Of a stretch of 64,000 bases of DNA, positions 1 to 64,000 are shown in pieces (the stretch's first letter is position 1; every line of letters begins with the position of its first letter). The DNA lies in NCBI RefSeq assembly GCF_011045215.1, contig NZ_CP049201.1, one strand, 5' to 3'. Origin of the DNA: Escherichia coli (GTDB taxonomy: Bacteria > Pseudomonadota > Gammaproteobacteria > Enterobacterales > Enterobacteriaceae). The notes under the pieces were generated by a model that had not been told where the DNA came from, made no database searches, and was given only the letters and a program-made list of their open reading frames with translations. Position numbers and translations under genes: made by a program.

Positions 1-577
1 TGTTGGCGACGGCCAGCGCGTTGGTTTCATGCCCGGCGTTGACGGTGCGTTTGAAGTCGCTGGCGGAGATATTGTTTTTGGCGAAGACGTAGTAGCCGGG
101 GACGAGGAAGCCAGAGGTGGAGTTAGGATCGCCATTGCCGAAGGTGAGATCTTTCCGCTTCGCCAGCAGATCGCTCAGGTTGTTGATCGGGCTGTCTTTG
201 TTGACGATTAACACGCTCCAGTAACCCGGCGATCCATCCGCCGCGACGGTCTGAGCGAAGACCTGACCGTTGGCGCGATCCACTGCTTCCATCGCCGACA
301 GGTTGCCGTACCAGGCGATATCCACTTTGTTGAAACGCATTCCCTGGATAATGCCCGCGTAGTCCGGGGCAAAGAAGGCGTTGACCTTCACGCCCAGCTT
401 CTTCTCCATATCCTGTAAAAACGGCGTCCATTGCGGTTTCAGGTTTTGCTGTGATTCCGTTGAAATAATGCCGAAATTCAGCGCCTTTTCCTGCTCTTCG
501 GCGTGCGCCGGGCTAAACAGGGTGCTGAGGCTGAACATGCTGGTGAAGGCCAGCGAGGCAATTATCTTAGCGTTCAT
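1..577 (-). CDS. phnD: Phosphonate ABC transporter periplasmic binding protein PhnD (N-terminal ~192 codons; the 3' end runs off the window)
   Basis: The minus-strand frame is open from the ATG (rc of 575-577) to the window edge. The translation starts MNAKIIASLAFTSMFSLSTL..AEEQEKALNFGIISTE, which matches E. coli PhnD as I remember it. It lies downstream of phnC, as in the phnCDE operon. Confidence 0.9.
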   Translation of the reverse strand, partial: MNAKIIASLAFTSMFSLSTLFSPAHAEEQEKALNFGIISTESQQNLKPQWTPFLQDMEKKLGVKVNAFFAPDYAGIIQGMRFNKVDIAWYGNLSAMEAVDRANGQVFAQTVAADGSPGYWSVLIVNKDSPINNLSDLLAKRKDLTFGNGDPNSTSGFLVPGYYVFAKNNISASDFKRTVNAGHETNALAVAN

Positions 578-601
578 TCGTTTTCCTCAATGATGGGGAT
601 G

Positions 602-1390
602 TCAGGCAGCTTTCGCGTTCTCTTCGATGCGATTAATGCTGCGGTAGAGATGGTCAAAACGTTCGTTATCAAACTGTTGGCTGCTGCCGTCGTAGAAGAC
701 GTGCCCCTGGCGCAGGGCGACGATGCGCTCGCAGTAGCGCAGGGCGTAATCCACCTGATGCAGCGTGACGACCACGGTGATGCCGTCGTTCTGGTTGATG
801 TCGCGCAGGGTGTCCATCACGATGCGCGCCGATTCCGGGTCCAGCGAGGCGATCGGTTCGTCGGCGAGAATCACCTTCGCCTGCTGCATTAGCGCGCGGG
901 CAATCGCTACACGCTGTTGCTGACCGCCGGAGAGGGTGGAAACGCGCTGATGGGCAAAATGCACCATGCCAACGCGGGTCAGCGCCTGTAACGCGCGCTG
1001 TTTCTGCTCGCGGGTGAACCAACTAAAACAGGTGCGCCAGAACGGCGTGCTGCCGAGCGCCCCAATCAGCACGTTCTCCAGTACGCTCAGGCGATTCACC
1101 AGGTTGAATTGTTGGAAGATGTAGCCGGTGTTGGCGCGGCTTTTGCGGATATCGTGGGCCAGGCGGCCTTCGCGCTGGACAGTGCGGCCCAGTAGCTCGA
1201 TATGGCTACCGGCGGATTTATCGCCGGTAATCAAACCGCTTAAATGACGTAAAAGGGTGGATTTGCCGGAACCGGACGGCCCCAGCAGAGCCACCATTTC
1301 ACCGTGATGAATGTTCAGATCAACCGCGTGCAGCGCCTGATGCTGATTAAAGGTTTTGGCGAGCTTCTCGACACGGATAATCGTTTGCAT
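602..1390 (-). CDS. phnC: Phosphonate ABC transporter ATP-binding protein PhnC
   Basis: 262-aa ORF with Walker [13 protein letters not shown] signature LSGGQQQRV and Walker B ILADEP. The synteny matches K-12. Confidence 0.95.
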
Positions 1391-1432
1391 GATGCAGCCT
1401 CCCTAAAAAAGTGGCTCCATCGTGGCGGATTA

Positions 1433-1467
1433 TTGTGACGATTTGGTTAATTAAAAGTGACTAACAG
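1433..1467 (-). promoter_or_regulatory. Putative Pho box of the phnC promoter (three 11-bp phased repeats)
   Basis: The minus strand reads CTGTTAGTCAC TTTTAATTAAC CAAATCGTCAC about 45-75 nt upstream of the phnC ATG. This resembles the CTGTCAT-N4 PhoB box periodicity, and the phn operon is known to be Pho-regulated. Confidence 0.45.
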
Positions 1468-1522
1468 ATGAAGAGTTAACGGGAATTCGATGACAGTGCG
1501 GGAGGGCGGGCCTCCCGGCGGA

Positions 1523-1966
1523 TTATTGCGTTGGTTGTTGTTTGACGACATTAATCATCCACGGTACGCCAAATTTATCGGTGACTTTGCCGAAGCCATG
1601 CGCCCAGAAAGTTTCCTGCCAGGCCATTTCGATTTTTCCGTTGGCTGCAAGATTGTCAAACCAGCGTTTTCCTTCTTCGACCTGTTGCGAATCGAGCACC
1701 AGCGTAAAACCGGAGTAGCTGGCTTTTCCTGACGGTATAGCATCGCTCATCATGATATCGCTTCCGGCAATACGCACATTGGCGTGGGCGATGGCGGTAT
1801 CGGGAAATTGCATTCCGGAAGGGCAGTTCTCGGCGCTGTCCTGCGCTGATTTTGGCATTTCGCCGAAGCTGATTTTATAGAGCAGTTCAGCGCCCAACGT
1901 ACGTTGATAATAAGCAATTGCGTCGGCACAGTTACCGGCAAAAGAGAGGTAGGGACTTAACGGCAT
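1523..1966 (-). CDS. yjdN: PhnB/YjdN family (glyoxalase-fold) protein
   Basis: I use the internal ATG at 1966 (MPLSPYLSFAGNCADAIAYYQ...), which gives 147 aa as in K-12 YjdN. The longer 180-aa ORF upstream runs into a REP element. Confidence 0.9.
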   Translation of the reverse strand: MPLSPYLSFAGNCADAIAYYQRTLGAELLYKISFGEMPKSAQDSAENCPSGMQFPDTAIAHANVRIAGSDIMMSDAIPSGKASYSGFTLVLDSQQVEEGKRWFDNLAANGKIEMAWQETFWAHGFGKVTDKFGVPWMINVVKQQPTQ

Positions 1967-2031
1967 GATGGTGACCTCAGTTAAGAGAAGCCAGTTAAGT
2001 GTAGTTCGAAATTTGTACAGGTGAGGGGGAG

Positions 2032-2110
<79 letters not shown>

Positions 2111-2124
2111 CGATCACAATACAA

Positions 2125-2460
2125 TCAGTTCTTTTTCACGAACTCAGATTTCAGTTTCATCGGACCAAAACCGTCGATTTTGCAATCGATGTTATGGTCG
2201 CCTTCAACCAGGCGGATGTTTTTCACTTTGGTGCCAATTTTCAGCATCGAAGAGCTACCTTTCACCTTCAGATCTTTAATGATGGTAACGCTGTCGCCGT
2301 CAGCCAGCAGATTGCCGTTAGCATCTTTAACGATCAGCTCGTCGCTTTCCTGTGCAGGTTCTGCGTCGTTCCATTCGTAGGCACATTCCGGGCAGATGTA
2401 CATGCCGTTATCTTCGTAGGTGTATTCGGAATTGCATTTTGGGCAGTGTGGTAATGACAT
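2125..2460 (-). CDS. yjdM: Zinc-ribbon protein YjdM (PhnA)
   Basis: 111 aa from the ATG at 2460: [30 protein letters not shown] (CxxC..CxxC), matching K-12 YjdM. Confidence 0.95.
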
Positions 2461-2861
2461 GTGGATTTCCTCAAAAGTCAGCAGGGCAAAAGCGCCAAAA
2501 AACGGCAGATTGCCGAAAAAGGCCGCAATTATACACAAAATCCCTGAGTTTGTCGGGGGTACTGCTGATTTTAGACGACGATCGTTTTCATTTGAAAGGA
2601 AACGCAAAAAGAAAATAATCTTTTTGCCTCCATTTATTATTTAAGATAAGGTTAATGCTCTACTTGTTCTTTTTTTTATTCACATGATATTTTTATCTTT
2701 CTGACGTTTTAAACGTATCGGAAGATGTTATTTATTCTAATAAAAAACAACACTCTAAATATAAAATTATTTCTTGCAGTAATTATAAAAGCCGAAAACA
2801 GAACTCAAAAACAATCTGGCTAAATAAAAGTAATAAAATTTGCTTTAAGGAAGAATTTTCT

Positions 2862-5099
2862 ATGTACACACAGACCCTGTATGAGTTAAGTCAGGAGTCT
2901 GAACGCCTGTTACAGCTTTCTCGCCAACAGTTGCAGTTACTGGAAAAAATGCCTCTCTCTGTACCCGGAGACGATGCGCCACAACGGGCTTTACCCTGGA
3001 GTCAGCCTAATATCGCCGAGCGTCACGCGATGCTGAATAATGAGTTGCGTAAAATTTCCCGACTGGAAATGGTGCTGGCGATTGTCGGTACTATGAAAGC
3101 AGGGAAATCAACCACCATTAATGCCATTGTTGGTACGGAGGTACTGCCTAATCGCAATCGCCCAATGACTGCGCTGCCGACGCTTATTCGCCATACGCCC
3201 GGGCAAAAAGAACCGGTACTGCATTTTTCACATGTCGCACCAATCGATTGTTTAATTCAAAAATTACAACAGCGCCTGCGTGATTGCGATATTAAGCATC
3301 TGACCGATGTGCTGGAAATAGATAAAGATATGCGTGCGCTTATGCAGCGGATCGAAAATGGCGTCGCTTTCGAAAAATATTATCTGGGTGCCCAGCCTAT
3401 TTTTCATTGTCTGAAAAGTTTGAATGATTTAGTGCGACTGGCGAAGGCGCTGGACGTCGATTTTCCTTTTTCTGCTTACGCCGCCATTGAGCATATTCCC
3501 GTGATTGAAGTGGAGTTTGTCCATCTGGCGGGGCTGGAGAGTTATCCCGGTCAGTTGACGTTACTGGATACCCCCGGGCCAAATGAAGCCGGGCAACCGC
3601 ATCTGCAAAAAATGCTTAACCAGCAGCTGGCTCGCGCCTCGGCGGTACTGGCGGTGCTGGCGGTGCTGGATTATACGCAACTGAAATCGATCTCCGATGA
3701 AGAGGTCCGTGAGGCGATTTTGGCGGTGGGGCAATCGGTGCCGCTGTATGTGCTGGTCAATAAGTTCGATCAACAGGATCGTAACAGTGACGACGCCGAC
3801 CAGGTGCGGGCACTGATTTCCGGGACGCTGATGAAAGGCTGTATTACGCCACAGCAGATATTTCCGGTGTCGTCGATGTGGGGCTACCTGGCAAATCGGG
3901 CGCGCCATGAGTTAGCCAACAACGGTAAGTTACCAGCGCCAGAGCAACAACGCTGGGTGGAAGATTTTGCCCATGCCGCGCTCGGCAGGCGCTGGCGTCA
4001 TGCCGATCTGGCGGACCTCGAACATATTCGTCATGCTGCCGATCAGTTGTGGGAAGATTCGCTGTTCGCCCAGCCAATTCAGATGTTGCTTCATGCCGCT
4101 TACGCTAACGCCTCGTTGTATGCTCTGCGATCTGCCGCGCATAAACTGTTGAATTACGCGCAGCAGGCGCGGGAATACCTGGATTTTCGTGCGCACGGGT
4201 TAAACGTCGCTTGTGAACAATTGCGGCAAAATATCCACCAGATCGAAGAAAGTTTGCAGCTATTGCAACTCAATCAGGCGCAGGTGAGCGGCGAGATTAA
4301 ACATGAAATCGAGCTGGCCCTGACCTCCGCCAACCACTTTCTGCGTCAACAGCAAGATGCGCTGAAGGTGCAGTTAGCCGCCTTGTTTCAGGATGATTCG
4401 GAGCCGTTAAGCGAGATTCGTACCCGCTGTGAGACACTGTTACAGACGGCGCAGAACACCATCAGTCGCGACTTTACGCTGCGTTTTGCCGAGCTTGAAT
4501 CCACCCTTTGCCGGGTGTTAACCGATGTTATTCGCCCCATTGAGCAACAAGTCAAAATGGAATTGAGCGAGTCAGGGTTTCGTCCTGGGTTTCATTTTCC
4601 TGTTTTTCACGGCGTAGTTCCCCACTTCAACACTCGCCAGCTGTTCAGTGAAGTCATTTCGCGCCAGGAAGCAACGGACGAGCAGAGCACGCGTTTAGGC
4701 GTTGTGCGTGAGACTTTTTCGCGCTGGTTGAATCAGCCTGACTGGGGACGGGGAAATGAGAAATCCCCGACAGAAACGGTTGATTACAGTGTGTTGCAAG
4801 GAGCATTAAGCGCAGAAGTCGATCTTTATTGCCAACAAATGGCTAAAGTTCTGGCAGAGCAGGTCGATGAATCTGTTACGGCAGGCATGAATACTTTTTT
4901 CGCTGAGTTCGCTTCATGTTTGACGGAATTACAGACGCGTTTACGCGAAAGTCTGGCTCTGCGTCAACAAAATGAATCGGTGGTCAGGCTGATGCAACAG
5001 CAATTGCAGCAGACTGTGATGACTCACGGCTGGATTTACACCGACGCTCAGCTGTTACGCGATGATATTCAAACACTTTTCACGGCAGAACGATATTGA
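2862..5099 (+). CDS. crfC: Dynamin-like GTPase CrfC (YjdA)
   Basis: 745-aa ORF with the P-loop GTMKAGKST and a long coiled-coil C-terminal half. The synteny is as in K-12. It carries one extra 9-bp repeat unit (see findings). Confidence 0.9.
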   Translation: MYTQTLYELSQESERLLQLSRQQLQLLEKMPLSVPGDDAPQRALPWSQPNIAERHAMLNNELRKISRLEMVLAIVGTMKAGKSTTINAIVGTEVLPNRNRPMTALPTLIRHTPGQKEPVLHFSHVAPIDCLIQKLQQRLRDCDIKHLTDVLEIDKDMRALMQRIENGVAFEKYYLGAQPIFHCLKSLNDLVRLAKALDVDFPFSAYAAIEHIPVIEVEFVHLAGLESYPGQLTLLDTPGPNEAGQPHLQKMLNQQLARASAVLAVLAVLDYTQLKSISDEEVREAILAVGQSVPLYVLVNKFDQQDRNSDDADQVRALISGTLMKGCITPQQIFPVSSMWGYLANRARHELANNGKLPAPEQQRWVEDFAHAALGRRWRHADLADLEHIRHAADQLWEDSLFAQPIQMLLHAAYANASLYALRSAAHKLLNYAQQAREYLDFRAHGLNVACEQLRQNIHQIEESLQLLQLNQAQVSGEIKHEIELALTSANHFLRQQQDALKVQLAALFQDDSEPLSEIRTRCETLLQTAQNTISRDFTLRFAELESTLCRVLTDVIRPIEQQVKMELSESGFRPGFHFPVFHGVVPHFNTRQLFSEVISRQEATDEQSTRLGVVRETFSRWLNQPDWGRGNEKSPTETVDYSVLQGALSAEVDLYCQQMAKVLAEQVDESVTAGMNTFFAEFASCLTELQTRLRESLALRQQNESVVRLMQQQLQQTVMTHGWIYTDAQLLRDDIQTLFTAERY

Positions 5100-5974
5100 C
5101 CAAGACGTTACTGGACGGCCCCGGTCGCGTGCTGGAGTCGGTTTATCCCCGCTTTTTAGTGGATCTGGCGCAGGGCGATGATGCCCGCCTTCCACAAGCC
5201 CATCAGCAGCAGTTTCGTGAACGACTGATGCAGGAACTTCTTGCGCGCGTGCAGCTTCAGACATGGACGAACGGCGGCATGTTAAATGCGCCGCTTAGCC
5301 TGCGTCTGACATTGGTGGAAAAACTGGCGTCGATGCTGGATCCCGGTCATCTGGCACTGACGCAGATCGCGCAGCATCTGGCGCTGCTGCAAAAAATGGA
5401 TTACCGCCAGCACTCTGCTTTCCCGGAGCTCCCCCAGCAAATTGCCGCCTTGTATGAGTGGTTTTCAGCCCGTTGTCGCTGGAAGGAAAAGGCGTTAACG
5501 CAACGAGGCCTACTGGTGCAGGCGGGTGAACAGAGCGAGCAAATTTTTACCCGCTGGCGTGCTGGGGCGTATAACGCCTGGTCGTTACCTGGGCGCTGTT
5601 TTATCGTTCTCGAAGAGTTGCGTTGGGGGGCATTTGGCGATGCCTGTCGTCTGGGAAGCCCGCAAGCGGTGGCGTTGTTGCTGGGTGATTTGCGCGTGAA
5701 AGCGACACAACATCTGGCAGAGAGTATCAATGCGGCCCCGACCACGCGTCACTATTACCATCAGTGGTTTGCCTCTTCGACCGTTCCGACGGGCGGGGAT
5801 CATGCTGATTTTTTAAGTTGGCTGGGAAAGTGGACCACGGCAGATAAACAACCCGTTTGCTGGTCAGTGACCCAACGCTGGCAAACTGTCGCGCTGGGGA
5901 TGCCACGACTCTGTTCAGCGCAGCGTCTGGCGGGGGCAATGCTCGAGGAAATCTTCTCTGTAAATTTGGTGTAA
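5096..5974 (+). CDS. yjcZ: YjcZ family protein (CrfC partner)
   Basis: 292-aa ORF with a TTG start that overlaps the crfC stop (TTGA), starting MTKTLLDGPGRVLESVYPRF as in K-12 YjcZ. Confidence 0.85.
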   Translation: MTKTLLDGPGRVLESVYPRFLVDLAQGDDARLPQAHQQQFRERLMQELLARVQLQTWTNGGMLNAPLSLRLTLVEKLASMLDPGHLALTQIAQHLALLQKMDYRQHSAFPELPQQIAALYEWFSARCRWKEKALTQRGLLVQAGEQSEQIFTRWRAGAYNAWSLPGRCFIVLEELRWGAFGDACRLGSPQAVALLLGDLRVKATQHLAESINAAPTTRHYYHQWFASSTVPTGGDHADFLSWLGKWTTADKQPVCWSVTQRWQTVALGMPRLCSAQRLAGAMLEEIFSVNLV

Positions 5975-6237
5975 ATAATCAGTTACATCAATGAGTCCTA
6001 AACGAAATCCATGTGTGAAGTTGATCACAAATTTAAACGCTGGTAGGGTAAAAAGGTCATTAACTGCCCAATTCAGGCGTCAACTGGTTTGATTGTACAT
6101 TCCTTAACCGGAGGGTGTAAGCAAACCCGCTACGCTTGTTACAGAGATTGCATCCTGCAATTCCCGCTCCCCTTTTGCGGCCGTCGCGCTGATTTTTCTG
6201 GCGTTTGCGGAAATGGGCCAACTCTGCGAGGAAAGCT

Positions 6238-7740
6238 ATGCTGAAAAGGAAAAAAGTAAAACCGATTACCCTTCGTGATGTCACCATTATTGATGACGGT
6301 AAACTGCGTAAAGCCATTACCGCAGCATCACTGGGTAATGCAATGGAATGGTTTGATTTTGGTGTTTATGGTTTTGTTGCTTACGCATTAGGTAAAGTTT
6401 TTTTCCCGGGGGCTGACCCCAGCGTGCAGATGGTTGCTGCACTTGCCACTTTCTCCGTTCCCTTTCTGATTCGACCGCTTGGCGGACTCTTCTTTGGTAT
6501 GTTGGGCGATAAATATGGTCGCCAGAAGATCCTCGCTATCACTATTGTGATTATGTCGATCAGTACGTTCTGTATTGGCTTAATACCGTCCTACGACACG
6601 ATTGGTATTTGGGCACCGATTCTGCTGTTGATCTGTAAGATGGCACAAGGTTTCTCGGTCGGCGGTGAATATACCGGGGCGTCGATATTTGTTGCGGAAT
6701 ACTCCCCTGACCGTAAACGTGGCTTTATGGGCAGCTGGCTGGACTTCGGTTCTATTGCCGGGTTTGTGCTGGGTGCGGGCGTGGTGGTGTTAATTTCGAC
6801 CATTGTCGGCGAAGCGAACTTCCTCGACTGGGGCTGGCGTATTCCGTTCTTTATTGCTCTGCCGTTAGGGATTATCGGGCTTTACCTGCGCCATGCGCTG
6901 GAAGAAACTCCGGCGTTCCAGCAGCATGTTGATAAACTGGAACAGGGCGACCGCGAAGGTTTGCAGGATGGCCCGAAAGTCTCGTTTAAAGAGATTGCCA
7001 CTAAATACTGGCGCAGCCTGTTGACATGTATTGGTCTGGTAATTGCCACCAACGTGACTTACTACATGTTGCTGACCTATATGCCGAGTTATTTGTCGCA
7101 TAACCTGCATTACTCCGAAGACCACGGGGTGCTGATTATTATCGCCATTATGATCGGTATGCTGTTTGTCCAGCCGGTGATGGGCTTGCTGAGTGACCGT
7201 TTTGGCCGTCGTCCGTTTGTGCTACTTGGTAGTGTTGCACTGTTTGTGTTGGCGATCCCGGCGTTTATTCTGATTAACAGTAACGTCATCGGCCTGATTT
7301 TTGCCGGGTTACTGATGCTGGCGGTGATCCTTAACTGCTTTACGGGCGTTATGGCTTCTACCTTGCCAGCGATGTTCCCGACGCATATCCGTTACAGCGC
7401 GCTGGCGGCGGCATTTAATATTTCGGTGTTGGTTGCCGGTCTGACGCCAACACTGGCGGCCTGGCTGGTCGAAAGCTCGCAGAATCTGATGATGCCAGCC
7501 TATTACCTGATGGTAGTGGCGGTGGTTGGTTTAATCACCGGCGTAACCATGAAAGAGACGGCAAATCGTCCGTTGAAAGGTGCAACACCGGCGGCGTCAG
7601 ATATACAGGAAGCGAAGGAAATTCTCGTCGAGCATTACGATAATATCGAGCAGAAAATCGATGATATTGACCACGAGATTGCCGATTTGCAGGCGAAACG
7701 TACCCGCCTGGTGCAGCAACATCCGCGAATTGATGAATAA
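6238..7740 (+). CDS. proP: Osmosensing proline/glycine betaine:H+ symporter ProP (MFS)
   Basis: 500 aa from the ATG at 6238 (MLKRKKVKPITLRDVTIIDDG...). It has a 12-TM MFS pattern and the C-terminal coiled coil DIDHEIADLQAKRTRL. Confidence 0.95.
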   Translation: MLKRKKVKPITLRDVTIIDDGKLRKAITAASLGNAMEWFDFGVYGFVAYALGKVFFPGADPSVQMVAALATFSVPFLIRPLGGLFFGMLGDKYGRQKILAITIVIMSISTFCIGLIPSYDTIGIWAPILLLICKMAQGFSVGGEYTGASIFVAEYSPDRKRGFMGSWLDFGSIAGFVLGAGVVVLISTIVGEANFLDWGWRIPFFIALPLGIIGLYLRHALEETPAFQQHVDKLEQGDREGLQDGPKVSFKEIATKYWRSLLTCIGLVIATNVTYYMLLTYMPSYLSHNLHYSEDHGVLIIIAIMIGMLFVQPVMGLLSDRFGRRPFVLLGSVALFVLAIPAFILINSNVIGLIFAGLLMLAVILNCFTGVMASTLPAMFPTHIRYSALAAAFNISVLVAGLTPTLAAWLVESSQNLMMPAYYLMVVAVVGLITGVTMKETANRPLKGATPAASDIQEAKEILVEHYDNIEQKIDDIDHEIADLQAKRTRLVQQHPRIDE

Positions 7741-7793
7741 GCTGAAACGGATGGCCTGATGTGACGCTGTCTTATCAGACCAACAATTGAACT

Positions 7794-7810
7794 CTTAAGG
7801 TTCACTTAAT
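7794..7810 (+). promoter_or_regulatory. PmrA(BasR) box upstream of pmrR
   Basis: CTTAAG-GTTCA-CTTAAT is a direct hexamer repeat with a 5-nt spacer, 45 nt upstream of the pmrR ATG. It matches the YTTAAK-N5-YTTAAK PmrA box. Confidence 0.55.
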
Positions 7811-7854
7811 CTCTGCCGCGCATACTCTGCTCCAGGTTAACGGAGGAGAGTGCA

Positions 7855-7944
7855 ATGAAAAACCGTGTTTATGAAAGTTTAACTACCGTGTTCAGCGTGC
7901 TGGTGGTCAGCAGCTTTCTTTATATCTGGTTTGCCACGTACTGA
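7855..7944 (+). CDS. pmrR: Small membrane peptide PmrR (29 aa)
   Basis: The SD GGAGGAG is followed by an ATG at 7855, giving MKNRVYESLTTVFSVLVVSSFLYIWFATY*. The ORF is too short for the ORF track. Its 3' end overlaps the convergent basS stop region. Confidence 0.7.
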   Translation: MKNRVYESLTTVFSVLVVSSFLYIWFATY

Positions 7945-9011
7945 TCTTTCTTCAGCCGTATCCAGGCGCGCGTGCCAGAAGTCTCTTGCCGGTTTTGCAG
8001 GAAAAACTGCCCGTGATGCAACTGTGTAATGCGGCTGACAATACTTAACCCCAGACCAATCCCGCCATAACGGCTGTCCATACGTACAAACGCTTTACTC
8101 AACTCCCCGCATTTACTCTCATCAATACCCGGTCCTTCATCTTCAACGGCCATGACGGCTCCGCCATCTTCTTGCAGCTTAATCATAATGTTGCTGCCTT
8201 GCGGGCTGTAACGATGGGCATTTTCTACCAGATTTCGCAATAACATCCGCAGCAGGGTTGCATCACCCTGAACGGTGATGTCGGCGGCGCTCTCTGGCAA
8301 TAGCAGGGTTTGCTGGCGCTGGTCGAGCATAGTACTGAGTTCGTCATACGAGGGGAGAATGACATCTTCCAGCAGTTTTACATGTTGATAATTACCGGAA
8401 GAAAATGACTGTCCGGCACGCGCCAGTTGCAGCAGCTGGGAGACGCTCTCCATCATCTGATCAAGCCGTGCCACTAACGGTGCTACATCAATGTGATGCG
8501 TTTTCGCCAGCAGTTCCAGATGCAAACGCACCCCCGCCAGTGGCGTTCGCAGTTCGTGCGCGACGTCAGCGGTAAATAACCTTTCGTTATCCAGCGTGCT
8601 GGTCAGGCGACTGACCAGATCGTTCAACGCCGAAACCACCGCTTCGATTTCGAGGGTGGCGCTGTGAATGGCAATGGGCGTTAAGTTGTCGGCGGTGCGC
8701 GCTTCCAGCTCTTTTTGCAGCTCCGCCAGCGGGCGGGTGATGCGGCGTACCGCCTGATAGCAGATAAATAGCGTCAGGCTGACCATAAAGACGCCGGGGA
8801 CAATCAGGCTGGCGACCGCCTCGCGGATCTCACGCATGATGTGGCGATCGTTGTTGCGATTGTCGCGTAGCGCCTGCTCAAACAGCTGAATCTGCTCGGT
8901 ACTTTCATGCCATAGCCAGAAGACGCTGATCAGCTCAAACACCAACAAAATGGCCCCGATGGTCAATATCAGCCGTTGGCGCAGCGATATTGGTCGGCGC
9001 AGAAAACGCAT
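7920..9011 (-). CDS. basS: Sensor histidine kinase BasS (PmrB)
   Basis: 363 aa from the ATG at 9011 (MRFLRRPISLRQRL...). It has the H-box ADVAHELRTPL and the G-box DEGPGI..GGIGLGLSIV. The ORF track's TTG at 9020 is an alternative start. Confidence 0.9.
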   Translation of the reverse strand: MRFLRRPISLRQRLILTIGAILLVFELISVFWLWHESTEQIQLFEQALRDNRNNDRHIMREIREAVASLIVPGVFMVSLTLFICYQAVRRITRPLAELQKELEARTADNLTPIAIHSATLEIEAVVSALNDLVSRLTSTLDNERLFTADVAHELRTPLAGVRLHLELLAKTHHIDVAPLVARLDQMMESVSQLLQLARAGQSFSSGNYQHVKLLEDVILPSYDELSTMLDQRQQTLLLPESAADITVQGDATLLRMLLRNLVENAHRYSPQGSNIMIKLQEDGGAVMAVEDEGPGIDESKCGELSKAFVRMDSRYGGIGLGLSIVSRITQLHHGQFFLQNRQETSGTRAWIRLKKDQYVANQI

Positions 9012-9020
9012 CAGATTCAA

Positions 9021-9689
9021 TTAGTTTTCCTCATTCGCGACAAGCATATAGCCAAAGCCGCGCACGGTGCGGATACGGGCTTTGCCCACTTTGTCGCGCA
9101 GATTGTGGATATGCACTTCCAGGGTGTTGGTCGAGGGTTCATTGTCCCAGTTATAGATGTCGTTGTAGAGAATTTCCCGATGCACCGGACTGCCTGCTTT
9201 GAGCATTAACCGTGACAGCAGAGCATATTCTTTGGGCGTCAGAATCAACTCTTCACCGCCCATCCATACCTGACGGCGACCCATGTTCAGCGTCAGATTG
9301 CCAACAATCAGCTCACTTTCGCCCTGATTATTATGGCGTCGTAGCAGGGCGCGGATACGGGCGTGTAACTCTTCCAGTGCAAAAGGCTTCACCAGATAGT
9401 CATCGGCACCGACATCCAGCCCGGCGATTTTGTCAGTCAGCGTATCGCGAGCGGTGAGGATCAGTACCGGCAGGGTATATTTTTTCTGCCGGATACGGGC
9501 GAGAAAATGCAGTCCATCTTCGTCGGGTAACCCTAAATCCAGTACCACCAGGCTGTAATGACCTGCCTCAAGGCTTTGTTCCGCCATCCGCGCGGTTGTC
9601 ACGCCATCGCACGCGTAGCCTTCGGTTTGCGCCGCCAGAATCAGTCCCTGCAATAACAGCGTATCGTCTTCAACAATCAGAATTTTCAT
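9021..9689 (-). CDS. basR: OmpR-family response regulator BasR (PmrA)
   Basis: 222 aa starting [16 protein letters not shown], with a receiver domain (DLGLPDEDG) and a winged-helix C-terminus. Confidence 0.95.
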
Positions 9690-11329
9690 TCACTCACTCT
9701 CCTGCAAGTTTGCAGAATATCATCCGCAGCCTGGTAATACTTCGTCTCAACGCCAGTTAATCCCAATAGCGTGGAGAATAAATTGTCTTGTGAATAGTGT
9801 TGCGTTTGCGCCTGTTTTTGCAGACAGTTCTGGTCAACCTGATACCGTTTTTGATAATCCTCCGACAGCCACAGCAGCATCGGCACCTGTTTTTGGCTAT
9901 CCGGGGCGATGGCATAAGGCAGACCGTGCAGATAGATGCCATTTTCACCTAACGATTCACCGTGGTCAGAAAGATAAACCAGGCTGGTGGTAAATTTATC
10001 CTGATGTTCTTTCAGCAGATTAATCGCTTTATCAACAATATAGTCGACGTAAACCAGCGTGTTGTCGTAAGTGTTCACCAGTTGCTCTTTGGTACAGGTC
10101 TGGATCTCATTGGTGTCGCAGGTTGGGGTAAATTTCCTGAACTGCGGCGGATAGCGGTTGTAATAGGTCGGACCGTGGCTGCCGATGGTGTGTAAGACAA
10201 TCACGCCATCACCCTGCAGGTTATTGATGTACTCTTCCAGCCCGTGGAACAGCACTTCGTCATAGCATTCGCCGTTGATGCACTGATCAGGCAGATTCAG
10301 CGCGGTGACATTCTGGTGAGGCACGCGGTCGCAGGCACCTTTACAGCCGCCATCGTTGTCATTCCACAGCACGTTGATGCCCGCTCGCTGAATGATATCC
10401 AGCACGCCTTCCTGGTGCTGTGCCAGCTCTTCTTTGTAGTGCTCTCGCGGCATATCCGAGAACATGCACGGTACTGAAACTGCCGTTGCCGTGCCGCAAG
10501 ATGCGGTATTAGGGAAATAGACCACGTTATCTTTCGCCAGCCGCGGGTTAGTTTCACGCGGGTAGCCGTTGAGGGAGAAGTTCTCCGCCCGCGAGGTTTC
10601 GCCGACAATCAGGATGGTCAAATTTTTACGTTTTTCGTTCTGCATTAACGGGTTGCGGTGCGCGTCTTCACCAATTCGCACCAGCGGCAGATTTGCCAGT
10701 CGCTGATGGGAGTACCATGACCAGCTGGCAACAATGCTGTTAGAGGGGCTTAAGGACTTCACCAGCTCTTTGTTGTTGCGGAACAACGAGGCGTAGTCTT
10801 TATAAAATAGTGCGGCGACCAGCAAAATCAGCAGTACAGAAACCAGAATATTGGCTCCACGGAAAAGAACACTGCGCAGACGCGAGGTGGCAGGTTTGAT
10901 TTTAATCCAGCAGGCAATCAGCGCAGCAAGCACGCCGCTGAATCCCAGCGTTAATAACATTTGCGGTGTCATCAGCGCATAGCTTTCTGCCGGAGTGGTA
11001 TCAATAATATTGGCAATCATCGAGCGGTCGATGACGATGCCGTAAGTCATTATGAAATATTGTGCAGCCGCGCCAACCAGAATAAACAGGCAGGCCAGCG
11101 GTCGATTAAGCCATAAGAAAGAGCTTAGTGTCAGGACAATATTAATCACGCTGAAGGCGACGACCGGCATCGACAAGAAAACCAGTACGTTATGCAGCGA
11201 GTCCAGCGGCAGCGCCTGCAACACCTGTTTAAAAAAGGCAATATTCAGGCAGATAGAGATATAAAAAGCGGCCAACAATAGCCAGGCGAGTAAATTCAAA
11301 GAGGGTCTTTTTAGTAGGCGCTTCAACAT
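9686..11329 (-). CDS. eptA: Lipid A phosphoethanolamine transferase EptA (PmrC)
   Basis: 547 aa from the ATG at 11329 ([19 protein letters not shown]...). It has an N-terminal TM domain and a sulfatase-like domain, and a 4-nt overlap with basR. Confidence 0.9.
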
Positions 11330-11371
11330 CACGGTGTTTCCATCGAACAAAGTGCGCATATGCTCGCAAAG

Positions 11372-11406
11372 CAAAATTAAGCCAACCTTAAGTTCTTAAG
11401 GTTGGC
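11372..11406 (-). terminator. adiC rho-independent terminator hairpin (overlaps the PmrA box)
   Basis: GCCAACCTTAAG-NN-CTTAAGGTTGGC is a perfect 12-bp stem, followed on the minus strand by TTAATTTTG, about 27 nt downstream of the adiC stop. Confidence 0.6.
11376..11392 (-). promoter_or_regulatory. PmrA(BasR) box of the eptA-basRS promoter
   Basis: The minus strand reads CTTAAG-GTTGG-CTTAAT, 47-63 nt upstream of the eptA ATG. The architecture is the same as the box at 7794-7810. Confidence 0.55.
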
Positions 11407-11432
11407 TTTTATCTTTGCTGGATTAAGGGGAA

Positions 11433-12770
11433 TTAATCTTTGCTTATTGGTGCATCTAAGGGATACGGGTTTTTATGCAGCCGGTTGTAATTCAGCGCAT
11501 ACATGGCGGTGATGACCATCAGGGTGACAAATGACCACATAACCTCTTTCGCCCCGGACCCCACCACGGCCCAGATGCAGTAGAGGAAGGCAATGGTAGT
11601 AACTGCCAGATATGCCGGGCGTGCTTTACCAAAGTGACCGTGTCCGAGCAGCAGTAACGCCGCACAGGTGTAAAGATATGGCACCAGTGTAAAGATGACC
11701 GAGACGGAAGAAACCAGACCGAATTCTTTGGTCGCGTTTGGTGAAATGCTGCTGAGCTGGAAGATGGTCATCAAAATACCGACGATAATCAGCCCCGCCA
11801 CTGGCGTACCCGCTTTATTTACACGGGCAAAAATCGGTGGGAACAGTCCGTCATCGGCAGCGGCTTTCGCCGTTTGACCCGCCAGCAATGTCCAGCCGCC
11901 CAGTGAACCTAAGCAACCCGCAGCTGCGCAGAAGGAAACAATGGCCCCGGCGGTGTCACCCAACGCCATCCGTGCGGCATCACCGAATGGCGAAGCAGAA
12001 ACGCGCAGTGCGGCATTAGGGATCATCCCCATAATCGCGGTGGTGGAGAGCACATAGCAAACGGCGGCAATCAATACCCCACCAATGGTGGCGATAGGGA
12101 CGTTGCGTTTCGGGTTTTTCACCACACCTGCGGCAACGGAGGCACTTTCCACACCGATGAACGACCACAGCGTAACGTTAAGGGTACTTTGAATTGCACC
12201 GAAGGTGCCCAGGCCGCTGACGTTCCATGCCGCCATATAGGTTTCACCACGGAACCAGAACCAGCCAAATACGGCAATCCCGACGATGGGGATCAGCGCC
12301 AGCACGGTGGCAACGGCCTGCACACGGGTGATCATTTTCGGACCGACAATGTTCAGCAGGACGAAGATCCACAGCACCATGACGCAGGTGATGGTTAATA
12401 CCAATGGATCTTTCAGAATCGGGAAGAAGTAACTTAAATATCCTACGCCAATGACCACCATGGCGATATTGCCGATCCAGCAGGCCAGCCAGTAGAGGAC
12501 GTTGGTTTGATAACCGAGAAACGGGCCAAAGCAGCGGCGGGCGTAAGCGTAAGAACCACCAGGACTTGGGTCGAGGAACGACATTTTGGCGTATACCATC
12601 GAGAGCCCCAGCGCACCGATAATCGTCACCAACCATCCATAAATGGCAATCCCGCCAGTGGAGGCCAGGTTTGCAGGTAACAGAAAAACACCTGACCCCA
12701 TAATATTCCCCGACACCATCAGGGTGACGGGGATTAAGCCCACTTTGTGAGCATCAGCATCCGAAGACAT
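11433..12770 (-). CDS. adiC: Arginine:agmatine antiporter AdiC (APC family)
   Basis: 445-aa polytopic ORF starting [32 protein letters not shown], adjacent to adiY/adiA. Confidence 0.95.
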
Positions 12771-12906
12771 AATTAAACTCCTGCGAAGGCGAGCTTCGTG
12801 ACAATAAATTACGTCATATCATACGCCTGCATTCGATAGTTGAATTATTATCGACCGGGTTATCGCTGATGCCGTTATTAATATAGCTCTTCGTTAAGGT
12901 TAAAAA

Positions 12907-13668
12907 TCAGGCGACAGTGCGTTCTCTGTGCTGACTAACATAATGCAGCGGCGTCATACCGTAGAAGTCTTTAAAGACAGAAATAAAGTACGACGTACTG
13001 TTGTAGCCGCAGGACTGTGATACCTGAGAGATATTTTTACCGTCCATCATTAATTCATTTACGGCATAACGCATGCGGCAGGTGGTGATTATTTGGCTAT
13101 AACTGGTGTTTTCGCTTTTCAGCTTTTTCTTTAACAGACTTGGGCTAAGACATAAACAACTGGCTACCATACTAAGATTCCAGTCTTTGTGAATATCGCT
13201 TTCAATAATTTGATAAACGCTGTCACTTACACAATTACGTAACATATACATCATTAATGAAAGGAATTTTTTACTGTCGAGAAAACGGGATAGCACCGTG
13301 AATAATAATGCGCGTGTTCGTTCCTTTTCTGACTCAGTTTCTGCGGGCATCATGCTGTGTTGCGCGGCAACGCGAAAGACGTCTGGTGTCAGGCATGGCA
13401 GGGTGAGAATGGGCGTAGCGCTACGTTGCCATACTGGTATTTGCGAGAGATCTTTATTCAGAAACCGGAGGTAATCTTTGATGATGTCGTGACTAATATG
13501 AGCAACCAAAGTGTTGTTAAGAGAGGAGACGTCGATAATATTATTTTCACAATTTAATAACGCCATATGGTTAGCTTTAAGGCTAATAGGTTCTTTCCCA
13601 TTCACCCTTATCCAGACATCTTTTTCAGTCAATAAAACAATACAAGGTTGGTCGCTGCAAATCCTCAT
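12907..13668 (-). CDS. adiY: AraC-family regulator AdiY
   Basis: 253 aa with a C-terminal AraC HTH (SQVSQSCGYNSTSYFISVFKDFYGMTP), located between adiC and adiA. Confidence 0.9.
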   Translation of the reverse strand: MRICSDQPCIVLLTEKDVWIRVNGKEPISLKANHMALLNCENNIIDVSSLNNTLVAHISHDIIKDYLRFLNKDLSQIPVWQRSATPILTLPCLTPDVFRVAAQHSMMPAETESEKERTRALLFTVLSRFLDSKKFLSLMMYMLRNCVSDSVYQIIESDIHKDWNLSMVASCLCLSPSLLKKKLKSENTSYSQIITTCRMRYAVNELMMDGKNISQVSQSCGYNSTSYFISVFKDFYGMTPLHYVSQHRERTVA

Positions 13669-13992
13669 ACATGTACTCCTGAGTGCGAATAAAAGACCAG
13701 TTCTCGCTAAAGCAAAGCGATACCGGGAAATGGTTATATAATTGTATGATGAATATAAACATGCATAAAAATAACGAGTTTTACTAATATTACAAATTTT
13801 TATAGAAATTTCTCATGTACATATTTTTTTACAGGATAAATAACAGGCAAAAAAAAGCGCGGGGTGGGGCCGCGCAAAAAGTATGACATTTTTGTTTGCA
13901 GCAATTTTTATGAAAACGTTGCCATACTCAAAAGGCCTAAGGCCAGGCGGCGTAATGTTATTTAAACAATTACGCCTTCAGCGGAATAGTGG

Positions 13993-16260
13993 TTACGCTT
14001 TCACACACATAACGTGGTAAATACCGTCAATAATTTCAGTCCCTTCAGTTTCGTGTTCAAATCCAGGGAAATGATGATCCCAGGATTGCAGCGAGCGTAA
14101 ATAACTTACTTGCGGACTGTTTTTATCGCCGAAGTTTTCACCAGACAGCAGCATCGGGATTCCTGGCGGATACGGGATAACTGAGTTTGCCGCGATACGT
14201 CCTGGCAGATTTTCAATGGATACCAGTTCGACATTGTTGTCGACAATCGCGTTGTACGCTTCACGCGGGGTGATTTCCGCCACTGGCAGGCCGGAATAGG
14301 CTTCGTTCAACCGTGCGCCAGGGTTGTTTTCTTTCAGCCAGGCAAACATGGTGTCACCCAGATCGTGAATCCCCATGTTCGCATAAGTGTCAGGATATTG
14401 TTCAACAAGTTCCGGCATCACCTGCGCCAGCGGTGTGTTGGCGTCATAGTGGCGTTTGAAGGAGCAAAGGGTGTTAACCAGAGTCCCCCATTTCCCACGG
14501 GTTACGCCCATAGAGAACAGGAACATAATTTGGAAGTCAGTGGTGCGGGTAGGCACAATGCCGTGGCGACCAAGCCAGGCAGTGACCAGCGCCGCCGGAA
14601 CACCGGTTTCTTCCAGTTCACCATCTTCACCCATTCCCGGAGCAAGGATGCTGACTTTAATCGGGTCGAGCATACTCCAGTTATCCGGAATATCTTTGAA
14701 GCCGTGCCAGCTTTCGCCCGGATGCATTACCCAGCAGTCCTGAACGGTGGTCAGCAGTTTGGTTGGTGCGTCAGCAAAGTCATAGGTTTTGCCGGTTTGT
14801 GGGTCGGTGACGACTTCTTTGTTCCACGGTTTGAAGAACCAGCTACCGTCAGCGGTGAACTCTTTATACAGCCGCGCCATCGCCTGACGGAAATCAACCG
14901 CTTCGTCGATCACTTCCTGCGTCAGTGACAGGCCACTGTTGCCGTCCATCATCGACACCGCCACGTCGTTGGATGCGCAGATGGCATACAGCGGGGAGGT
15001 GGTGGCATGCATCATGTAGGCCTGGTTGAAGCGGGAGAAGTTAATCGCCCCACGACCTTCACGTACATGAATATAAGAGGCCTGTGACAGCGCATTCAGT
15101 AGTTTGTGGGTGGAGTGGGTGGCGAAAACGGTAGGACCGTTGTGATCGCCAGGTTCGCCGCGCATGGCATAGTGATCGGCATAGATCGGGTTGAAACGTG
15201 CATAGCCGTACCAGGCTTCGTCAAAGTGCAGACGATCGGAGGTTTTTTCCAGCAGATCCTGCGCTTCTTTAGCGTTATAACACACGCCGTCATAGGTGCA
15301 GTTGGTCACCACGCAGTAAGACGGTTTTTGCCCGGCTTTGTCTTTGGTCAGCGGGCTTTCACTGATTTTCTTCTGCAAGGTTTCAGGTTGCATTTCCTGC
15401 GGATAGATTGGCCCGATAATGCCGTAGCGGTTGCGGCTTGGCACCATATAGACCGGTTTCGCGCCTGTCAGCATCAAACCTTGTTCGATGGATTTATGGC
15501 AGTTACGGTCAACAACCACGACATCGTTATCGGTCATGCAAGCCTGCATGATGGTGCGGTTAGAGCCGGAAGTACCGACGACTACCGACCAGGAGCGATC
15601 GGCACCAAATACGCGTGCGGCATATTTTTCGCTTTCGCCAAATGCGCCAGTATGGTCAAGCAAAGAACCGAGGGAAGTTCGTTCGATGCCCATGTCGGTG
15701 CGGAACAGATTTTCACCATAGTAGTCATGGTAGAAACGTCCGGCGGGTGTTTTGGTAAAACCAACGCCGCCCTGGTGGCCTGGCGCTGCCCAGGAATATT
15801 CATGGATGTCGCTATATTTCATCAGTGCGCTGAACAGTGGCGGCAACAGCTGCTGGCGGTAGCGGGTCATCGCGGCAACGGCGCGTCCGGCGATAAAGTC
15901 GGCGGTATCTTCCAGAATCCAGGCGAATTCATCGACAAGCTCCAGCAGATCCCTGTCCATTGCGGCGAGGGCTTTTTCCCGATCGCCCAACAGGAAGACC
16001 GGCACGTTTTGTTGGCGCTCATGAAGCTTACTGATCAATTGTCTGACGTTTTGATGTTCGTCCGGATGTTCCATTTGATAGCTGAACATCAGGCAGTCAA
16101 TGGCTTCGTTTGAAGAGAGAATGGCAAAACCATCATCAAAGGAGGTGGATTTAATCACGGTAACATTTTGCTGGCTTAAAGCATCTGCCAGACGCTCAAC
16201 AGCGTTACCGACCCAGGTGTCTTGATGGAGAAACTCGCTTTCAACAATTAATACTTTCAT
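13993..16260 (-). CDS. adiA: Biodegradative (acid-inducible) arginine decarboxylase AdiA
   Basis: 755 aa from the second ATG (MKVLIVESEFLHQDTW...). It is a fold-I PLP decarboxylase with STHKLL. The ORF track start at 16263 adds one Met. Confidence 0.95.
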   Translation of the reverse strand: MKVLIVESEFLHQDTWVGNAVERLADALSQQNVTVIKSTSFDDGFAILSSNEAIDCLMFSYQMEHPDEHQNVRQLISKLHERQQNVPVFLLGDREKALAAMDRDLLELVDEFAWILEDTADFIAGRAVAAMTRYRQQLLPPLFSALMKYSDIHEYSWAAPGHQGGVGFTKTPAGRFYHDYYGENLFRTDMGIERTSLGSLLDHTGAFGESEKYAARVFGADRSWSVVVGTSGSNRTIMQACMTDNDVVVVDRNCHKSIEQGLMLTGAKPVYMVPSRNRYGIIGPIYPQEMQPETLQKKISESPLTKDKAGQKPSYCVVTNCTYDGVCYNAKEAQDLLEKTSDRLHFDEAWYGYARFNPIYADHYAMRGEPGDHNGPTVFATHSTHKLLNALSQASYIHVREGRGAINFSRFNQAYMMHATTSPLYAICASNDVAVSMMDGNSGLSLTQEVIDEAVDFRQAMARLYKEFTADGSWFFKPWNKEVVTDPQTGKTYDFADAPTKLLTTVQDCWVMHPGESWHGFKDIPDNWSMLDPIKVSILAPGMGEDGELEETGVPAALVTAWLGRHGIVPTRTTDFQIMFLFSMGVTRGKWGTLVNTLCSFKRHYDANTPLAQVMPELVEQYPDTYANMGIHDLGDTMFAWLKENNPGARLNEAYSGLPVAEITPREAYNAIVDNNVELVSIENLPGRIAANSVIPYPPGIPMLLSGENFGDKNSPQVSYLRSLQSWDHHFPGFEHETEGTEIIDGIYHVMCVKA

Positions 16261-16458
16261 CATTGCTTACCCGGTTATGAAGGAATCTTCGTTGCGGGCA
16301 AGTATCTTCCGGCCTTTTCGGGCTGTAAAGCGCGTGAAAAACAAACATTTTTGAAATATTTGTTTTTATAAACAATGTGTTATGTGATTATTTTAAATTA
16401 TTTTCACTGCTTATTATCGACGGCTAAACTATTTTTTTGGCTGATACTGATATCGTCT

Positions 16459-17367
16459 TTAGCCGGGAAACGTCTGGCGGCGCTGTTGGCTAAGTTTGCG
16501 GTATTGTTGCGGCGACATGCCGACATATTTGCCGAACGTGCTGTAAAAACGACTACTTGAACGAAAGCCTGCCGTCAGGGCAATATCGAGAATACTTTTA
16601 TCGGTATCGCTCAGTAACGCGCGAACGTGGTTGATGCGCATCGCGGTAATGTACTGTTTCATCGTCAATTGCATGACCCGCTGGAATATCCCCATTGCAT
16701 AGTTGGCGTTAAGTTTGACGTGCTCAGCCACATCGTTGATGGTCAGCGCCTGATCATAGTTTTCGGCAATAAAGCCCAGCATCTGGCTAACATAAAATTG
16801 CGCATGGCGCGAGACGCTGTTTTTGTGTGTGCGCGAGGTTTTATTGACCAGAATCGGTTCCCAGCCAGAGAGGCTAAATCGCTTGAGCATCAGGCCAATT
16901 TCATCAATGGCGAGCTGGCGAATTTGCTCATTCGGACTGTTTAATTCCTGCTGCCAGCGGCGCACTTCAAACGGGCTAAGTTGCTGTGTGGCTCGTGATT
17001 TGATCACCATGCCGTGAGTGACGTGGTTAATCAGGTCTTTATCCAGCGGCCAGGAGAGAAACAGATGCATCGGCAGATTAAAAATCGCCATGCTCTGACA
17101 GGTTCCGGTATCTGTTAGTTGGTGCGGTGTACAGGCCCAGAACAGCGTGATATGTCCCTGATTGATATTCACTTTTTCATTGTTGATCAGGTATTCCACA
17201 TCGCCATCGAAAGGCACATTCACTTCGACCTGACCATGCCAGTGGCTGGTGGGCATGATATGCGGTGCGCGAAACTCAATCTCCATCCGCTGGTATTCCG
17301 AATACAGCGACAGCGGGCTGCGGGTCTGTTTTTCGTCGCTGCTGCACATAAACGTATCTGTATTCAT
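16459..17367 (-). CDS. melR: AraC-family melibiose operon activator MelR
   Basis: 302 aa, divergent from melAB, with a C-terminal AraC HTH. Confidence 0.95.
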   Translation of the reverse strand: MNTDTFMCSSDEKQTRSPLSLYSEYQRMEIEFRAPHIMPTSHWHGQVEVNVPFDGDVEYLINNEKVNINQGHITLFWACTPHQLTDTGTCQSMAIFNLPMHLFLSWPLDKDLINHVTHGMVIKSRATQQLSPFEVRRWQQELNSPNEQIRQLAIDEIGLMLKRFSLSGWEPILVNKTSRTHKNSVSRHAQFYVSQMLGFIAENYDQALTINDVAEHVKLNANYAMGIFQRVMQLTMKQYITAMRINHVRALLSDTDKSILDIALTAGFRSSSRFYSTFGKYVGMSPQQYRKLSQQRRQTFPG

Positions 17368-17649
17368 GGATGGCTCTCTTTCCTGGAATATCAGAATTAT
17401 GGCAGGAGTGAGGGAGGATGACTGCGAGTGGGAGCACGGTTTTCACCCTCTTCTCAGAGAGGCTAGGGGACTGTCCGAGCATCATGAGGCCGAAAACTCT
17501 GCTTTTCAGGAAAATTATTCACATAAACTCAGATTTACTGCTGCTTCACGCAGGATCTGAGTTTATGGGAATGCTCAACCTGGAAGCCGGAGGTTTTCTG
17601 CAGATTCGCCTGCCATGATGAAGTTATTCAAGCAAGCCAGGAGATCTGC

Positions 17650-19005
17650 ATGATGTCTGCACCCAAAATTACATTTATCGGCGCTGGTTCGACGATTTTC
17701 GTTAAAAATATTCTTGGTGATGTGTTCCATCGCGAGGCGCTGAAAACGGCGCATATTGCCCTGATGGACATTGACCCCACCCGCCTGGAAGAGTCGCATA
17801 TTGTGGTGCGTAAGCTGATGGATTCAGCAGGGGCCAGCGGCAAAATCACCTGCCACACCCAACAGAAAGAAGCCTTAGAGGATGCCGATTTTGTCGTGGT
17901 GGCATTTCAGATTGGCGGTTATGAACCTTGCACGGTGACTGATTTCGAGGTCTGTAAGCGGCATGGTCTGGAACAAACCATTGCCGATACGTTGGGGCCG
18001 GGCGGTATTATGCGCGCGCTACGTACCATTCCGCATCTGTGGCAAATTTGCGAGGACATGACGGAAGTCTGCCCCGATGCCACCATGCTCAACTATGTTA
18101 ACCCAATGGCGATGAATACCTGGGCGATGTATGCCCGCTATCCGCATATCAAACAGGTCGGGCTGTGCCATTCGGTGCAGGGAACGGCGGAAGAGCTGGC
18201 GCGTGACCTCAATATCGACCCGGCTACGCTGCGTTACCGTTGCGCAGGTATCAACCATATGGCGTTTTACCTGGAGCTGGAGCGCAAAACCGCCGACGGC
18301 AGTTACGTGAATCTCTACCCGGAACTGCTGGCGGCTTATGACGCAGGGCAGGCACCGAAGCCGAATATTCACGGCAATACTCGCTGCCAGAATATTGTGC
18401 GCTATGAAATGTTCAAAAAGCTGGGCTATTTCGTCACGGAATCGTCAGAACATTTTGCTGAGTACACACCGTGGTTTATTAAGCCAGGTCGTGAGGATTT
18501 GATTGAGCGTTATAAAGTACCGCTGGATGAGTACCCGAAACGCTGCGTCGAGCAGCTGGCGAACTGGCATAAAGAGCTGGAGGAGTATAAAAACGCCTCC
18601 CGGATTGATATTAAACCGTCACGGGAATATGCCAGCACAATCATGAACGCTATCTGGACGGGCGAGCCGAGTGTGATTTACGGCAACGTCCGTAACGATG
18701 GTTTGATTGATAACCTGCCACAAGGATGTTGCGTGGAAGTAGCCTGTCTGGTTGATGCTAATGGCATTCAGCCGACCAAAGTCGGTACGCTACCTTCGCA
18801 TCTGGCCGCCCTGATGCAAACCAACATCAACGTACAGACGCTGCTGACCGAAGCTATTCTTACGGAAAATCGCGACCGTGTTTACCACGCCGCGATGATG
18901 GACCCGCATACTGCCGCCGTGCTGGGCATTGACGAAATATATGCTCTTGTTGACGACCTGATTGCCGCCCACGGCGACTGGCTGCCAGGCTGGTTGCACC
19001 GTTAA
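17650..19005 (+). CDS. melA: Alpha-galactosidase MelA (GH4, NAD/Mn dependent)
   Basis: 451 aa starting MMSAPKITFIGAGSTIFVKN (Rossmann GxGS motif), with a GH4 pattern. Confidence 0.95.
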   Translation: MMSAPKITFIGAGSTIFVKNILGDVFHREALKTAHIALMDIDPTRLEESHIVVRKLMDSAGASGKITCHTQQKEALEDADFVVVAFQIGGYEPCTVTDFEVCKRHGLEQTIADTLGPGGIMRALRTIPHLWQICEDMTEVCPDATMLNYVNPMAMNTWAMYARYPHIKQVGLCHSVQGTAEELARDLNIDPATLRYRCAGINHMAFYLELERKTADGSYVNLYPELLAAYDAGQAPKPNIHGNTRCQNIVRYEMFKKLGYFVTESSEHFAEYTPWFIKPGREDLIERYKVPLDEYPKRCVEQLANWHKELEEYKNASRIDIKPSREYASTIMNAIWTGEPSVIYGNVRNDGLIDNLPQGCCVEVACLVDANGIQPTKVGTLPSHLAALMQTNINVQTLLTEAILTENRDRVYHAAMMDPHTAAVLGIDEIYALVDDLIAAHGDWLPGWLHR

Positions 19006-19107
19006 AACGCGACTAAACGCTACTGCGCCGGGGGATTTATTCCGGCGCACACCTCTGACGATACCAATAACAGAAGGCAGGCGTTGGTAACAGCGACCCG
19101 ATACCCT

Positions 19108-20529
19108 ATGAGCATTTCAATGACTACAAAACTCAGTTATGGATTTGGAGCGTTCGGGAAGGATTTTGCGATCGGCATTGTGTATATGTACCTCATGTAT
19201 TACTACACCGATGTCGTCGGGCTGTCTGTGGGTTTGGTCGGTACTTTGTTTCTGGTGGCGAGGATCTGGGATGCTATTAACGATCCGATTATGGGATGGA
19301 TTGTAAATGCTACGCGATCGCGATGGGGTAAGTTCAAACCCTGGATCCTGATCGGTACGTTGGCAAACTCTGTAATCTTATTTCTCCTCTTTAGTGCGCA
19401 TCTGTTTGAAGGTACTACTCAGATTGTCTTTGTTTGCGTGACCTACATCCTCTGGGGCATGACTTACACCATTATGGATATTCCCTTCTGGTCGCTGGTT
19501 CCAACCATCACGCTCGATAAACGTGAGCGTGAACAACTGGTTCCTTATCCGCGTTTTTTTGCCAGTCTGGCGGGCTTTGTTACGGCAGGTGTGACGCTAC
19601 CATTTGTTAATTATGTCGGCGGTGGCGATCGGGGATTTGGCTTTCAGATGTTCACACTGGTACTGATCGCCTTTTTTATTGTTTCAACCATCATCACTCT
19701 GCGCAATGTGCATGAAGTCTTTTCGTCAGACAATCAACCGTCTGCTGAAGGAAGCCATCTGACACTTAAAGCCATCGTTGCGCTTATTTATAAAAACGAT
19801 CAGCTTTCATGCCTCTTGGGTATGGCTCTTGCTTATAATGTAGCCAGCAATATTATTACCGGCTTTGCTATCTATTATTTCTCATATGTTATCGGTGATG
19901 CGGATTTGTTCCCCTATTATCTGTCGTATGCGGGAGCTGCTAACCTGGTGACGTTAGTATTCTTCCCACGCTTAGTTAAATCATTATCCCGACGCATTTT
20001 ATGGGCCGGAGCATCTATTCTTCCGGTGTTAAGCTGTGGTGTTCTCCTGTTAATGGCATTAATGAGCTATCACAACGTCGTCCTCATTGTGATTGCGGGT
20101 ATTTTGCTGAATGTGGGAACGGCGCTTTTCTGGGTATTACAGGTCATCATGGTGGCAGATACCGTTGATTACGGTGAATATAAACTGCACGTACGCTGTG
20201 AAAGCATCGCTTACTCCGTGCAGACTATGGTGGTGAAGGGCGGTTCAGCCTTTGCGGCTTTTTTCATTGCGGTTGTGTTAGGGATGATTGGCTATGTACC
20301 GAATGTTGAACAGTCTACGCAAGCCCTATTAGGTATGCAGTTTATTATGATTGCTCTACCGACTCTGTTTTTCATGGTAACGCTGATTCTCTACTTCCGT
20401 TTCTATCGCCTCAATGGCGACACGCTGCGCAGGATCCAGATTCATCTGCTGGATAAATATCGCAAAGTACCGCCCGAGCCTGTTCATGCTGATATTCCGG
20501 TCGGTGCAGTGAGTGATGTGAAAGCCTGA
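19108..20529 (+). CDS. melB: Melibiose:cation symporter MelB (GPH family)
   Basis: 473 aa from the ATG at 19108 ([20 protein letters not shown]...). The upstream GTG-type start in the ORF track is less likely. Confidence 0.9.
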
Positions 20530-20552
20530 CGTGGACAATGGCTAACGAAAAT

Positions 20553-20650
20553 GGCCTGATGCGATATGTTTATCAGGCCACGTCTTAATGTAATGCTTTG
20601 GATTTGCAAATTTTGTAGACCGGATAAGGAATTCACGCCGCATCCGGCAT
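20553..20650. repeat. REP elements downstream of melB
   Basis: GGCCTGATGCGATATGTTTATCAGGCC and GTAGACCGGATAAGGAATTCACGCCGCATCCGGCAT are REP-type palindromic units. Confidence 0.6.
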
Positions 20651-20667
20651 CAACAAAGTGCACGTTG

Positions 20668-21297
20668 TTATCCGGTTATCAAGCCAAAGCGCCGTAGCTG
20701 GCGGCAATGAAAGCGAGCGAGGAATATCACCGTCGTTAATGCGCCAAGTAGCGCGCAGAACATATCGGATTGCGTGTCCCACTGGTCGCCCTGGGTGCCG
20801 AGAAAATCATCCGCTCCCTGGCCCATTGCCAGCGCCGCCCACCACTCGATTAATTCATACATCGCGCTTATCGCCAGCGCCACGCAACAGACCAGAAACG
20901 CCACCATTTTACGTCCGCGAACGTACATCCCGCGCACAAGGATCTCACGTGCCACCAGTGCAGGCACCAGCCCCTGGAAAAAATGCCCCAGCTTGTCATA
21001 CGGATTACGGCTCAACTTCAGCCATTCCTGCACCTCAAAACCAACGGGGACTTTCGCGTAGGTGTATTGTCCGCCGACCATCAGGATGATGGCGTGAAAG
21101 AAAATGAGCGTATAGAGCAGCGGTGTTAACGGATAACGTTTAGCGGTGGCAAGCAGTAGCGGCACGACAATAATCACCGGTGTCACTTCCATCAGCCAGG
21201 TGAGTTTGTCATGGGCCGAAATGCCGGTATAAATGAGGATTAACGTTAGCGCCAGTGCGCCGGTGTTAAGAATTAACGGCTTGAGTGTGCGGGTCAT
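20668..21297 (-). CDS. yjdF: Inner membrane protein YjdF (DUF2238)
   Basis: 209-aa polytopic ORF in the K-12 syntenic position. Confidence 0.9.
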   Translation of the reverse strand: MTRTLKPLILNTGALALTLILIYTGISAHDKLTWLMEVTPVIIVVPLLLATAKRYPLTPLLYTLIFFHAIILMVGGQYTYAKVPVGFEVQEWLKLSRNPYDKLGHFFQGLVPALVAREILVRGMYVRGRKMVAFLVCCVALAISAMYELIEWWAALAMGQGADDFLGTQGDQWDTQSDMFCALLGALTTVIFLARFHCRQLRRFGLITG

Positions 21298-21419
21298 GGT
21301 GAGTTCGCAAGTCAGGGAAAATACTGACTATTCACCAGCAAGCGTGAAATTACAATCGCAAAAGAGGTGGCCCAGGGGGATCACCTGGCAGCATGCTGCC
21401 AGGCGCTGGGCCGAAGAGG

Positions 21420-23066
21420 TTACTTAGTGCAGTTCGCGCACTGTTTGTTGACGATTTGCTGGAAGAAGTCGTTACCTTTGTCATCGACCAGGATAAACGC
21501 CGGGAAATCTTCTACTTCGATTTTCCAGATAGCTTCCATACCCAGCTCCGGATAAGCGACGCATTCCAGATGCTTGATGCTCTGCTGCGCCAGTACCGCC
21601 GCCGGACCGCCGATGCTACCGAGGTAGAAGCCGCCGTGTTTATGACACGCGTCGGTAACCTGCTGACTGCGGTTACCTTTCGCTAGCATGATCATGCTGC
21701 CGCCGTGGGATTGCAGCAGATCCACGTAGGAGTCCATACGACCTGCGGTAGTTGGGCCAAGTGAACCTGATGGATAACCGGCAGGGGTTTTCGCCGGACC
21801 CGCGTAGTAGATCGGGTGATCTTTGATGTACTGCGGAAGTTCTTTACCGGCGTCAATCAGCTCTTTCAGCTTGGCGTGTGCAATATCTCGGCCCACGATA
21901 ATGGTGCCGGTGAGCGACAAACGAGTGGAAACCGGATATTGCGAAAGCTGGGCGAGGATCTCTTTCATCGGGCGGTTAAGGTCGACCTTCACCGCTTCGC
22001 CTTCACCGGCCTGGCGCAGTTCTTGTGGAATGTACTGACCTGGATTGTGTTCCAGTTTTTCGATCCAGATACCTTCGCGGTTGATTTTCGCTTTAATGTT
22101 ACGGTCAGCGGAGCAGGAGACGCCCATGCCTACCGGGCAGGATGCGCCGTGACGTGGCAGACGGATAACGCGAATGTCGTGCGCGAAGTATTTACCGCCA
22201 AACTGCGCGCCAAGACCGAGTTTCTGGGCCTCTTCCAGCAGTTCCTGTTCCAGCTGGACATCGCGGAACGCCTGACCATGTTCGTTCCCTTCCGTCGGCA
22301 GTTCATCGTAATAGTGAGCGCTTGCTAACTTAACGGTTTTCAGGTTGGTTTCCGCAGACGTACCGCCAATCACAAACGCGATATGGTACGGCGGGCAGGC
22401 TGCAGTACCGAGGGTACGCATTTTCTCGACGAGGAAGTTTTTCAGTTTGCCGGGAGTCAGCAGGGCTTTGGTTTCCTGGTAGAGATAGGTTTTGTTGGCA
22501 GAGCCGCCGCCTTTCGCAACGCAAAGGAATTTGTACTCATCGCCATCTACCGCGTACAGGTCGATTTGTGCAGGCAGGTTAGTGCCGGTGTTGACCTCTT
22601 TGTACATGTCCAGCGCCGCGTTTTGCGAGTAGCGCAGGTTATCCTCGATATAGGTGTTATAGACGCCTTTCGACAGCGCTTCTTCATCACCGCCACCGGT
22701 CCACACGCGCTGGCCTTTTTTACCGACGATGATCGCGGTGCCGGTATCCTGGCAGGTCGGCAGCACGCCTTTGGCGGCGATTTCGGAGTTTCTTAAGAAT
22801 TGCAGTGCCACGTACTTGTCGTTTTCGCTGGCTTCTGGATCGTGAAGAATAGCCGCAACCTGTTTCTGGTGTGCCGGACGGAGCATGAAAGAAGCGTCGT
22901 GAAAGGCTTGCTGCGCCAGCAGGGTCAGGGCTTCTGGTTCCACTTTCAGGATGGTTTCGCCGTCGAAGTCGGCAACGCTAACGTAATCGGAAGTGAGTAG
23001 ATAGTATTCGGTATTGTCTTTCCCCATCGGGAAAGGTGCCTGGTAGATAAAGGGTTTGTTTGACAT
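21420..23066 (-). CDS. fumB: Class I (Fe-S) fumarate hydratase FumB
   Basis: 548 aa starting [29 protein letters not shown], located downstream of dcuB. Confidence 0.95.
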
Positions 23067-23143
23067 AGCTTCCAGCCTGTAACTCTGTATTTGTTATTCG
23101 AAAATGGCGTGCCGCGTAGTAACGGGCGGCACGCAAAGTGCAT

Positions 23144-24484
23144 TTATAAGAACCCGTACATCGCGGCGAAGATCCAGCCGAAGACGCACGATACGCTCAC
23201 ACCAATCAACCCCGGCAGAATAAAGCTGTGGTTGATGACGAAGCGACCGATGTGGGTGGTGCCGGAACGGTCAAACTGAATCGCTGCCAGATCGCTCGGA
23301 TAAGTCGGCAGGATGTAATAACCGTAGCAAGCCGGTGCTGAAGCCACGATGTATGCCGGATCAACGCCGATCGCTAGCGCGACCGGAACAATCGCCGCCA
23401 GCGCCGCAGCCTGAGAGTTTACAAACTTGGAAACCAGCAGCAGAACAATGGCATAGGCCCACGGATACTCTTTCACCATTTCACCCAGTACGCCCTGAAT
23501 TTCAGACATATGCGCACCGAACATGGTTTCTGCCATCCATGCGATACCGTACACCGCCACGATGGCGATCATACCGGAACGGAAGACTTCGTTTTTTGAG
23601 ATAGACGCGGGATTGGTTTTGGTCAGGATAATAATCAGCGCCCCGGTCAGCAGCATAAACATCTGAATAACCAGTACCATCGACAGCGGTTTGCCGCCGA
23701 AGGATGGACGCAGGTCCGAATCAGCACCAAGAAGTGCGACTACAGCGATTGCCCCGAGGAAAATCCACATTGCCAGCCAGTTGCTTTTCGGCAGTTTTTT
23801 ATCCAGCAGCGTCGCGGTATCACCGTAAACATACTCACGGTTTTCCGGTACGGAGATGAATTTCTGGAACTCTTCGTCTTTATCCAGATCTTTACCGCGG
23901 AACCAGCTGAAGATACCGATCGCCAGGATACCGATTAACGTCGATGGAATGGTGATTGCCAGCAGGTCGAGGAACTCAAGATGGCGACCATCAAAGGTGA
24001 CATTACCCAGCATTGCAACCAGAGACACGACCGCAACCGACACCGGACTGGCGATAATCCCCATCTGTGCACCGATAGAACTTGCCGCCATCGGACGTTC
24101 CGGACGGATGTTGTTCTTAATGGCGACGTCGTAGATGATCGGCAGAATGGTGTAAACCACATGACCCGTACCGCAAAGAATGGTCAGCGTACAGGTCACA
24201 AACGGCGCGACAATTGAGACATATTTCGGGTTGCGGCGCAGCAGCTTCTCGGCAATTTGCAGCATGACATCAAGACCGCCCGAAGCTTGCAAGGTCGCCG
24301 ATGCCGCAACCACCGCAATGATAACCAGCATGACATCAACCGGTGGTTTACCTGGCTGAAGGTGGAAGACGAAGACCAGAATGACCAGACCGATACCGCC
24401 TAATAAACCCAGCGCGATACCACCCTTTCTGGCACCATAAAACAGACATATCAGTATTATGATAAGTTGGATAGTAAATAACAT
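23144..24484 (-). CDS. dcuB: Anaerobic C4-dicarboxylate transporter DcuB
   Basis: 446-aa polytopic ORF starting [27 protein letters not shown] long AT-rich regulatory region lies upstream (24485-25054). Confidence 0.95.
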
Positions 24485-25054
24485 GTGTGAACCCTCGCGA
24501 TAATCCTATTTAAATTTTTGCTGAATAGATCACAGTCACGTTCTGTTTTGTATGAACTGTTTTCAGAGCCTGACTAAATATCCGTTTGGTCGTTACCGGC
24601 TTTAGCAAATACCTCACAGTGAATATTGGCTGATTAAAGCAGCGGCAAATTTATGCACTGTGATAAGCGGCTTTTTCAGAGAGAAAAACTCTCTGGCGAT
24701 GGGTTTAAAGTTTGTACTGCGCAGATGTTAATGTTTTGTTTGCTGTTATCTTATTGATATTTATCGGTCTATTTTTTGTTCTCAGGGCAGATATCATTAG
24801 GTTTATAGATTAATCTGATCTACCCATTTGTGGGTAAAAATACACATAATGCGGGTGACATAATAGTTAATTAACTTTTGTTAGCGTTTTGAAATTAAAA
24901 ACACCGTTCACCTGAAGAGATATTAATTTTTAGCGATGATGGAGGGATAATTATATTTGATCTGGCACAAGTTTTACTGATGAAGGATGTAACTTGTGCC
25001 AGGGGTATTTTGCATTACGGTAATAATTATTACTTACAGATAACCAGCGATCCG

Positions 25055-25774
25055 TTATTGGCAATATTGTTTCAGTAGTGAGTAGTGTTCTGCCTGAATA
25101 CGGTAACGGTAAACCGGACGCCCCGTGACGCCATAATGGATACTGGTGAACAAGATGTGGCAGTTGACCAGCCAGATGAGGTATTTACGGCAGGAAACAC
25201 GCGAGATGTTAACCTCGTTAGCCAGCTCGTCGGTTGAAAACTCATAGTCCTGATGCGCGTCAATCCACTGGCACAGCGTGCGTAACGTCTGCGGCGTTAA
25301 GCCTTTTGGCAAGCGACGAGGATCCTGCTCGTTGGAGCTGCTGCCGTGGATTAACTGATCAAGCTCGGCCTGGTCATAATACTGATGTTTTTCCAGCGCC
25401 ATTTTCTTTTGCCGCCAGCCGGTGAGCGCCTCTTCAAAGCGGGAAGCCTGGAAGGGTTTGATCAGGTAATCCACGACACCGTAATGCAGCGAATCTTTAA
25501 TGGTTGCCGCATCGGCTGCGGAGGAGATGACAATCACATCACTTTTGTAACGCGCGTTATGCAGGACAGGCAGTAAATCGAGCCCGTTCTCTTTTTGCAT
25601 ATAGATATCGAGCAATATCAGGTCGATAGGCGTATCGCTATTGAAGATAATCTCTTTGGCTTTCTCCAGCGTCGAGGCTGTTCCACAGCATTGAAAGCCT
25701 GGGATTTGTGCTACGTATCGGCGATTCAGCTCCGCAACCATTGCGTCGTCATCGATAATTAATACATTGATCAT
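25055..25774 (-). CDS. dcuR: Response regulator DcuR (CitB family)
   Basis: 239 aa starting MINVLIIDDDAMVAEL. It has a 4-nt overlap with dcuS. Confidence 0.95.
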   Translation of the reverse strand: MINVLIIDDDAMVAELNRRYVAQIPGFQCCGTASTLEKAKEIIFNSDTPIDLILLDIYMQKENGLDLLPVLHNARYKSDVIVISSAADAATIKDSLHYGVVDYLIKPFQASRFEEALTGWRQKKMALEKHQYYDQAELDQLIHGSSSNEQDPRRLPKGLTPQTLRTLCQWIDAHQDYEFSTDELANEVNISRVSCRKYLIWLVNCHILFTSIHYGVTGRPVYRYRIQAEHYSLLKQYCQ

Positions 25775-27402
25775 CTGTTCGACCTCTCCCCGTCCCAGGG
25801 TATCTGGACAAAAAATTGTGTGAAAATCCCGGGTTCCGATTCCACGGCGATGCTGCCGCCGAGATTTTCTACCTGTTGTTTGACAAGTGCTAAACCGACG
25901 CCTCGCTCGCTTCCTTTTGTCGAGACACCTTTGTCAAAAATGTGATCGATTTTGTCGGGTGCGATCCCCGGTCCATCATCGTTAACTTCGCAGTGCAGCC
26001 AGCCGTGACGGTAGTGCAATGTTACGCTAATTTCGCCACCGGGTTCCGGCCCTAATGCTTCCAGCGCGTTTTCTATCAGATTTCCCAATGTGGTAATCAG
26101 CGTCGCGACCTGGTCCTCACTGCCGCTGTCTGGCAGCTGGCTTTCACTGTTTAAAATCAGCGTATGGCCTAAATCGGTCGCGCGGTTAATCTTGCTGATT
26201 AAAAAACCAGCGATAACCGGAGATTTGATCTTACCCAGCAGAGAGCCAATCTCTTCCTGATAGTTATTGGCTGTTTTGAGAATGTAATCTTCCAACTGCT
26301 TATAACTCTTCAGATGCAATAATCCGAGAATCACATGCAATTTATTCATAAATTCGTGGGATCGTTCACGAAGTGCGTCAGCATAGTTGACCAGACCATC
26401 GAGTCGCTGCATCAGTTTACGTACTTCAGTTTTGTCCCTGAAGGTTGAAATGGCACCGATGATAACGCCATTACTGCGCACCGGAACGGTGTTGATCAGT
26501 AATAGCCGATCTTTAATCGTAATCTCTTCGTCGCGGCGCGGGGTACCGTCGCGTAACACTTCCGAGACATCTACCACCTGTGACCACGAGTGGCTGAGCG
26601 TCGACAGTTTCTCATCGTCCTGCGACTTACGGTAATTCAGCAATTCTTGTGCGGCATCGTTGATCAGCGTGACCTCGCCGCGATCGTCCACGGCAACGAC
26701 GCCTTCTTTGATAGACTGCAACATGGCCTGGCGTTGCTCAAACAGCGTGGAGATTTCGTAGGGTTCCAGGCCGAAAAGGATTTTTTTCAGTACTTTAACC
26801 AGAATGCAGGTGCCAATCAGTCCGACCAGCATGCCAAATAATACTGACCAGATAATGCTCCAGCGACTGTCATTGATCTGTTGGGTCACGCGGCTTAACT
26901 CAAGGCCGATCGCCACCACGCCAATTTGTTTATGATTTTCATCATAGATGGGGGTAAATACGCGTAAAGCCTGCGCCAGAAAACCGCGATTGATAGCGAC
27001 ATTTTCTTCGCCCTTCAGCGCTTTAAGGATGTCATCACCTTTAAATGGCTGACCAATACGCTGGGCTTCAGGATGCGAGTAGCGAAGACTTTGCATATCG
27101 GTAACGACAATAAACAGCAGATCGTTGCGTTTGCGCACGGCTTCCGCGATGGCCTGGATGCCGCTCTCCTGCGGTTTTTTCTGCAAGCCCTGACGGATTT
27201 CCGGCGAGTCGGCGAGAGTACGCGCCACTGCCAGTGCCTTGTTGGCTAGCCCGTCTCGCGTCATATCACTGATTTGCGAGAAGTAAATCAGATGCACCAC
27301 CAATAGCACCGAGAACAGTACCGCGCTGACCATTAAGATCACTGTGGTACTCAATTTCATCGGACGTTTGCGTAACATGCGGTAGGGCAATGAATGTCTC
27401 AT
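25771..27402 (-). CDS. dcuS: C4-dicarboxylate sensor histidine kinase DcuS
   Basis: 543 aa with two TM segments, a periplasmic PASp domain, a PASc domain and a kinase domain with DDGPGI..GVGLALV. Confidence 0.95.
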   Translation of the reverse strand: MRHSLPYRMLRKRPMKLSTTVILMVSAVLFSVLLVVHLIYFSQISDMTRDGLANKALAVARTLADSPEIRQGLQKKPQESGIQAIAEAVRKRNDLLFIVVTDMQSLRYSHPEAQRIGQPFKGDDILKALKGEENVAINRGFLAQALRVFTPIYDENHKQIGVVAIGLELSRVTQQINDSRWSIIWSVLFGMLVGLIGTCILVKVLKKILFGLEPYEISTLFEQRQAMLQSIKEGVVAVDDRGEVTLINDAAQELLNYRKSQDDEKLSTLSHSWSQVVDVSEVLRDGTPRRDEEITIKDRLLLINTVPVRSNGVIIGAISTFRDKTEVRKLMQRLDGLVNYADALRERSHEFMNKLHVILGLLHLKSYKQLEDYILKTANNYQEEIGSLLGKIKSPVIAGFLISKINRATDLGHTLILNSESQLPDSGSEDQVATLITTLGNLIENALEALGPEPGGEISVTLHYRHGWLHCEVNDDGPGIAPDKIDHIFDKGVSTKGSERGVGLALVKQQVENLGGSIAVESEPGIFTQFFVQIPWDGERSNR

Positions 27403-27582
27403 CAGCTTCCTTGTGTGACAAATTTCTTAAGCATTATCTCTGATGAGGCGGGTAATTCAAAGGGAGTAAGAATGATTGGCTATATAGGGGAAGAGACTCT
27501 GGCAACGGAAACTGCCAGTGCTGTATGAAGATTCCAGGGCTATGCTTATAGTGAAAACCATACTGATGAGAGAGGGAAGGTC

Positions 27583-27813
27583 ATGGATCAGGCGCTACTG
27601 GACGGGGGTTATCGCTGTTATACCGGCGAAAAGATCGATGTCTATTTCAACACTGCGATATGTCCGCATTCTGGCAATTGCGTACGTGGCAACGGCAAGT
27701 TATTTAATCTCAAACGAAAGCCGTGGATCATGCCGGATGAAGTCGACGTTGCCACTGTGGTTAAAGTGATTGATACGTGCCCGAGCGGCGCGCTGAAATA
27801 CCGTCATAAATAA
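27583..27813 (+). CDS. yjdI: Small Cys-rich (iron-binding-like) protein YjdI
   Basis: 76 aa starting [36 protein letters not shown], in the K-12 syntenic position. Confidence 0.85.
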
Positions 27814-27824
27814 GCGAGGGTAAA

Positions 27825-28097
27825 ATGGAAATACGCGAAGGCCACAATAAATTTTACATTAATGATGAACAGGGCAAGCAAATCGCTGAAATTGTCTTTG
27901 TGCCGACCGGAGAGAATTTAGCAATTATCGAACATACCGATGTCGATGAAAGCCTGAAAGGGCAAGGGATTGGTAAACAGCTGGTTGCGAAAGTCGTGGA
28001 AAAAATGCGTCGGGAAAAACGAAAAATTATCCCATTATGTCCATTTGCGAAACACGAATTTGATAAAACGCGGGAGTATGATGATATTCGCAGTTGA
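27825..28097 (+). CDS. yjdJ: GNAT-like small acetyltransferase-fold protein YjdJ
   Basis: 90 aa containing the GNAT-like QGIGKQLV motif. Confidence 0.85.
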
Positions 28098-28323
28098 TGG
28101 GAGAGTACAGATTCACGATATTTTTCATGCTCTCCACGGTGTGATGCAGGAGAGCATCTGAAGGGTAGGGGGATGCACAAAGAATGGGCAGAGAGCGCGT
28201 TTTTTTGTCCCAAGTCATCCCCTTTACTGAGCAAAAAAAAGAATATCTCCTATATGAGAATCATCAATCGGGGTTAATAAGTTTTGCGTCCCCAGAGTGT
28301 TCAATATTGATAGGAGTCATATT

Positions 28324-28620
28324 ATGGAAGGTAAAAACAAGTTCAATACTTATGTTGTTTCTTTTGATTATCCATCATCTTATTCCTCAGTGTTCTTAAG
28401 GTTAAGATCATTGATGTATGATATGAATTTCTCTTCTATCGTGGCTGATGAATATGGGATACCACGACAATTGAATGAAAACTCCTTCGCAATAACGACA
28501 TCGTTAGCCGCAAGTGAAATCGAAGATTTAATCAGGCTTAAATGCTTAGACTTACCGGATATTGACTTTGACCTCAACATTATGACAGTTGATGACTATT
28601 TCCGTCAGTTTTACAAGTAG
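28324..28620 (+). CDS. ghoS: Type V antitoxin (endoribonuclease) GhoS
   Basis: 98 aa from the ATG at 28324 (MEGKNKFNTYVVSFDYPSSYSS...), matching GhoS/YjdK as remembered. The ORF track start at 28297 is 9 codons longer. Confidence 0.85.
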   Translation: MEGKNKFNTYVVSFDYPSSYSSVFLRLRSLMYDMNFSSIVADEYGIPRQLNENSFAITTSLAASEIEDLIRLKCLDLPDIDFDLNIMTVDDYFRQFYK

Positions 28621-28647
28621 CCAGGAAGGATAAGAAGAACATAAAAA

Positions 28648-28821
28648 ATGGCACTATTCTCTAAAATATTAATTTTTTATGTGATTGGTGTGAACATATC
28701 CTTTGTCATTATCTGGTTTATCTCACATGAGAAAACACATATTCGTTTACTTAGTGCATTCCTGGTCGGAATAACCTGGCCAATGAGTCTGCCTGTGGCA
28801 TTACTTTTTTCTCTCTTTTAG
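28648..28821 (+). CDS. ghoT: Type V toxin, small membrane-lytic peptide GhoT
   Basis: 57-aa ORF below the ORF-track cutoff: MALFSKILIFYVIGVNISFVIIWFISHEKTHIRLLSAFLVGITWPMSLPVALLFSLF*. It has two predicted TM helices and lies directly downstream of ghoS. Confidence 0.8.
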   Translation: MALFSKILIFYVIGVNISFVIIWFISHEKTHIRLLSAFLVGITWPMSLPVALLFSLF

Positions 28822-28896
28822 GAGCTGTAGTTGAGTGGACCCGCTGGTTATCGTGAAACGAAGCGTCTCTCCTCAAAACTGGATTTGCGGAACGAT

Positions 28897-28926
28897 GAAC
28901 GAAGCAGTCGCCTGACTGCTTCGTTC
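28897..28926. terminator. Bidirectional terminator hairpin between ghoT and lysU
   Basis: GAACGAAGCAGTC-gcct-GACTGCTTCGTTC is a 13-bp perfect stem between convergent genes. Confidence 0.55.
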
Positions 28927-28939
28927 ACTAAAGTGAAAT

Positions 28940-30457
28940 TTATTTCTGTGGGCGCATCGCCGGGAAGAGAATAACGTCGCGAATAGTATGACTGTTTGTA
29001 AACAGCATAATCATTCGGTCGATACCAATACCCAGACCAGCGGTTGGCGGCAGACCATATTCCAGCGCAGTCACGTAATCTTCGTCATAGAACATGGCTT
29101 CGTCGTCACCTGCAGCTTTAGCGTTAACCTGTTCCTGGAAACGTTCAGCCTGATCTTCTGCGTCGTTTAATTCGCTAAAACCATTACCGATTTCACGACC
29201 ACCGATGAAGAATTCAAAACGGTCGGTGATTTCCGGGTTAACATCATTACGGCGTGCCAGCGGTGACACTTCTGCCGGATATTCCGTAATAAAGGTTGGC
29301 TGAATCAGATGTGCTTCTGCCACTTCATCAAAGATCTCCGTGACAATACGTCCCAGCCCCCAGCTTTTCTCTACCGTAATACCGATAGATTCAGCTAATG
29401 CTTTAGCAGCATCAAAATTATCCAGGTCGGCCATATCGGTTTCTGGACGATATTTTTTGATTGCTTCGCGCATGGTGAGTTTTTCAAACGGTTTGCCGAA
29501 ATCAAACACATGCTCGCCATAAGTGACTTTAGTGGTACCCAGAACCTCTTGTGCCAGGGTGCGGAACAGTGACTCTGTCAGTTCAATCAAATCGTGGTAA
29601 TCCGCATACGCCATGTAGAGTTCCATCATTGTGAACTCAGGATTATGGCGAACAGAAATACCTTCATTACGGAAGTTACGGTTGATTTCGAATACCCGTT
29701 CAAAACCGCCTACAACCAGACGTTTCAGATACAGCTCCGGCGCGATACGCAGATACATATCTAAATCCAGAGCATTATGATGGGTAATAAACGGGCGAGC
29801 AGATGCCCCACCTGGAATTACCTGCATCATCGGGGTTTCTACTTCCATAAAGCCGCGCGCGACCATGAACTGACGGATAGCGGCCAGAATTTTTGAACGG
29901 ACAACAAACGTTTGACGGGATTTATCGTTAGCGATGAGGTCCAGATAACGTTGACGATAACGGACTTCCTGATCCTGCAGACCATGGAATTTATCTGGTA
30001 AAGGACGTAGTGCTTTTGTCAGCAGGCGCAGCTCAGTACAGTGAATGGAAAGCTCACCCGTTTGCGTCTTAAACAGCGTACCGCGGGCACCGATAATGTC
30101 ACCCAGATCCCATTTTTTAAACTGATCGTTATAAACACCTTCTGGCAGGCTATCTCGTGCGACGTACAGTTGAATACGGCCACCGACATCCTGCAACGTT
30201 ACAAAGGAGGCTTTCCCCATGATACGACGGGTCATCATTCGGCCAGCAACCGAGACTTCAATGTTTAAGGATTCCAGTTCCTGGTTATCCTTCGCATCAA
30301 ACTCTTCGTGCAACTGGTCAGAGGTATGGTCGCGGCGAAAATCATTGGGAAACGCCACACCTTGCTGACGTAGTGCCGCCAGTTTTTCGCGGCGATTTCT
30401 CAGTTCATCGTTAAAATCAATAGCCTCATTGGCTCCCCGTGTTTCTTGTTCAGACAT
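28940..30457 (-). CDS. lysU: Lysyl-tRNA synthetase, heat-inducible isoform LysU
   Basis: 505 aa from the ATG at 30457 ([26 protein letters not shown]...). It is a class II aaRS, and its position next to dtpC/cadA identifies it as lysU rather than lysS. Confidence 0.95.
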
Positions 30458-30693
30458 TTTGGTTCCTCTAAATCCAGCTTTCAATTTAGCGTAGATAAAG
30501 AGACAGATCGGTACACTGTATTATCTGCCTCGACTATTAGTAACTCAGTTTATCTTATCGAAACTAACGCTTACCTCAAGTTGATATCACTAATAAATAA
30601 CCATCAAAATGGTTTAAATGACTTATTAATATCGATTTGCTAGTGTTATAAACTGAAAGTTAATTTATTCATAACTAATTGTTTTTACGACAG

Positions 30694-32151
30694 TTAATCG
30701 TTGCTCTCCTGTACCATATTCGTCGGCGTGCTAAACAGAAAACGGGTAGCAAAGGCCAATACGACGATGATCGCGACACAAGCCAACGTCCACTCTCCCA
30801 TCTGAGAAAAGAATCGCTGGTAAGCTGCAATTGCCATACCGCTAATTTGCGACTCTGTCGTCTGCTGTGCCACTACGCCTGCCAGCCAGTTGGCGACCGC
30901 GCCTGTTGCCAGCATATAAATCCCGGTTAATACGCCAGACATTTTCAGACGCGTGATTTGCGCAATCGCCACCGGGTCAATAAAGAGTTCGGCAAAGCCC
31001 ATTAGCGCCAGCCCGGATACCATCACGCCCATTGACGCTTGACCGTCAGCCGCTGCATGTCGGGCATCAAATGCCAGCAACATAAAGCCACAAGCCATCA
31101 GCAGTAAGCCAAAGGCAAACTTCAGCCAGACGCGCAATGTTGAGTTGCCGTGGCTTTCTGGCGACGCCAGCCAGGCCAGAACAACCCCAGCGAGCATCAC
31201 CGCAATTGCATTCACCGACTGGAATAGTGCAGTAGGTACTTCAATATTGAATGCCTGACGATTCACAAAGCGATCGATAAACAGACTGATGGTACTGCCG
31301 CCCTGTTGTGCCAGTACCCAGAACAATGTCCCGACAAACATCAACAATACAATTTGCCAAAGAGCACGGCGGTGTTCGGGGAATTTGATCATCATGCGGG
31401 CAATGATTTGTGCGGCAATGAGGCAAACGATCGCCAGCAAATATCCGGACCAGTCGTTCTCCAGCAGCAGGGTAAAAAATACTGGGGCTAAACAGAGCAT
31501 CACCACTAACCAGCTCCATACTGGTAAGGCAAATTTCACGCTAGTGAGCGCTTTTTTATCCATACTACGCGTGGACTGGAAATGACGATGACCGCTTAAG
31601 AAAATCAACAAACCGATAAACATGCCGCCACCCGCAAGGGCAAAGCCAACATGCCATCCATACCACTGAGCAGCCAGGCCGCAGGCGATGGGGGCTGCGA
31701 TAGAACCGATATTGCCCGCAGCATACAGCAGCGAAAAACCGCCATCACGTCGATGATCGTTCTCGTCGTAGAGCTCGCCAAGCAAACAGCTGATGTTTGA
31801 TTTGAATAAACCGTAGCCACAAATAATGATTGCCAGCGCCAGATACAGGCTAAAGGTTGAATTTGTATCAATGCCCAGCACCACATGGCCAAGGGTCATT
31901 AACAGCGCGCCGGCAATCACTGCAGTGCGGTTGCCGAGCAGGCGGTCGGCAAGCCAGCCGCCGAGAATAGGGGTAACGTAAACCAGAGAAGCATATGCGC
32001 TGAACAGGCTGATGGCATGGTTATCATCAAAACCAAGCTGATGGGTGAGATAGAGAATGAGTAAGGCACGCATGCCGTAAAAACTGAAGTACTCCCAGAT
32101 TTGGATCGCCACGATATAGTATATCGCGCGCGGCTGTGAGGGTGTTTTCAT
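30694..32151 (-). CDS. dtpC: Dipeptide/tripeptide:H+ permease DtpC (YjdL, POT family)
   Basis: 485 aa starting [35 protein letters not shown] (POT signature). Confidence 0.9.
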
Positions 32152-32167
32152 GTGTTCTCCTTATGAG

Positions 32168-32198
32168 CAAAAAAGGGAAGTGGCAAGCCACTTCCCTT
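32168..32198 (-). terminator. cadBA rho-independent terminator
   Basis: The minus strand reads AGGGAAGTGGC-tt-GCCACTTCCCT followed by TTTTTTGC, 12 nt after the cadA stop. Confidence 0.75.
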
Positions 32199-32209
32199 GT
32201 ACGAGCTAA

Positions 32210-34357
32210 TTATTTTTTGCTTTCTTCTTTCAATACCTTAACGGTATAGCGGCCATCAGCCTGACGGTATGCACCGTGAATATCGGTTTCAAAGCCCGGA
32301 TAGTGAGCGCCGATTTCACACAGCATCTGCAGGAACTCCAGAACCGGACGGCTTTCTTCGGTGATCATTTCACCCGGCATTACCAGAGGAACTCCCGGCG
32401 GATATGGAAGGATCATATTGGCGTTAATACGACCTACCATTTCGTCGAGGTAAACTTCTTCGATCATACCGTGCAGCTCTTTCTGGAACGCAGCATACGG
32501 AGTCATTACCATTGTCGGCAGCACTTCAAATGCGCGATACATCAGATCCGGCAGATTGTGGTGAACAATCCGTTTGTGGATATTCTGAGCCAGTTCCTGA
32601 ATACGCATGTTTTCATAGAATTCAGGATCTTCACGATACAGAGACGGCAGCATGTTTTTCACACGCAGGTTCAGGTCGAACGCACGTTTGAAGTCAGTCA
32701 GAGCACGCAGCAGGCTCAGTGCTTTGGTCTTATCGATACCGATGCTGAACAGGAACAGCAGGTTATACGGACCGGTTTTCTCAACAACGATGCCATGTTC
32801 GTCGAGGTATTTCGCCACGATGCTGGCCGGAATACCAAAGTCGCTCATGGTGCCGTCTTTTTCCATCCCCGGAGTCAGCAGGGTGACTTTGATCGGGTCA
32901 AGATACATGTGCTCGTTATCGATGTTTTTGAAGCCGTGCCAGGTGCTGTCAGAACGCAGCGGCCAGCATTCAGTCGTATCGATATGATCCGGCTGCCAAA
33001 CATCAAAGAACCAGCCATCAGATTCCGTTCTCAGACGTTTGATCTCTTTACGGAATTTGATCGCACGTTCAATGGAACCGTTGATCAGACGCTTACCAGC
33101 ATTACCTTTCATCATCGCCGCAGCGGTTTCAGTGGACGCCACGATACCGTAGTGTGGAGAAGTGGTGGTGTGCATCATGTAGGCTTCGTTAAAGGTTTCT
33201 TCGTTTACGTCACCTTTAACGTGGATCATGGAAGCCTGAGAGAACGCCGCCAGCAGTTTGTGAGTAGACTGGGTTTCGTAAATCACTTTCCCTTCTACAC
33301 GGCCACCGCTCATACCGCATTTACCTTCGTAAATCGGTGAGAAGTTGGTGTAAGGCACCCACGCGGAGTCAAAGTGGATGGATTTCACATCCAGTGTTTT
33401 CTTGATGAAGTCGGTGTTGTACAGCAGACCATCATAGGTAGAGTTAGTAATTACAGCATGTACCGGCCAGGTTGCGTTTGGTGTTTCCTTCACGCGCTTA
33501 GCAATGGTAGCGTGCTGGAATTCACTCTGTGGGATACCACCAAGAATACCGTAAGCGTTACGGGTCGGGCGGAAATAGATTGGCGTAACATCGCTCATCA
33601 TCATCAGGTGGGTCAGCGATTTGTGGCAGTTACGGTCAATCAGAATGGTGCTGCCTGCTGGAGCAGAGTACATACCAACAATTTTGTTCGCAGTGGAAGT
33701 ACCGTTGGTCACCATGTAGCTGCGGTCTGCGTTAAAGACGCGAGCGATATACTGTTCTGCTTCTTTGTGTGGACCACTGTGATCCAGCAGAGAACCCAGT
33801 TCAGATACTGAAATGGAAATATCAGATTTCATGGTATTCGGACCAAAGAAATCATAGAACAGGCTACCTACCGGGCTTTTCTGGAATGCAGTACCGCCCA
33901 TGTGACCAGGAGTACAGAAAGTATATTTACCTTCACGAACATATTTAAACAGTGCTTTAGTCAGCGGAGGCAGAATAGTGTTGATATATTCGTCAGTGGT
34001 CTGCTTGATCTTGTTAGCAATATCTTCAGCAGCACCTAGCGCATATTCAAAGAAGCTAATCTGTAAACGCAGGTCATTCAGGCTTACATCGAGAGTGGAA
34101 TACGTATTAGCGAACGCGTACAACGGCAGGTTCTCGTTCATTTTGCTAATTTCTTCGCACAGCTCGAGATTATATTTATCCCAGTCAAAAATAACGCCGC
34201 ACAGACGCGCATTGTTTTCGATCAGTTTTAATAAGTCGTCACGGTCGTTCGGGTAAACAATCTGGAAGTTCAGACGTTCAAGCGCGCGATGAAGTTCACG
34301 GATGGGTTCTTCTTTAAAATAAACCCCCATGTGATTCAATATTGCAATAACGTTCAT
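32210..34357 (-). CDS. cadA: Inducible lysine decarboxylase CadA
   Basis: 715 aa from the ATG at 34357 (MNVIAILNHMGVYFKEEPIRELH...). It is a PLP enzyme with STHKLL. The ORF track start is 13 codons longer. Confidence 0.95.
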   Translation of the reverse strand: MNVIAILNHMGVYFKEEPIRELHRALERLNFQIVYPNDRDDLLKLIENNARLCGVIFDWDKYNLELCEEISKMNENLPLYAFANTYSTLDVSLNDLRLQISFFEYALGAAEDIANKIKQTTDEYINTILPPLTKALFKYVREGKYTFCTPGHMGGTAFQKSPVGSLFYDFFGPNTMKSDISISVSELGSLLDHSGPHKEAEQYIARVFNADRSYMVTNGTSTANKIVGMYSAPAGSTILIDRNCHKSLTHLMMMSDVTPIYFRPTRNAYGILGGIPQSEFQHATIAKRVKETPNATWPVHAVITNSTYDGLLYNTDFIKKTLDVKSIHFDSAWVPYTNFSPIYEGKCGMSGGRVEGKVIYETQSTHKLLAAFSQASMIHVKGDVNEETFNEAYMMHTTTSPHYGIVASTETAAAMMKGNAGKRLINGSIERAIKFRKEIKRLRTESDGWFFDVWQPDHIDTTECWPLRSDSTWHGFKNIDNEHMYLDPIKVTLLTPGMEKDGTMSDFGIPASIVAKYLDEHGIVVEKTGPYNLLFLFSIGIDKTKALSLLRALTDFKRAFDLNLRVKNMLPSLYREDPEFYENMRIQELAQNIHKRIVHHNLPDLMYRAFEVLPTMVMTPYAAFQKELHGMIEEVYLDEMVGRINANMILPYPPGVPLVMPGEMITEESRPVLEFLQMLCEIGAHYPGFETDIHGAYRQADGRYTVKVLKEESKK

Positions 34358-34436
34358 AGTCATATCTCCAGGTAAAAAAGGCCCCTCCCAACACATGGGA
34401 CAAAATGAAAGGAGGAGCCTCGGAAAATACTTTTAA

Positions 34437-35771
34437 TTAATGTGCGTTAGACGCTGTTTGGTTATCCATTGAGTGGCTCTGGCGCTCGTGCATTTTGCGA
34501 GCGTAGAACATCAGGATAATCAGGCTGACGATGAAGGTACCTGCCAGCTCGAAGGAGCTTGCGCCCATCAGCGCGATGAAGCAGAACACGCAACCCAGTA
34601 CAGAGCAGATCAGGCTGACAAAGTTGCGGATGTTAACGCCTTCAAAACGAATCAGGTCAACGCAAGAGTAGAAGTACGGCAGCATAGTCAGCAGTACTGC
34701 GATACCGGTCAGTTCACCGAACAGGTCAGATGCTTTACCACCGGCAGAGTTCATCAGAGTGATGAGGATCATCAGGGCAGTCATTTTCACTGCAGCCAGC
34801 AGCAGACCTTTTTTCGGAATACCGTTGCTGTCGACTTCACCATAAACTTTCGGGAAGTTACCGTCGTTAGCGGCACGTACACCTGCCTGGCCTACCAACA
34901 TCATCCAGGAGCCCAGAGAAGTCAGGCACGCAAAGGCGGTGAATGCAGAAACCAGCGGCGCAGCCCAGTTACCGAGGATAGTTGAAGCACTGATTGCAAA
35001 CGGAGCACCGGAAGCCGCCATTACAGAAGACGGATACATACCGGAAAGCACCTGAGTCGCAGCGATGTAAACAATACCTGCTAAACCAGTACCCAGCATG
35101 GTTGCCAGCGGAACGGTACGTTTCGGGTTTTTAACCATACCAGTACTTACAGCTGCGGATTCAACACCCACGAAGGCCCACAGGCAGAGCAGAATACTTT
35201 TAATGATCGCATGACCATCAGTGGTATCCGCAGTATTCCAGTTAGCTGCATAAGTTGCCGCATCAAACCAATGCCAGCCAACAATAGCAGTCATCACCAC
35301 AGGAATAAGAACCAGCACCAGACCAATAGTGGTTAAACGGCTTACCCAGGTACCGCCGAGCATATTTACAAAGGTAAATACCCAGACGATAGCAATACAG
35401 GCGATACCCGCCGGAACAGGATCATTTAATACTGGGAAGAAGGTGGAAAGATAAGATACAGCGGTAATACCAATCGCCAGGTTACCAATCCAGTTAGCAT
35501 GGTAATAAAGAACACCTGTCTGAAAACCAAATGCAGGGGAAATTTCTCCGGCATAAGCAATTGGGCCACCTTGTTGCGGGTTTTTTGTTGCCAGTCGGGC
35601 ATATACATACGCCAGCGACATTGCACCAATAATAGAGATAATCCAACCCCAGATAGCAATACCACCGATACTTGCTAGGTTCGCAGGTAATAATGCAATA
35701 CCGCTCCCCATCATATTACCGGCAACAACACCGGTACAGGCAAATAGCCCGATCTTCTTGGCAGAACTCAT
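34437..35771 (-). CDS. cadB: Lysine:cadaverine antiporter CadB
   Basis: 444-aa APC-family ORF, a paralogue of AdiC in this window. Confidence 0.95.
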   Translation of the reverse strand: MSSAKKIGLFACTGVVAGNMMGSGIALLPANLASIGGIAIWGWIISIIGAMSLAYVYARLATKNPQQGGPIAYAGEISPAFGFQTGVLYYHANWIGNLAIGITAVSYLSTFFPVLNDPVPAGIACIAIVWVFTFVNMLGGTWVSRLTTIGLVLVLIPVVMTAIVGWHWFDAATYAANWNTADTTDGHAIIKSILLCLWAFVGVESAAVSTGMVKNPKRTVPLATMLGTGLAGIVYIAATQVLSGMYPSSVMAASGAPFAISASTILGNWAAPLVSAFTAFACLTSLGSWMMLVGQAGVRAANDGNFPKVYGEVDSNGIPKKGLLLAAVKMTALMILITLMNSAGGKASDLFGELTGIAVLLTMLPYFYSCVDLIRFEGVNIRNFVSLICSVLGCVFCFIALMGASSFELAGTFIVSLIILMFYARKMHERQSHSMDNQTASNAH

Positions 35772-35976
35772 GCTCTTCTCCTAATTTCATTTTTGAATTT
35801 GGAGTCCGGGTCATGATGTATAACTATTTCCTGACCAGACCAAACTGGCGATAAGATTACTCACGAAAAAAGGATTAATCCTAAAGATTAGGTGAAATAA
35901 CACAAAAGTTTCTGTAAGTGAGAACTTGAGGTTTTTTATTAACACATCAGGATCGCAAGTTGATATCATGAAAAGA

Positions 35977-35993
35977 TAAACATTCAATGTTTA
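35977..35993 (-). promoter_or_regulatory. Quasi-palindrome in the cadBA promoter (candidate CadC Cad1 site)
   Basis: TAAACAT-TCA-ATGTTTA is an inverted repeat about 205-220 nt upstream of the cadB ATG. Its position is consistent with the reported upstream CadC site. Confidence 0.5.
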
Positions 35994-36136
35994 CAATGGA
36001 TTGCGTGACATTGTCTGGTTAAATTTATGTAATAAAAATTATGCGGCAAATAAATTGCCGCAACATATTATACCAACAGGAACATACAAAAACTCAACAA
36101 CAAATATTCCCTGGCATGAATCAACCCGGGAGTTAC

Positions 36137-37675
36137 TTATTCTGAAGCGAGAAATTTGTCGAGATAAGGTACAACATAAGGAACAGAAGTCTGGAATATA
36201 CCATTTTCAATCCAGTAAAGGGTGTTTGCCCCTGGGCGTAAATTAAAGGCGGTGAGATATGCATCAGCTGCTTCCCGATTCATCCCCTTCATTTCATAAA
36301 CCTTGCCAAGCAATACATAATTTAGCCAGGACATTTCAAGATCAATGCCAGTATTTATCGCCTGGTAAGACTCATCTGTTTTACCTTTTACCAGAGCACT
36401 GACCGCTTTTATTTGATATATAATGGACAGGTTATTCAATTCCGGTAGTGTAACAATGTTATCTATTTCTGTGTTCAGTGCTGCTAATTGTTTTTCATCT
36501 AAAGGATGTTGAGAATGGCGCACGATATCAACTAATGCTTTTTCTGCTCTCGCGTAGGTAAATTCTGGAGATGATTGAACAATCTCACCTAATAATTCAC
36601 TGGCACGGTTCAATGATTTATCATCGCCATGCAGTAAATAATCATGTGCCTGATAAAAATTAGTTAATAACGCACCACGATGAGGCAAAATTTGCTGGAG
36701 CGTCTCCTGCATTCGTTGTGGCCACGGTTGGTTTAACGCTTTTGATAAACTCTCCAGTAAATCATTTTGAATCGCCAGCTGATTACCGTTAGTGATGACA
36801 TAACGTTTATCCAGCATGGTTGAACCATCTGCATTGTCTACCAATTTTATCGACATAAAGCATTGTTGAGCACGGTATTGGCGCTGATTAACAAACGCAA
36901 TAGATAATGTTTTACCGGAACTGCTCGGTTCATCAATGTTGTAGTTGATTTTGTCATGCACCATAAAGGTGGAGAAGGTGTTAAGTGATGTCGCCACCAA
37001 ATCACCCACGCCTATCGCGTAAGAGAGCTGATACGGGGAACTCCAGCTGTTACAACTTTTATTTACCATATTAATGTCAATATCGCGTGGATTGAGCAAA
37101 ATACGCGATTTGCTCATCGGAAGACGTGTATCAAGACTTGAAAACGCTACCAGTGCTACACAGATACCTAAGGACAACAGGAAAAAAAACCATACCCAAA
37201 AGGTAGTGAATCGTTTGCTTTTAACTGGGGATTGTTCAGGTGGCGTTGCGGTGTTTTGAATGTTAAGGCTGTGGGAGGGAGAATCTGTGGCAGGAACCGC
37301 CTCTGGTATAGGGGGAGGCGAAGATAGCATTATTTCCTCTCCCTCTTCTTCGCTGTACCAGATAACCGGCACCATTAATTTATAGCCGCGCTTTGGTACA
37401 GTAGCGATATAGACAGGACTATCTTCATCATTATCTTTTAATGACTTACGTAGTTCTGAGATACTCTGCGTCACAACGTGATTGGTGACAATACTTCTCT
37501 TCCAGACATTATCGATAAGTTCATCCCTGCTAAGTACTTCGCCACTGTGTTGAGCAAAGAAAACCAGAAGATCGATTAATCTCGGCTCAAGGGTAAGTTG
37601 ACGCCCATTGCGGCTAATTTGGTTTATGGACGGAGTAACAAGCCATTCGCCAACGCGAACTACAGGTTGTTGCAT
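36137..37675 (-). CDS. cadC: ToxR-like membrane-integrated transcriptional activator CadC
   Basis: 512 aa with an N-terminal winged-helix domain (MQQPVVRVGEWLVTPSINQISRNGRQLTLEPRLIDLL), a single TM segment and a periplasmic sensor domain. Confidence 0.95.
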   Translation of the reverse strand: MQQPVVRVGEWLVTPSINQISRNGRQLTLEPRLIDLLVFFAQHSGEVLSRDELIDNVWKRSIVTNHVVTQSISELRKSLKDNDEDSPVYIATVPKRGYKLMVPVIWYSEEEGEEIMLSSPPPIPEAVPATDSPSHSLNIQNTATPPEQSPVKSKRFTTFWVWFFFLLSLGICVALVAFSSLDTRLPMSKSRILLNPRDIDINMVNKSCNSWSSPYQLSYAIGVGDLVATSLNTFSTFMVHDKINYNIDEPSSSGKTLSIAFVNQRQYRAQQCFMSIKLVDNADGSTMLDKRYVITNGNQLAIQNDLLESLSKALNQPWPQRMQETLQQILPHRGALLTNFYQAHDYLLHGDDKSLNRASELLGEIVQSSPEFTYARAEKALVDIVRHSQHPLDEKQLAALNTEIDNIVTLPELNNLSIIYQIKAVSALVKGKTDESYQAINTGIDLEMSWLNYVLLGKVYEMKGMNREAADAYLTAFNLRPGANTLYWIENGIFQTSVPYVVPYLDKFLASE

Positions 37676-38254
37676 AATAGAAACTCATTCGAAAAGGGAA
37701 TGATGCAATGATAATTGCCACAACCTATTTTTACCATCTATAGATGGGTTTATTTACATATTATTGGTGAATGCAAGACGTTATTTTTACCAGCCATAAA
37801 CTTCTTGATTACATGGTATTAAGAAAGGATTTTACTGAGAACCAGAAGTAATATTCCTTACCATCAAAATTCATCATCTTTGCCAAAGAAAAATGTTCAG
37901 AAAATAATCCATGGAAAATTGTCCGGAGCGCTTACTATTTTAATGGATTGTTAGTCTTTGCATGAGCAAGCGGACTGATACATTTCTCTTTGTTCTCATT
38001 CAGAAAATCTCATCAGTCGCCGTTCAGACCGGTGTTGTGCTTTATGGATGCGTTACGCTCCTGATGACGTCATTTGACGTTCAACAGCATCACGGGGTCG
38101 CACGACATTTCACGTCAGTTAGTGCTATAGCTCAGGAACAAATTTTCCCGAATTGGGATATGCCCGCAAATTGCTGGTGATGTGGGGAGAATCTGGTTGA
38201 GTTCGGTAGAATTGATTTGGCGGCAGAACGCTTAAATCGTGGCGTCCTGAAACG

Positions 38255-38283
38255 AAAAACGGACCTCCGTGGAGGTCCGTTTA
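38255..38283 (-). terminator. Terminator hairpin 3' of the pheU remnant
   Basis: The minus strand reads AAACGGACCTCC-ac-GGAGGTCCGTTTTT immediately after the CCA end of the tRNA fragment. Confidence 0.7.
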
Positions 38284-38291
38284 TATGAATT

Positions 38292-38340
38292 TGGTGCCCG
38301 GACTCGGAATCGAACCAAGGACACGGGGATTTTCAATCCC
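38292..38340 (-). pseudogene. pheU: 3' 49 nt of tRNA-Phe (pheU), forming the island attachment-site direct repeat; the 5' half is missing
   Basis: The rc reads GGGATTGAAAATCCCCGTGTCCTTGGTTCGATTCCGAGTCCGGGCACCA. This covers the anticodon loop (GAA), variable loop, T arm, acceptor 3' strand and CCA. The match to tRNA-Phe stops abruptly at 38341, where the expected D-arm/acceptor 5' half is replaced by unrelated sequence. Confidence 0.85.
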
Positions 38341-38439
38341 ATGGCAATGAGCTTCTGATAATTAAGAGTTCGTCAAGTAGTTAAAAGAGTTTTTTCATGT
38401 GCATCCAGTCTCAACTTATAAATGAGAAGGATGTGCGTA

Positions 38440-39315
38440 ATGAACATTCTGCCCGTTGTGTCCACCAAAGGTGGCGAAGGAAAATCAACCCAGTCTGCTA
38501 ACCTTGCCGGTTTTCTGGCGGATGCCGGCCTCCGTACCCTGCTGATAGACGGAGACCATGCCCAGCCCACGGCAAGCAATATCTTTCCGCTGACGTATGA
38601 AGCGCCGGCCGGTCTTTTTGAATTACTGATGCGCACGGCTGACCTCAGTCATCCCGACAACATCATTTCCCGCACGGCTATCGACGGCCTTGACCTGATA
38701 GTCTCCAATGACCCCCATGAACAACTGAAAACGGCCATGCTTCATGCGCCGGATGGTCGTCTCCGTCTGCGTAATGTGCTCCAGCATCCGCTTTTCCAGA
38801 GCTATGACGTCATTGTGGTGGATTCACAGGGCGCGCGTTCCGTCATGCTGGAAATGATTGTGCTGTCTGCCACGGAGTCTGTGGTGGGGATGGTGAATCC
38901 GGTTCTGCCGGATGTGCGTGAGTTCATTCGCGGCACAGTCAATGTCATGGAAAACCTGTTGCCCTACCGTGAACTGGGTATCCCCCTGCCGAAAGTCCGC
39001 ACCCTGGTTAACTGCATGGATTATACGGCGCTGGCCAGACAAACACTGGCGGAGCTGACCGACATTATTAACTCCGGTCGCTACAGCAAAGTGCTTCCGG
39101 AAGGCGCGGTCACCCTGCTTTCAACACAGATTTATGACCTGAATATTTACAAACAGGGACACGCAGCCGGCCAGCCGGTGCACCGCCTTGAAAAAGCGTC
39201 TGCCCGTCGCAGTGATTCTGCGCTGGTCACCATGCACAGCCTGGCCTGTGAGTTGTTGCCGGAGTGGAGTGAGTTTTTTGATGTACTGCTGGAAAACGGA
39301 GGTGAAAGCCTGTGA
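38440..39315 (+). CDS. parA: ParA/Soj-family partition ATPase
   Basis: Deviant Walker A VSTKGGEGKST and Walker B VIVVDSQG. The start is placed at the ATG at 38440 (SD AAGGA 8 nt upstream). The ORF track start at 38422 is 6 codons longer. Confidence 0.85.
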   Translation: MNILPVVSTKGGEGKSTQSANLAGFLADAGLRTLLIDGDHAQPTASNIFPLTYEAPAGLFELLMRTADLSHPDNIISRTAIDGLDLIVSNDPHEQLKTAMLHAPDGRLRLRNVLQHPLFQSYDVIVVDSQGARSVMLEMIVLSATESVVGMVNPVLPDVREFIRGTVNVMENLLPYRELGIPLPKVRTLVNCMDYTALARQTLAELTDIINSGRYSKVLPEGAVTLLSTQIYDLNIYKQGHAAGQPVHRLEKASARRSDSALVTMHSLACELLPEWSEFFDVLLENGGESL

Positions 39316-39701
39316 ACAGAAAACTGATATGGCGTGCTGTGGCTTCAGCTTCAGTTTCCTGCCCCGGACACGATGAAGTGCATGTGTTTGTTGAGGCTGC
39401 AGATTACGAAGAAGCGAAAAAACATTTGTATGACCGTCTGGAGGAGGAATGGCAGCTTCCTGTGAGCCACATAACTTTCCACAACGTGTGGAATGAAAAC
39501 GAGCTATGTGAAATGTCTGCAGGTCCGAAGGTGCCTTCAGGCCTTCCCCTGCTTGAGTCGGGTGGGGGAAATGGTGAGGTCTTTTATGACCATAATCCGC
39601 TGCTCCTCATTGCTTCTCAGCGTCTCAGGGCTGTGATTGAAGGGGTGCTGAGTGTCCTGCCAGAGCGTGGTGAACAGGATGAGTGTGGTCGTGGAATTTA
39701 A
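39312..39701 (+). CDS. Hypothetical protein (translationally coupled to parA)
   Basis: 129-aa ORF whose GTG start overlaps the parA stop (GTGA). I recognise no domain. Confidence 0.5.
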   Translation: MNRKLIWRAVASASVSCPGHDEVHVFVEAADYEEAKKHLYDRLEEEWQLPVSHITFHNVWNENELCEMSAGPKVPSGLPLLESGGGNGEVFYDHNPLLLIASQRLRAVIEGVLSVLPERGEQDECGRGI

Positions 39702-39942
39702 GTCTCTGACAGGTCGCAGCCGGACAGTATGTGTCGGGTGTGGTTATTCCGGTGTTCGGTTTGGTGATGCTGCAGGCCAGGACACCCGGCAGTGGGTGAA
39801 GGTGAATCATGAGAGCGGGCTGGGGCTGTGCTCCGGCTGTGATGCCTTTCTTTTGCAGGAACGCCTGCGTCGTCAGCGGCATGACCCGCTTTTTTCATGT
39901 GGTGTTTCCGGCAAACATCGAAAAACAGAGGGGGCGATATGA
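39679..39942 (+). CDS. Hypothetical small zinc-ribbon-like protein
   Basis: The ORF contains CVGC..(34 aa)..CSGC. The start is uncertain (ATG at 39679 or 39652). Confidence 0.4.
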   Translation: MSVVVEFKSLTGRSRTVCVGCGYSGVRFGDAAGQDTRQWVKVNHESGLGLCSGCDAFLLQERLRRQRHDPLFSCGVSGKHRKTEGAI

Positions 39943-39981
39943 CAGTTTTTGTAATGCATATCCCTGTCGGTACCGGGGACA

Positions 39982-40002
39982 GCGGACATGTGTGGTGTCC
40001 GC
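39982..40002. terminator. Hairpin between convergent ORFs
   Basis: GCGGACA-tgtgtgg-TGTCCGC lies between the stop at 39942 (+) and the stop at 40017 (-). Confidence 0.35.
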
Positions 40003-40016
40003 TGCATGCTGATGAA

Positions 40017-40445
40017 TCAGCCTTTACCCGTGAACGGGTCATCCAGCTTATCCAGACGTCTTTCTGCGTTGCGCAACACGTCCTGTGCTCCCGGGGTGGA
40101 TGCATATGCCTCCAGTTCAGCAGCAAGAGCCTGTTCCATTTCTGTTGCTGTCATGGCAGCAACATCGGCCGCAGAGCGGTTGTCGCGAATAATGAGGTAG
40201 CTGTGCAGGATATTAAGTGGTGCCACATTTTTATTGATGTTTTTCAGCCCCTGCTGAACCGCCAGCCAGTCGCCCAGCCACTGCAGGCGATACAGTTTGT
40301 GACGGTTGTAAGTTTCATTCGTTGTGTTACAGGCCATACGCCAGAACTCCTCAGACATGTTGATGAGCGTATTTTCACCTTCCGGCAGACTGAACGCAGC
40401 GAAGTCATCAATGCCGGACGGCAGTTGTTGATGATTTGTATTCAT
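40017..40445 (-). CDS. Hypothetical protein, member A of a small island-specific paralogue family (N-terminus MNTxxQLPSGI)
   Basis: 142 aa with SD AAGGA and an ATG. It shares RHKLYRLQWLGDWL and AADVAAMTATEMEQALAAELEAY with ORF B (DHKLAYRLCWLRHWL, PATVEQMTPAEISLALTDYWSEY). That is similarity at the protein level across diverged DNA. Confidence 0.55.
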   Translation of the reverse strand: MNTNHQQLPSGIDDFAAFSLPEGENTLINMSEEFWRMACNTTNETYNRHKLYRLQWLGDWLAVQQGLKNINKNVAPLNILHSYLIIRDNRSAADVAAMTATEMEQALAAELEAYASTPGAQDVLRNAERRLDKLDDPFTGKG

Positions 40446-40618
40446 GTTTTTTCCTTACTAAGTCAGAGTGTTATGAATATAAAGATGCTGTCCGTACCTT
40501 CTGACCGGGGTCGCCAAACTTGCCGGTCTGAAAACGTACAGACAGTTACCGGGATTTTACTCCCGACAGCTGTACGTCCGGCACCCTTTTTTCTTTTTTT
40601 ACATAGTCCGGTTTCTGG
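40408..40618 (+). repeat. Copy A of the ~210-bp conserved hairpin-rich intergenic element
   Basis: It aligns along its full length with 41414-41621 and 42530-42737. See findings for the helices. Confidence 0.85.
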
Positions 40619-40667
40619 CCCTGTGGGTCGGTATACCTGTTCCCGTTAAATGAGAAGGAGTGGAATC

Positions 40668-41165
40668 ATGAACCGTAATCCGTCTGAAAATCTGTCTGAA
40701 AACGCGTCCCGCCAGTTCCTGTCCCTGGCCTCGCCAGCAGAGGCTGCATGCCATGCACTGCTTCGTTTCATTGAACGTGAGATTCTTGAGAAAAATGCGC
40801 CTGAAGAGCAGGTCCGGGAACGTTGCAGGGTATTCACCACACTGCTTAATGAGGGATTTACTGCCCTGTCTGATAAGGCTGGGCAGAATTTAGCTGACCT
40901 CCGGGAACAGTGCCGGCAACTGGAGCATCACATCACCAGACTTGGAGATGAATGCAACGATGTTAATCGCAGAAGCGCAGAGATTACCCGCAACATCAAT
41001 CGGGCTTTCGATATGAACATAGCGCTTGATATTGCCAGTCGGTCATATAATTCAACGCCTTCTGGCTCGTCCAGTACTCACTCCAGTAGTCCGTCAGAGC
41101 AAGAGATATCTCAGCAGGTGTCATCTGCTCAACCGTTGCCGGGAGCCAGTGATGCTGATGAATAA
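40668..41165 (+). CDS. Hypothetical protein (coiled-coil-like N-terminal part, Ser-rich tail)
   Basis: Strong SD AAGGAG 7 nt before the ATG at 40668. The last ~170 nt overlap the convergent ORF B, so the C-terminal extent is doubtful. Confidence 0.45.
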   Translation: MNRNPSENLSENASRQFLSLASPAEAACHALLRFIEREILEKNAPEEQVRERCRVFTTLLNEGFTALSDKAGQNLADLREQCRQLEHHITRLGDECNDVNRRSAEITRNINRAFDMNIALDIASRSYNSTPSGSSSTHSSSPSEQEISQQVSSAQPLPGASDADE

Positions 41166-41448
41166 GCGCAAACTTAACGGCTTCCGGAATGCTGATGAAG
41201 CCATCATCCCGGAAAAACCAGTGGCGGCTGTGAATCAGCCAGTGTCTGAGCCAGCAGAGTCGGTAGGCGAGCTTATGGTCTGCGCCGGGAAAGATTTCAG
41301 TTCCCTGGTCAAAGAAGGTTTTACAACGTTCCACATCGTCGGGGGCCATGCGTCCGGCTTTCCAGTCTTCAAAGTATTTTTCATTGCTGTCAGTGACATA
41401 AGGACAGTTGTTATCAATGCCGGACGGCAGTTGTTTTTCTGTATTTAT
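40996..41448 (-). CDS. Hypothetical protein, paralogue B; the homologous start codon is ATA (possible pseudogene or downstream start at 41349)
   Basis: The frame is open for 151 codons: (I)NTEKQLPSGIDNNCPYV...MAPDDVERC.... SD AAAGGAG is present, but the position that is ATG in copies A and C reads ATA here. The first in-frame ATG gives the 117-aa ORF 40996..41349. Confidence 0.45.
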   Translation of the reverse strand: MNTEKQLPSGIDNNCPYVTDSNEKYFEDWKAGRMAPDDVERCKTFFDQGTEIFPGADHKLAYRLCWLRHWLIHSRHWFFRDDGFISIPEAVKFALIHQHHWLPATVEQMTPAEISLALTDYWSEYWTSQKALNYMTDWQYQALCSYRKPD

Positions 41449-41621
41449 AAAAATTCTCCTTTAAAACAATCTGTTATGAGTATGCGAATGCTGTCCGTAC
41501 CTTCTGACCGGGGTTGCCAGACTTGCCGGTCTGAAAACGTACAGACAGTTACCGGGATTTTATTCCCGACAGCTGTACGTCCGGCACCCTTTTTCCTTTT
41601 TTTACACAGCCAGGTTTCCGG
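41414..41621 (+). repeat. Copy B of the ~210-bp conserved hairpin-rich intergenic element
   Basis: Direct-orientation repeat of 40408-40618. Confidence 0.85.
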
Positions 41622-41675
41622 TTATCTGCGGGGAAGTGACGCACCTGGCGGGCTGAGAGATATGGAGGTGAAAGT

Positions 41676-48237: not shown

Positions 48238-49482
48238 ATGGCGTTACCTGCGGAAAGCCTGATTGCGTATACCCTGGAAAAAATGAAGCACCGTATGACC
48301 ACCGGAGCCCGGAAGGAGGAGGGGCGAATACGCAGCGGACTGTTGTTCACCGGCAATGTGCACGATGCCATTCCGCGTCGTCTGTTGCTGGATACGCGTC
48401 TTTCACCGCTGGACAAGATGGCATGGATGATGATCCGGCTGTATGCGCAGAATAATGAGGGGGCCATTTTTCCTACTTACGATGAACTGCAACTGCAGCT
48501 GGCATCGCCGGGAAAGGGAAAAGCTTCCAGAGAAACCGTCAGCCGGGTATTGCTGATGTTGCGGATCACGGGCTGGCTGAGCCTGTGTAAACGGGTACGT
48601 GATGATAAAGGCCGGGTTCGGGGAAACATTTACGCCCAGCATGACGAGCCCCTGACGTTCTGCGATGCAGAGGCGATGGATCCGCGTTATCTGGATATAG
48701 TGGCAGAAGCCTGTATGAGCCGGAACCGGACCATCAGTCAGACGGCACGGGATATTCTTTGTGAAATAAAAAATGATCCGGGAATGCGTCACTATCACAG
48801 CCATATCAGTCAGCTGGAAGCCCGGATAGGAAGTGCCCAGACACCGGGGCAGATGGCTGCCCGTCAGCGGGTGACAGAGGACAGAATGCGGCCGGGTTCG
48901 GAAACCGAACCAGTGGTGAGAACACTGAGTTCGGCACCGGAAAAGCTGAGTTCGGAAACCGAACCGGGTAAAAAAATGGGGCAAAAAAGACAGAGTTCGG
49001 ATCCCGAACCATCAGGAAAATCAGCAGGTTATCACAGAGTCCGGGAACCGAACCATTACGTACGTAATATCACACACAGTGTGATTAAAAACACGTACGT
49101 ACTGCCGGCGTCGCTGACGGGGCAAATCAGGGAGGAAGATGCCATCATGCTGACTAGTCAGTTGCAGGCGTTGCCGGAAGCGCTGGCACAGGGGGTGCTG
49201 GAAAGCCTGTCAGGGATGCTGGGCAGTCAGTCACTGCAGAACCCGGTGGGCTGGCTGCTTGCAGTGCTGAAGCGTGCCCGGGAGGGAAATTTTTATCCAC
49301 CGAAACAGAAACAGCGCGTCGCTGCATCAGCCACCATACAGGCGGGAGCGGGAGGGCGCACCACTTCGCAGCCTGTTGTCACCCGGAAACGTACAGAACC
49401 CATTTCAGCAGAACGTCTGAGTGGCATTGTGGCAGGACTACGGGCCTCCCTTCGCAACCGTCCTGCGATGAGAGCCCGGTGA
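48238..49482 (+). CDS. Winged-helix Rep-like protein (STY4528-family 'pathogenicity island replication protein' type)
   Basis: SD GAGGTG before the ATG at 48238. It has a wHTH-like segment SRETVSRVLLMLRITGWLS. Its position upstream of the tandem array is the same as in SPI-7-like islands. The family name is from memory. Confidence 0.65.
   Translation: MALPAESLIAYTLEKMKHRMTTGARKEEGRIRSGLLFTGNVHDAIPRRLLLDTRLSPLDKMAWMMIRLYAQNNEGAIFPTYDELQLQLASPGKGKASRETVSRVLLMLRITGWLSLCKRVRDDKGRVRGNIYAQHDEPLTFCDAEAMDPRYLDIVAEACMSRNRTISQTARDILCEIKNDPGMRHYHSHISQLEARIGSAQTPGQMAARQRVTEDRMRPGSETEPVVRTLSSAPEKLSSETEPGKKMGQKRQSSDPEPSGKSAGYHRVREPNHYVRNITHSVIKNTYVLPASLTGQIREEDAIMLTSQLQALPEALAQGVLESLSGMLGSQSLQNPVGWLLAVLKRAREGNFYPPKQKQRVAASATIQAGAGGRTTSQPVVTRKRTEPISAERLSGIVAGLRASLRNRPAMRAR
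48895..49053. repeat. Cluster of GTTCGG-N3-CCGAAC palindromes inside the Rep-like gene
   Basis: GGTTCGGAAACCGAACC 48895-48911; half-site GTTCGG 48929-48934; GTTCGGAAACCGAAC 48950-48964; GTTCGGATCCCGAAC 48995-49009; GTCCGGGAACCGAAC 49039-49053. Confidence 0.8.
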
Positions 49483-49506
49483 TGGCGTTGTGATTCACGT
49501 TCACAG

Positions 49507-50112
49507 AGAGCAAAAATCAACCAGTGCTGCCAGTGGCAGCATAGAGCAAAAATTAGCCAGTGCTGCTCGGGGCAGCATAGAGCAAAAATTAGCCAGTGCT
49601 GCCCGGGGCAGCATAGAGCAAAAATCAGCCAGTGCTGCCCGGGGCAGCATAGAGCAAAAATCAGCCAGTGCTGCCCGGAGCAGCATAGAGCAAAAATTAG
49701 CCAGTGCTGCCCGGGGCAGCATAGAGCAAAAATTAAGCAGTGCTGCCCGGGGCAGCATAGAGCAAAAATTAGCCAGTGCTGCCCGGGGCAGCATAGAGCA
49801 AAAATCAGCCAGTGCTGCCCGGGGCAGCATAGAGCAAAAATTAAGCAGTGCTGCCCGGGGCAGCATAGAGCAAAAATTAGCCAGTGCTGCCCGGGGCAGC
49901 ATAGAGCAAAAATCAGCCAGTGCTGCCCGGGGCAGCATAGAGCAAAAATCAGCCAGTACTGCCCGGAGCAGCATAGAGGAAAAATTAGTCAGTGCTGCCC
50001 GGGGCAGCATAGAGCAAAAATTAGGCAGTGCAGCCCGGGACAGCATAGAGTGAAAATTAGCCAGTGCTGCCAGTGTCACCAAAGAACAAAAATTATGCTG
50101 CGTCAGCAGCAT
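49507..50112. repeat. Tandem array of a 36-bp unit (about 15 well-conserved and 2 degenerate copies), each with an internal palindrome; candidate iteron/oriV or centromere-like array
   Basis: The unit is AGAGCAAAAAT(T/C)AGCCAGTGCTGCCCGGGGCAGCAT, starting at 49507 and then every 36 bp through 50047, with a shortened copy at 50083. TGCTGCCC-G-GGGCAGCA forms 8-bp inverted arms. The array lies 25 nt after the Rep-like stop codon. Confidence 0.95.
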
Positions 50113-50354
50113 GGAAGGCGGCGGCACTGAATATCCTGAAACATCTGACGGTAAACCGCCGAAGCCCGGCGTCAGCCGGAAACGTCCTGACAGGATGCAG
50201 TGCTCTCCCCGGCCCTGCCAGACCCTGTTTGTTTCAGGAAAAAGCCTGTGTCACATAAAAGAACCGGAGTACAGAGGTAAAACAGAATACTTGCCGCCGT
50301 TTTTTCCGTCAGTATACTTTTTCGTGCTGAAATTCTGGCTAAGGAAAGATTTTT

Positions 50355-51101
50355 ATGACAAATATTAAAATTCTGGCATTCAGTGTGCTGGCAGCCTTTT
50401 CAGTGGGTGCCGCGCATGCGGAAAGTACGCTGACAGTGGGGGCCGGGGTCGGCGTTGTTGAACAATCCTATAAAGGGTATGACGCAAAGGCTTACCTGAT
50501 CCCTGCGGTTTCTTATGACAGTGATTATTTCTGGTTCCGGGGGCTGGGCGGGGGCTTTTATCTGTGGAATGACAGTGCGGATACGCTTTCTGTGACGGCA
50601 TACTGGGCACCGATGTATTTTAAACCGGATGACAGTAATGACCATCAGTTACGTCTGCTGGATGAGCGTAAAAGCACACTGATGGCGGGGATATCCTGGT
50701 CTCATAATACGCCATATGGTTTCCTGCGCACGGGGCTTGCTGCGGATGTACTGGATAACAGTAATGGTGTTGTTGGTGATGTGGCGTGGTTATACCGTTA
50801 TGTGAATGGTGGATTCACCCTGACACCGGGGATTGGTGTGGAGTGGAGCAGCCAGAAACAGAACGACTATTATTATGGCGTATCGCGTCGTGAATCTGCG
50901 CGCAGCGGTCTGGAGCGGTATAAAGCGGATAATGGCTGGTCACCTTACCTTGAAATCAGTGCAAATTACACCTTTGCCGGCAACTGGGGGATCTACGGAA
51001 CCGCACGTTACAGCCGCTTATCTGATGAAGTTAAAAACTCTCCCATGGTGGATAAGTCATGGGATGGACTGTTTTCCACCGGGATCACTTATCGTTTCTG
51101 A
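50355..51101 (+). CDS. mipA: MipA/OmpV-family outer-membrane (MltA-interacting) protein
   Basis: 248 aa with the signal peptide MTNIKILAFSVLAAFSVGAAHA, an alternating beta-strand pattern and a C-terminal ..GITYRF. Confidence 0.8.
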   Translation: MTNIKILAFSVLAAFSVGAAHAESTLTVGAGVGVVEQSYKGYDAKAYLIPAVSYDSDYFWFRGLGGGFYLWNDSADTLSVTAYWAPMYFKPDDSNDHQLRLLDERKSTLMAGISWSHNTPYGFLRTGLAADVLDNSNGVVGDVAWLYRYVNGGFTLTPGIGVEWSSQKQNDYYYGVSRRESARSGLERYKADNGWSPYLEISANYTFAGNWGIYGTARYSRLSDEVKNSPMVDKSWDGLFSTGITYRF

Positions 51102-51121
51102 TATCGGTATGATCTGATGCT

Positions 51122-51149
51122 CACCGGTGCCGGATCATGGGCACCGGTG
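51122..51149 (+). terminator. Hairpin after mipA
   Basis: CACCGGTGCC-ggatcatg-GGCACCGGTG is a 10-bp stem with no U-tract. Confidence 0.4.
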
Positions 51150-51265
51150 TACTGAACTTCCCTTTCTTCCCCATTTTTCTGTGGCCTGAATCTGGTTTTC
51201 TGTTGTTCCTTCTGCGCTTCGTCCTGACGATCTCACTTTATCCCTGATTGTTATAAGGAACTGAT

Positions 51266-51964
51266 ATGAGTGAAGATAAACTGAACCAGAAAGATGTCCG
51301 GGCCGGCGCATTGCAGTCCTCGCTGTCCATTCTGTTACATACCCATTATGCCATTCGTCTTTGGGAAGGACGTTTACCCGGACGAAAGCCCGGGAATATG
51401 CCCTGGATTATGAGTATGCCGCAGGCAATAAAACGTGCCGGGGGGATTTACCGGGATTCCCTGGCGGATAATCCCTATGCCGATGAAGCGATGTGGAAGG
51501 TGGAAAATGCAATTAATGCTGCCAGTGAAAAAGTACATGCTCTGGTTGGCTGGCTGGAGCAGGTTCTGTGTGCCGTGCCGGCGAATATTACCATGACTGA
51601 TGTTGTATCCCGTTCTCCATTAAATATTGGGGTTTACAGTAGTTCTCCGCTGGGGTATCGCTGTGTCTGGCTGCTTGTGGGATATGATCAGATGGCTCTG
51701 AAAGCGTTTCAGGCATCCCACTTTGGCCTGATTTCCCGGCAGAAACGGGACGAGTTACTCTCACATGGCGGGTATCTTATCCGGAAAATTTACGGCATTT
51801 TAAGGGGTTATTATGCCATCCCTGTCACACGACAGGATCTTGAAGAAAAAACACCGGCGGGAGAACAGGCGATGGCACGCCTGGGGCTCCCTGATGCTGA
51901 GATTATGAATGGGCAGTTGCGATCATCATTTTCTCCTCCGCTGAAGAAAAAGAAGAATAAATAG
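51266..51964 (+). CDS. ICE-associated protein (PFL_4669-family-like), upstream of topB
   Basis: 232-aa ORF with a Lys-rich tail (PPLKKKKNK). The family assignment is from memory of PFGI-1-class ICE gene order. Confidence 0.55.
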   Translation: MSEDKLNQKDVRAGALQSSLSILLHTHYAIRLWEGRLPGRKPGNMPWIMSMPQAIKRAGGIYRDSLADNPYADEAMWKVENAINAASEKVHALVGWLEQVLCAVPANITMTDVVSRSPLNIGVYSSSPLGYRCVWLLVGYDQMALKAFQASHFGLISRQKRDELLSHGGYLIRKIYGILRGYYAIPVTRQDLEEKTPAGEQAMARLGLPDAEIMNGQLRSSFSPPLKKKKNK

Positions 51965-51974
51965 TGGGGGATAA

Positions 51975-53984
51975 ATGCAACTTTACTTGTGTGAAAAACC
52001 GTCACAGGCGCGGGATATTGCCCGGGTGCTGGGGCTCAGCGGGCGGGGAGAGGGCTGTATTGAAGGTGATACTGTCACGGTCACCTGGGCTGTGGGGCAT
52101 CTGCTGGAGCTGGCCGCCCCGGAAGCGTACGGGGAACAGTTCGGGGTTCCCTGGCGTATGGAGTCGCTTCCCGTTCTGCCTGAAAAGTGGCAGATGACGG
52201 TTAAACCGCAGACGAAATCCCAGTTTACGGTGATCAGCCGCCTGCTGAAGCGTGCGTCTGAAGTGGTGATTGCCACGGATGCGGACAGGGAAGGAGAAGT
52301 CATCGCCCGGGAACTGCTGACGTACTGCCGGTACCGGGGGCCAGTCCGTCGGCTGTGGCTGTCTGCCCTGGATGAGGCCAGCGTCCGGGAGGCGCTGGCA
52401 AATATTCTGCCCGGTGAGCAGACGGCCCGTCTGTATGATGCCGGCCTGGCCCGTGGTCAGGCTGACTGGCTGATCGGGATGAACCTGACGCGTCTGTATA
52501 CCCTTAAGGCCCGGGCGTCGGGGATCCAGGATGTGTTGTCCGTCGGAAGGGTACAGACGCCGACACTTGCCATGGTGGTCAGACGGGATCAGGAGATTGC
52601 CGGTTTTGTGCCACGCCCCTGGTGGCAGGTGTTTGTCGGGCTGGAGAAAGACGGGATCCGGTTCCGGGTCGTCTGGGTGGCGGCAGAGCAGTACTGCGAT
52701 GAAGAGAAACGGTGCGTGAACGTTCAGGCGGCCCGGGCTGTTCTTCAGTTGTGTCAGCAGACACCGTCAGCGGTGGTGCATGAGGTGACCCGGAAGTGTG
52801 AAAAAACACCGGCTCCGCTCTGTTTTTCGCTGGGTACACTGCAGGAGGCCTGCTCCCGGAAATTTGGTATGGGAGCGCAGACTGTGCTGAATATCGCGCA
52901 GTCCCTGTATGAGACGCACAAAGCCACGACGTATCCCCGGACGGACTGTGGCTATCTGCCTGAATCCATGCAACAGGAAAGCCGGGAGGTACTGGCGGCG
53001 ATGGCGCGTTCAGACCCGGCCCTGACGCCGGTTCTGGCACAGCTCGATCCCGGTTTTGTTTCACGTATCTGGAATGACAAAAAGATTACGGCACACCATG
53101 CCATTATTCCGACCCGGCAGGTCTTTGATATCAGGGCACTGAGTGAAGATGAACTGAAGGTGTATCAGCTTATCCGCCAGCATTATCTGGCCCAGTTTCT
53201 GCCCCTGCAGGAGTCTGATATTACTGATGCAACACTGACACTCGGCGGGCAACGGTTCAGGGCCCGCGGGAAAGTGAATGTGGTGACGGGCTGGCGAAGC
53301 CTGTTTTCCGGGGAGGCTGCAGAAGTTGCTGAAGGTGAAGATGAACAGACGACGGAAATGGCGTTGCCGGCGCTTGAACGGGGAGAGCACTGCCGGATTA
53401 GCGGTTCAGAACTGAAGGACCGGATGACGTCACCTCCGGCACCTTTTACGGAAGGAACCCTGATTGCCGCCATGAAGAATGCTGCCAGTCAGGTCAGCGA
53501 CCCGAAGCTGAAAAAAGTGCTGCGGGAGAATGCCGGTCTGGGGACGGAGGCCACGCGGGCCGGTGTGCTGGAGGTGTTATTTGCCCGGCAGTATCTGGAG
53601 AAGAGCGGGAAGCATATCCGGTCAACGCAACGGGGCAGGGAACTGACGGCCGCCCTGCCGGAAGCCCTGACCAGTCCGGGCATGACGGCGCTGTGGGAGC
53701 AGGCTCTGGATGATATTGCACAGGGCAGAATGTCACTGGATACCTTTATGGGCAGACAGCAGCAGTGGGTGCGTCATCTGGTCTCATCCGGGCGGGAACA
53801 GCCCTTCAGTATGACGGTTCCGGTGACGCCGCCGTGCCCGCTTTGTCAGGGGCCGACCCGGCAGCGAAAGGGAAAGCACGGACTGTTCCGGAGCTGTCAG
53901 CGGTATCCTGAGTGTAAGGGCGTGGTGAACACGCAGAAAAAGGCCGGGCGACGAAAAAACGCGGGAAAAACTAAAACGGAGTAA
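51975..53984 (+). CDS. topB: DNA topoisomerase III (type IA), island-encoded
   Basis: 669 aa with a Toprim N-terminus (MQLYLCEKPSQARDIARVLG, DADREGE), the active-site region TYPRTD and a C-terminal zinc ribbon CPLCQG..CQRYPECKG. Confidence 0.9.
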   Translation: MQLYLCEKPSQARDIARVLGLSGRGEGCIEGDTVTVTWAVGHLLELAAPEAYGEQFGVPWRMESLPVLPEKWQMTVKPQTKSQFTVISRLLKRASEVVIATDADREGEVIARELLTYCRYRGPVRRLWLSALDEASVREALANILPGEQTARLYDAGLARGQADWLIGMNLTRLYTLKARASGIQDVLSVGRVQTPTLAMVVRRDQEIAGFVPRPWWQVFVGLEKDGIRFRVVWVAAEQYCDEEKRCVNVQAARAVLQLCQQTPSAVVHEVTRKCEKTPAPLCFSLGTLQEACSRKFGMGAQTVLNIAQSLYETHKATTYPRTDCGYLPESMQQESREVLAAMARSDPALTPVLAQLDPGFVSRIWNDKKITAHHAIIPTRQVFDIRALSEDELKVYQLIRQHYLAQFLPLQESDITDATLTLGGQRFRARGKVNVVTGWRSLFSGEAAEVAEGEDEQTTEMALPALERGEHCRISGSELKDRMTSPPAPFTEGTLIAAMKNAASQVSDPKLKKVLRENAGLGTEATRAGVLEVLFARQYLEKSGKHIRSTQRGRELTAALPEALTSPGMTALWEQALDDIAQGRMSLDTFMGRQQQWVRHLVSSGREQPFSMTVPVTPPCPLCQGPTRQRKGKHGLFRSCQRYPECKGVVNTQKKAGRRKNAGKTKTE

Positions 53985-54217
53985 TCTTAATTTCTCCCTG
54001 TTCAGGATCGGGTAGTGTGGTTAAGCTTTGATGTATACCCCCGTTATCAGCGGGAGGCTGGCTCAACGAAAACACAACGGCGTTCAGTCAGCTACTGATA
54101 CCACAACCGGCCATCGCACATCCTGTCGGGTTGTAAGGCGCATGCCCTCCGTGAAAAACGCGCCGGGATTTATCCCCGGAGACAAGTGAGATAACCACCG
54201 GGCTGGTACCCCCCTGT

Positions 54218-54248
54218 AACGGCGCTGTATTTGCAGCGCCGTTTTTTA
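54218..54248 (+). terminator. Rho-independent terminator of topB
   Basis: AACGGCGCTG-tattt-GCAGCGCCGTT followed by TTTTTATT. Confidence 0.75.
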
Positions 54249-54255
54249 TTCCGGG

Positions 54256-54284
54256 TTGACTTTCCATGGATGTGTTTTAAAAAT
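54256..54284 (+). promoter_or_regulatory. Candidate sigma70 promoter for the structured leader and DUF3577-like/ssb genes
   Basis: -35 TTGACT (54256-61), a 16-17 nt spacer, then TAAAAA/AAAAAT. The predicted start is ~20 nt before the tandem hairpin element. Confidence 0.4.
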
Positions 54285-54310
54285 AACCGGGCTTATTTGC
54301 TGCATCTGCA

Positions 54311-54404
54311 GCCAGCCAATGTTTCAGCAGTCTGAGAGAAACGCCTTCGGGTGACTGCCAGCCAACGTTTCACCGGCCTGAGAGAAACACCTTCGGGTGG
54401 CCGG
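54311..54404 (+). ncRNA. Tandem (2 x 46 nt) hairpin/pseudoknot element with compensatory stem changes; a STAXI-motif-like leader
   Basis: Unit 1 stem GCAGTC(54327-32)/GACTGC(54353-58). Unit 2 stem CCGGCC(54373-78)/GGCCGG(54399-404). The loop TGAGAGAAAC(G/A)CCTTCGGGT is conserved and contains a C(G/A)CC-UUCG-GGUG mini-hairpin. GTTTC 5' of each stem can pair with GAAAC in the loop to form a pseudoknot. Confidence 0.5.
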
Positions 54405-54567
54405 AATATCCTCGTAGCCTGAAAGAGGATGCCTGTGGGCGGTACATCCGTTTAACCTCTGGAAACGGATATCACTGTTCAGTGATTGAGGTCTTTTTAC
54501 TTCTCAGACAGCCGGAATTCAGCTGATCCGGCATCCCCGACGGGAACATTCACTTCCGTCAGGGATG

Positions 54568-54594
54568 GTGATGTTCTCCGTCATCACATTTTTT
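54568..54594 (+). terminator. Terminator/attenuator-like hairpin in the leader, with an anti-SD loop
   Basis: GTGATG-ttctccgt-CATCAC-A-TTTTTT lies 20 nt before the ATG at 54615. The loop TTCTCC is complementary to the SD GGAGAA (54603-08). Confidence 0.4.
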
Positions 54595-54614
54595 AACTCC
54601 ATGGAGAAATCATC

Positions 54615-55070
54615 ATGTCTGTAAATACTGCTAAAACTGAATACTTTAATCTGACCCTGAAAGGTCTGGGGTATCTCAGTAATGTACGTCAGGTGAATCA
54701 CCAGAACGGCTCGTTTCTCAGCTGTGTGGTGAATGCGCTGAGCGGACCCACGGACAGCCCGTCCTACGTCCGTTTTGATGTCACGGTTGCCGGTAAAGAG
54801 GCGACTGCCCTGATTGCCCGCTGCCAGAAGGCGGTGGATGAAGATCGCAAGGTGCTGCTTGGCTTCACGCTGAGCAACCTGTCCACTGACATCTTCACTC
54901 TGAACAAGGGAGAGCATGCCGGTGAACAACGCGTCAGCCTGAAGGCCCGCCTGATCAAGGTGGACTGGATCAAGATAGGCCAGGAGATGGTTTACAAGGC
55001 TGAAAAATCAGACTCCCAGCCGCCGCAAAACGGCACCATGCAACAGCAATACGCAGAAAACTCTTTCTGA
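54615..55070 (+). CDS. DUF3577-like protein (STY4534-family 'ICE replication protein' type)
   Basis: 151 aa starting MSVNTAKTEYFNLTLKGLGYLSNVRQV.... It sits between topB and ssb, as in SPI-7-like islands. The family name is from memory. Confidence 0.65.
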   Translation: MSVNTAKTEYFNLTLKGLGYLSNVRQVNHQNGSFLSCVVNALSGPTDSPSYVRFDVTVAGKEATALIARCQKAVDEDRKVLLGFTLSNLSTDIFTLNKGEHAGEQRVSLKARLIKVDWIKIGQEMVYKAEKSDSQPPQNGTMQQQYAENSF

Positions 55071-55096
55071 TCGTACTTTTCTCAACCGTCCTGATG

Positions 55097-55135
55097 AAAA
55101 CAGACTGCCTCATCAGGGCGGTCTGTTTTCTTATT
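55097..55135 (+). terminator. Terminator-like hairpin(s) after 54615..55070
   Basis: AAAACAGAC(55097-105)/GTCTGTTTT(55121-29) is followed by CTTATT. It overlaps the alternative hairpin CCTGATGA/TCATCAGG. Confidence 0.5.
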
Positions 55136-55160
55136 GTCTTTATCTTTAAGGAAACTTCTT

Positions 55161-55364
55161 ATGCAACAGCCAAATGGCATGCTGGCCGCACAGGCCGGCT
55201 ATACGTTACCCCTTCAGGTTCTCCGCAGCGTACGTGGTTATTATATTGGTACTCAGTGTGATGAGGGACCGGTGTCCCGCGAATCCGTGGAGTATTACAG
55301 AGACCATGAGCAGGCGGCACAGGCGCTGGAAAGCGGCACCTGGACGCAGCGGACGTGTGCGTGA
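55161..55364 (+). CDS. Hypothetical small protein
   Basis: 67 aa from the ATG at 55161 (SD AAGGAAA): MQQPNGMLAAQAGYTLPLQVLRSVRGYYIGTQCDEGPVSRESVEYY.... Confidence 0.5.
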   Translation: MQQPNGMLAAQAGYTLPLQVLRSVRGYYIGTQCDEGPVSRESVEYYRDHEQAAQALESGTWTQRTCA

Positions 55365-55379
55365 GGATGAGGAGGCTAT

Positions 55380-55913
55380 ATGGCATCACGCGGTATTAAT
55401 AAGGTGATACTGATAGGACATCTTGGACAGGATCCGGAGATTCGTTATCTTCCCAATGGCGGAGCCGTGGCGAACCTGACCCTGGCCACCAGTGAATCCT
55501 GGCGTGATAAACAGAGCGGTGAAATGAAGGAGCAGACCGAGTGGCACCGCGTGGTGATTTTCGGAAAACTGGCGGAGATAGCCGGTGAATACCTGCGTAA
55601 GGGTTCACAGGTGTACATCGAGGGCCAGTTAAAGACCCGGAAGTGGTTCGATCAGCAGAATGGTGTTGATCGCTACGCAACGGAAGTGGTGGTGAGTGTC
55701 AACGGCACCCTGCAGATGCTGGGCTCTCCGCGCCAGCAGGCCAGTGGTGCCGCACCCGTACACAGCGGTCAGGGAACTGCCGGTGCGCCGGCGGGTAACT
55801 CACCGTCACCGGCTTCCGGGAACGGCGGGGGAATGCCGATGGATTTTGACGACGACATTCCCTTCAGTGGACCGGGATATGGCGCTGAACGGCGGATTAT
55901 CCATGCCATGTAA
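55380..55913 (+). CDS. ssb: Single-stranded DNA-binding protein with a 15-aa extension beyond the canonical DDDIPF tip
   Basis: OB fold [44 protein letters not shown], a Gly/Pro/Ala-rich linker, then MDFDDDIPF followed by [15 protein letters not shown]. Confidence 0.9.
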
Positions 55914-55923
55914 TGTTAACCCC

Positions 55924-55947
55924 GGGGGCATCACTGCCCCCATTTTT
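55924..55947 (+). terminator. Rho-independent terminator after ssb
   Basis: GGGGGCA-tcac-TGCCCCC followed by ATTTTT. Confidence 0.7.
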
Positions 55948-55961
55948 ACCAAGGAGGTATC

Positions 55962-56894
55962 GTGAGTGAAAAAAATCATACCACCCCCACGCCACACGAT
56001 GCGGCGTTCAGGGCGATGATGGAAACCCCTTCGGTTGCAAGGGATTTTCTGGAGGCTGCGTTGCCGCCGGCACAGTTACAGCGGTGCGATATGAACACCC
56101 TGAAGCTGGAGCCGGCCACGTTTGTGGATCCGGATTTGCGTCAGTATGCCAGTGACGTTCTGTGGAGCATGAAAACCACCGACGGGCGTGATGGTTACAT
56201 CTACGCGCTGACGGAACATCAGAGCTCTGCGGATCGTTTTATGGCCCTGCGCATGATGCATTATGTGCTGGCGATAATGTATCGTCACCTGAAAACGCAT
56301 AATCAGGCCCCCGTTGTGATCCCGGTGCTTTTTTATCACGGTGAACCCAGTCCGTATCCGTACAGCCTGAACTGGCTGGACTGTCTGGACGATCCGGCGC
56401 TTGGTCGTGAGCTTTACGGCGAAGGAAAGCCGCCCCGCGTCATTGATGTGGGTCTTCTTGATGATGAGGGTATCCGTCACTATCAGCAGATGGCGGCCCT
56501 GATGCTTCTGATGAAGGTCCGTCAGCGGAAGGGCGATCTGATGACGCAGCTTGACTTTCTGTCACAGTTGCTTCAGATACAGGGAACACACGATCAGGTG
56601 GTGGTTCTGTTAAACTATATGGTGAAGGCGTGCGATTCGGCTTCACCGGAATTTATACGGGTGATGGCAGAACATCTGCCCCGGTATGAGGATGATATTA
56701 TGACTATCGCTGAACGACTTGAACTGGCGGGTATCGAAAAAGGTATCGAAAAAGGCCGTCAGGAAGAGAGAGAAAAGGCGCTTGAGAAGACGCTTGAGGC
56801 TGCCCGTCGGATGCAGAAGATGGGGATGTCGCCTGAGAGTATTCAGGAGATCCTGCAGCTTTCTGATGACGAGCTGCGGAAAGCGCTCGGTTAA
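55962..56894 (+). CDS. Rpn-family recombination-promoting nuclease / putative transposase (YhgA-like, PD-(D/E)XK)
   Basis: 310 aa with a GTG start after SD AGGAGG. The N-terminus TPTPHDAAFRAMMETPSVARDFLEAALP and D..LW..K..DG..YIYALTEHQS are typical Rpn/Transposase_31 motifs. Confidence 0.85.
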   Translation: MSEKNHTTPTPHDAAFRAMMETPSVARDFLEAALPPAQLQRCDMNTLKLEPATFVDPDLRQYASDVLWSMKTTDGRDGYIYALTEHQSSADRFMALRMMHYVLAIMYRHLKTHNQAPVVIPVLFYHGEPSPYPYSLNWLDCLDDPALGRELYGEGKPPRVIDVGLLDDEGIRHYQQMAALMLLMKVRQRKGDLMTQLDFLSQLLQIQGTHDQVVVLLNYMVKACDSASPEFIRVMAEHLPRYEDDIMTIAERLELAGIEKGIEKGRQEEREKALEKTLEAARRMQKMGMSPESIQEILQLSDDELRKALG

Positions 56895-56963
56895 TCCGTT
56901 TCCGTGTTATCACGGGGCGGGGTGTGGCTGATATGAGAGGCCACTTTCCGCATAATCAACATC

Positions 56964-56993
56964 ACGCCAGCTTTTACGCTGGCGTTTTTTTTG
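56964..56993 (+). terminator. Rho-independent terminator after rpn
   Basis: ACGCCAGC-ttttac-GCTGGCGT followed by TTTTTTTT. Confidence 0.75.
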
Positions 56994-57079
56994 TTTACTG
57001 ATAATGAGTTGTTCGTTGAGCCTGCCGGCGCTTCTTTGCACAGTGACCGCTGTTTTATCACTGCAGAGGAGTTATCCGG

Positions 57080-57682
57080 ATGAAGATGCAACCCGGGATC
57101 TTATTTTCCCTGGTTACCCTGGCCCTGCTGGCCGGGTGTAACAGCCCACAAAAACTTCAGCAACGTGCGCCGGCCACGCCGGTACCTTCCGTCAGCGTTT
57201 CCCGCAATGTACAGCCGGTGTCACAGGATATTTATGCGCAGCCGGCACCGGAGGTGGTGCGTTACGACCGTTACCTGCTGGTCAGCACGGCACCGCAGGC
57301 CGCGCAGCGTGACCCGCTTTCCCAGGTGATTGATATCCGTATTCCGGCGTCGTTAAAGCCCACCGTGGCTGATGCCATGCGTTATGCCCTGAAACAGTCC
57401 GGTTACACGCTGTGTGTCACCGGGCCGGCCAATGGTGTGTTGTACCGCCAGCCCCTGCCCGCCGTGCAGTATCAGCAGGGACCGGTGCGACTGCGTACGG
57501 CCCTGCAGGTGATGGCGGGACCGGCCTGGCAACTGGAGGTGGATGACGTTCAGCGTGTGGTCTGCCACAGCCTGCGGGCGGGGTATCAGTTACCGGCAGG
57601 CCAGCTGGCACCCGTGTCGGTTTCCCCGGTAATCACGGCCCCGGTGGTGCAACCGGTTAAGGGAGGCTTCCTGAAAAAATGA
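57080..57682 (+). CDS. pilL: PilL-type conjugative-transfer-region lipoprotein (PFGI-1 class)
   Basis: Lipobox LALLAGC, with VVRYDRYLLVSTAPQAAQRDPLSQVIDIRIP..VADAMRYALKQSGYTL resembling the PilL N-domain. Confidence 0.7.
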   Translation: MKMQPGILFSLVTLALLAGCNSPQKLQQRAPATPVPSVSVSRNVQPVSQDIYAQPAPEVVRYDRYLLVSTAPQAAQRDPLSQVIDIRIPASLKPTVADAMRYALKQSGYTLCVTGPANGVLYRQPLPAVQYQQGPVRLRTALQVMAGPAWQLEVDDVQRVVCHSLRAGYQLPAGQLAPVSVSPVITAPVVQPVKGGFLKK

Positions 57683-58452
57683 GCAAACAACAGGAGATGA
57701 TGACACCTGTTCCGGCAGATAACCCCACAACACGCCGGTGTTCACTTCTGCGGGGTGTGGCAGTCGGCTCCCTGATCCTGCTGGTTATGGTGGCGGGCAT
57801 GGCGCTGTATCTGACAGGGCGCGGCATGCTGGCGATGGATACCCGCCTGGCAACACTGGAACAACAGCAGGGGGAGCGTCTGACACCGGCGGCGCTGGCC
57901 CCGTTACAGTCACGACTGAGTGAACTGGAGACGAAGCTGCAGACGGAGAGTGCGCGTCTGGCGCAGCTGGCCCGGCAGCCCGTTCTGACGGAGGTTCAGC
58001 AGACGCAGCTTAATGGACTGCCGGCGTCCCTTGAGCAGATTCAGGCGGCACAGAAGGCCCTTTTCCTGCGGCTGGACACACTGGCGGCACTGGCAGAGAA
58101 GTCACAGTCCCGGGCGGTTCAGTCCGAATCCCCCTCTGCTTCCGGTACTGAGAAAAAGGACGTATCCGGAACGAAAGAACCCTCTCCGGTGGTACAGAAA
58201 ATCGCCCGCCCTGCAACGGCACGCTCAGGTACGTCACACACCTCCCGTTACGCACCGTTTGTGCTGACCGGCACCGAGCGCCGGGGGGCGCTGTCATATG
58301 CGGCGGTGGCACCCCGGGGATATACCAGCCTGTCGCAGGTGGCACTGCTCGGGGAAGGTGAGAGTGTGGCCGGCTGGACACTGATTCATGCCGGTCACGA
58401 ACAGGCGACGTTCCGGGTGAACGGACGTCCGGTACAGGTCAGGGTGGAGTGA
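57679..58452 (+). CDS. ICE transfer-region membrane protein (single TM, coiled coil)
   Basis: 257 aa with an ATGA overlap with pilL. It has an N-terminal TM segment LLRGVAVGSLILLVMVAGMALYL. Confidence 0.55.
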   Translation: MSKQQEMMTPVPADNPTTRRCSLLRGVAVGSLILLVMVAGMALYLTGRGMLAMDTRLATLEQQQGERLTPAALAPLQSRLSELETKLQTESARLAQLARQPVLTEVQQTQLNGLPASLEQIQAAQKALFLRLDTLAALAEKSQSRAVQSESPSASGTEKKDVSGTKEPSPVVQKIARPATARSGTSHTSRYAPFVLTGTERRGALSYAAVAPRGYTSLSQVALLGEGESVAGWTLIHAGHEQATFRVNGRPVQVRVE

Positions 58453-58458
58453 GTGAAG

Positions 58459-59178
58459 ATGAGACTGAAATCCCTGTTACTGGTGATGCTGATACCTGCA
58501 CTGGCGCAGGCTGCAGACCAGAACACGACCGGGACGGACGCGTCCCGCACGGATACGTCACAGCATACGCAGAGCACCACGCAGTCGCTGCAACAGCAGG
58601 CTGGCCGGTGGGGACTGAGTGAGGAGGACTGGGGGCGTTATCAGGAACTGATGGCGGGACCCCGCGGGATACAGTCGCCGGGTCTGGACCCGCTGACAGC
58701 ACTGGGTATTGAGGCCCGTACACCGGCTGAACGCCGTGCATATGCCGAAAAGTGGGTGAAGGAAGAGTATGCCCGTACGGAGAAGGAGCTGGCTTTTCAG
58801 CGGGAGGTTGATGCGGCATGGCAGCGTCTTTATCCCGGAAAGCTGCCGGTCAGTATGGGCAATACCGGTATTCTGACCGGGGACACCGGAGGCAGACTGG
58901 CGCTGTTTGTGAAGGCGAAGGACTGTGCGTCCTGTGATATCCGCCTGAGTAAGGTGCTGGCATCCGGTAAGCCGGTGGATATTTATCTGGTGGACAGTCA
59001 GGGGAAAGACGGAGTGCTTCGTCAGTGGGCACGTGAGCACAACATCCCACCAGAGAAGGTCCGCAGCCGGCATATCACCCTGAACCATGATGCGGGGCGC
59101 TGGCTGCGTTTTGGTGAGGGACAGATGCCGGTGGTACTGCAGCAGGGGGCAGACGGATGGCGCGTGGCTGCATTCTGA
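58459..59178 (+). CDS. Periplasmic ICE protein with a thioredoxin-like CxxC (PFL_4693-family-like)
   Basis: Signal peptide MRLKSLLLVMLIPALAQA and the CASC motif (KAKDCASCD). The ORF track start is GTG at 58453. Confidence 0.55.
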   Translation: MRLKSLLLVMLIPALAQAADQNTTGTDASRTDTSQHTQSTTQSLQQQAGRWGLSEEDWGRYQELMAGPRGIQSPGLDPLTALGIEARTPAERRAYAEKWVKEEYARTEKELAFQREVDAAWQRLYPGKLPVSMGNTGILTGDTGGRLALFVKAKDCASCDIRLSKVLASGKPVDIYLVDSQGKDGVLRQWAREHNIPPEKVRSRHITLNHDAGRWLRFGEGQMPVVLQQGADGWRVAAF

Positions 59179-59819
59179 GTCTTCTGCTGATGACGGGCAT
59201 GTGTCAGGCCGTTGCGCAGACCATTCCGGACGGCTATGTGCAGGTGGCCCGTGCACATGGGATTCCGGCAGAAGTGCTGTATGCCGTCTCCCTGACAGAG
59301 ACCGCCATGGCACCCGGGGATGTGGCCGGCGTCATGCAGTATTCCCGCCGCGACGGGCGTCTGCCGGATGTCTCCCGCCCCTGGCCCTGGACACTCAATG
59401 TGGCCGGGAAGGGGTACCGTTATGCCAGCCGTCTGGAGGCCTGGCAGGCACTGCAGGTGTTTCTGAAACGTTATCCGGCCAGACGCATTGATGTCGGGAT
59501 AGCGCAGGTCAATCTGGGGTGGAATGGTCATCGCTTCCCGTCAACATGGGCGGCCTTTGACCCGTACATCAGTCTTGAGACGGCGGCGGTCATTCTGCAG
59601 GAGTGCCGTCAGCGCCATCCCGACAGCTGGCTGAAGACAGCCGGTTGTTATCACCATCCTGCCGGTGGAAAGCCGGCCGCCCGTTACACCGCTGTGGTCA
59701 GACGTCATCTGGACCGGCTGTATGTCCGGTCAGCAACAACAGGTATGACGTCACGGCAGACAGCCATGCTGGCACCGGCTGCGGATTATATCTGGACAGA
59801 GCCCCGGAGGCGCGAATGA
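59157..59819 (+). CDS. Lytic transglycosylase (SLT domain) of the transfer apparatus
   Basis: It has a signal peptide and the motifs AVSLTET (catalytic Glu region), PWPWTLNV and DVGIAQVN. Confidence 0.75.
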   Translation: MARGCILSLLLMTGMCQAVAQTIPDGYVQVARAHGIPAEVLYAVSLTETAMAPGDVAGVMQYSRRDGRLPDVSRPWPWTLNVAGKGYRYASRLEAWQALQVFLKRYPARRIDVGIAQVNLGWNGHRFPSTWAAFDPYISLETAAVILQECRQRHPDSWLKTAGCYHHPAGGKPAARYTAVVRRHLDRLYVRSATTGMTSRQTAMLAPAADYIWTEPRRRE

Positions 59820-60343
59820 ACAGACTGAAACGGATTATCCCTTTTACTTTTCCTGTATGGCTTCTGTTTTCAGCGAACGTCAGTGCTGAACTGACGGTGA
59901 TTGCTGACCTGGGCGGCAGGGATGCTGCTCCTTTTTTTGAGGGTATCAACCGGCAGGCACCGGCTTCTGCTCCGGTTGTTTCACCACCGCCTCTTCTGCA
60001 GGGGGAAGCCGCGATGCTGCCGGTCAGCACACCTGAAATGTCACCCGGCGAGGTGACACCACGCCCGCTTCAGCTACCGGGCATCGGTGCACTTTTCCTT
60101 GTGGGGGATGATGCGTATTCCCGCGAGTGGCTGCAGAAAAATGCTGCTGCGCTCCGGGCGCGCCATGCCGTCGGGATGGTGGTGAATGTGGCTGATGAAA
60201 ACGGCCTGCGCACGCTGCGTGAACTGGCCCCCGGCGTGGCGATGGCACCGGCATCCGGTTCTGCGCTGGCCCGCCGGTTACAGCTGAAGTCTTACCCGGT
60301 ACTGATAACGGACAACGGGCTGTCACAGGAGGTGGTGCCATGA
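59816..60343 (+). CDS. ICE protein (PFL_4695-family-like), secreted
   Basis: The ATG at 59816 forms an ATGA overlap with the upstream gene. Signal peptide MNRLKRIIPFTFPVWLLFSANVSA. Confidence 0.55.
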   Translation: MNRLKRIIPFTFPVWLLFSANVSAELTVIADLGGRDAAPFFEGINRQAPASAPVVSPPPLLQGEAAMLPVSTPEMSPGEVTPRPLQLPGIGALFLVGDDAYSREWLQKNAAALRARHAVGMVVNVADENGLRTLRELAPGVAMAPASGSALARRLQLKSYPVLITDNGLSQEVVP

Positions 60344-60945
60344 TGCCGGCACCAGTGATAACCGCAGCCCTGCTGGTCAGCCCGGTGCTGATGGCCTGTC
60401 TGATGCTCTGCCTGCTGACCGTGTTGCTGATGCTCATTCTGCGGGAATGTCGACGGAAACGGGGAGGTGTCCGGAACCGTCGCCATCAGCGTTACCGTGC
60501 CACCGCCGCCCGGGTACTGGGCAGACTGAAGACGCTGCCGGGGGATGCGCATCGTCTGAAGTATCTGCGCAAAATCAACCCGTATGTCTTCGAAGAATTG
60601 CTGTTACTGGCCCTGAAGCAGCAGGGGATGACGGTTATCCACAATCCCTGCTACAGCGGTGATGGTGGTCTGGACGGACAGGTGATGATTAACGGTGAGC
60701 GCTGGCTGATACAGGCAAAGCGCTACGGACGGACCATCCGCCCGGCACATATTGATGCCTTCGGGGAACTGCTGCGCCGGGAGGGCTGCCGGGGGTTTTT
60801 TATTCATACCGGCCGTACGGGGCCGGCCAGCCGGGCCAGGCTGACACTGTGGCCGGATATCGAACTGGTCAGCGGGCAGCGTCTGCTGAAACTGCTGAAC
60901 GGAACATTACTGACAGATGAACTTACCAGAGGGGAGCGGAGATGA
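60340..60945 (+). CDS. Membrane-anchored restriction-endonuclease-like (Mrr_cat) protein
   Basis: N-terminal TM segment (VITAALLVSPVLMACLMLCLLTVLLMLIL), then FEELLLLALKQQG..GDGGLDGQV..LIQAKRY, a D-(x)n-QxK PD-(D/E)XK core. Confidence 0.65.
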   Translation: MMPAPVITAALLVSPVLMACLMLCLLTVLLMLILRECRRKRGGVRNRRHQRYRATAARVLGRLKTLPGDAHRLKYLRKINPYVFEELLLLALKQQGMTVIHNPCYSGDGGLDGQVMINGERWLIQAKRYGRTIRPAHIDAFGELLRREGCRGFFIHTGRTGPASRARLTLWPDIELVSGQRLLKLLNGTLLTDELTRGERR

Positions 60946-61454
60946 TGACGGTAAAACGGATGTTTATGCTTTTATTCAGAGTGGTGATTGTCTGGCCGGC
61001 CATGCTGACGGGATGCCTGATGATGCTGTATTTCGCAGAGGTTGCCAGCGGTGGTGTGACAGGGCTGGCGCAGCGTTATGAGGCGGAGTCTGCCCGCTGG
61101 CGTGATGCGCCGGAAGGGGCGGTGATGATGCTCCGGTGTCCGTCGCGTCCCTTTGTGGTGCCGGTAACAACCGGGGAGTGGCGTGCACTGTCCGCCACTG
61201 ATGCAGAATGCCTCCGGGCACCGCGCTCTTTCAGGCAGGCTGCGGAGGCAGATTTTCAGTCACTGCACATACTGGCGCTGACACTGCTGCTGGCATCCGT
61301 GGTTCTGGAAGGCATTTCGGCCGGCATGTTGCGCCGGAAAACCGCATCCGTACCGGTATCACCACACTGTGGATGTGGCCGGGGCCGTGGTGCGGTTGCA
61401 CACTGGCCTGAGCGTGACAGTGATGCGACATCACAGAAGGGAGGCCCGGTATGA
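60942..61454 (+). CDS. Hypothetical membrane protein
   Basis: 170 aa with an ATGA overlap with the upstream gene and two hydrophobic segments. Confidence 0.5.
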   Translation: MMTVKRMFMLLFRVVIVWPAMLTGCLMMLYFAEVASGGVTGLAQRYEAESARWRDAPEGAVMMLRCPSRPFVVPVTTGEWRALSATDAECLRAPRSFRQAAEADFQSLHILALTLLLASVVLEGISAGMLRRKTASVPVSPHCGCGRGRGAVAHWPERDSDATSQKGGPV

Positions 61455-61496
61455 CCGTTTCACTGCTGGCCCGTGTGCAGGCAAATGTTCCTTGCA

Positions 61497-61615
61497 AAAT
61501 GGCATCTGAATCGATCGCAGTTTGGCATTCGAATCGATCATGATTTGGCATCCATCTCCGATCACAGTTTGGCATCACAATCGATCACGATTTGGCATAC
61601 TTCCGATCATTGATT
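61497..61615 (+). repeat. Five ~23-bp phased subterminal repeats of the IS21-family left end
   Basis: TGGCAT occurs at 61500, 61523, 61546, 61570 and 61593, each followed 7-10 nt later by (C)GATC. Multiple terminal repeats are a hallmark of IS21-family ends. Confidence 0.7.
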
Positions 61616-61693
61616 GGAATTCGCCAGTCACTCCGGGAATTAACTCTTTTCACCACAGTCTCCATTGCCGTGTTTAAACCAGTGGAGACGTCA

Positions 61694-63259
61694 ATGTCCA
61701 AAAAGAGAAAATCCAGGAGCACTATGGAAACTTGTTTTAAGATCCTTCAGCTCAAGTTCGATAAGAAGCTGACTAACCGTTGTATCGGACTGACGTTACA
61801 CATCAGCGCCTCAACCGTTTTTGAGGTTCTTGCCCGCTTCAAAGCCTCTTCTCTGTCATGGCCATTACCTGCTGATATATCCCATGACACGCTGGAGAAA
61901 CTCATTTTCCCGCCCAAAGACACCTCTGCGTCAGAGCTTGTTATGCCTGACATGCTGTACTTCGATACGGAAATGAGAAAACCTGGCGTGACGCGCCAAC
62001 TGTTGTGGATGGAATACAAGGCACAGGCGGGTGACAAAGCGATGGGATACTCACACTTCTGCCGTTGCTACCGGAAGTGGAAAAAAACGCGACGCCTCTC
62101 CATGCGACAGGAGCATCGTGCTGGCGAAAAGCTCTTTATCGACTTCTGTGGTCCTACGGTCCCTGTTATTAATCCGGACACCGGAGAGATACGCCGCGTG
62201 GCAATCTTCGTGGCTGTAATGGGGGCGTCCAACTATACCTATGTTGAAGCGTGCGAAGGTCAGGACATGATGTCATGGTTAAATGCCCACAGCCGTTGCC
62301 TGACCTTCCTGGGCGGCGTACCGAAGCTGCTCATCCCCGATAACCTCAGAAGCGCAGTGAAAAAAGCCGATCGCTATGAGCCTGTCATCAACGACAGTTA
62401 TCAGGCGCTGGCTGAGCACTATGGCACGGTTATTATCCCGGCCCGCCCGCGCAAACCTAAAGATAAACCAAAAGCAGAAAACGGCGTCCTCATCGTCGAG
62501 CGATGGCTTCTTGCCCGCATCCGTAATGAAACCTTCCACACGCTCAGGGCGCTGAATGCACGCCTTCGGGAGTTGCTGACGGACATGAATAACCGACCAA
62601 TGAAGGGATACGGTAATCAAACCCGCGCAGAACGCTTCCGCATGCTGGATGCACCAGCACTCTCTCCGCTGCCTCTGGAGCCTTATGAATACACGGAATA
62701 CAAAGCCGTGAAGGTTGGCCCTGACTACCACGTTGAATATGCCCGTCACTGGTACTCCGTTCCACACGAACTGGTCGGTCAGCGTCTGTCACTGAAGGTG
62801 GGGCAGTCGGTGGTACAGCTCTGGCACAAGGGGCAGTGTGTGGCGCAACATCCGCGCAGCACACATGAATATAAACACACAACCAATCCGCTTCACATGC
62901 CAGAACGCCACCGGCGGCATGGGACATGGACACCGGAACGCCTTATCGAGCAGGGAAACCGTACAGGTCCGTCCACAGGCCGGGTGGTTGAATCCATGCT
63001 GAAAGCCAAACCCCATCCGGAGCTGGCTTACCGTGCAGTCCTGGGTCTGCTGGCACTTCAGAAAAAATACGGCCCGGAACGGCTGGAAAAGGCCTGTTAC
63101 GTTGCCCTGCACTATAACGCCCCGGACAGACGCTTTATCGACAATCTGCTGCGTCATCATCGGGATAACGTTGAGCTTCCGTTATCCCGCCAGGGCGAAC
63201 AACATCCGGCATATGCTTCAGAGCATGAAAACCTGCGTGGTCCTGGCTACTACCACTGA
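61694..63259 (+). CDS. istA: IS21-family transposase IstA
   Basis: The start is placed at the ATG at 61694 (SD GGAG). It has an N-terminal HTH and DDE residues in FIDFCGP, LIPDNLRSAV and KPKAENGV. Confidence 0.9.
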   Translation: MSKKRKSRSTMETCFKILQLKFDKKLTNRCIGLTLHISASTVFEVLARFKASSLSWPLPADISHDTLEKLIFPPKDTSASELVMPDMLYFDTEMRKPGVTRQLLWMEYKAQAGDKAMGYSHFCRCYRKWKKTRRLSMRQEHRAGEKLFIDFCGPTVPVINPDTGEIRRVAIFVAVMGASNYTYVEACEGQDMMSWLNAHSRCLTFLGGVPKLLIPDNLRSAVKKADRYEPVINDSYQALAEHYGTVIIPARPRKPKDKPKAENGVLIVERWLLARIRNETFHTLRALNARLRELLTDMNNRPMKGYGNQTRAERFRMLDAPALSPLPLEPYEYTEYKAVKVGPDYHVEYARHWYSVPHELVGQRLSLKVGQSVVQLWHKGQCVAQHPRSTHEYKHTTNPLHMPERHRRHGTWTPERLIEQGNRTGPSTGRVVESMLKAKPHPELAYRAVLGLLALQKKYGPERLEKACYVALHYNAPDRRFIDNLLRHHRDNVELPLSRQGEQHPAYASEHENLRGPGYYH

Positions 63260-63275
63260 CAGAAGGAACAACCGT

Positions 63276-64000
63276 ATGAGTGATAATCTGTTAAACAAAC
63301 TGACCCAACTGAAACTCCCGGCGATGGCCGGGAGCCTGATACGGCAACGGGAAACGCCTCAGACTTACGACGAACTGTCGTTCGAGGAAAGGCTGACACT
63401 GCTGGTTGATGACGAGCTTCTGAGCAGAGAAAACAGTCGTGTGGCACGGTTGAGAAAAAATGCCTGCCTGAAATATCAGGCAACACCGGAAGGGCTGCGT
63501 TATCCGGCCTCAAGAGGTCTGCGGGCTGAACAGATGAGGGAACTGCTGAACGGCCACTACATAATCCACAGGAAAAACCTACTGATAACCGGTCCGACAG
63601 GATGCGGTAAGAGCTGGATAGCCAATGCGCTGGGCGAACAGGCATGTCGACAGAAATACAGCGTCCGGTACTGTAGAACCGGGCGATTACTGGAACAGTT
63701 GGCTCAGGGACGTGTTGATGGCAGTTGGCTGAAATATCTGAAACAGTTGCAAAAAATACAGGTTCTAATCCTGGACGATCTGGGGCTGGAACAGTTAAGT
63801 AACGCCCAGTGTAATGACCTTCTGGAGATCACAGAGGATCGTTACGGACAAAGCAGCACGATAGTGGTAAGCCAGTTCCCGGTAGATAAATGGCATGGTC
63901 TGATGGAGAACCCAACAACAGCAGATGCCATCCTGGACAGACTGGTACATAACTCACACAGAGTGGTCCTTCAGGGAGAGTCCCTGAGGAAAAATCCCCC
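63276..64000 (+). CDS. istB: IS21-family helper ATPase IstB (3' end beyond the window)
   Basis: The ATG is at 63276 and the frame is open to the window edge: MSDNLLNKLTQLKLPAMAG..., with Walker A GPTGCGKS and Walker B VLILDDLG. Confidence 0.9.
   Translation, partial: MSDNLLNKLTQLKLPAMAGSLIRQRETPQTYDELSFEERLTLLVDDELLSRENSRVARLRKNACLKYQATPEGLRYPASRGLRAEQMRELLNGHYIIHRKNLLITGPTGCGKSWIANALGEQACRQKYSVRYCRTGRLLEQLAQGRVDGSWLKYLKQLQKIQVLILDDLGLEQLSNAQCNDLLEITEDRYGQSSTIVVSQFPVDKWHGLMENPTTADAILDRLVHNSHRVVLQGESLRKNP

What the first reader, a model, noticed from the sequence alone, without database searches (positions are those of the whole stretch)
55962..56894. Rpn (YhgA-like) nuclease inserted between ssb and the pilL transfer operon; candidate intragenic antitoxin start
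A 310-aa Rpn-family PD-(D/E)XK protein sits between two strong terminators (55924-47 and 56964-93), in a slot that I recall holds no such gene in related islands. It therefore looks like cargo.

E. coli Rpn proteins have been reported to promote RecA-independent recombination. More recently they were reported to act as toxic anti-phage proteins that are neutralised by a small protein (RpnS) translated from an internal start in the same frame.

Here an internal ATG at 56700 (Met247) is preceded by GAGGA at 7-nt spacing. It would give a 64-aa helical product, MTIAERLELAGIEKGIEKGRQEEREKALEK.... Another in-frame ATG lies at 56664.

A nuclease next to the ICE ssb and transfer genes could serve defence, addiction or recombination functions.
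Basis: partly seen in the sequence, partly recalled or inferred. Interest (0 to 1): 0.5.

Follow-up and report, generated by a model that had tools for sequence, protein, structure and literature searches.

The report
ICE-borne Rpn nuclease with internal antitoxin
This gene on a conjugative element encodes a DNA-cutting Rpn toxin and, very probably, a small antitoxin read from an internal start in the same frame; this two-in-one design is already known from E. coli, so it is a new example and not a new kind of system.

Summary
A 310-aa ORF (55962-56894, GTG start) is a bona fide Rpn/YhgA-like PD-(D/E)XK protein. It lies between ssb and pilL of a PFGI-1/SPI-7-class ICE and is bracketed by terminator-like hairpins.

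Met247 (ATG 56700) aligns exactly with RpnA Met244, the experimentally validated internal start, which is also residue 1 of the RpnA-S crystal structure 7TH0. The Met-Thr-Ile-Ala motif is invariant down to 48% identity. A purine-rich Shine-Dalgarno block is kept upstream in every clade even though the encoded residues differ.

Just after it lie two 12-nt tandem repeats. Their copy number varies among near-identical orthologues in steps of exactly four residues (298/302/306/310 aa), which is the published RpnS hallmark.

The "cargo" reading is half right. All inspected E. coli and Salmonella relatives carry an rpn in this slot, in four allele classes. One replacement is confined to the ORF, and two loci have extra stand-alone RpnS copies. 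Eighteen related ICEs in other genera carry no rpn there: twelve carry DUF29, and the two others inspected carry or retain part of a DUF4160/DUF2442 pair.

Verdict: a new member of the known RpnL/RpnS toxin-antitoxin kind in a variable ICE cargo slot. Translation of RpnS, toxicity and anti-phage activity are inferred, not shown.

The parts
55924..55947 (+). Hairpin plus T-run directly after the ssb stop codon (55911-55913), ending about 4 nt before the rpn SD. It is terminator-like and leaves no room for a separate rpnL promoter.
   Evidence: 7-bp stem, 6 GC, loop of 4, ATTTTTACC. One search shows a hairpin plus T-run at the same place in all eight ICE loci compared, with different stem sequences. 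In one search the hairpin forms in the MFE fold.
55951..55957 (+). Shine-Dalgarno AAGGAGG for the full-length protein (RpnL). It lies 4 nt before the GTG start.
   Evidence: -12.0 kcal/mol against the anti-SD. The start codon is GTG in 7 of 8 lineages compared.
55962..56894 (+). rpnL: the full-length 310-aa Rpn/YhgA-like protein, the predicted toxic DNA endonuclease.
   Evidence: RefSeq annotates orthologues as 'Rpn family recombination-promoting nuclease/putative transposase'. dN/dS of the N-terminal domain is 0.19-0.29.
55989..56591 (+). Transposase_31 / PD-(D/E)XK nuclease domain (residues 10-210). The catalytic-equivalent codons are D13 (55998-56000), D65 (56154-56156), E85 (56214-56216), Q87 (56220-22) and R97 (56250-52).
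56608..56616 (+). Candidate internal extended -10 promoter (TGtTAAACT) that could drive a short rpnS transcript. The evidence is weak.
   Evidence: The same position in K-12 rpnA/B/E carries a strong ATGACA-17-TTTAAT, 87 nt upstream of the internal ATG. L030 has GTGAAA-18-TAAACT with TG. In the window the -35 is poor. PMC10400941 reports internal TSSs in all five K-12 rpn genes. In L003 a stand-alone rpnS copy that follows a terminator keeps only about 100 nt upstream of its ATG.
56688..56692 (+). Internal Shine-Dalgarno GAGGA, 7 nt before ATG 56700.
   Evidence: A purine-rich block at -13..-7 is kept in 12 rpn genes of at least 7 clades, although the encoded residues differ (YEDDI, HKGVI, HKESL, EKEKL, QKERL, GGESM, HEDKL).
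56700..56894 (+). rpnS: the in-frame 64-aa product from Met247, the predicted antitoxin and oligomerisation domain. It is shared with the C-terminus of RpnL.
   Evidence: It aligns with RpnA M244, which is the first residue of 7TH0. M-T-I-A is invariant in 18 sequences. A profile hits 7TH0 at E=6e-9. The AF2 model has three helices (3-40, 45-52, 56-63) at pLDDT 82. The Foldseek top hit is 7TH0, but with E=0.66.
56730..56755 (+). Dodecamer tandem repeat GGTATCGAAAAA x2.2, encoding (G-I-E-K)2. It is the hypervariable four-residue repeat in helix 1 of RpnS.
   Evidence: The copy number is 0, 1, 2 or 3 among orthologues that are more than 92% identical.
56772..56798 (+). Second dodecamer repeat (GAAAAGGCGCTT / GAGAAGACGCTT), encoding EKAL-EKTL. 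It also varies in copy number.
   Evidence: One unit is missing in P0001, P0003, L001 and L006.
56964..56993 (+). Strong intrinsic terminator (8-bp stem, then T8) that ends the rpn transcription unit, upstream of the conserved pilL leader.
   Evidence: z = -4.6 for the 3' flank. It is conserved in all lineages and is duplicated together with the rpnS copies in L003 and L004.

Best explanation
The gene is an RpnL/RpnS 'gene-within-a-gene' toxin-antitoxin module carried in a variable cargo slot of a PFGI-1/SPI-7-class integrative conjugative element.

**Toxin.** The full-length product (RpnL, 310 aa) is a Mg-dependent DNA endonuclease with little sequence specificity and a PD-(D/E)XK fold. It is toxic if unopposed.

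**Antitoxin.** Ribosomes also initiate at ATG 56700 (Met247), using the GAGGA at 56688-92. They probably do so on a shorter transcript from an internal promoter. The result is a 64-aa three-helix protein (RpnS) identical to the C-terminus of RpnL. RpnS pairs with that C-terminal helix of RpnL through its long first helix and blocks cleavage.

**Specificity.** The number of four-residue repeats in that helix (two 12-nt tandem arrays) sets which RpnS fits which RpnL. This number changes rapidly between strains.

**Expression of the toxin.** RpnL synthesis is kept low by a GTG start. The only transcription entering the gene has to read through the hairpin and T-run after ssb, so toxin production is tied to the ICE ssb operon.

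**Most likely biological role.** Either abortive-infection-type anti-phage defence that benefits the ICE's host, or post-segregational stabilisation of the ICE, or both.

**Shown here:**
- family membership
- conservation of the catalytic residues
- homology of Met247 to a validated internal start
- SD conservation
- repeat polymorphism
- variability of the slot

**Inferred from the characterised E. coli homologues:**
- separate translation of RpnS
- toxicity and its neutralisation
- dependence on terminator read-through
- defence
For: **Family and active site**
- D13, D65, E85, Q87 and R97 are invariant in 38 homologues. They match the RpnA residues required for recombination, toxicity and SOS induction (PMC5350276).
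- The N-terminal domain is under purifying selection, with dN/dS 0.19-0.29.

**Internal start**
- M247 aligns with RpnA M244. The K240R/E241D/M244L mutations abolished RpnA-S (PMC10400941), and the crystallised RpnA-S chain 7TH0 starts at that Met.
- The M-T-I-A motif is invariant.
- The SD lies in the top 0.7-15% of in-frame positions in 12 genes. The combined p is about 7e-8, but this is indicative only, because the sequences are homologous.

**Repeats**
- Full-length members of three 90%-identity clusters have lengths 298/302/306/310, 314/322 and 306/314/318/322/326.
- The repeats begin 10-11 residues after M247, inside the 8-20 range reported in PMC10400941.

**RpnS fold and family**
- A profile reaches 7TH0 at E=6e-9.
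- The AF2 model has three helices.
- 7TH0 is the top Foldseek hit.

**Stand-alone copies**
- Stand-alone rpnS-like copies lie downstream of rpn in L003 (82 aa) and L004 (117 aa), with a different repeat number. They mirror ypaA/rpnESs in K-12.

**Low RpnL expression**
- A conserved hairpin with T-run lies about 4 nt before the SD, and the start codon is GTG.
- No sigma70-like site was found on the + strand between 55451 and 56928.
Against: - No expression, toxicity or phage data exist for this allele.
- In the window alone the internal SD is only moderate (-6.1 kcal/mol). It is weaker than in K-12 rpnA-E (-8.5 to -10.8), and an in-frame ATG at 56541 scores equally well.
- The candidate internal promoter has a poor -35.
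- phmmer with the 64-aa product alone does not reach 7TH0. The Foldseek E-value to 7TH0 is 0.66.
- PADLOC v2 has no matching defence model.
- The protein is only 37-44% identical to the characterised K-12 paralogues, so its properties could differ.
- The M-T-I-A motif could be conserved for structural reasons in RpnL alone.
Confidence: 0.8

Rival explanations
1. The gene makes a single product. It encodes only the full-length nuclease. Met247 and the purine-rich codons before it are conserved because the residues matter for the C-terminal helix of that protein. No separate small protein is made from this allele.
For: - The SD in this allele is moderate and not unique within the gene.
- No convincing internal promoter was found.
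- There is no expression evidence.
Against: - The purine block is kept at the same distance from the ATG while the encoded residues change completely between clades: YEDDI, HKGVI, HKESL, GGESM. That points to selection on the RNA and not on the protein.
- All five K-12 paralogues and a C. difficile homologue make the short protein (PMC10400941).
- Stand-alone copies beginning shortly upstream of this Met exist in sister ICEs.
Confidence: 0.08
2. The gene is a transfer or establishment function of the conjugative element and not a host-defence or addiction module. RpnL would be made by read-through from the ssb operon only when the ICE is active or has just entered a recipient. There it would cut DNA to promote RecA-independent recombination or integration, or to attack resident competitors. 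RpnS would merely limit the damage.
For: - The gene is transcriptionally downstream of ssb, with no room for its own promoter.
- A STAXI motif sits upstream of the same operon in every lineage.
- The closest non-ICE relatives (57% identity) lie in the leading region of IncI-complex plasmids, between ardA/psiAB/ssb and nikA.
- Rpn proteins raise RecA-independent recombination in conjugal crosses (PMC5350276).
- TA genes are enriched in leading regions (PMC11541004).
Against: - Eighteen related ICEs in other genera do without it and carry unrelated small genes in the slot, so it is not needed for transfer.
- In IncF plasmids rpn sits next to parAB/umuDC, not in the leading region.
- The oriT and the direction of entry of this ICE were not determined.
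- Repeat hypervariability and allele replacement fit an arms race better than a housekeeping role.
Confidence: 0.1
3. The gene is a transposase or insertion sequence, as some annotations say ('putative transposase', 'ISNCY family transposase'). It inserted itself between ssb and pilL.
For: - The best NCBIfam hit by score is a model named 'ISNCY family transposase' (252 bits).
- The Pfam name is Transposase_31.
- The gene is patchily distributed.
Against: - That NCBIfam score is far below the cutoff of 583.
- There are no terminal inverted repeats or target-site duplications around the ORF.
- The L005/L030 replacement is bounded by the start codon and about 15-20 nt after the stop, inside conserved flanks, which indicates homologous exchange.
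- There is only one copy in the 64-kb window.
- PMC10400941 found no evidence of autonomous transposition in the family.
Confidence: 0.02

Closest known systems
E. coli K-12 RpnA (YhgA) with its intragenic antitoxin RpnA-S (Zhong et al. 2023, PMC10400941; PDB 7TH0)
   Same: - It has the same two-domain layout.
- D/E/Q catalytic residues are at equivalent positions.
- The internal Met is at the equivalent position, preceded by an SD.
- The short product starts MTIAERL and is predicted to have three helices.
   Different: - It is only 44% identical overall and about 37% in the short product.
- It fails the RpnA equivalog cutoff, 230 against 583 bits.
- The short product is longer (64 aa against 49) because of the repeats.
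- The SD is weaker, GAGGA against AAGGAG.
- It is ICE-borne and sits behind ssb, and is not a stand-alone chromosomal gene.
E. coli RpnC (YadD), the paralogue with KGIE repeats
   Same: It has the same repeat unit (G-I-E-K / K-G-I-E) at the same place in helix 1. PMC10400941 showed for RpnC that adding one KGIE unit switches antitoxin specificity.
   Different: It is only 37% identical overall. The window allele also has a second variable repeat (EKAL/EKTL).
Plasmid-borne Rpn of IncI-complex plasmids (cluster P0012; possibly the class of RpnP2, the only Rpn shown to protect against phage)
   Same: - It is the closest relative outside the ICE clade, at 57% identity.
- It has the same MTIAERLEQKG(R/I)... 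repeat architecture.
- It too is on a conjugative element, close to ssb.
   Different: - It sits in a plasmid leading region near ardA/psiAB and not in an ICE.
- Its precomputed C-terminal domain hit (PF27070) is absent from the ICE clade's entries.
Other toxin-antitoxin or abortive-infection cargo of conjugative elements (for example TA genes enriched in leading regions, PMC11541004)
   Same: It is a small, self-contained toxic module carried as exchangeable cargo next to ssb.
   Different: The antitoxin is encoded inside the toxin gene in the same frame, and not as a neighbouring gene.

Membership tests
Rpn / YhgA-like (Pfam PF04754, NCBIfam TIGR01784) | The Transposase_31 domain and the Rpn family model score above their curated thresholds. 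| tested here: met
   PF04754 scores 207.8 bits against a cutoff of 21. TIGR01784 scores 119.5 bits against 52.1.
Rpn / YhgA-like (Pfam PF04754, NCBIfam TIGR01784) | The PD-(D/E)XK-type active-site residues required in RpnA (D11, D63, E82, Q84) are present. | tested here: met
   D13, D65, E85 and Q87 are invariant in alignments A3 and A4. The requirement comes from PMC5350276.
Rpn / YhgA-like (Pfam PF04754, NCBIfam TIGR01784) | The N-terminal domain has a restriction-endonuclease-like fold. | tested here: inconclusive
Rpn / YhgA-like (Pfam PF04754, NCBIfam TIGR01784) | The protein has Mg-dependent DNA endonuclease activity and causes toxicity or SOS induction. | not testable with these tools
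   This needs purified protein or in vivo expression.
Orthologue of a named K-12 paralogue (RpnA-E) | The score reaches an equivalog model cutoff. | tested here: not met
   NF007361 (RpnA) scores 229.7 and NF007418 scores 252.2, against cutoffs of 583. Identity to RpnA/B/C/E is 37-44%. It is a separate subfamily.
RpnL/RpnS gene-within-gene toxin-antitoxin (Zhong et al. 2023) | An in-frame internal start codon is homologous to the validated iTIS and is preceded by a ribosome-binding site. | tested here: met
   M247 aligns with RpnA M244, which is residue 1 of 7TH0. GAGGA lies 7 nt upstream. The SD is conserved in 12 genes.
RpnL/RpnS gene-within-gene toxin-antitoxin (Zhong et al. 2023) | A four-residue repeat begins 8-20 residues after the internal Met, and its copy number varies among strains. 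| tested here: met
   (GIEK)2 starts at residue 11 of the short product and is encoded by a perfect 12-nt tandem repeat. Orthologue lengths step by 4 aa.
RpnL/RpnS gene-within-gene toxin-antitoxin (Zhong et al. 2023) | The short product belongs to the RpnS three-helix family. | tested here: met
   A profile without K-12 sequences reaches 7TH0 at E=6e-9 over its full length. AF2 predicts three helices. 7TH0 is the first Foldseek hit, although its E-value of 0.66 is not significant alone.
RpnL/RpnS gene-within-gene toxin-antitoxin (Zhong et al. 2023) | An internal promoter or TSS gives a short transcript. | tested here: inconclusive
   There is only a weak extended -10 candidate at 56608-16, at the position of a strong predicted promoter in rpnA/B/E.
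RpnL/RpnS gene-within-gene toxin-antitoxin (Zhong et al. 2023) | RpnS is translated separately, binds RpnL, neutralises its toxicity, and the system protects against phage. | not testable with these tools
   These are experimental features; see the decisive next steps.
Insertion sequence / transposase | The unit has terminal inverted repeats, target-site duplication and defined mobile ends. | tested here: not met
   No flanking repeats were found. The allele replacement is limited to the ORF within conserved flanks.
Core (backbone) gene of the PFGI-1/SPI-7-class ICE | The gene is present at the same position in all related elements. | tested here: not met
   It is present in all E. coli and Salmonella lineages inspected. 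It is absent from 18 of 20 loci found in other genomes. Twelve of those carry DUF29, and the two others inspected carry or retain part of a DUF4160/DUF2442 pair.

The most novel reading that the evidence does not exclude
The ssb-pilL junction of this ICE family may be a dedicated, recombination-exchangeable cassette site. Its occupant (rpnLS here) would be transcribed only by read-through from the STAXI-preceded early ssb operon. The nuclease would then be released during ICE activation or just after entry into a new cell. This would parallel the closest plasmid relatives, which sit in IncI leading regions. The Rpn would act in element establishment or inter-element conflict, and not as a constitutive host anti-phage system.
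Probability: 0.12. Interest if true: 0.6.

Novelty: new member of a known kind. Interest (0 to 1): 0.3.

Why it matters
The gene adds an ICE-borne subfamily to the RpnL/RpnS intragenic toxin-antitoxin systems. More usefully, it supplies a natural allelic series in one fixed genomic slot.

- **Repeat series.** Repeat numbers of 0-3 (and up to five extra units in a sister clade) occur in otherwise near-identical proteins.
- **Allele classes.** There are four deeply diverged classes, including a replacement confined to the ORF between ICEs that are 98-100% identical in their flanks.
- **Stand-alone copies.** Some elements have independent duplications that create stand-alone RpnS genes.

This is convenient material for asking what drives the repeat variation, what triggers RpnL release, and whether conjugative elements use Rpn for host defence, for their own maintenance, or during transfer. 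It does not change the known picture of how Rpn systems are built.

Tried and rejected
- **PDB by sequence.** phmmer of the full protein and of the 64-aa product against the PDB found no RpnA-S. Only a profile did.
- **PADLOC.** It has no Rpn model. The only hit was a 'putative invertase' model on the C-terminus.
- **Pfam on the short product.** It gave no meaningful family. PF14261/DUF4351, named in PMC10400941 for stand-alone RpnS, did not match. PF27070, seen in precomputed hits of plasmid relatives, did not match P0012 when it was scanned against the Pfam copy used here, so it could not be tested on this protein.
- **Distant blastn.** A 'spread' listing of a distant blastn was swamped by chromosomal and plasmid ssb genes and was useless for slot occupancy. 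The megablast spread listing worked.
- **ATG 56664 (Met235) as an alternative start.** Rejected: the SD is weak and the Met is not conserved.
- **ATG 56541 (Met194).** It has an equally good SD, but the Met is not conserved.
- **Consensus promoter scan.** It found no site inside the gene on the + strand. The PWM scan gave only a weak candidate.
- **Literature.** Searches for Rpn combined with ICE, pilL or leading region found no paper describing this association. A search for STAXI returned only psychology papers.
- **Leading-region link.** The idea that plasmid rpn genes are generally leading-region genes was checked. It holds for two IncI-complex plasmids but not for two IncF plasmids.
Full report
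**What is in the sequence**

The ORF 55962-56894 (+) starts with GTG, 4 nt after AAGGAGG, and encodes 310 aa. It matches Pfam PF04754 (YhgA-like, E=1.7e-61, residues 10-210) and passes the NCBIfam Rpn family model TIGR01784. It falls far below the equivalog cutoffs for RpnA and for NF007418.

The ssb stop codon (55911-13) is followed after about 10 nt by a GC hairpin and T-run (55924-47). A stronger hairpin with T8 follows the gene at 56964-93. ATG 56700 is codon 247, GAGGA lies 7 nt upstream, and ATG 56664 is in frame.

**Context**

The closest annotated genomes identify the element as a PFGI-1/SPI-7-class ICE. The gene order is topoisomerase III, STY4534-family replication protein, a 67-aa ORF, ssb, rpn, pilL2 and the TIGR037xx transfer genes. 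RefSeq already annotates the orthologues as 'Rpn family recombination-promoting nuclease/putative transposase'.

**Is Met247 an internal start?**

Within this one sequence the case is only moderate. The SD pairs at -6.1 kcal/mol and ranks third of 30 in-frame start codons. An ATG at 56541 scores the same. The comparative evidence is strong:

- **Homology to a validated start.** In an alignment with K-12 RpnA, B, C and E, Met247 falls on RpnA Met244. Zhong et al. abolished RpnA-S with K240R/E241D/M244L (PMC10400941). The crystallised RpnA-S chain (7TH0) is the 49 aa beginning at that Met.
- **Invariant motif.** M-T-I-A is invariant in 18 sequences down to 48% identity, and the Met is at least 90% conserved in 38 sequences.
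- **SD kept at the nucleotide level.** In 12 rpn genes from the ICE clades, K-12, and IncI and IncF plasmids, a purine-rich block sits at -13..-7. The residues it encodes differ (YEDDI, HKGVI, HKESL, EKEKL, QKERL, GGESM, HEDKL). In each gene the site is in the top 0.7-15% of in-frame positions for anti-SD pairing.
- **Family of the short product.** A profile of the short products from ICE and plasmid genes only reaches 7TH0 at E=6e-9 over its whole length. AlphaFold2 predicts a long helix and two short ones. 7TH0 is the top Foldseek hit, although that E-value (0.66) means little for so small a protein.

Met235 (56664) has a weak SD and is not conserved, so I reject it.

**The repeat hallmark**

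Residues 11-18 of the short product are (GIEK)2, encoded by a perfect 12-nt tandem repeat at 56730-55. A second, imperfect dodecamer pair at 56772-98 encodes EKAL-EKTL.

Among orthologues more than 92% identical, the GIEK unit occurs 0, 1, 2 or 3 times, and the second unit once or twice. Full-length members of three 90%-identity clusters have these lengths:

| Cluster | Lengths of full-length members (aa) |
|---|---|
| 1 | 298, 302, 306, 310 |
| 2 | 314, 322 |
| 3 | 306, 314, 318, 322, 326 |

This is exactly the variation described for RpnS. That variation begins 8-20 residues after the internal Met, and for RpnC adding one KGIE unit switches antitoxin specificity.

**The nuclease half**

D13, D65, E85, Q87 and R97 are invariant. 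They correspond to RpnA D11, D63, E82, Q84 and R94, whose mutation abolishes or alters activity. The N-terminal domain has dN/dS of 0.19-0.29, similar to pilL. The gene is therefore maintained, not decaying.

**Cargo or backbone?**

The picture differs between the nearest relatives and the wider family.

- **E. coli.** 109 of 5,426 complete genomes match the region. Every row that spans the junction lists an Rpn gene. All five diverged lineages I opened have rpn directly after ssb, as does a Salmonella locus.
- **Allele classes.** The alleles fall into four classes, at about 95%, 80%, 62% and 48% identity to the window protein. The flanking STY4534 protein stays 84-100% identical.
- **An ORF-confined swap.** L005 and L030 are 98-100% identical on both sides but only 44-76% identical across the rpn ORF. 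The breakpoints lie at the start codon and about 15-20 nt after the stop, which makes this a clean allele replacement.
- **Stand-alone copies.** L003 and L004 carry an extra stand-alone copy of the C-terminal part (82 and 117 aa) with its own terminator and a different repeat number. This resembles ypaA downstream of rpnE.
- **Other genera.** A scan of one genome per species with the STY4534 protein found 20 loci. The 18 from other genera (Kluyvera, Pantoea, Erwinia, Enterobacter, Mixta, Leclercia and others) have no rpn. Twelve of them carry a DUF29 gene in the slot. Of the other six, I inspected two: L013 carries a DUF4160/DUF2442 pair, and L025 retains the DUF2442 gene.

The slot is therefore a variable cargo site, and in the E. 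coli and Salmonella branch rpnLS is its regular, fast-changing occupant. No inverted repeats or target duplications flank the ORF, so it is not an insertion sequence.

**How it most likely works**

By homology, RpnL is a toxic endonuclease with little sequence specificity. RpnS, made from ATG 56700, binds the identical helix in RpnL and inhibits it. The repeat number sets partner specificity.

Two local features suggest that RpnL is kept scarce. The start codon is GTG in 7 of 8 lineages. A conserved hairpin with T-run ends about 4 nt before the SD, which leaves no room for a promoter, so rpnL must be transcribed by read-through from the ssb operon.

An internal promoter for rpnS is expected from the K-12 data. 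Here I find only a weak extended -10 candidate (TGtTAAACT, 56608-16), at the position of a strong predicted promoter in rpnA/B/E.

The biological role is not resolved by sequence. It could be anti-phage abortive defence, as shown for plasmid RpnP2, or stabilisation of the ICE, or both.

**A lead not proven**

The nearest relatives outside the ICE clade (57% identity) lie in the leading region of two IncI-complex plasmids, between ardA/psiAB/ssb and nikA. In two IncF plasmids, however, rpn sits beside parAB/umuDC. Rpn homologues occur on 4,630 of 72,556 plasmids, about two-thirds of them conjugative.

Together with the STAXI motif upstream of the ssb operon, this keeps open a role during transfer or establishment. 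The 18 rpn-free ICEs show that it is not required for transfer.

**Comparison and verdict**

This is a new member, in a separate subfamily, of the known RpnL/RpnS gene-within-gene toxin-antitoxin kind. The family and the internal-antitoxin principle were published in 2023 and described there as broadly conserved. I found no paper on the ICE slot.

Interest is modest. The value lies in the natural allelic series at one fixed locus.

Noticed in passing
window 54298-54448 (+): There is a full-length match to the STAXI RNA motif (Rfam RF01728, 135 bits) between topoisomerase III and the STY4534-family gene. It is conserved on the same strand upstream of the STY4534-ssb operon in every ICE lineage checked, with or without rpn, and occurs as two tandem copies in L004, L005 and L030. 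It is absent from the IncI leading regions. From my own knowledge, the motif was named for its association with ssb, topoisomerase, antirestriction and integrase genes, and may act as single-stranded DNA.
   Followed up: partly
L009 8202-8639; L023 8415-8846; L013 8133-8375 and 8323-8607; L025 8365-8613: In related ICEs of other Enterobacterales, the ssb-pilL slot holds a DUF29 protein (PF01724) in 12 of 18 loci. Of the other six, L013 holds a DUF4160 plus DUF2442 pair and L025 retains the DUF2442 gene. The site therefore collects small, exchangeable modules of unknown or TA-like function.
   Followed up: partly
L005 3950-4950 vs L030 2940-3950: Two E. coli ICEs are 98-100% identical in ssb, STY4534 and pilL but carry rpn alleles only 44-76% identical at the nucleotide level. 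The breakpoints lie at the start codon and about 15-20 nt after the stop, so the replacement is confined to the ORF.
   Followed up: yes
L003 4098-4346; L004 7495-7848: Stand-alone duplicates of the rpn C-terminal part (82 and 117 aa) lie downstream of the full gene. Each has a different repeat number from its upstream gene and a duplicated terminator. One is annotated 'RpnC/YadD family protein'. They are analogous to ypaA after rpnE in K-12.
   Followed up: partly
L032 9010-9900; L035 8992-9894: In two IncI-complex plasmids, the closest non-ICE Rpn (57% identity) sits in the leading region, between ardA/psiA/psiB/ssb and nikA-nikB. In two IncF plasmids (L033, L034) rpn is instead next to parAB and umuDC.
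   Followed up: partly
L006 (NZ_JBQPOM010000022.1): A contig labelled Vagococcus sp. (a Gram-positive genus) carries this enterobacterial ICE region with a 100% identical STY4534 protein. This is probably contamination or mislabelling, or a very recent transfer.
   Followed up: no
window 56994-57079: The leader between the rpn terminator and pilL (AATGAGTTGTTC.TTGAGCC...TTTATCAC...CTGCAGAGG) is conserved across ICE lineages that are otherwise about 75-80% identical. It is probably the regulatory region of the pilL transfer operon.
   Followed up: no
window 55161-55364 (+): A 67-aa ORF lies between the STY4534-family gene and ssb and has no Pfam match. It is present in the rpn-bearing lineages and absent from the DUF29 and DUF4160 lineages, where ssb follows STY4534 after about 60 nt.
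   Followed up: no
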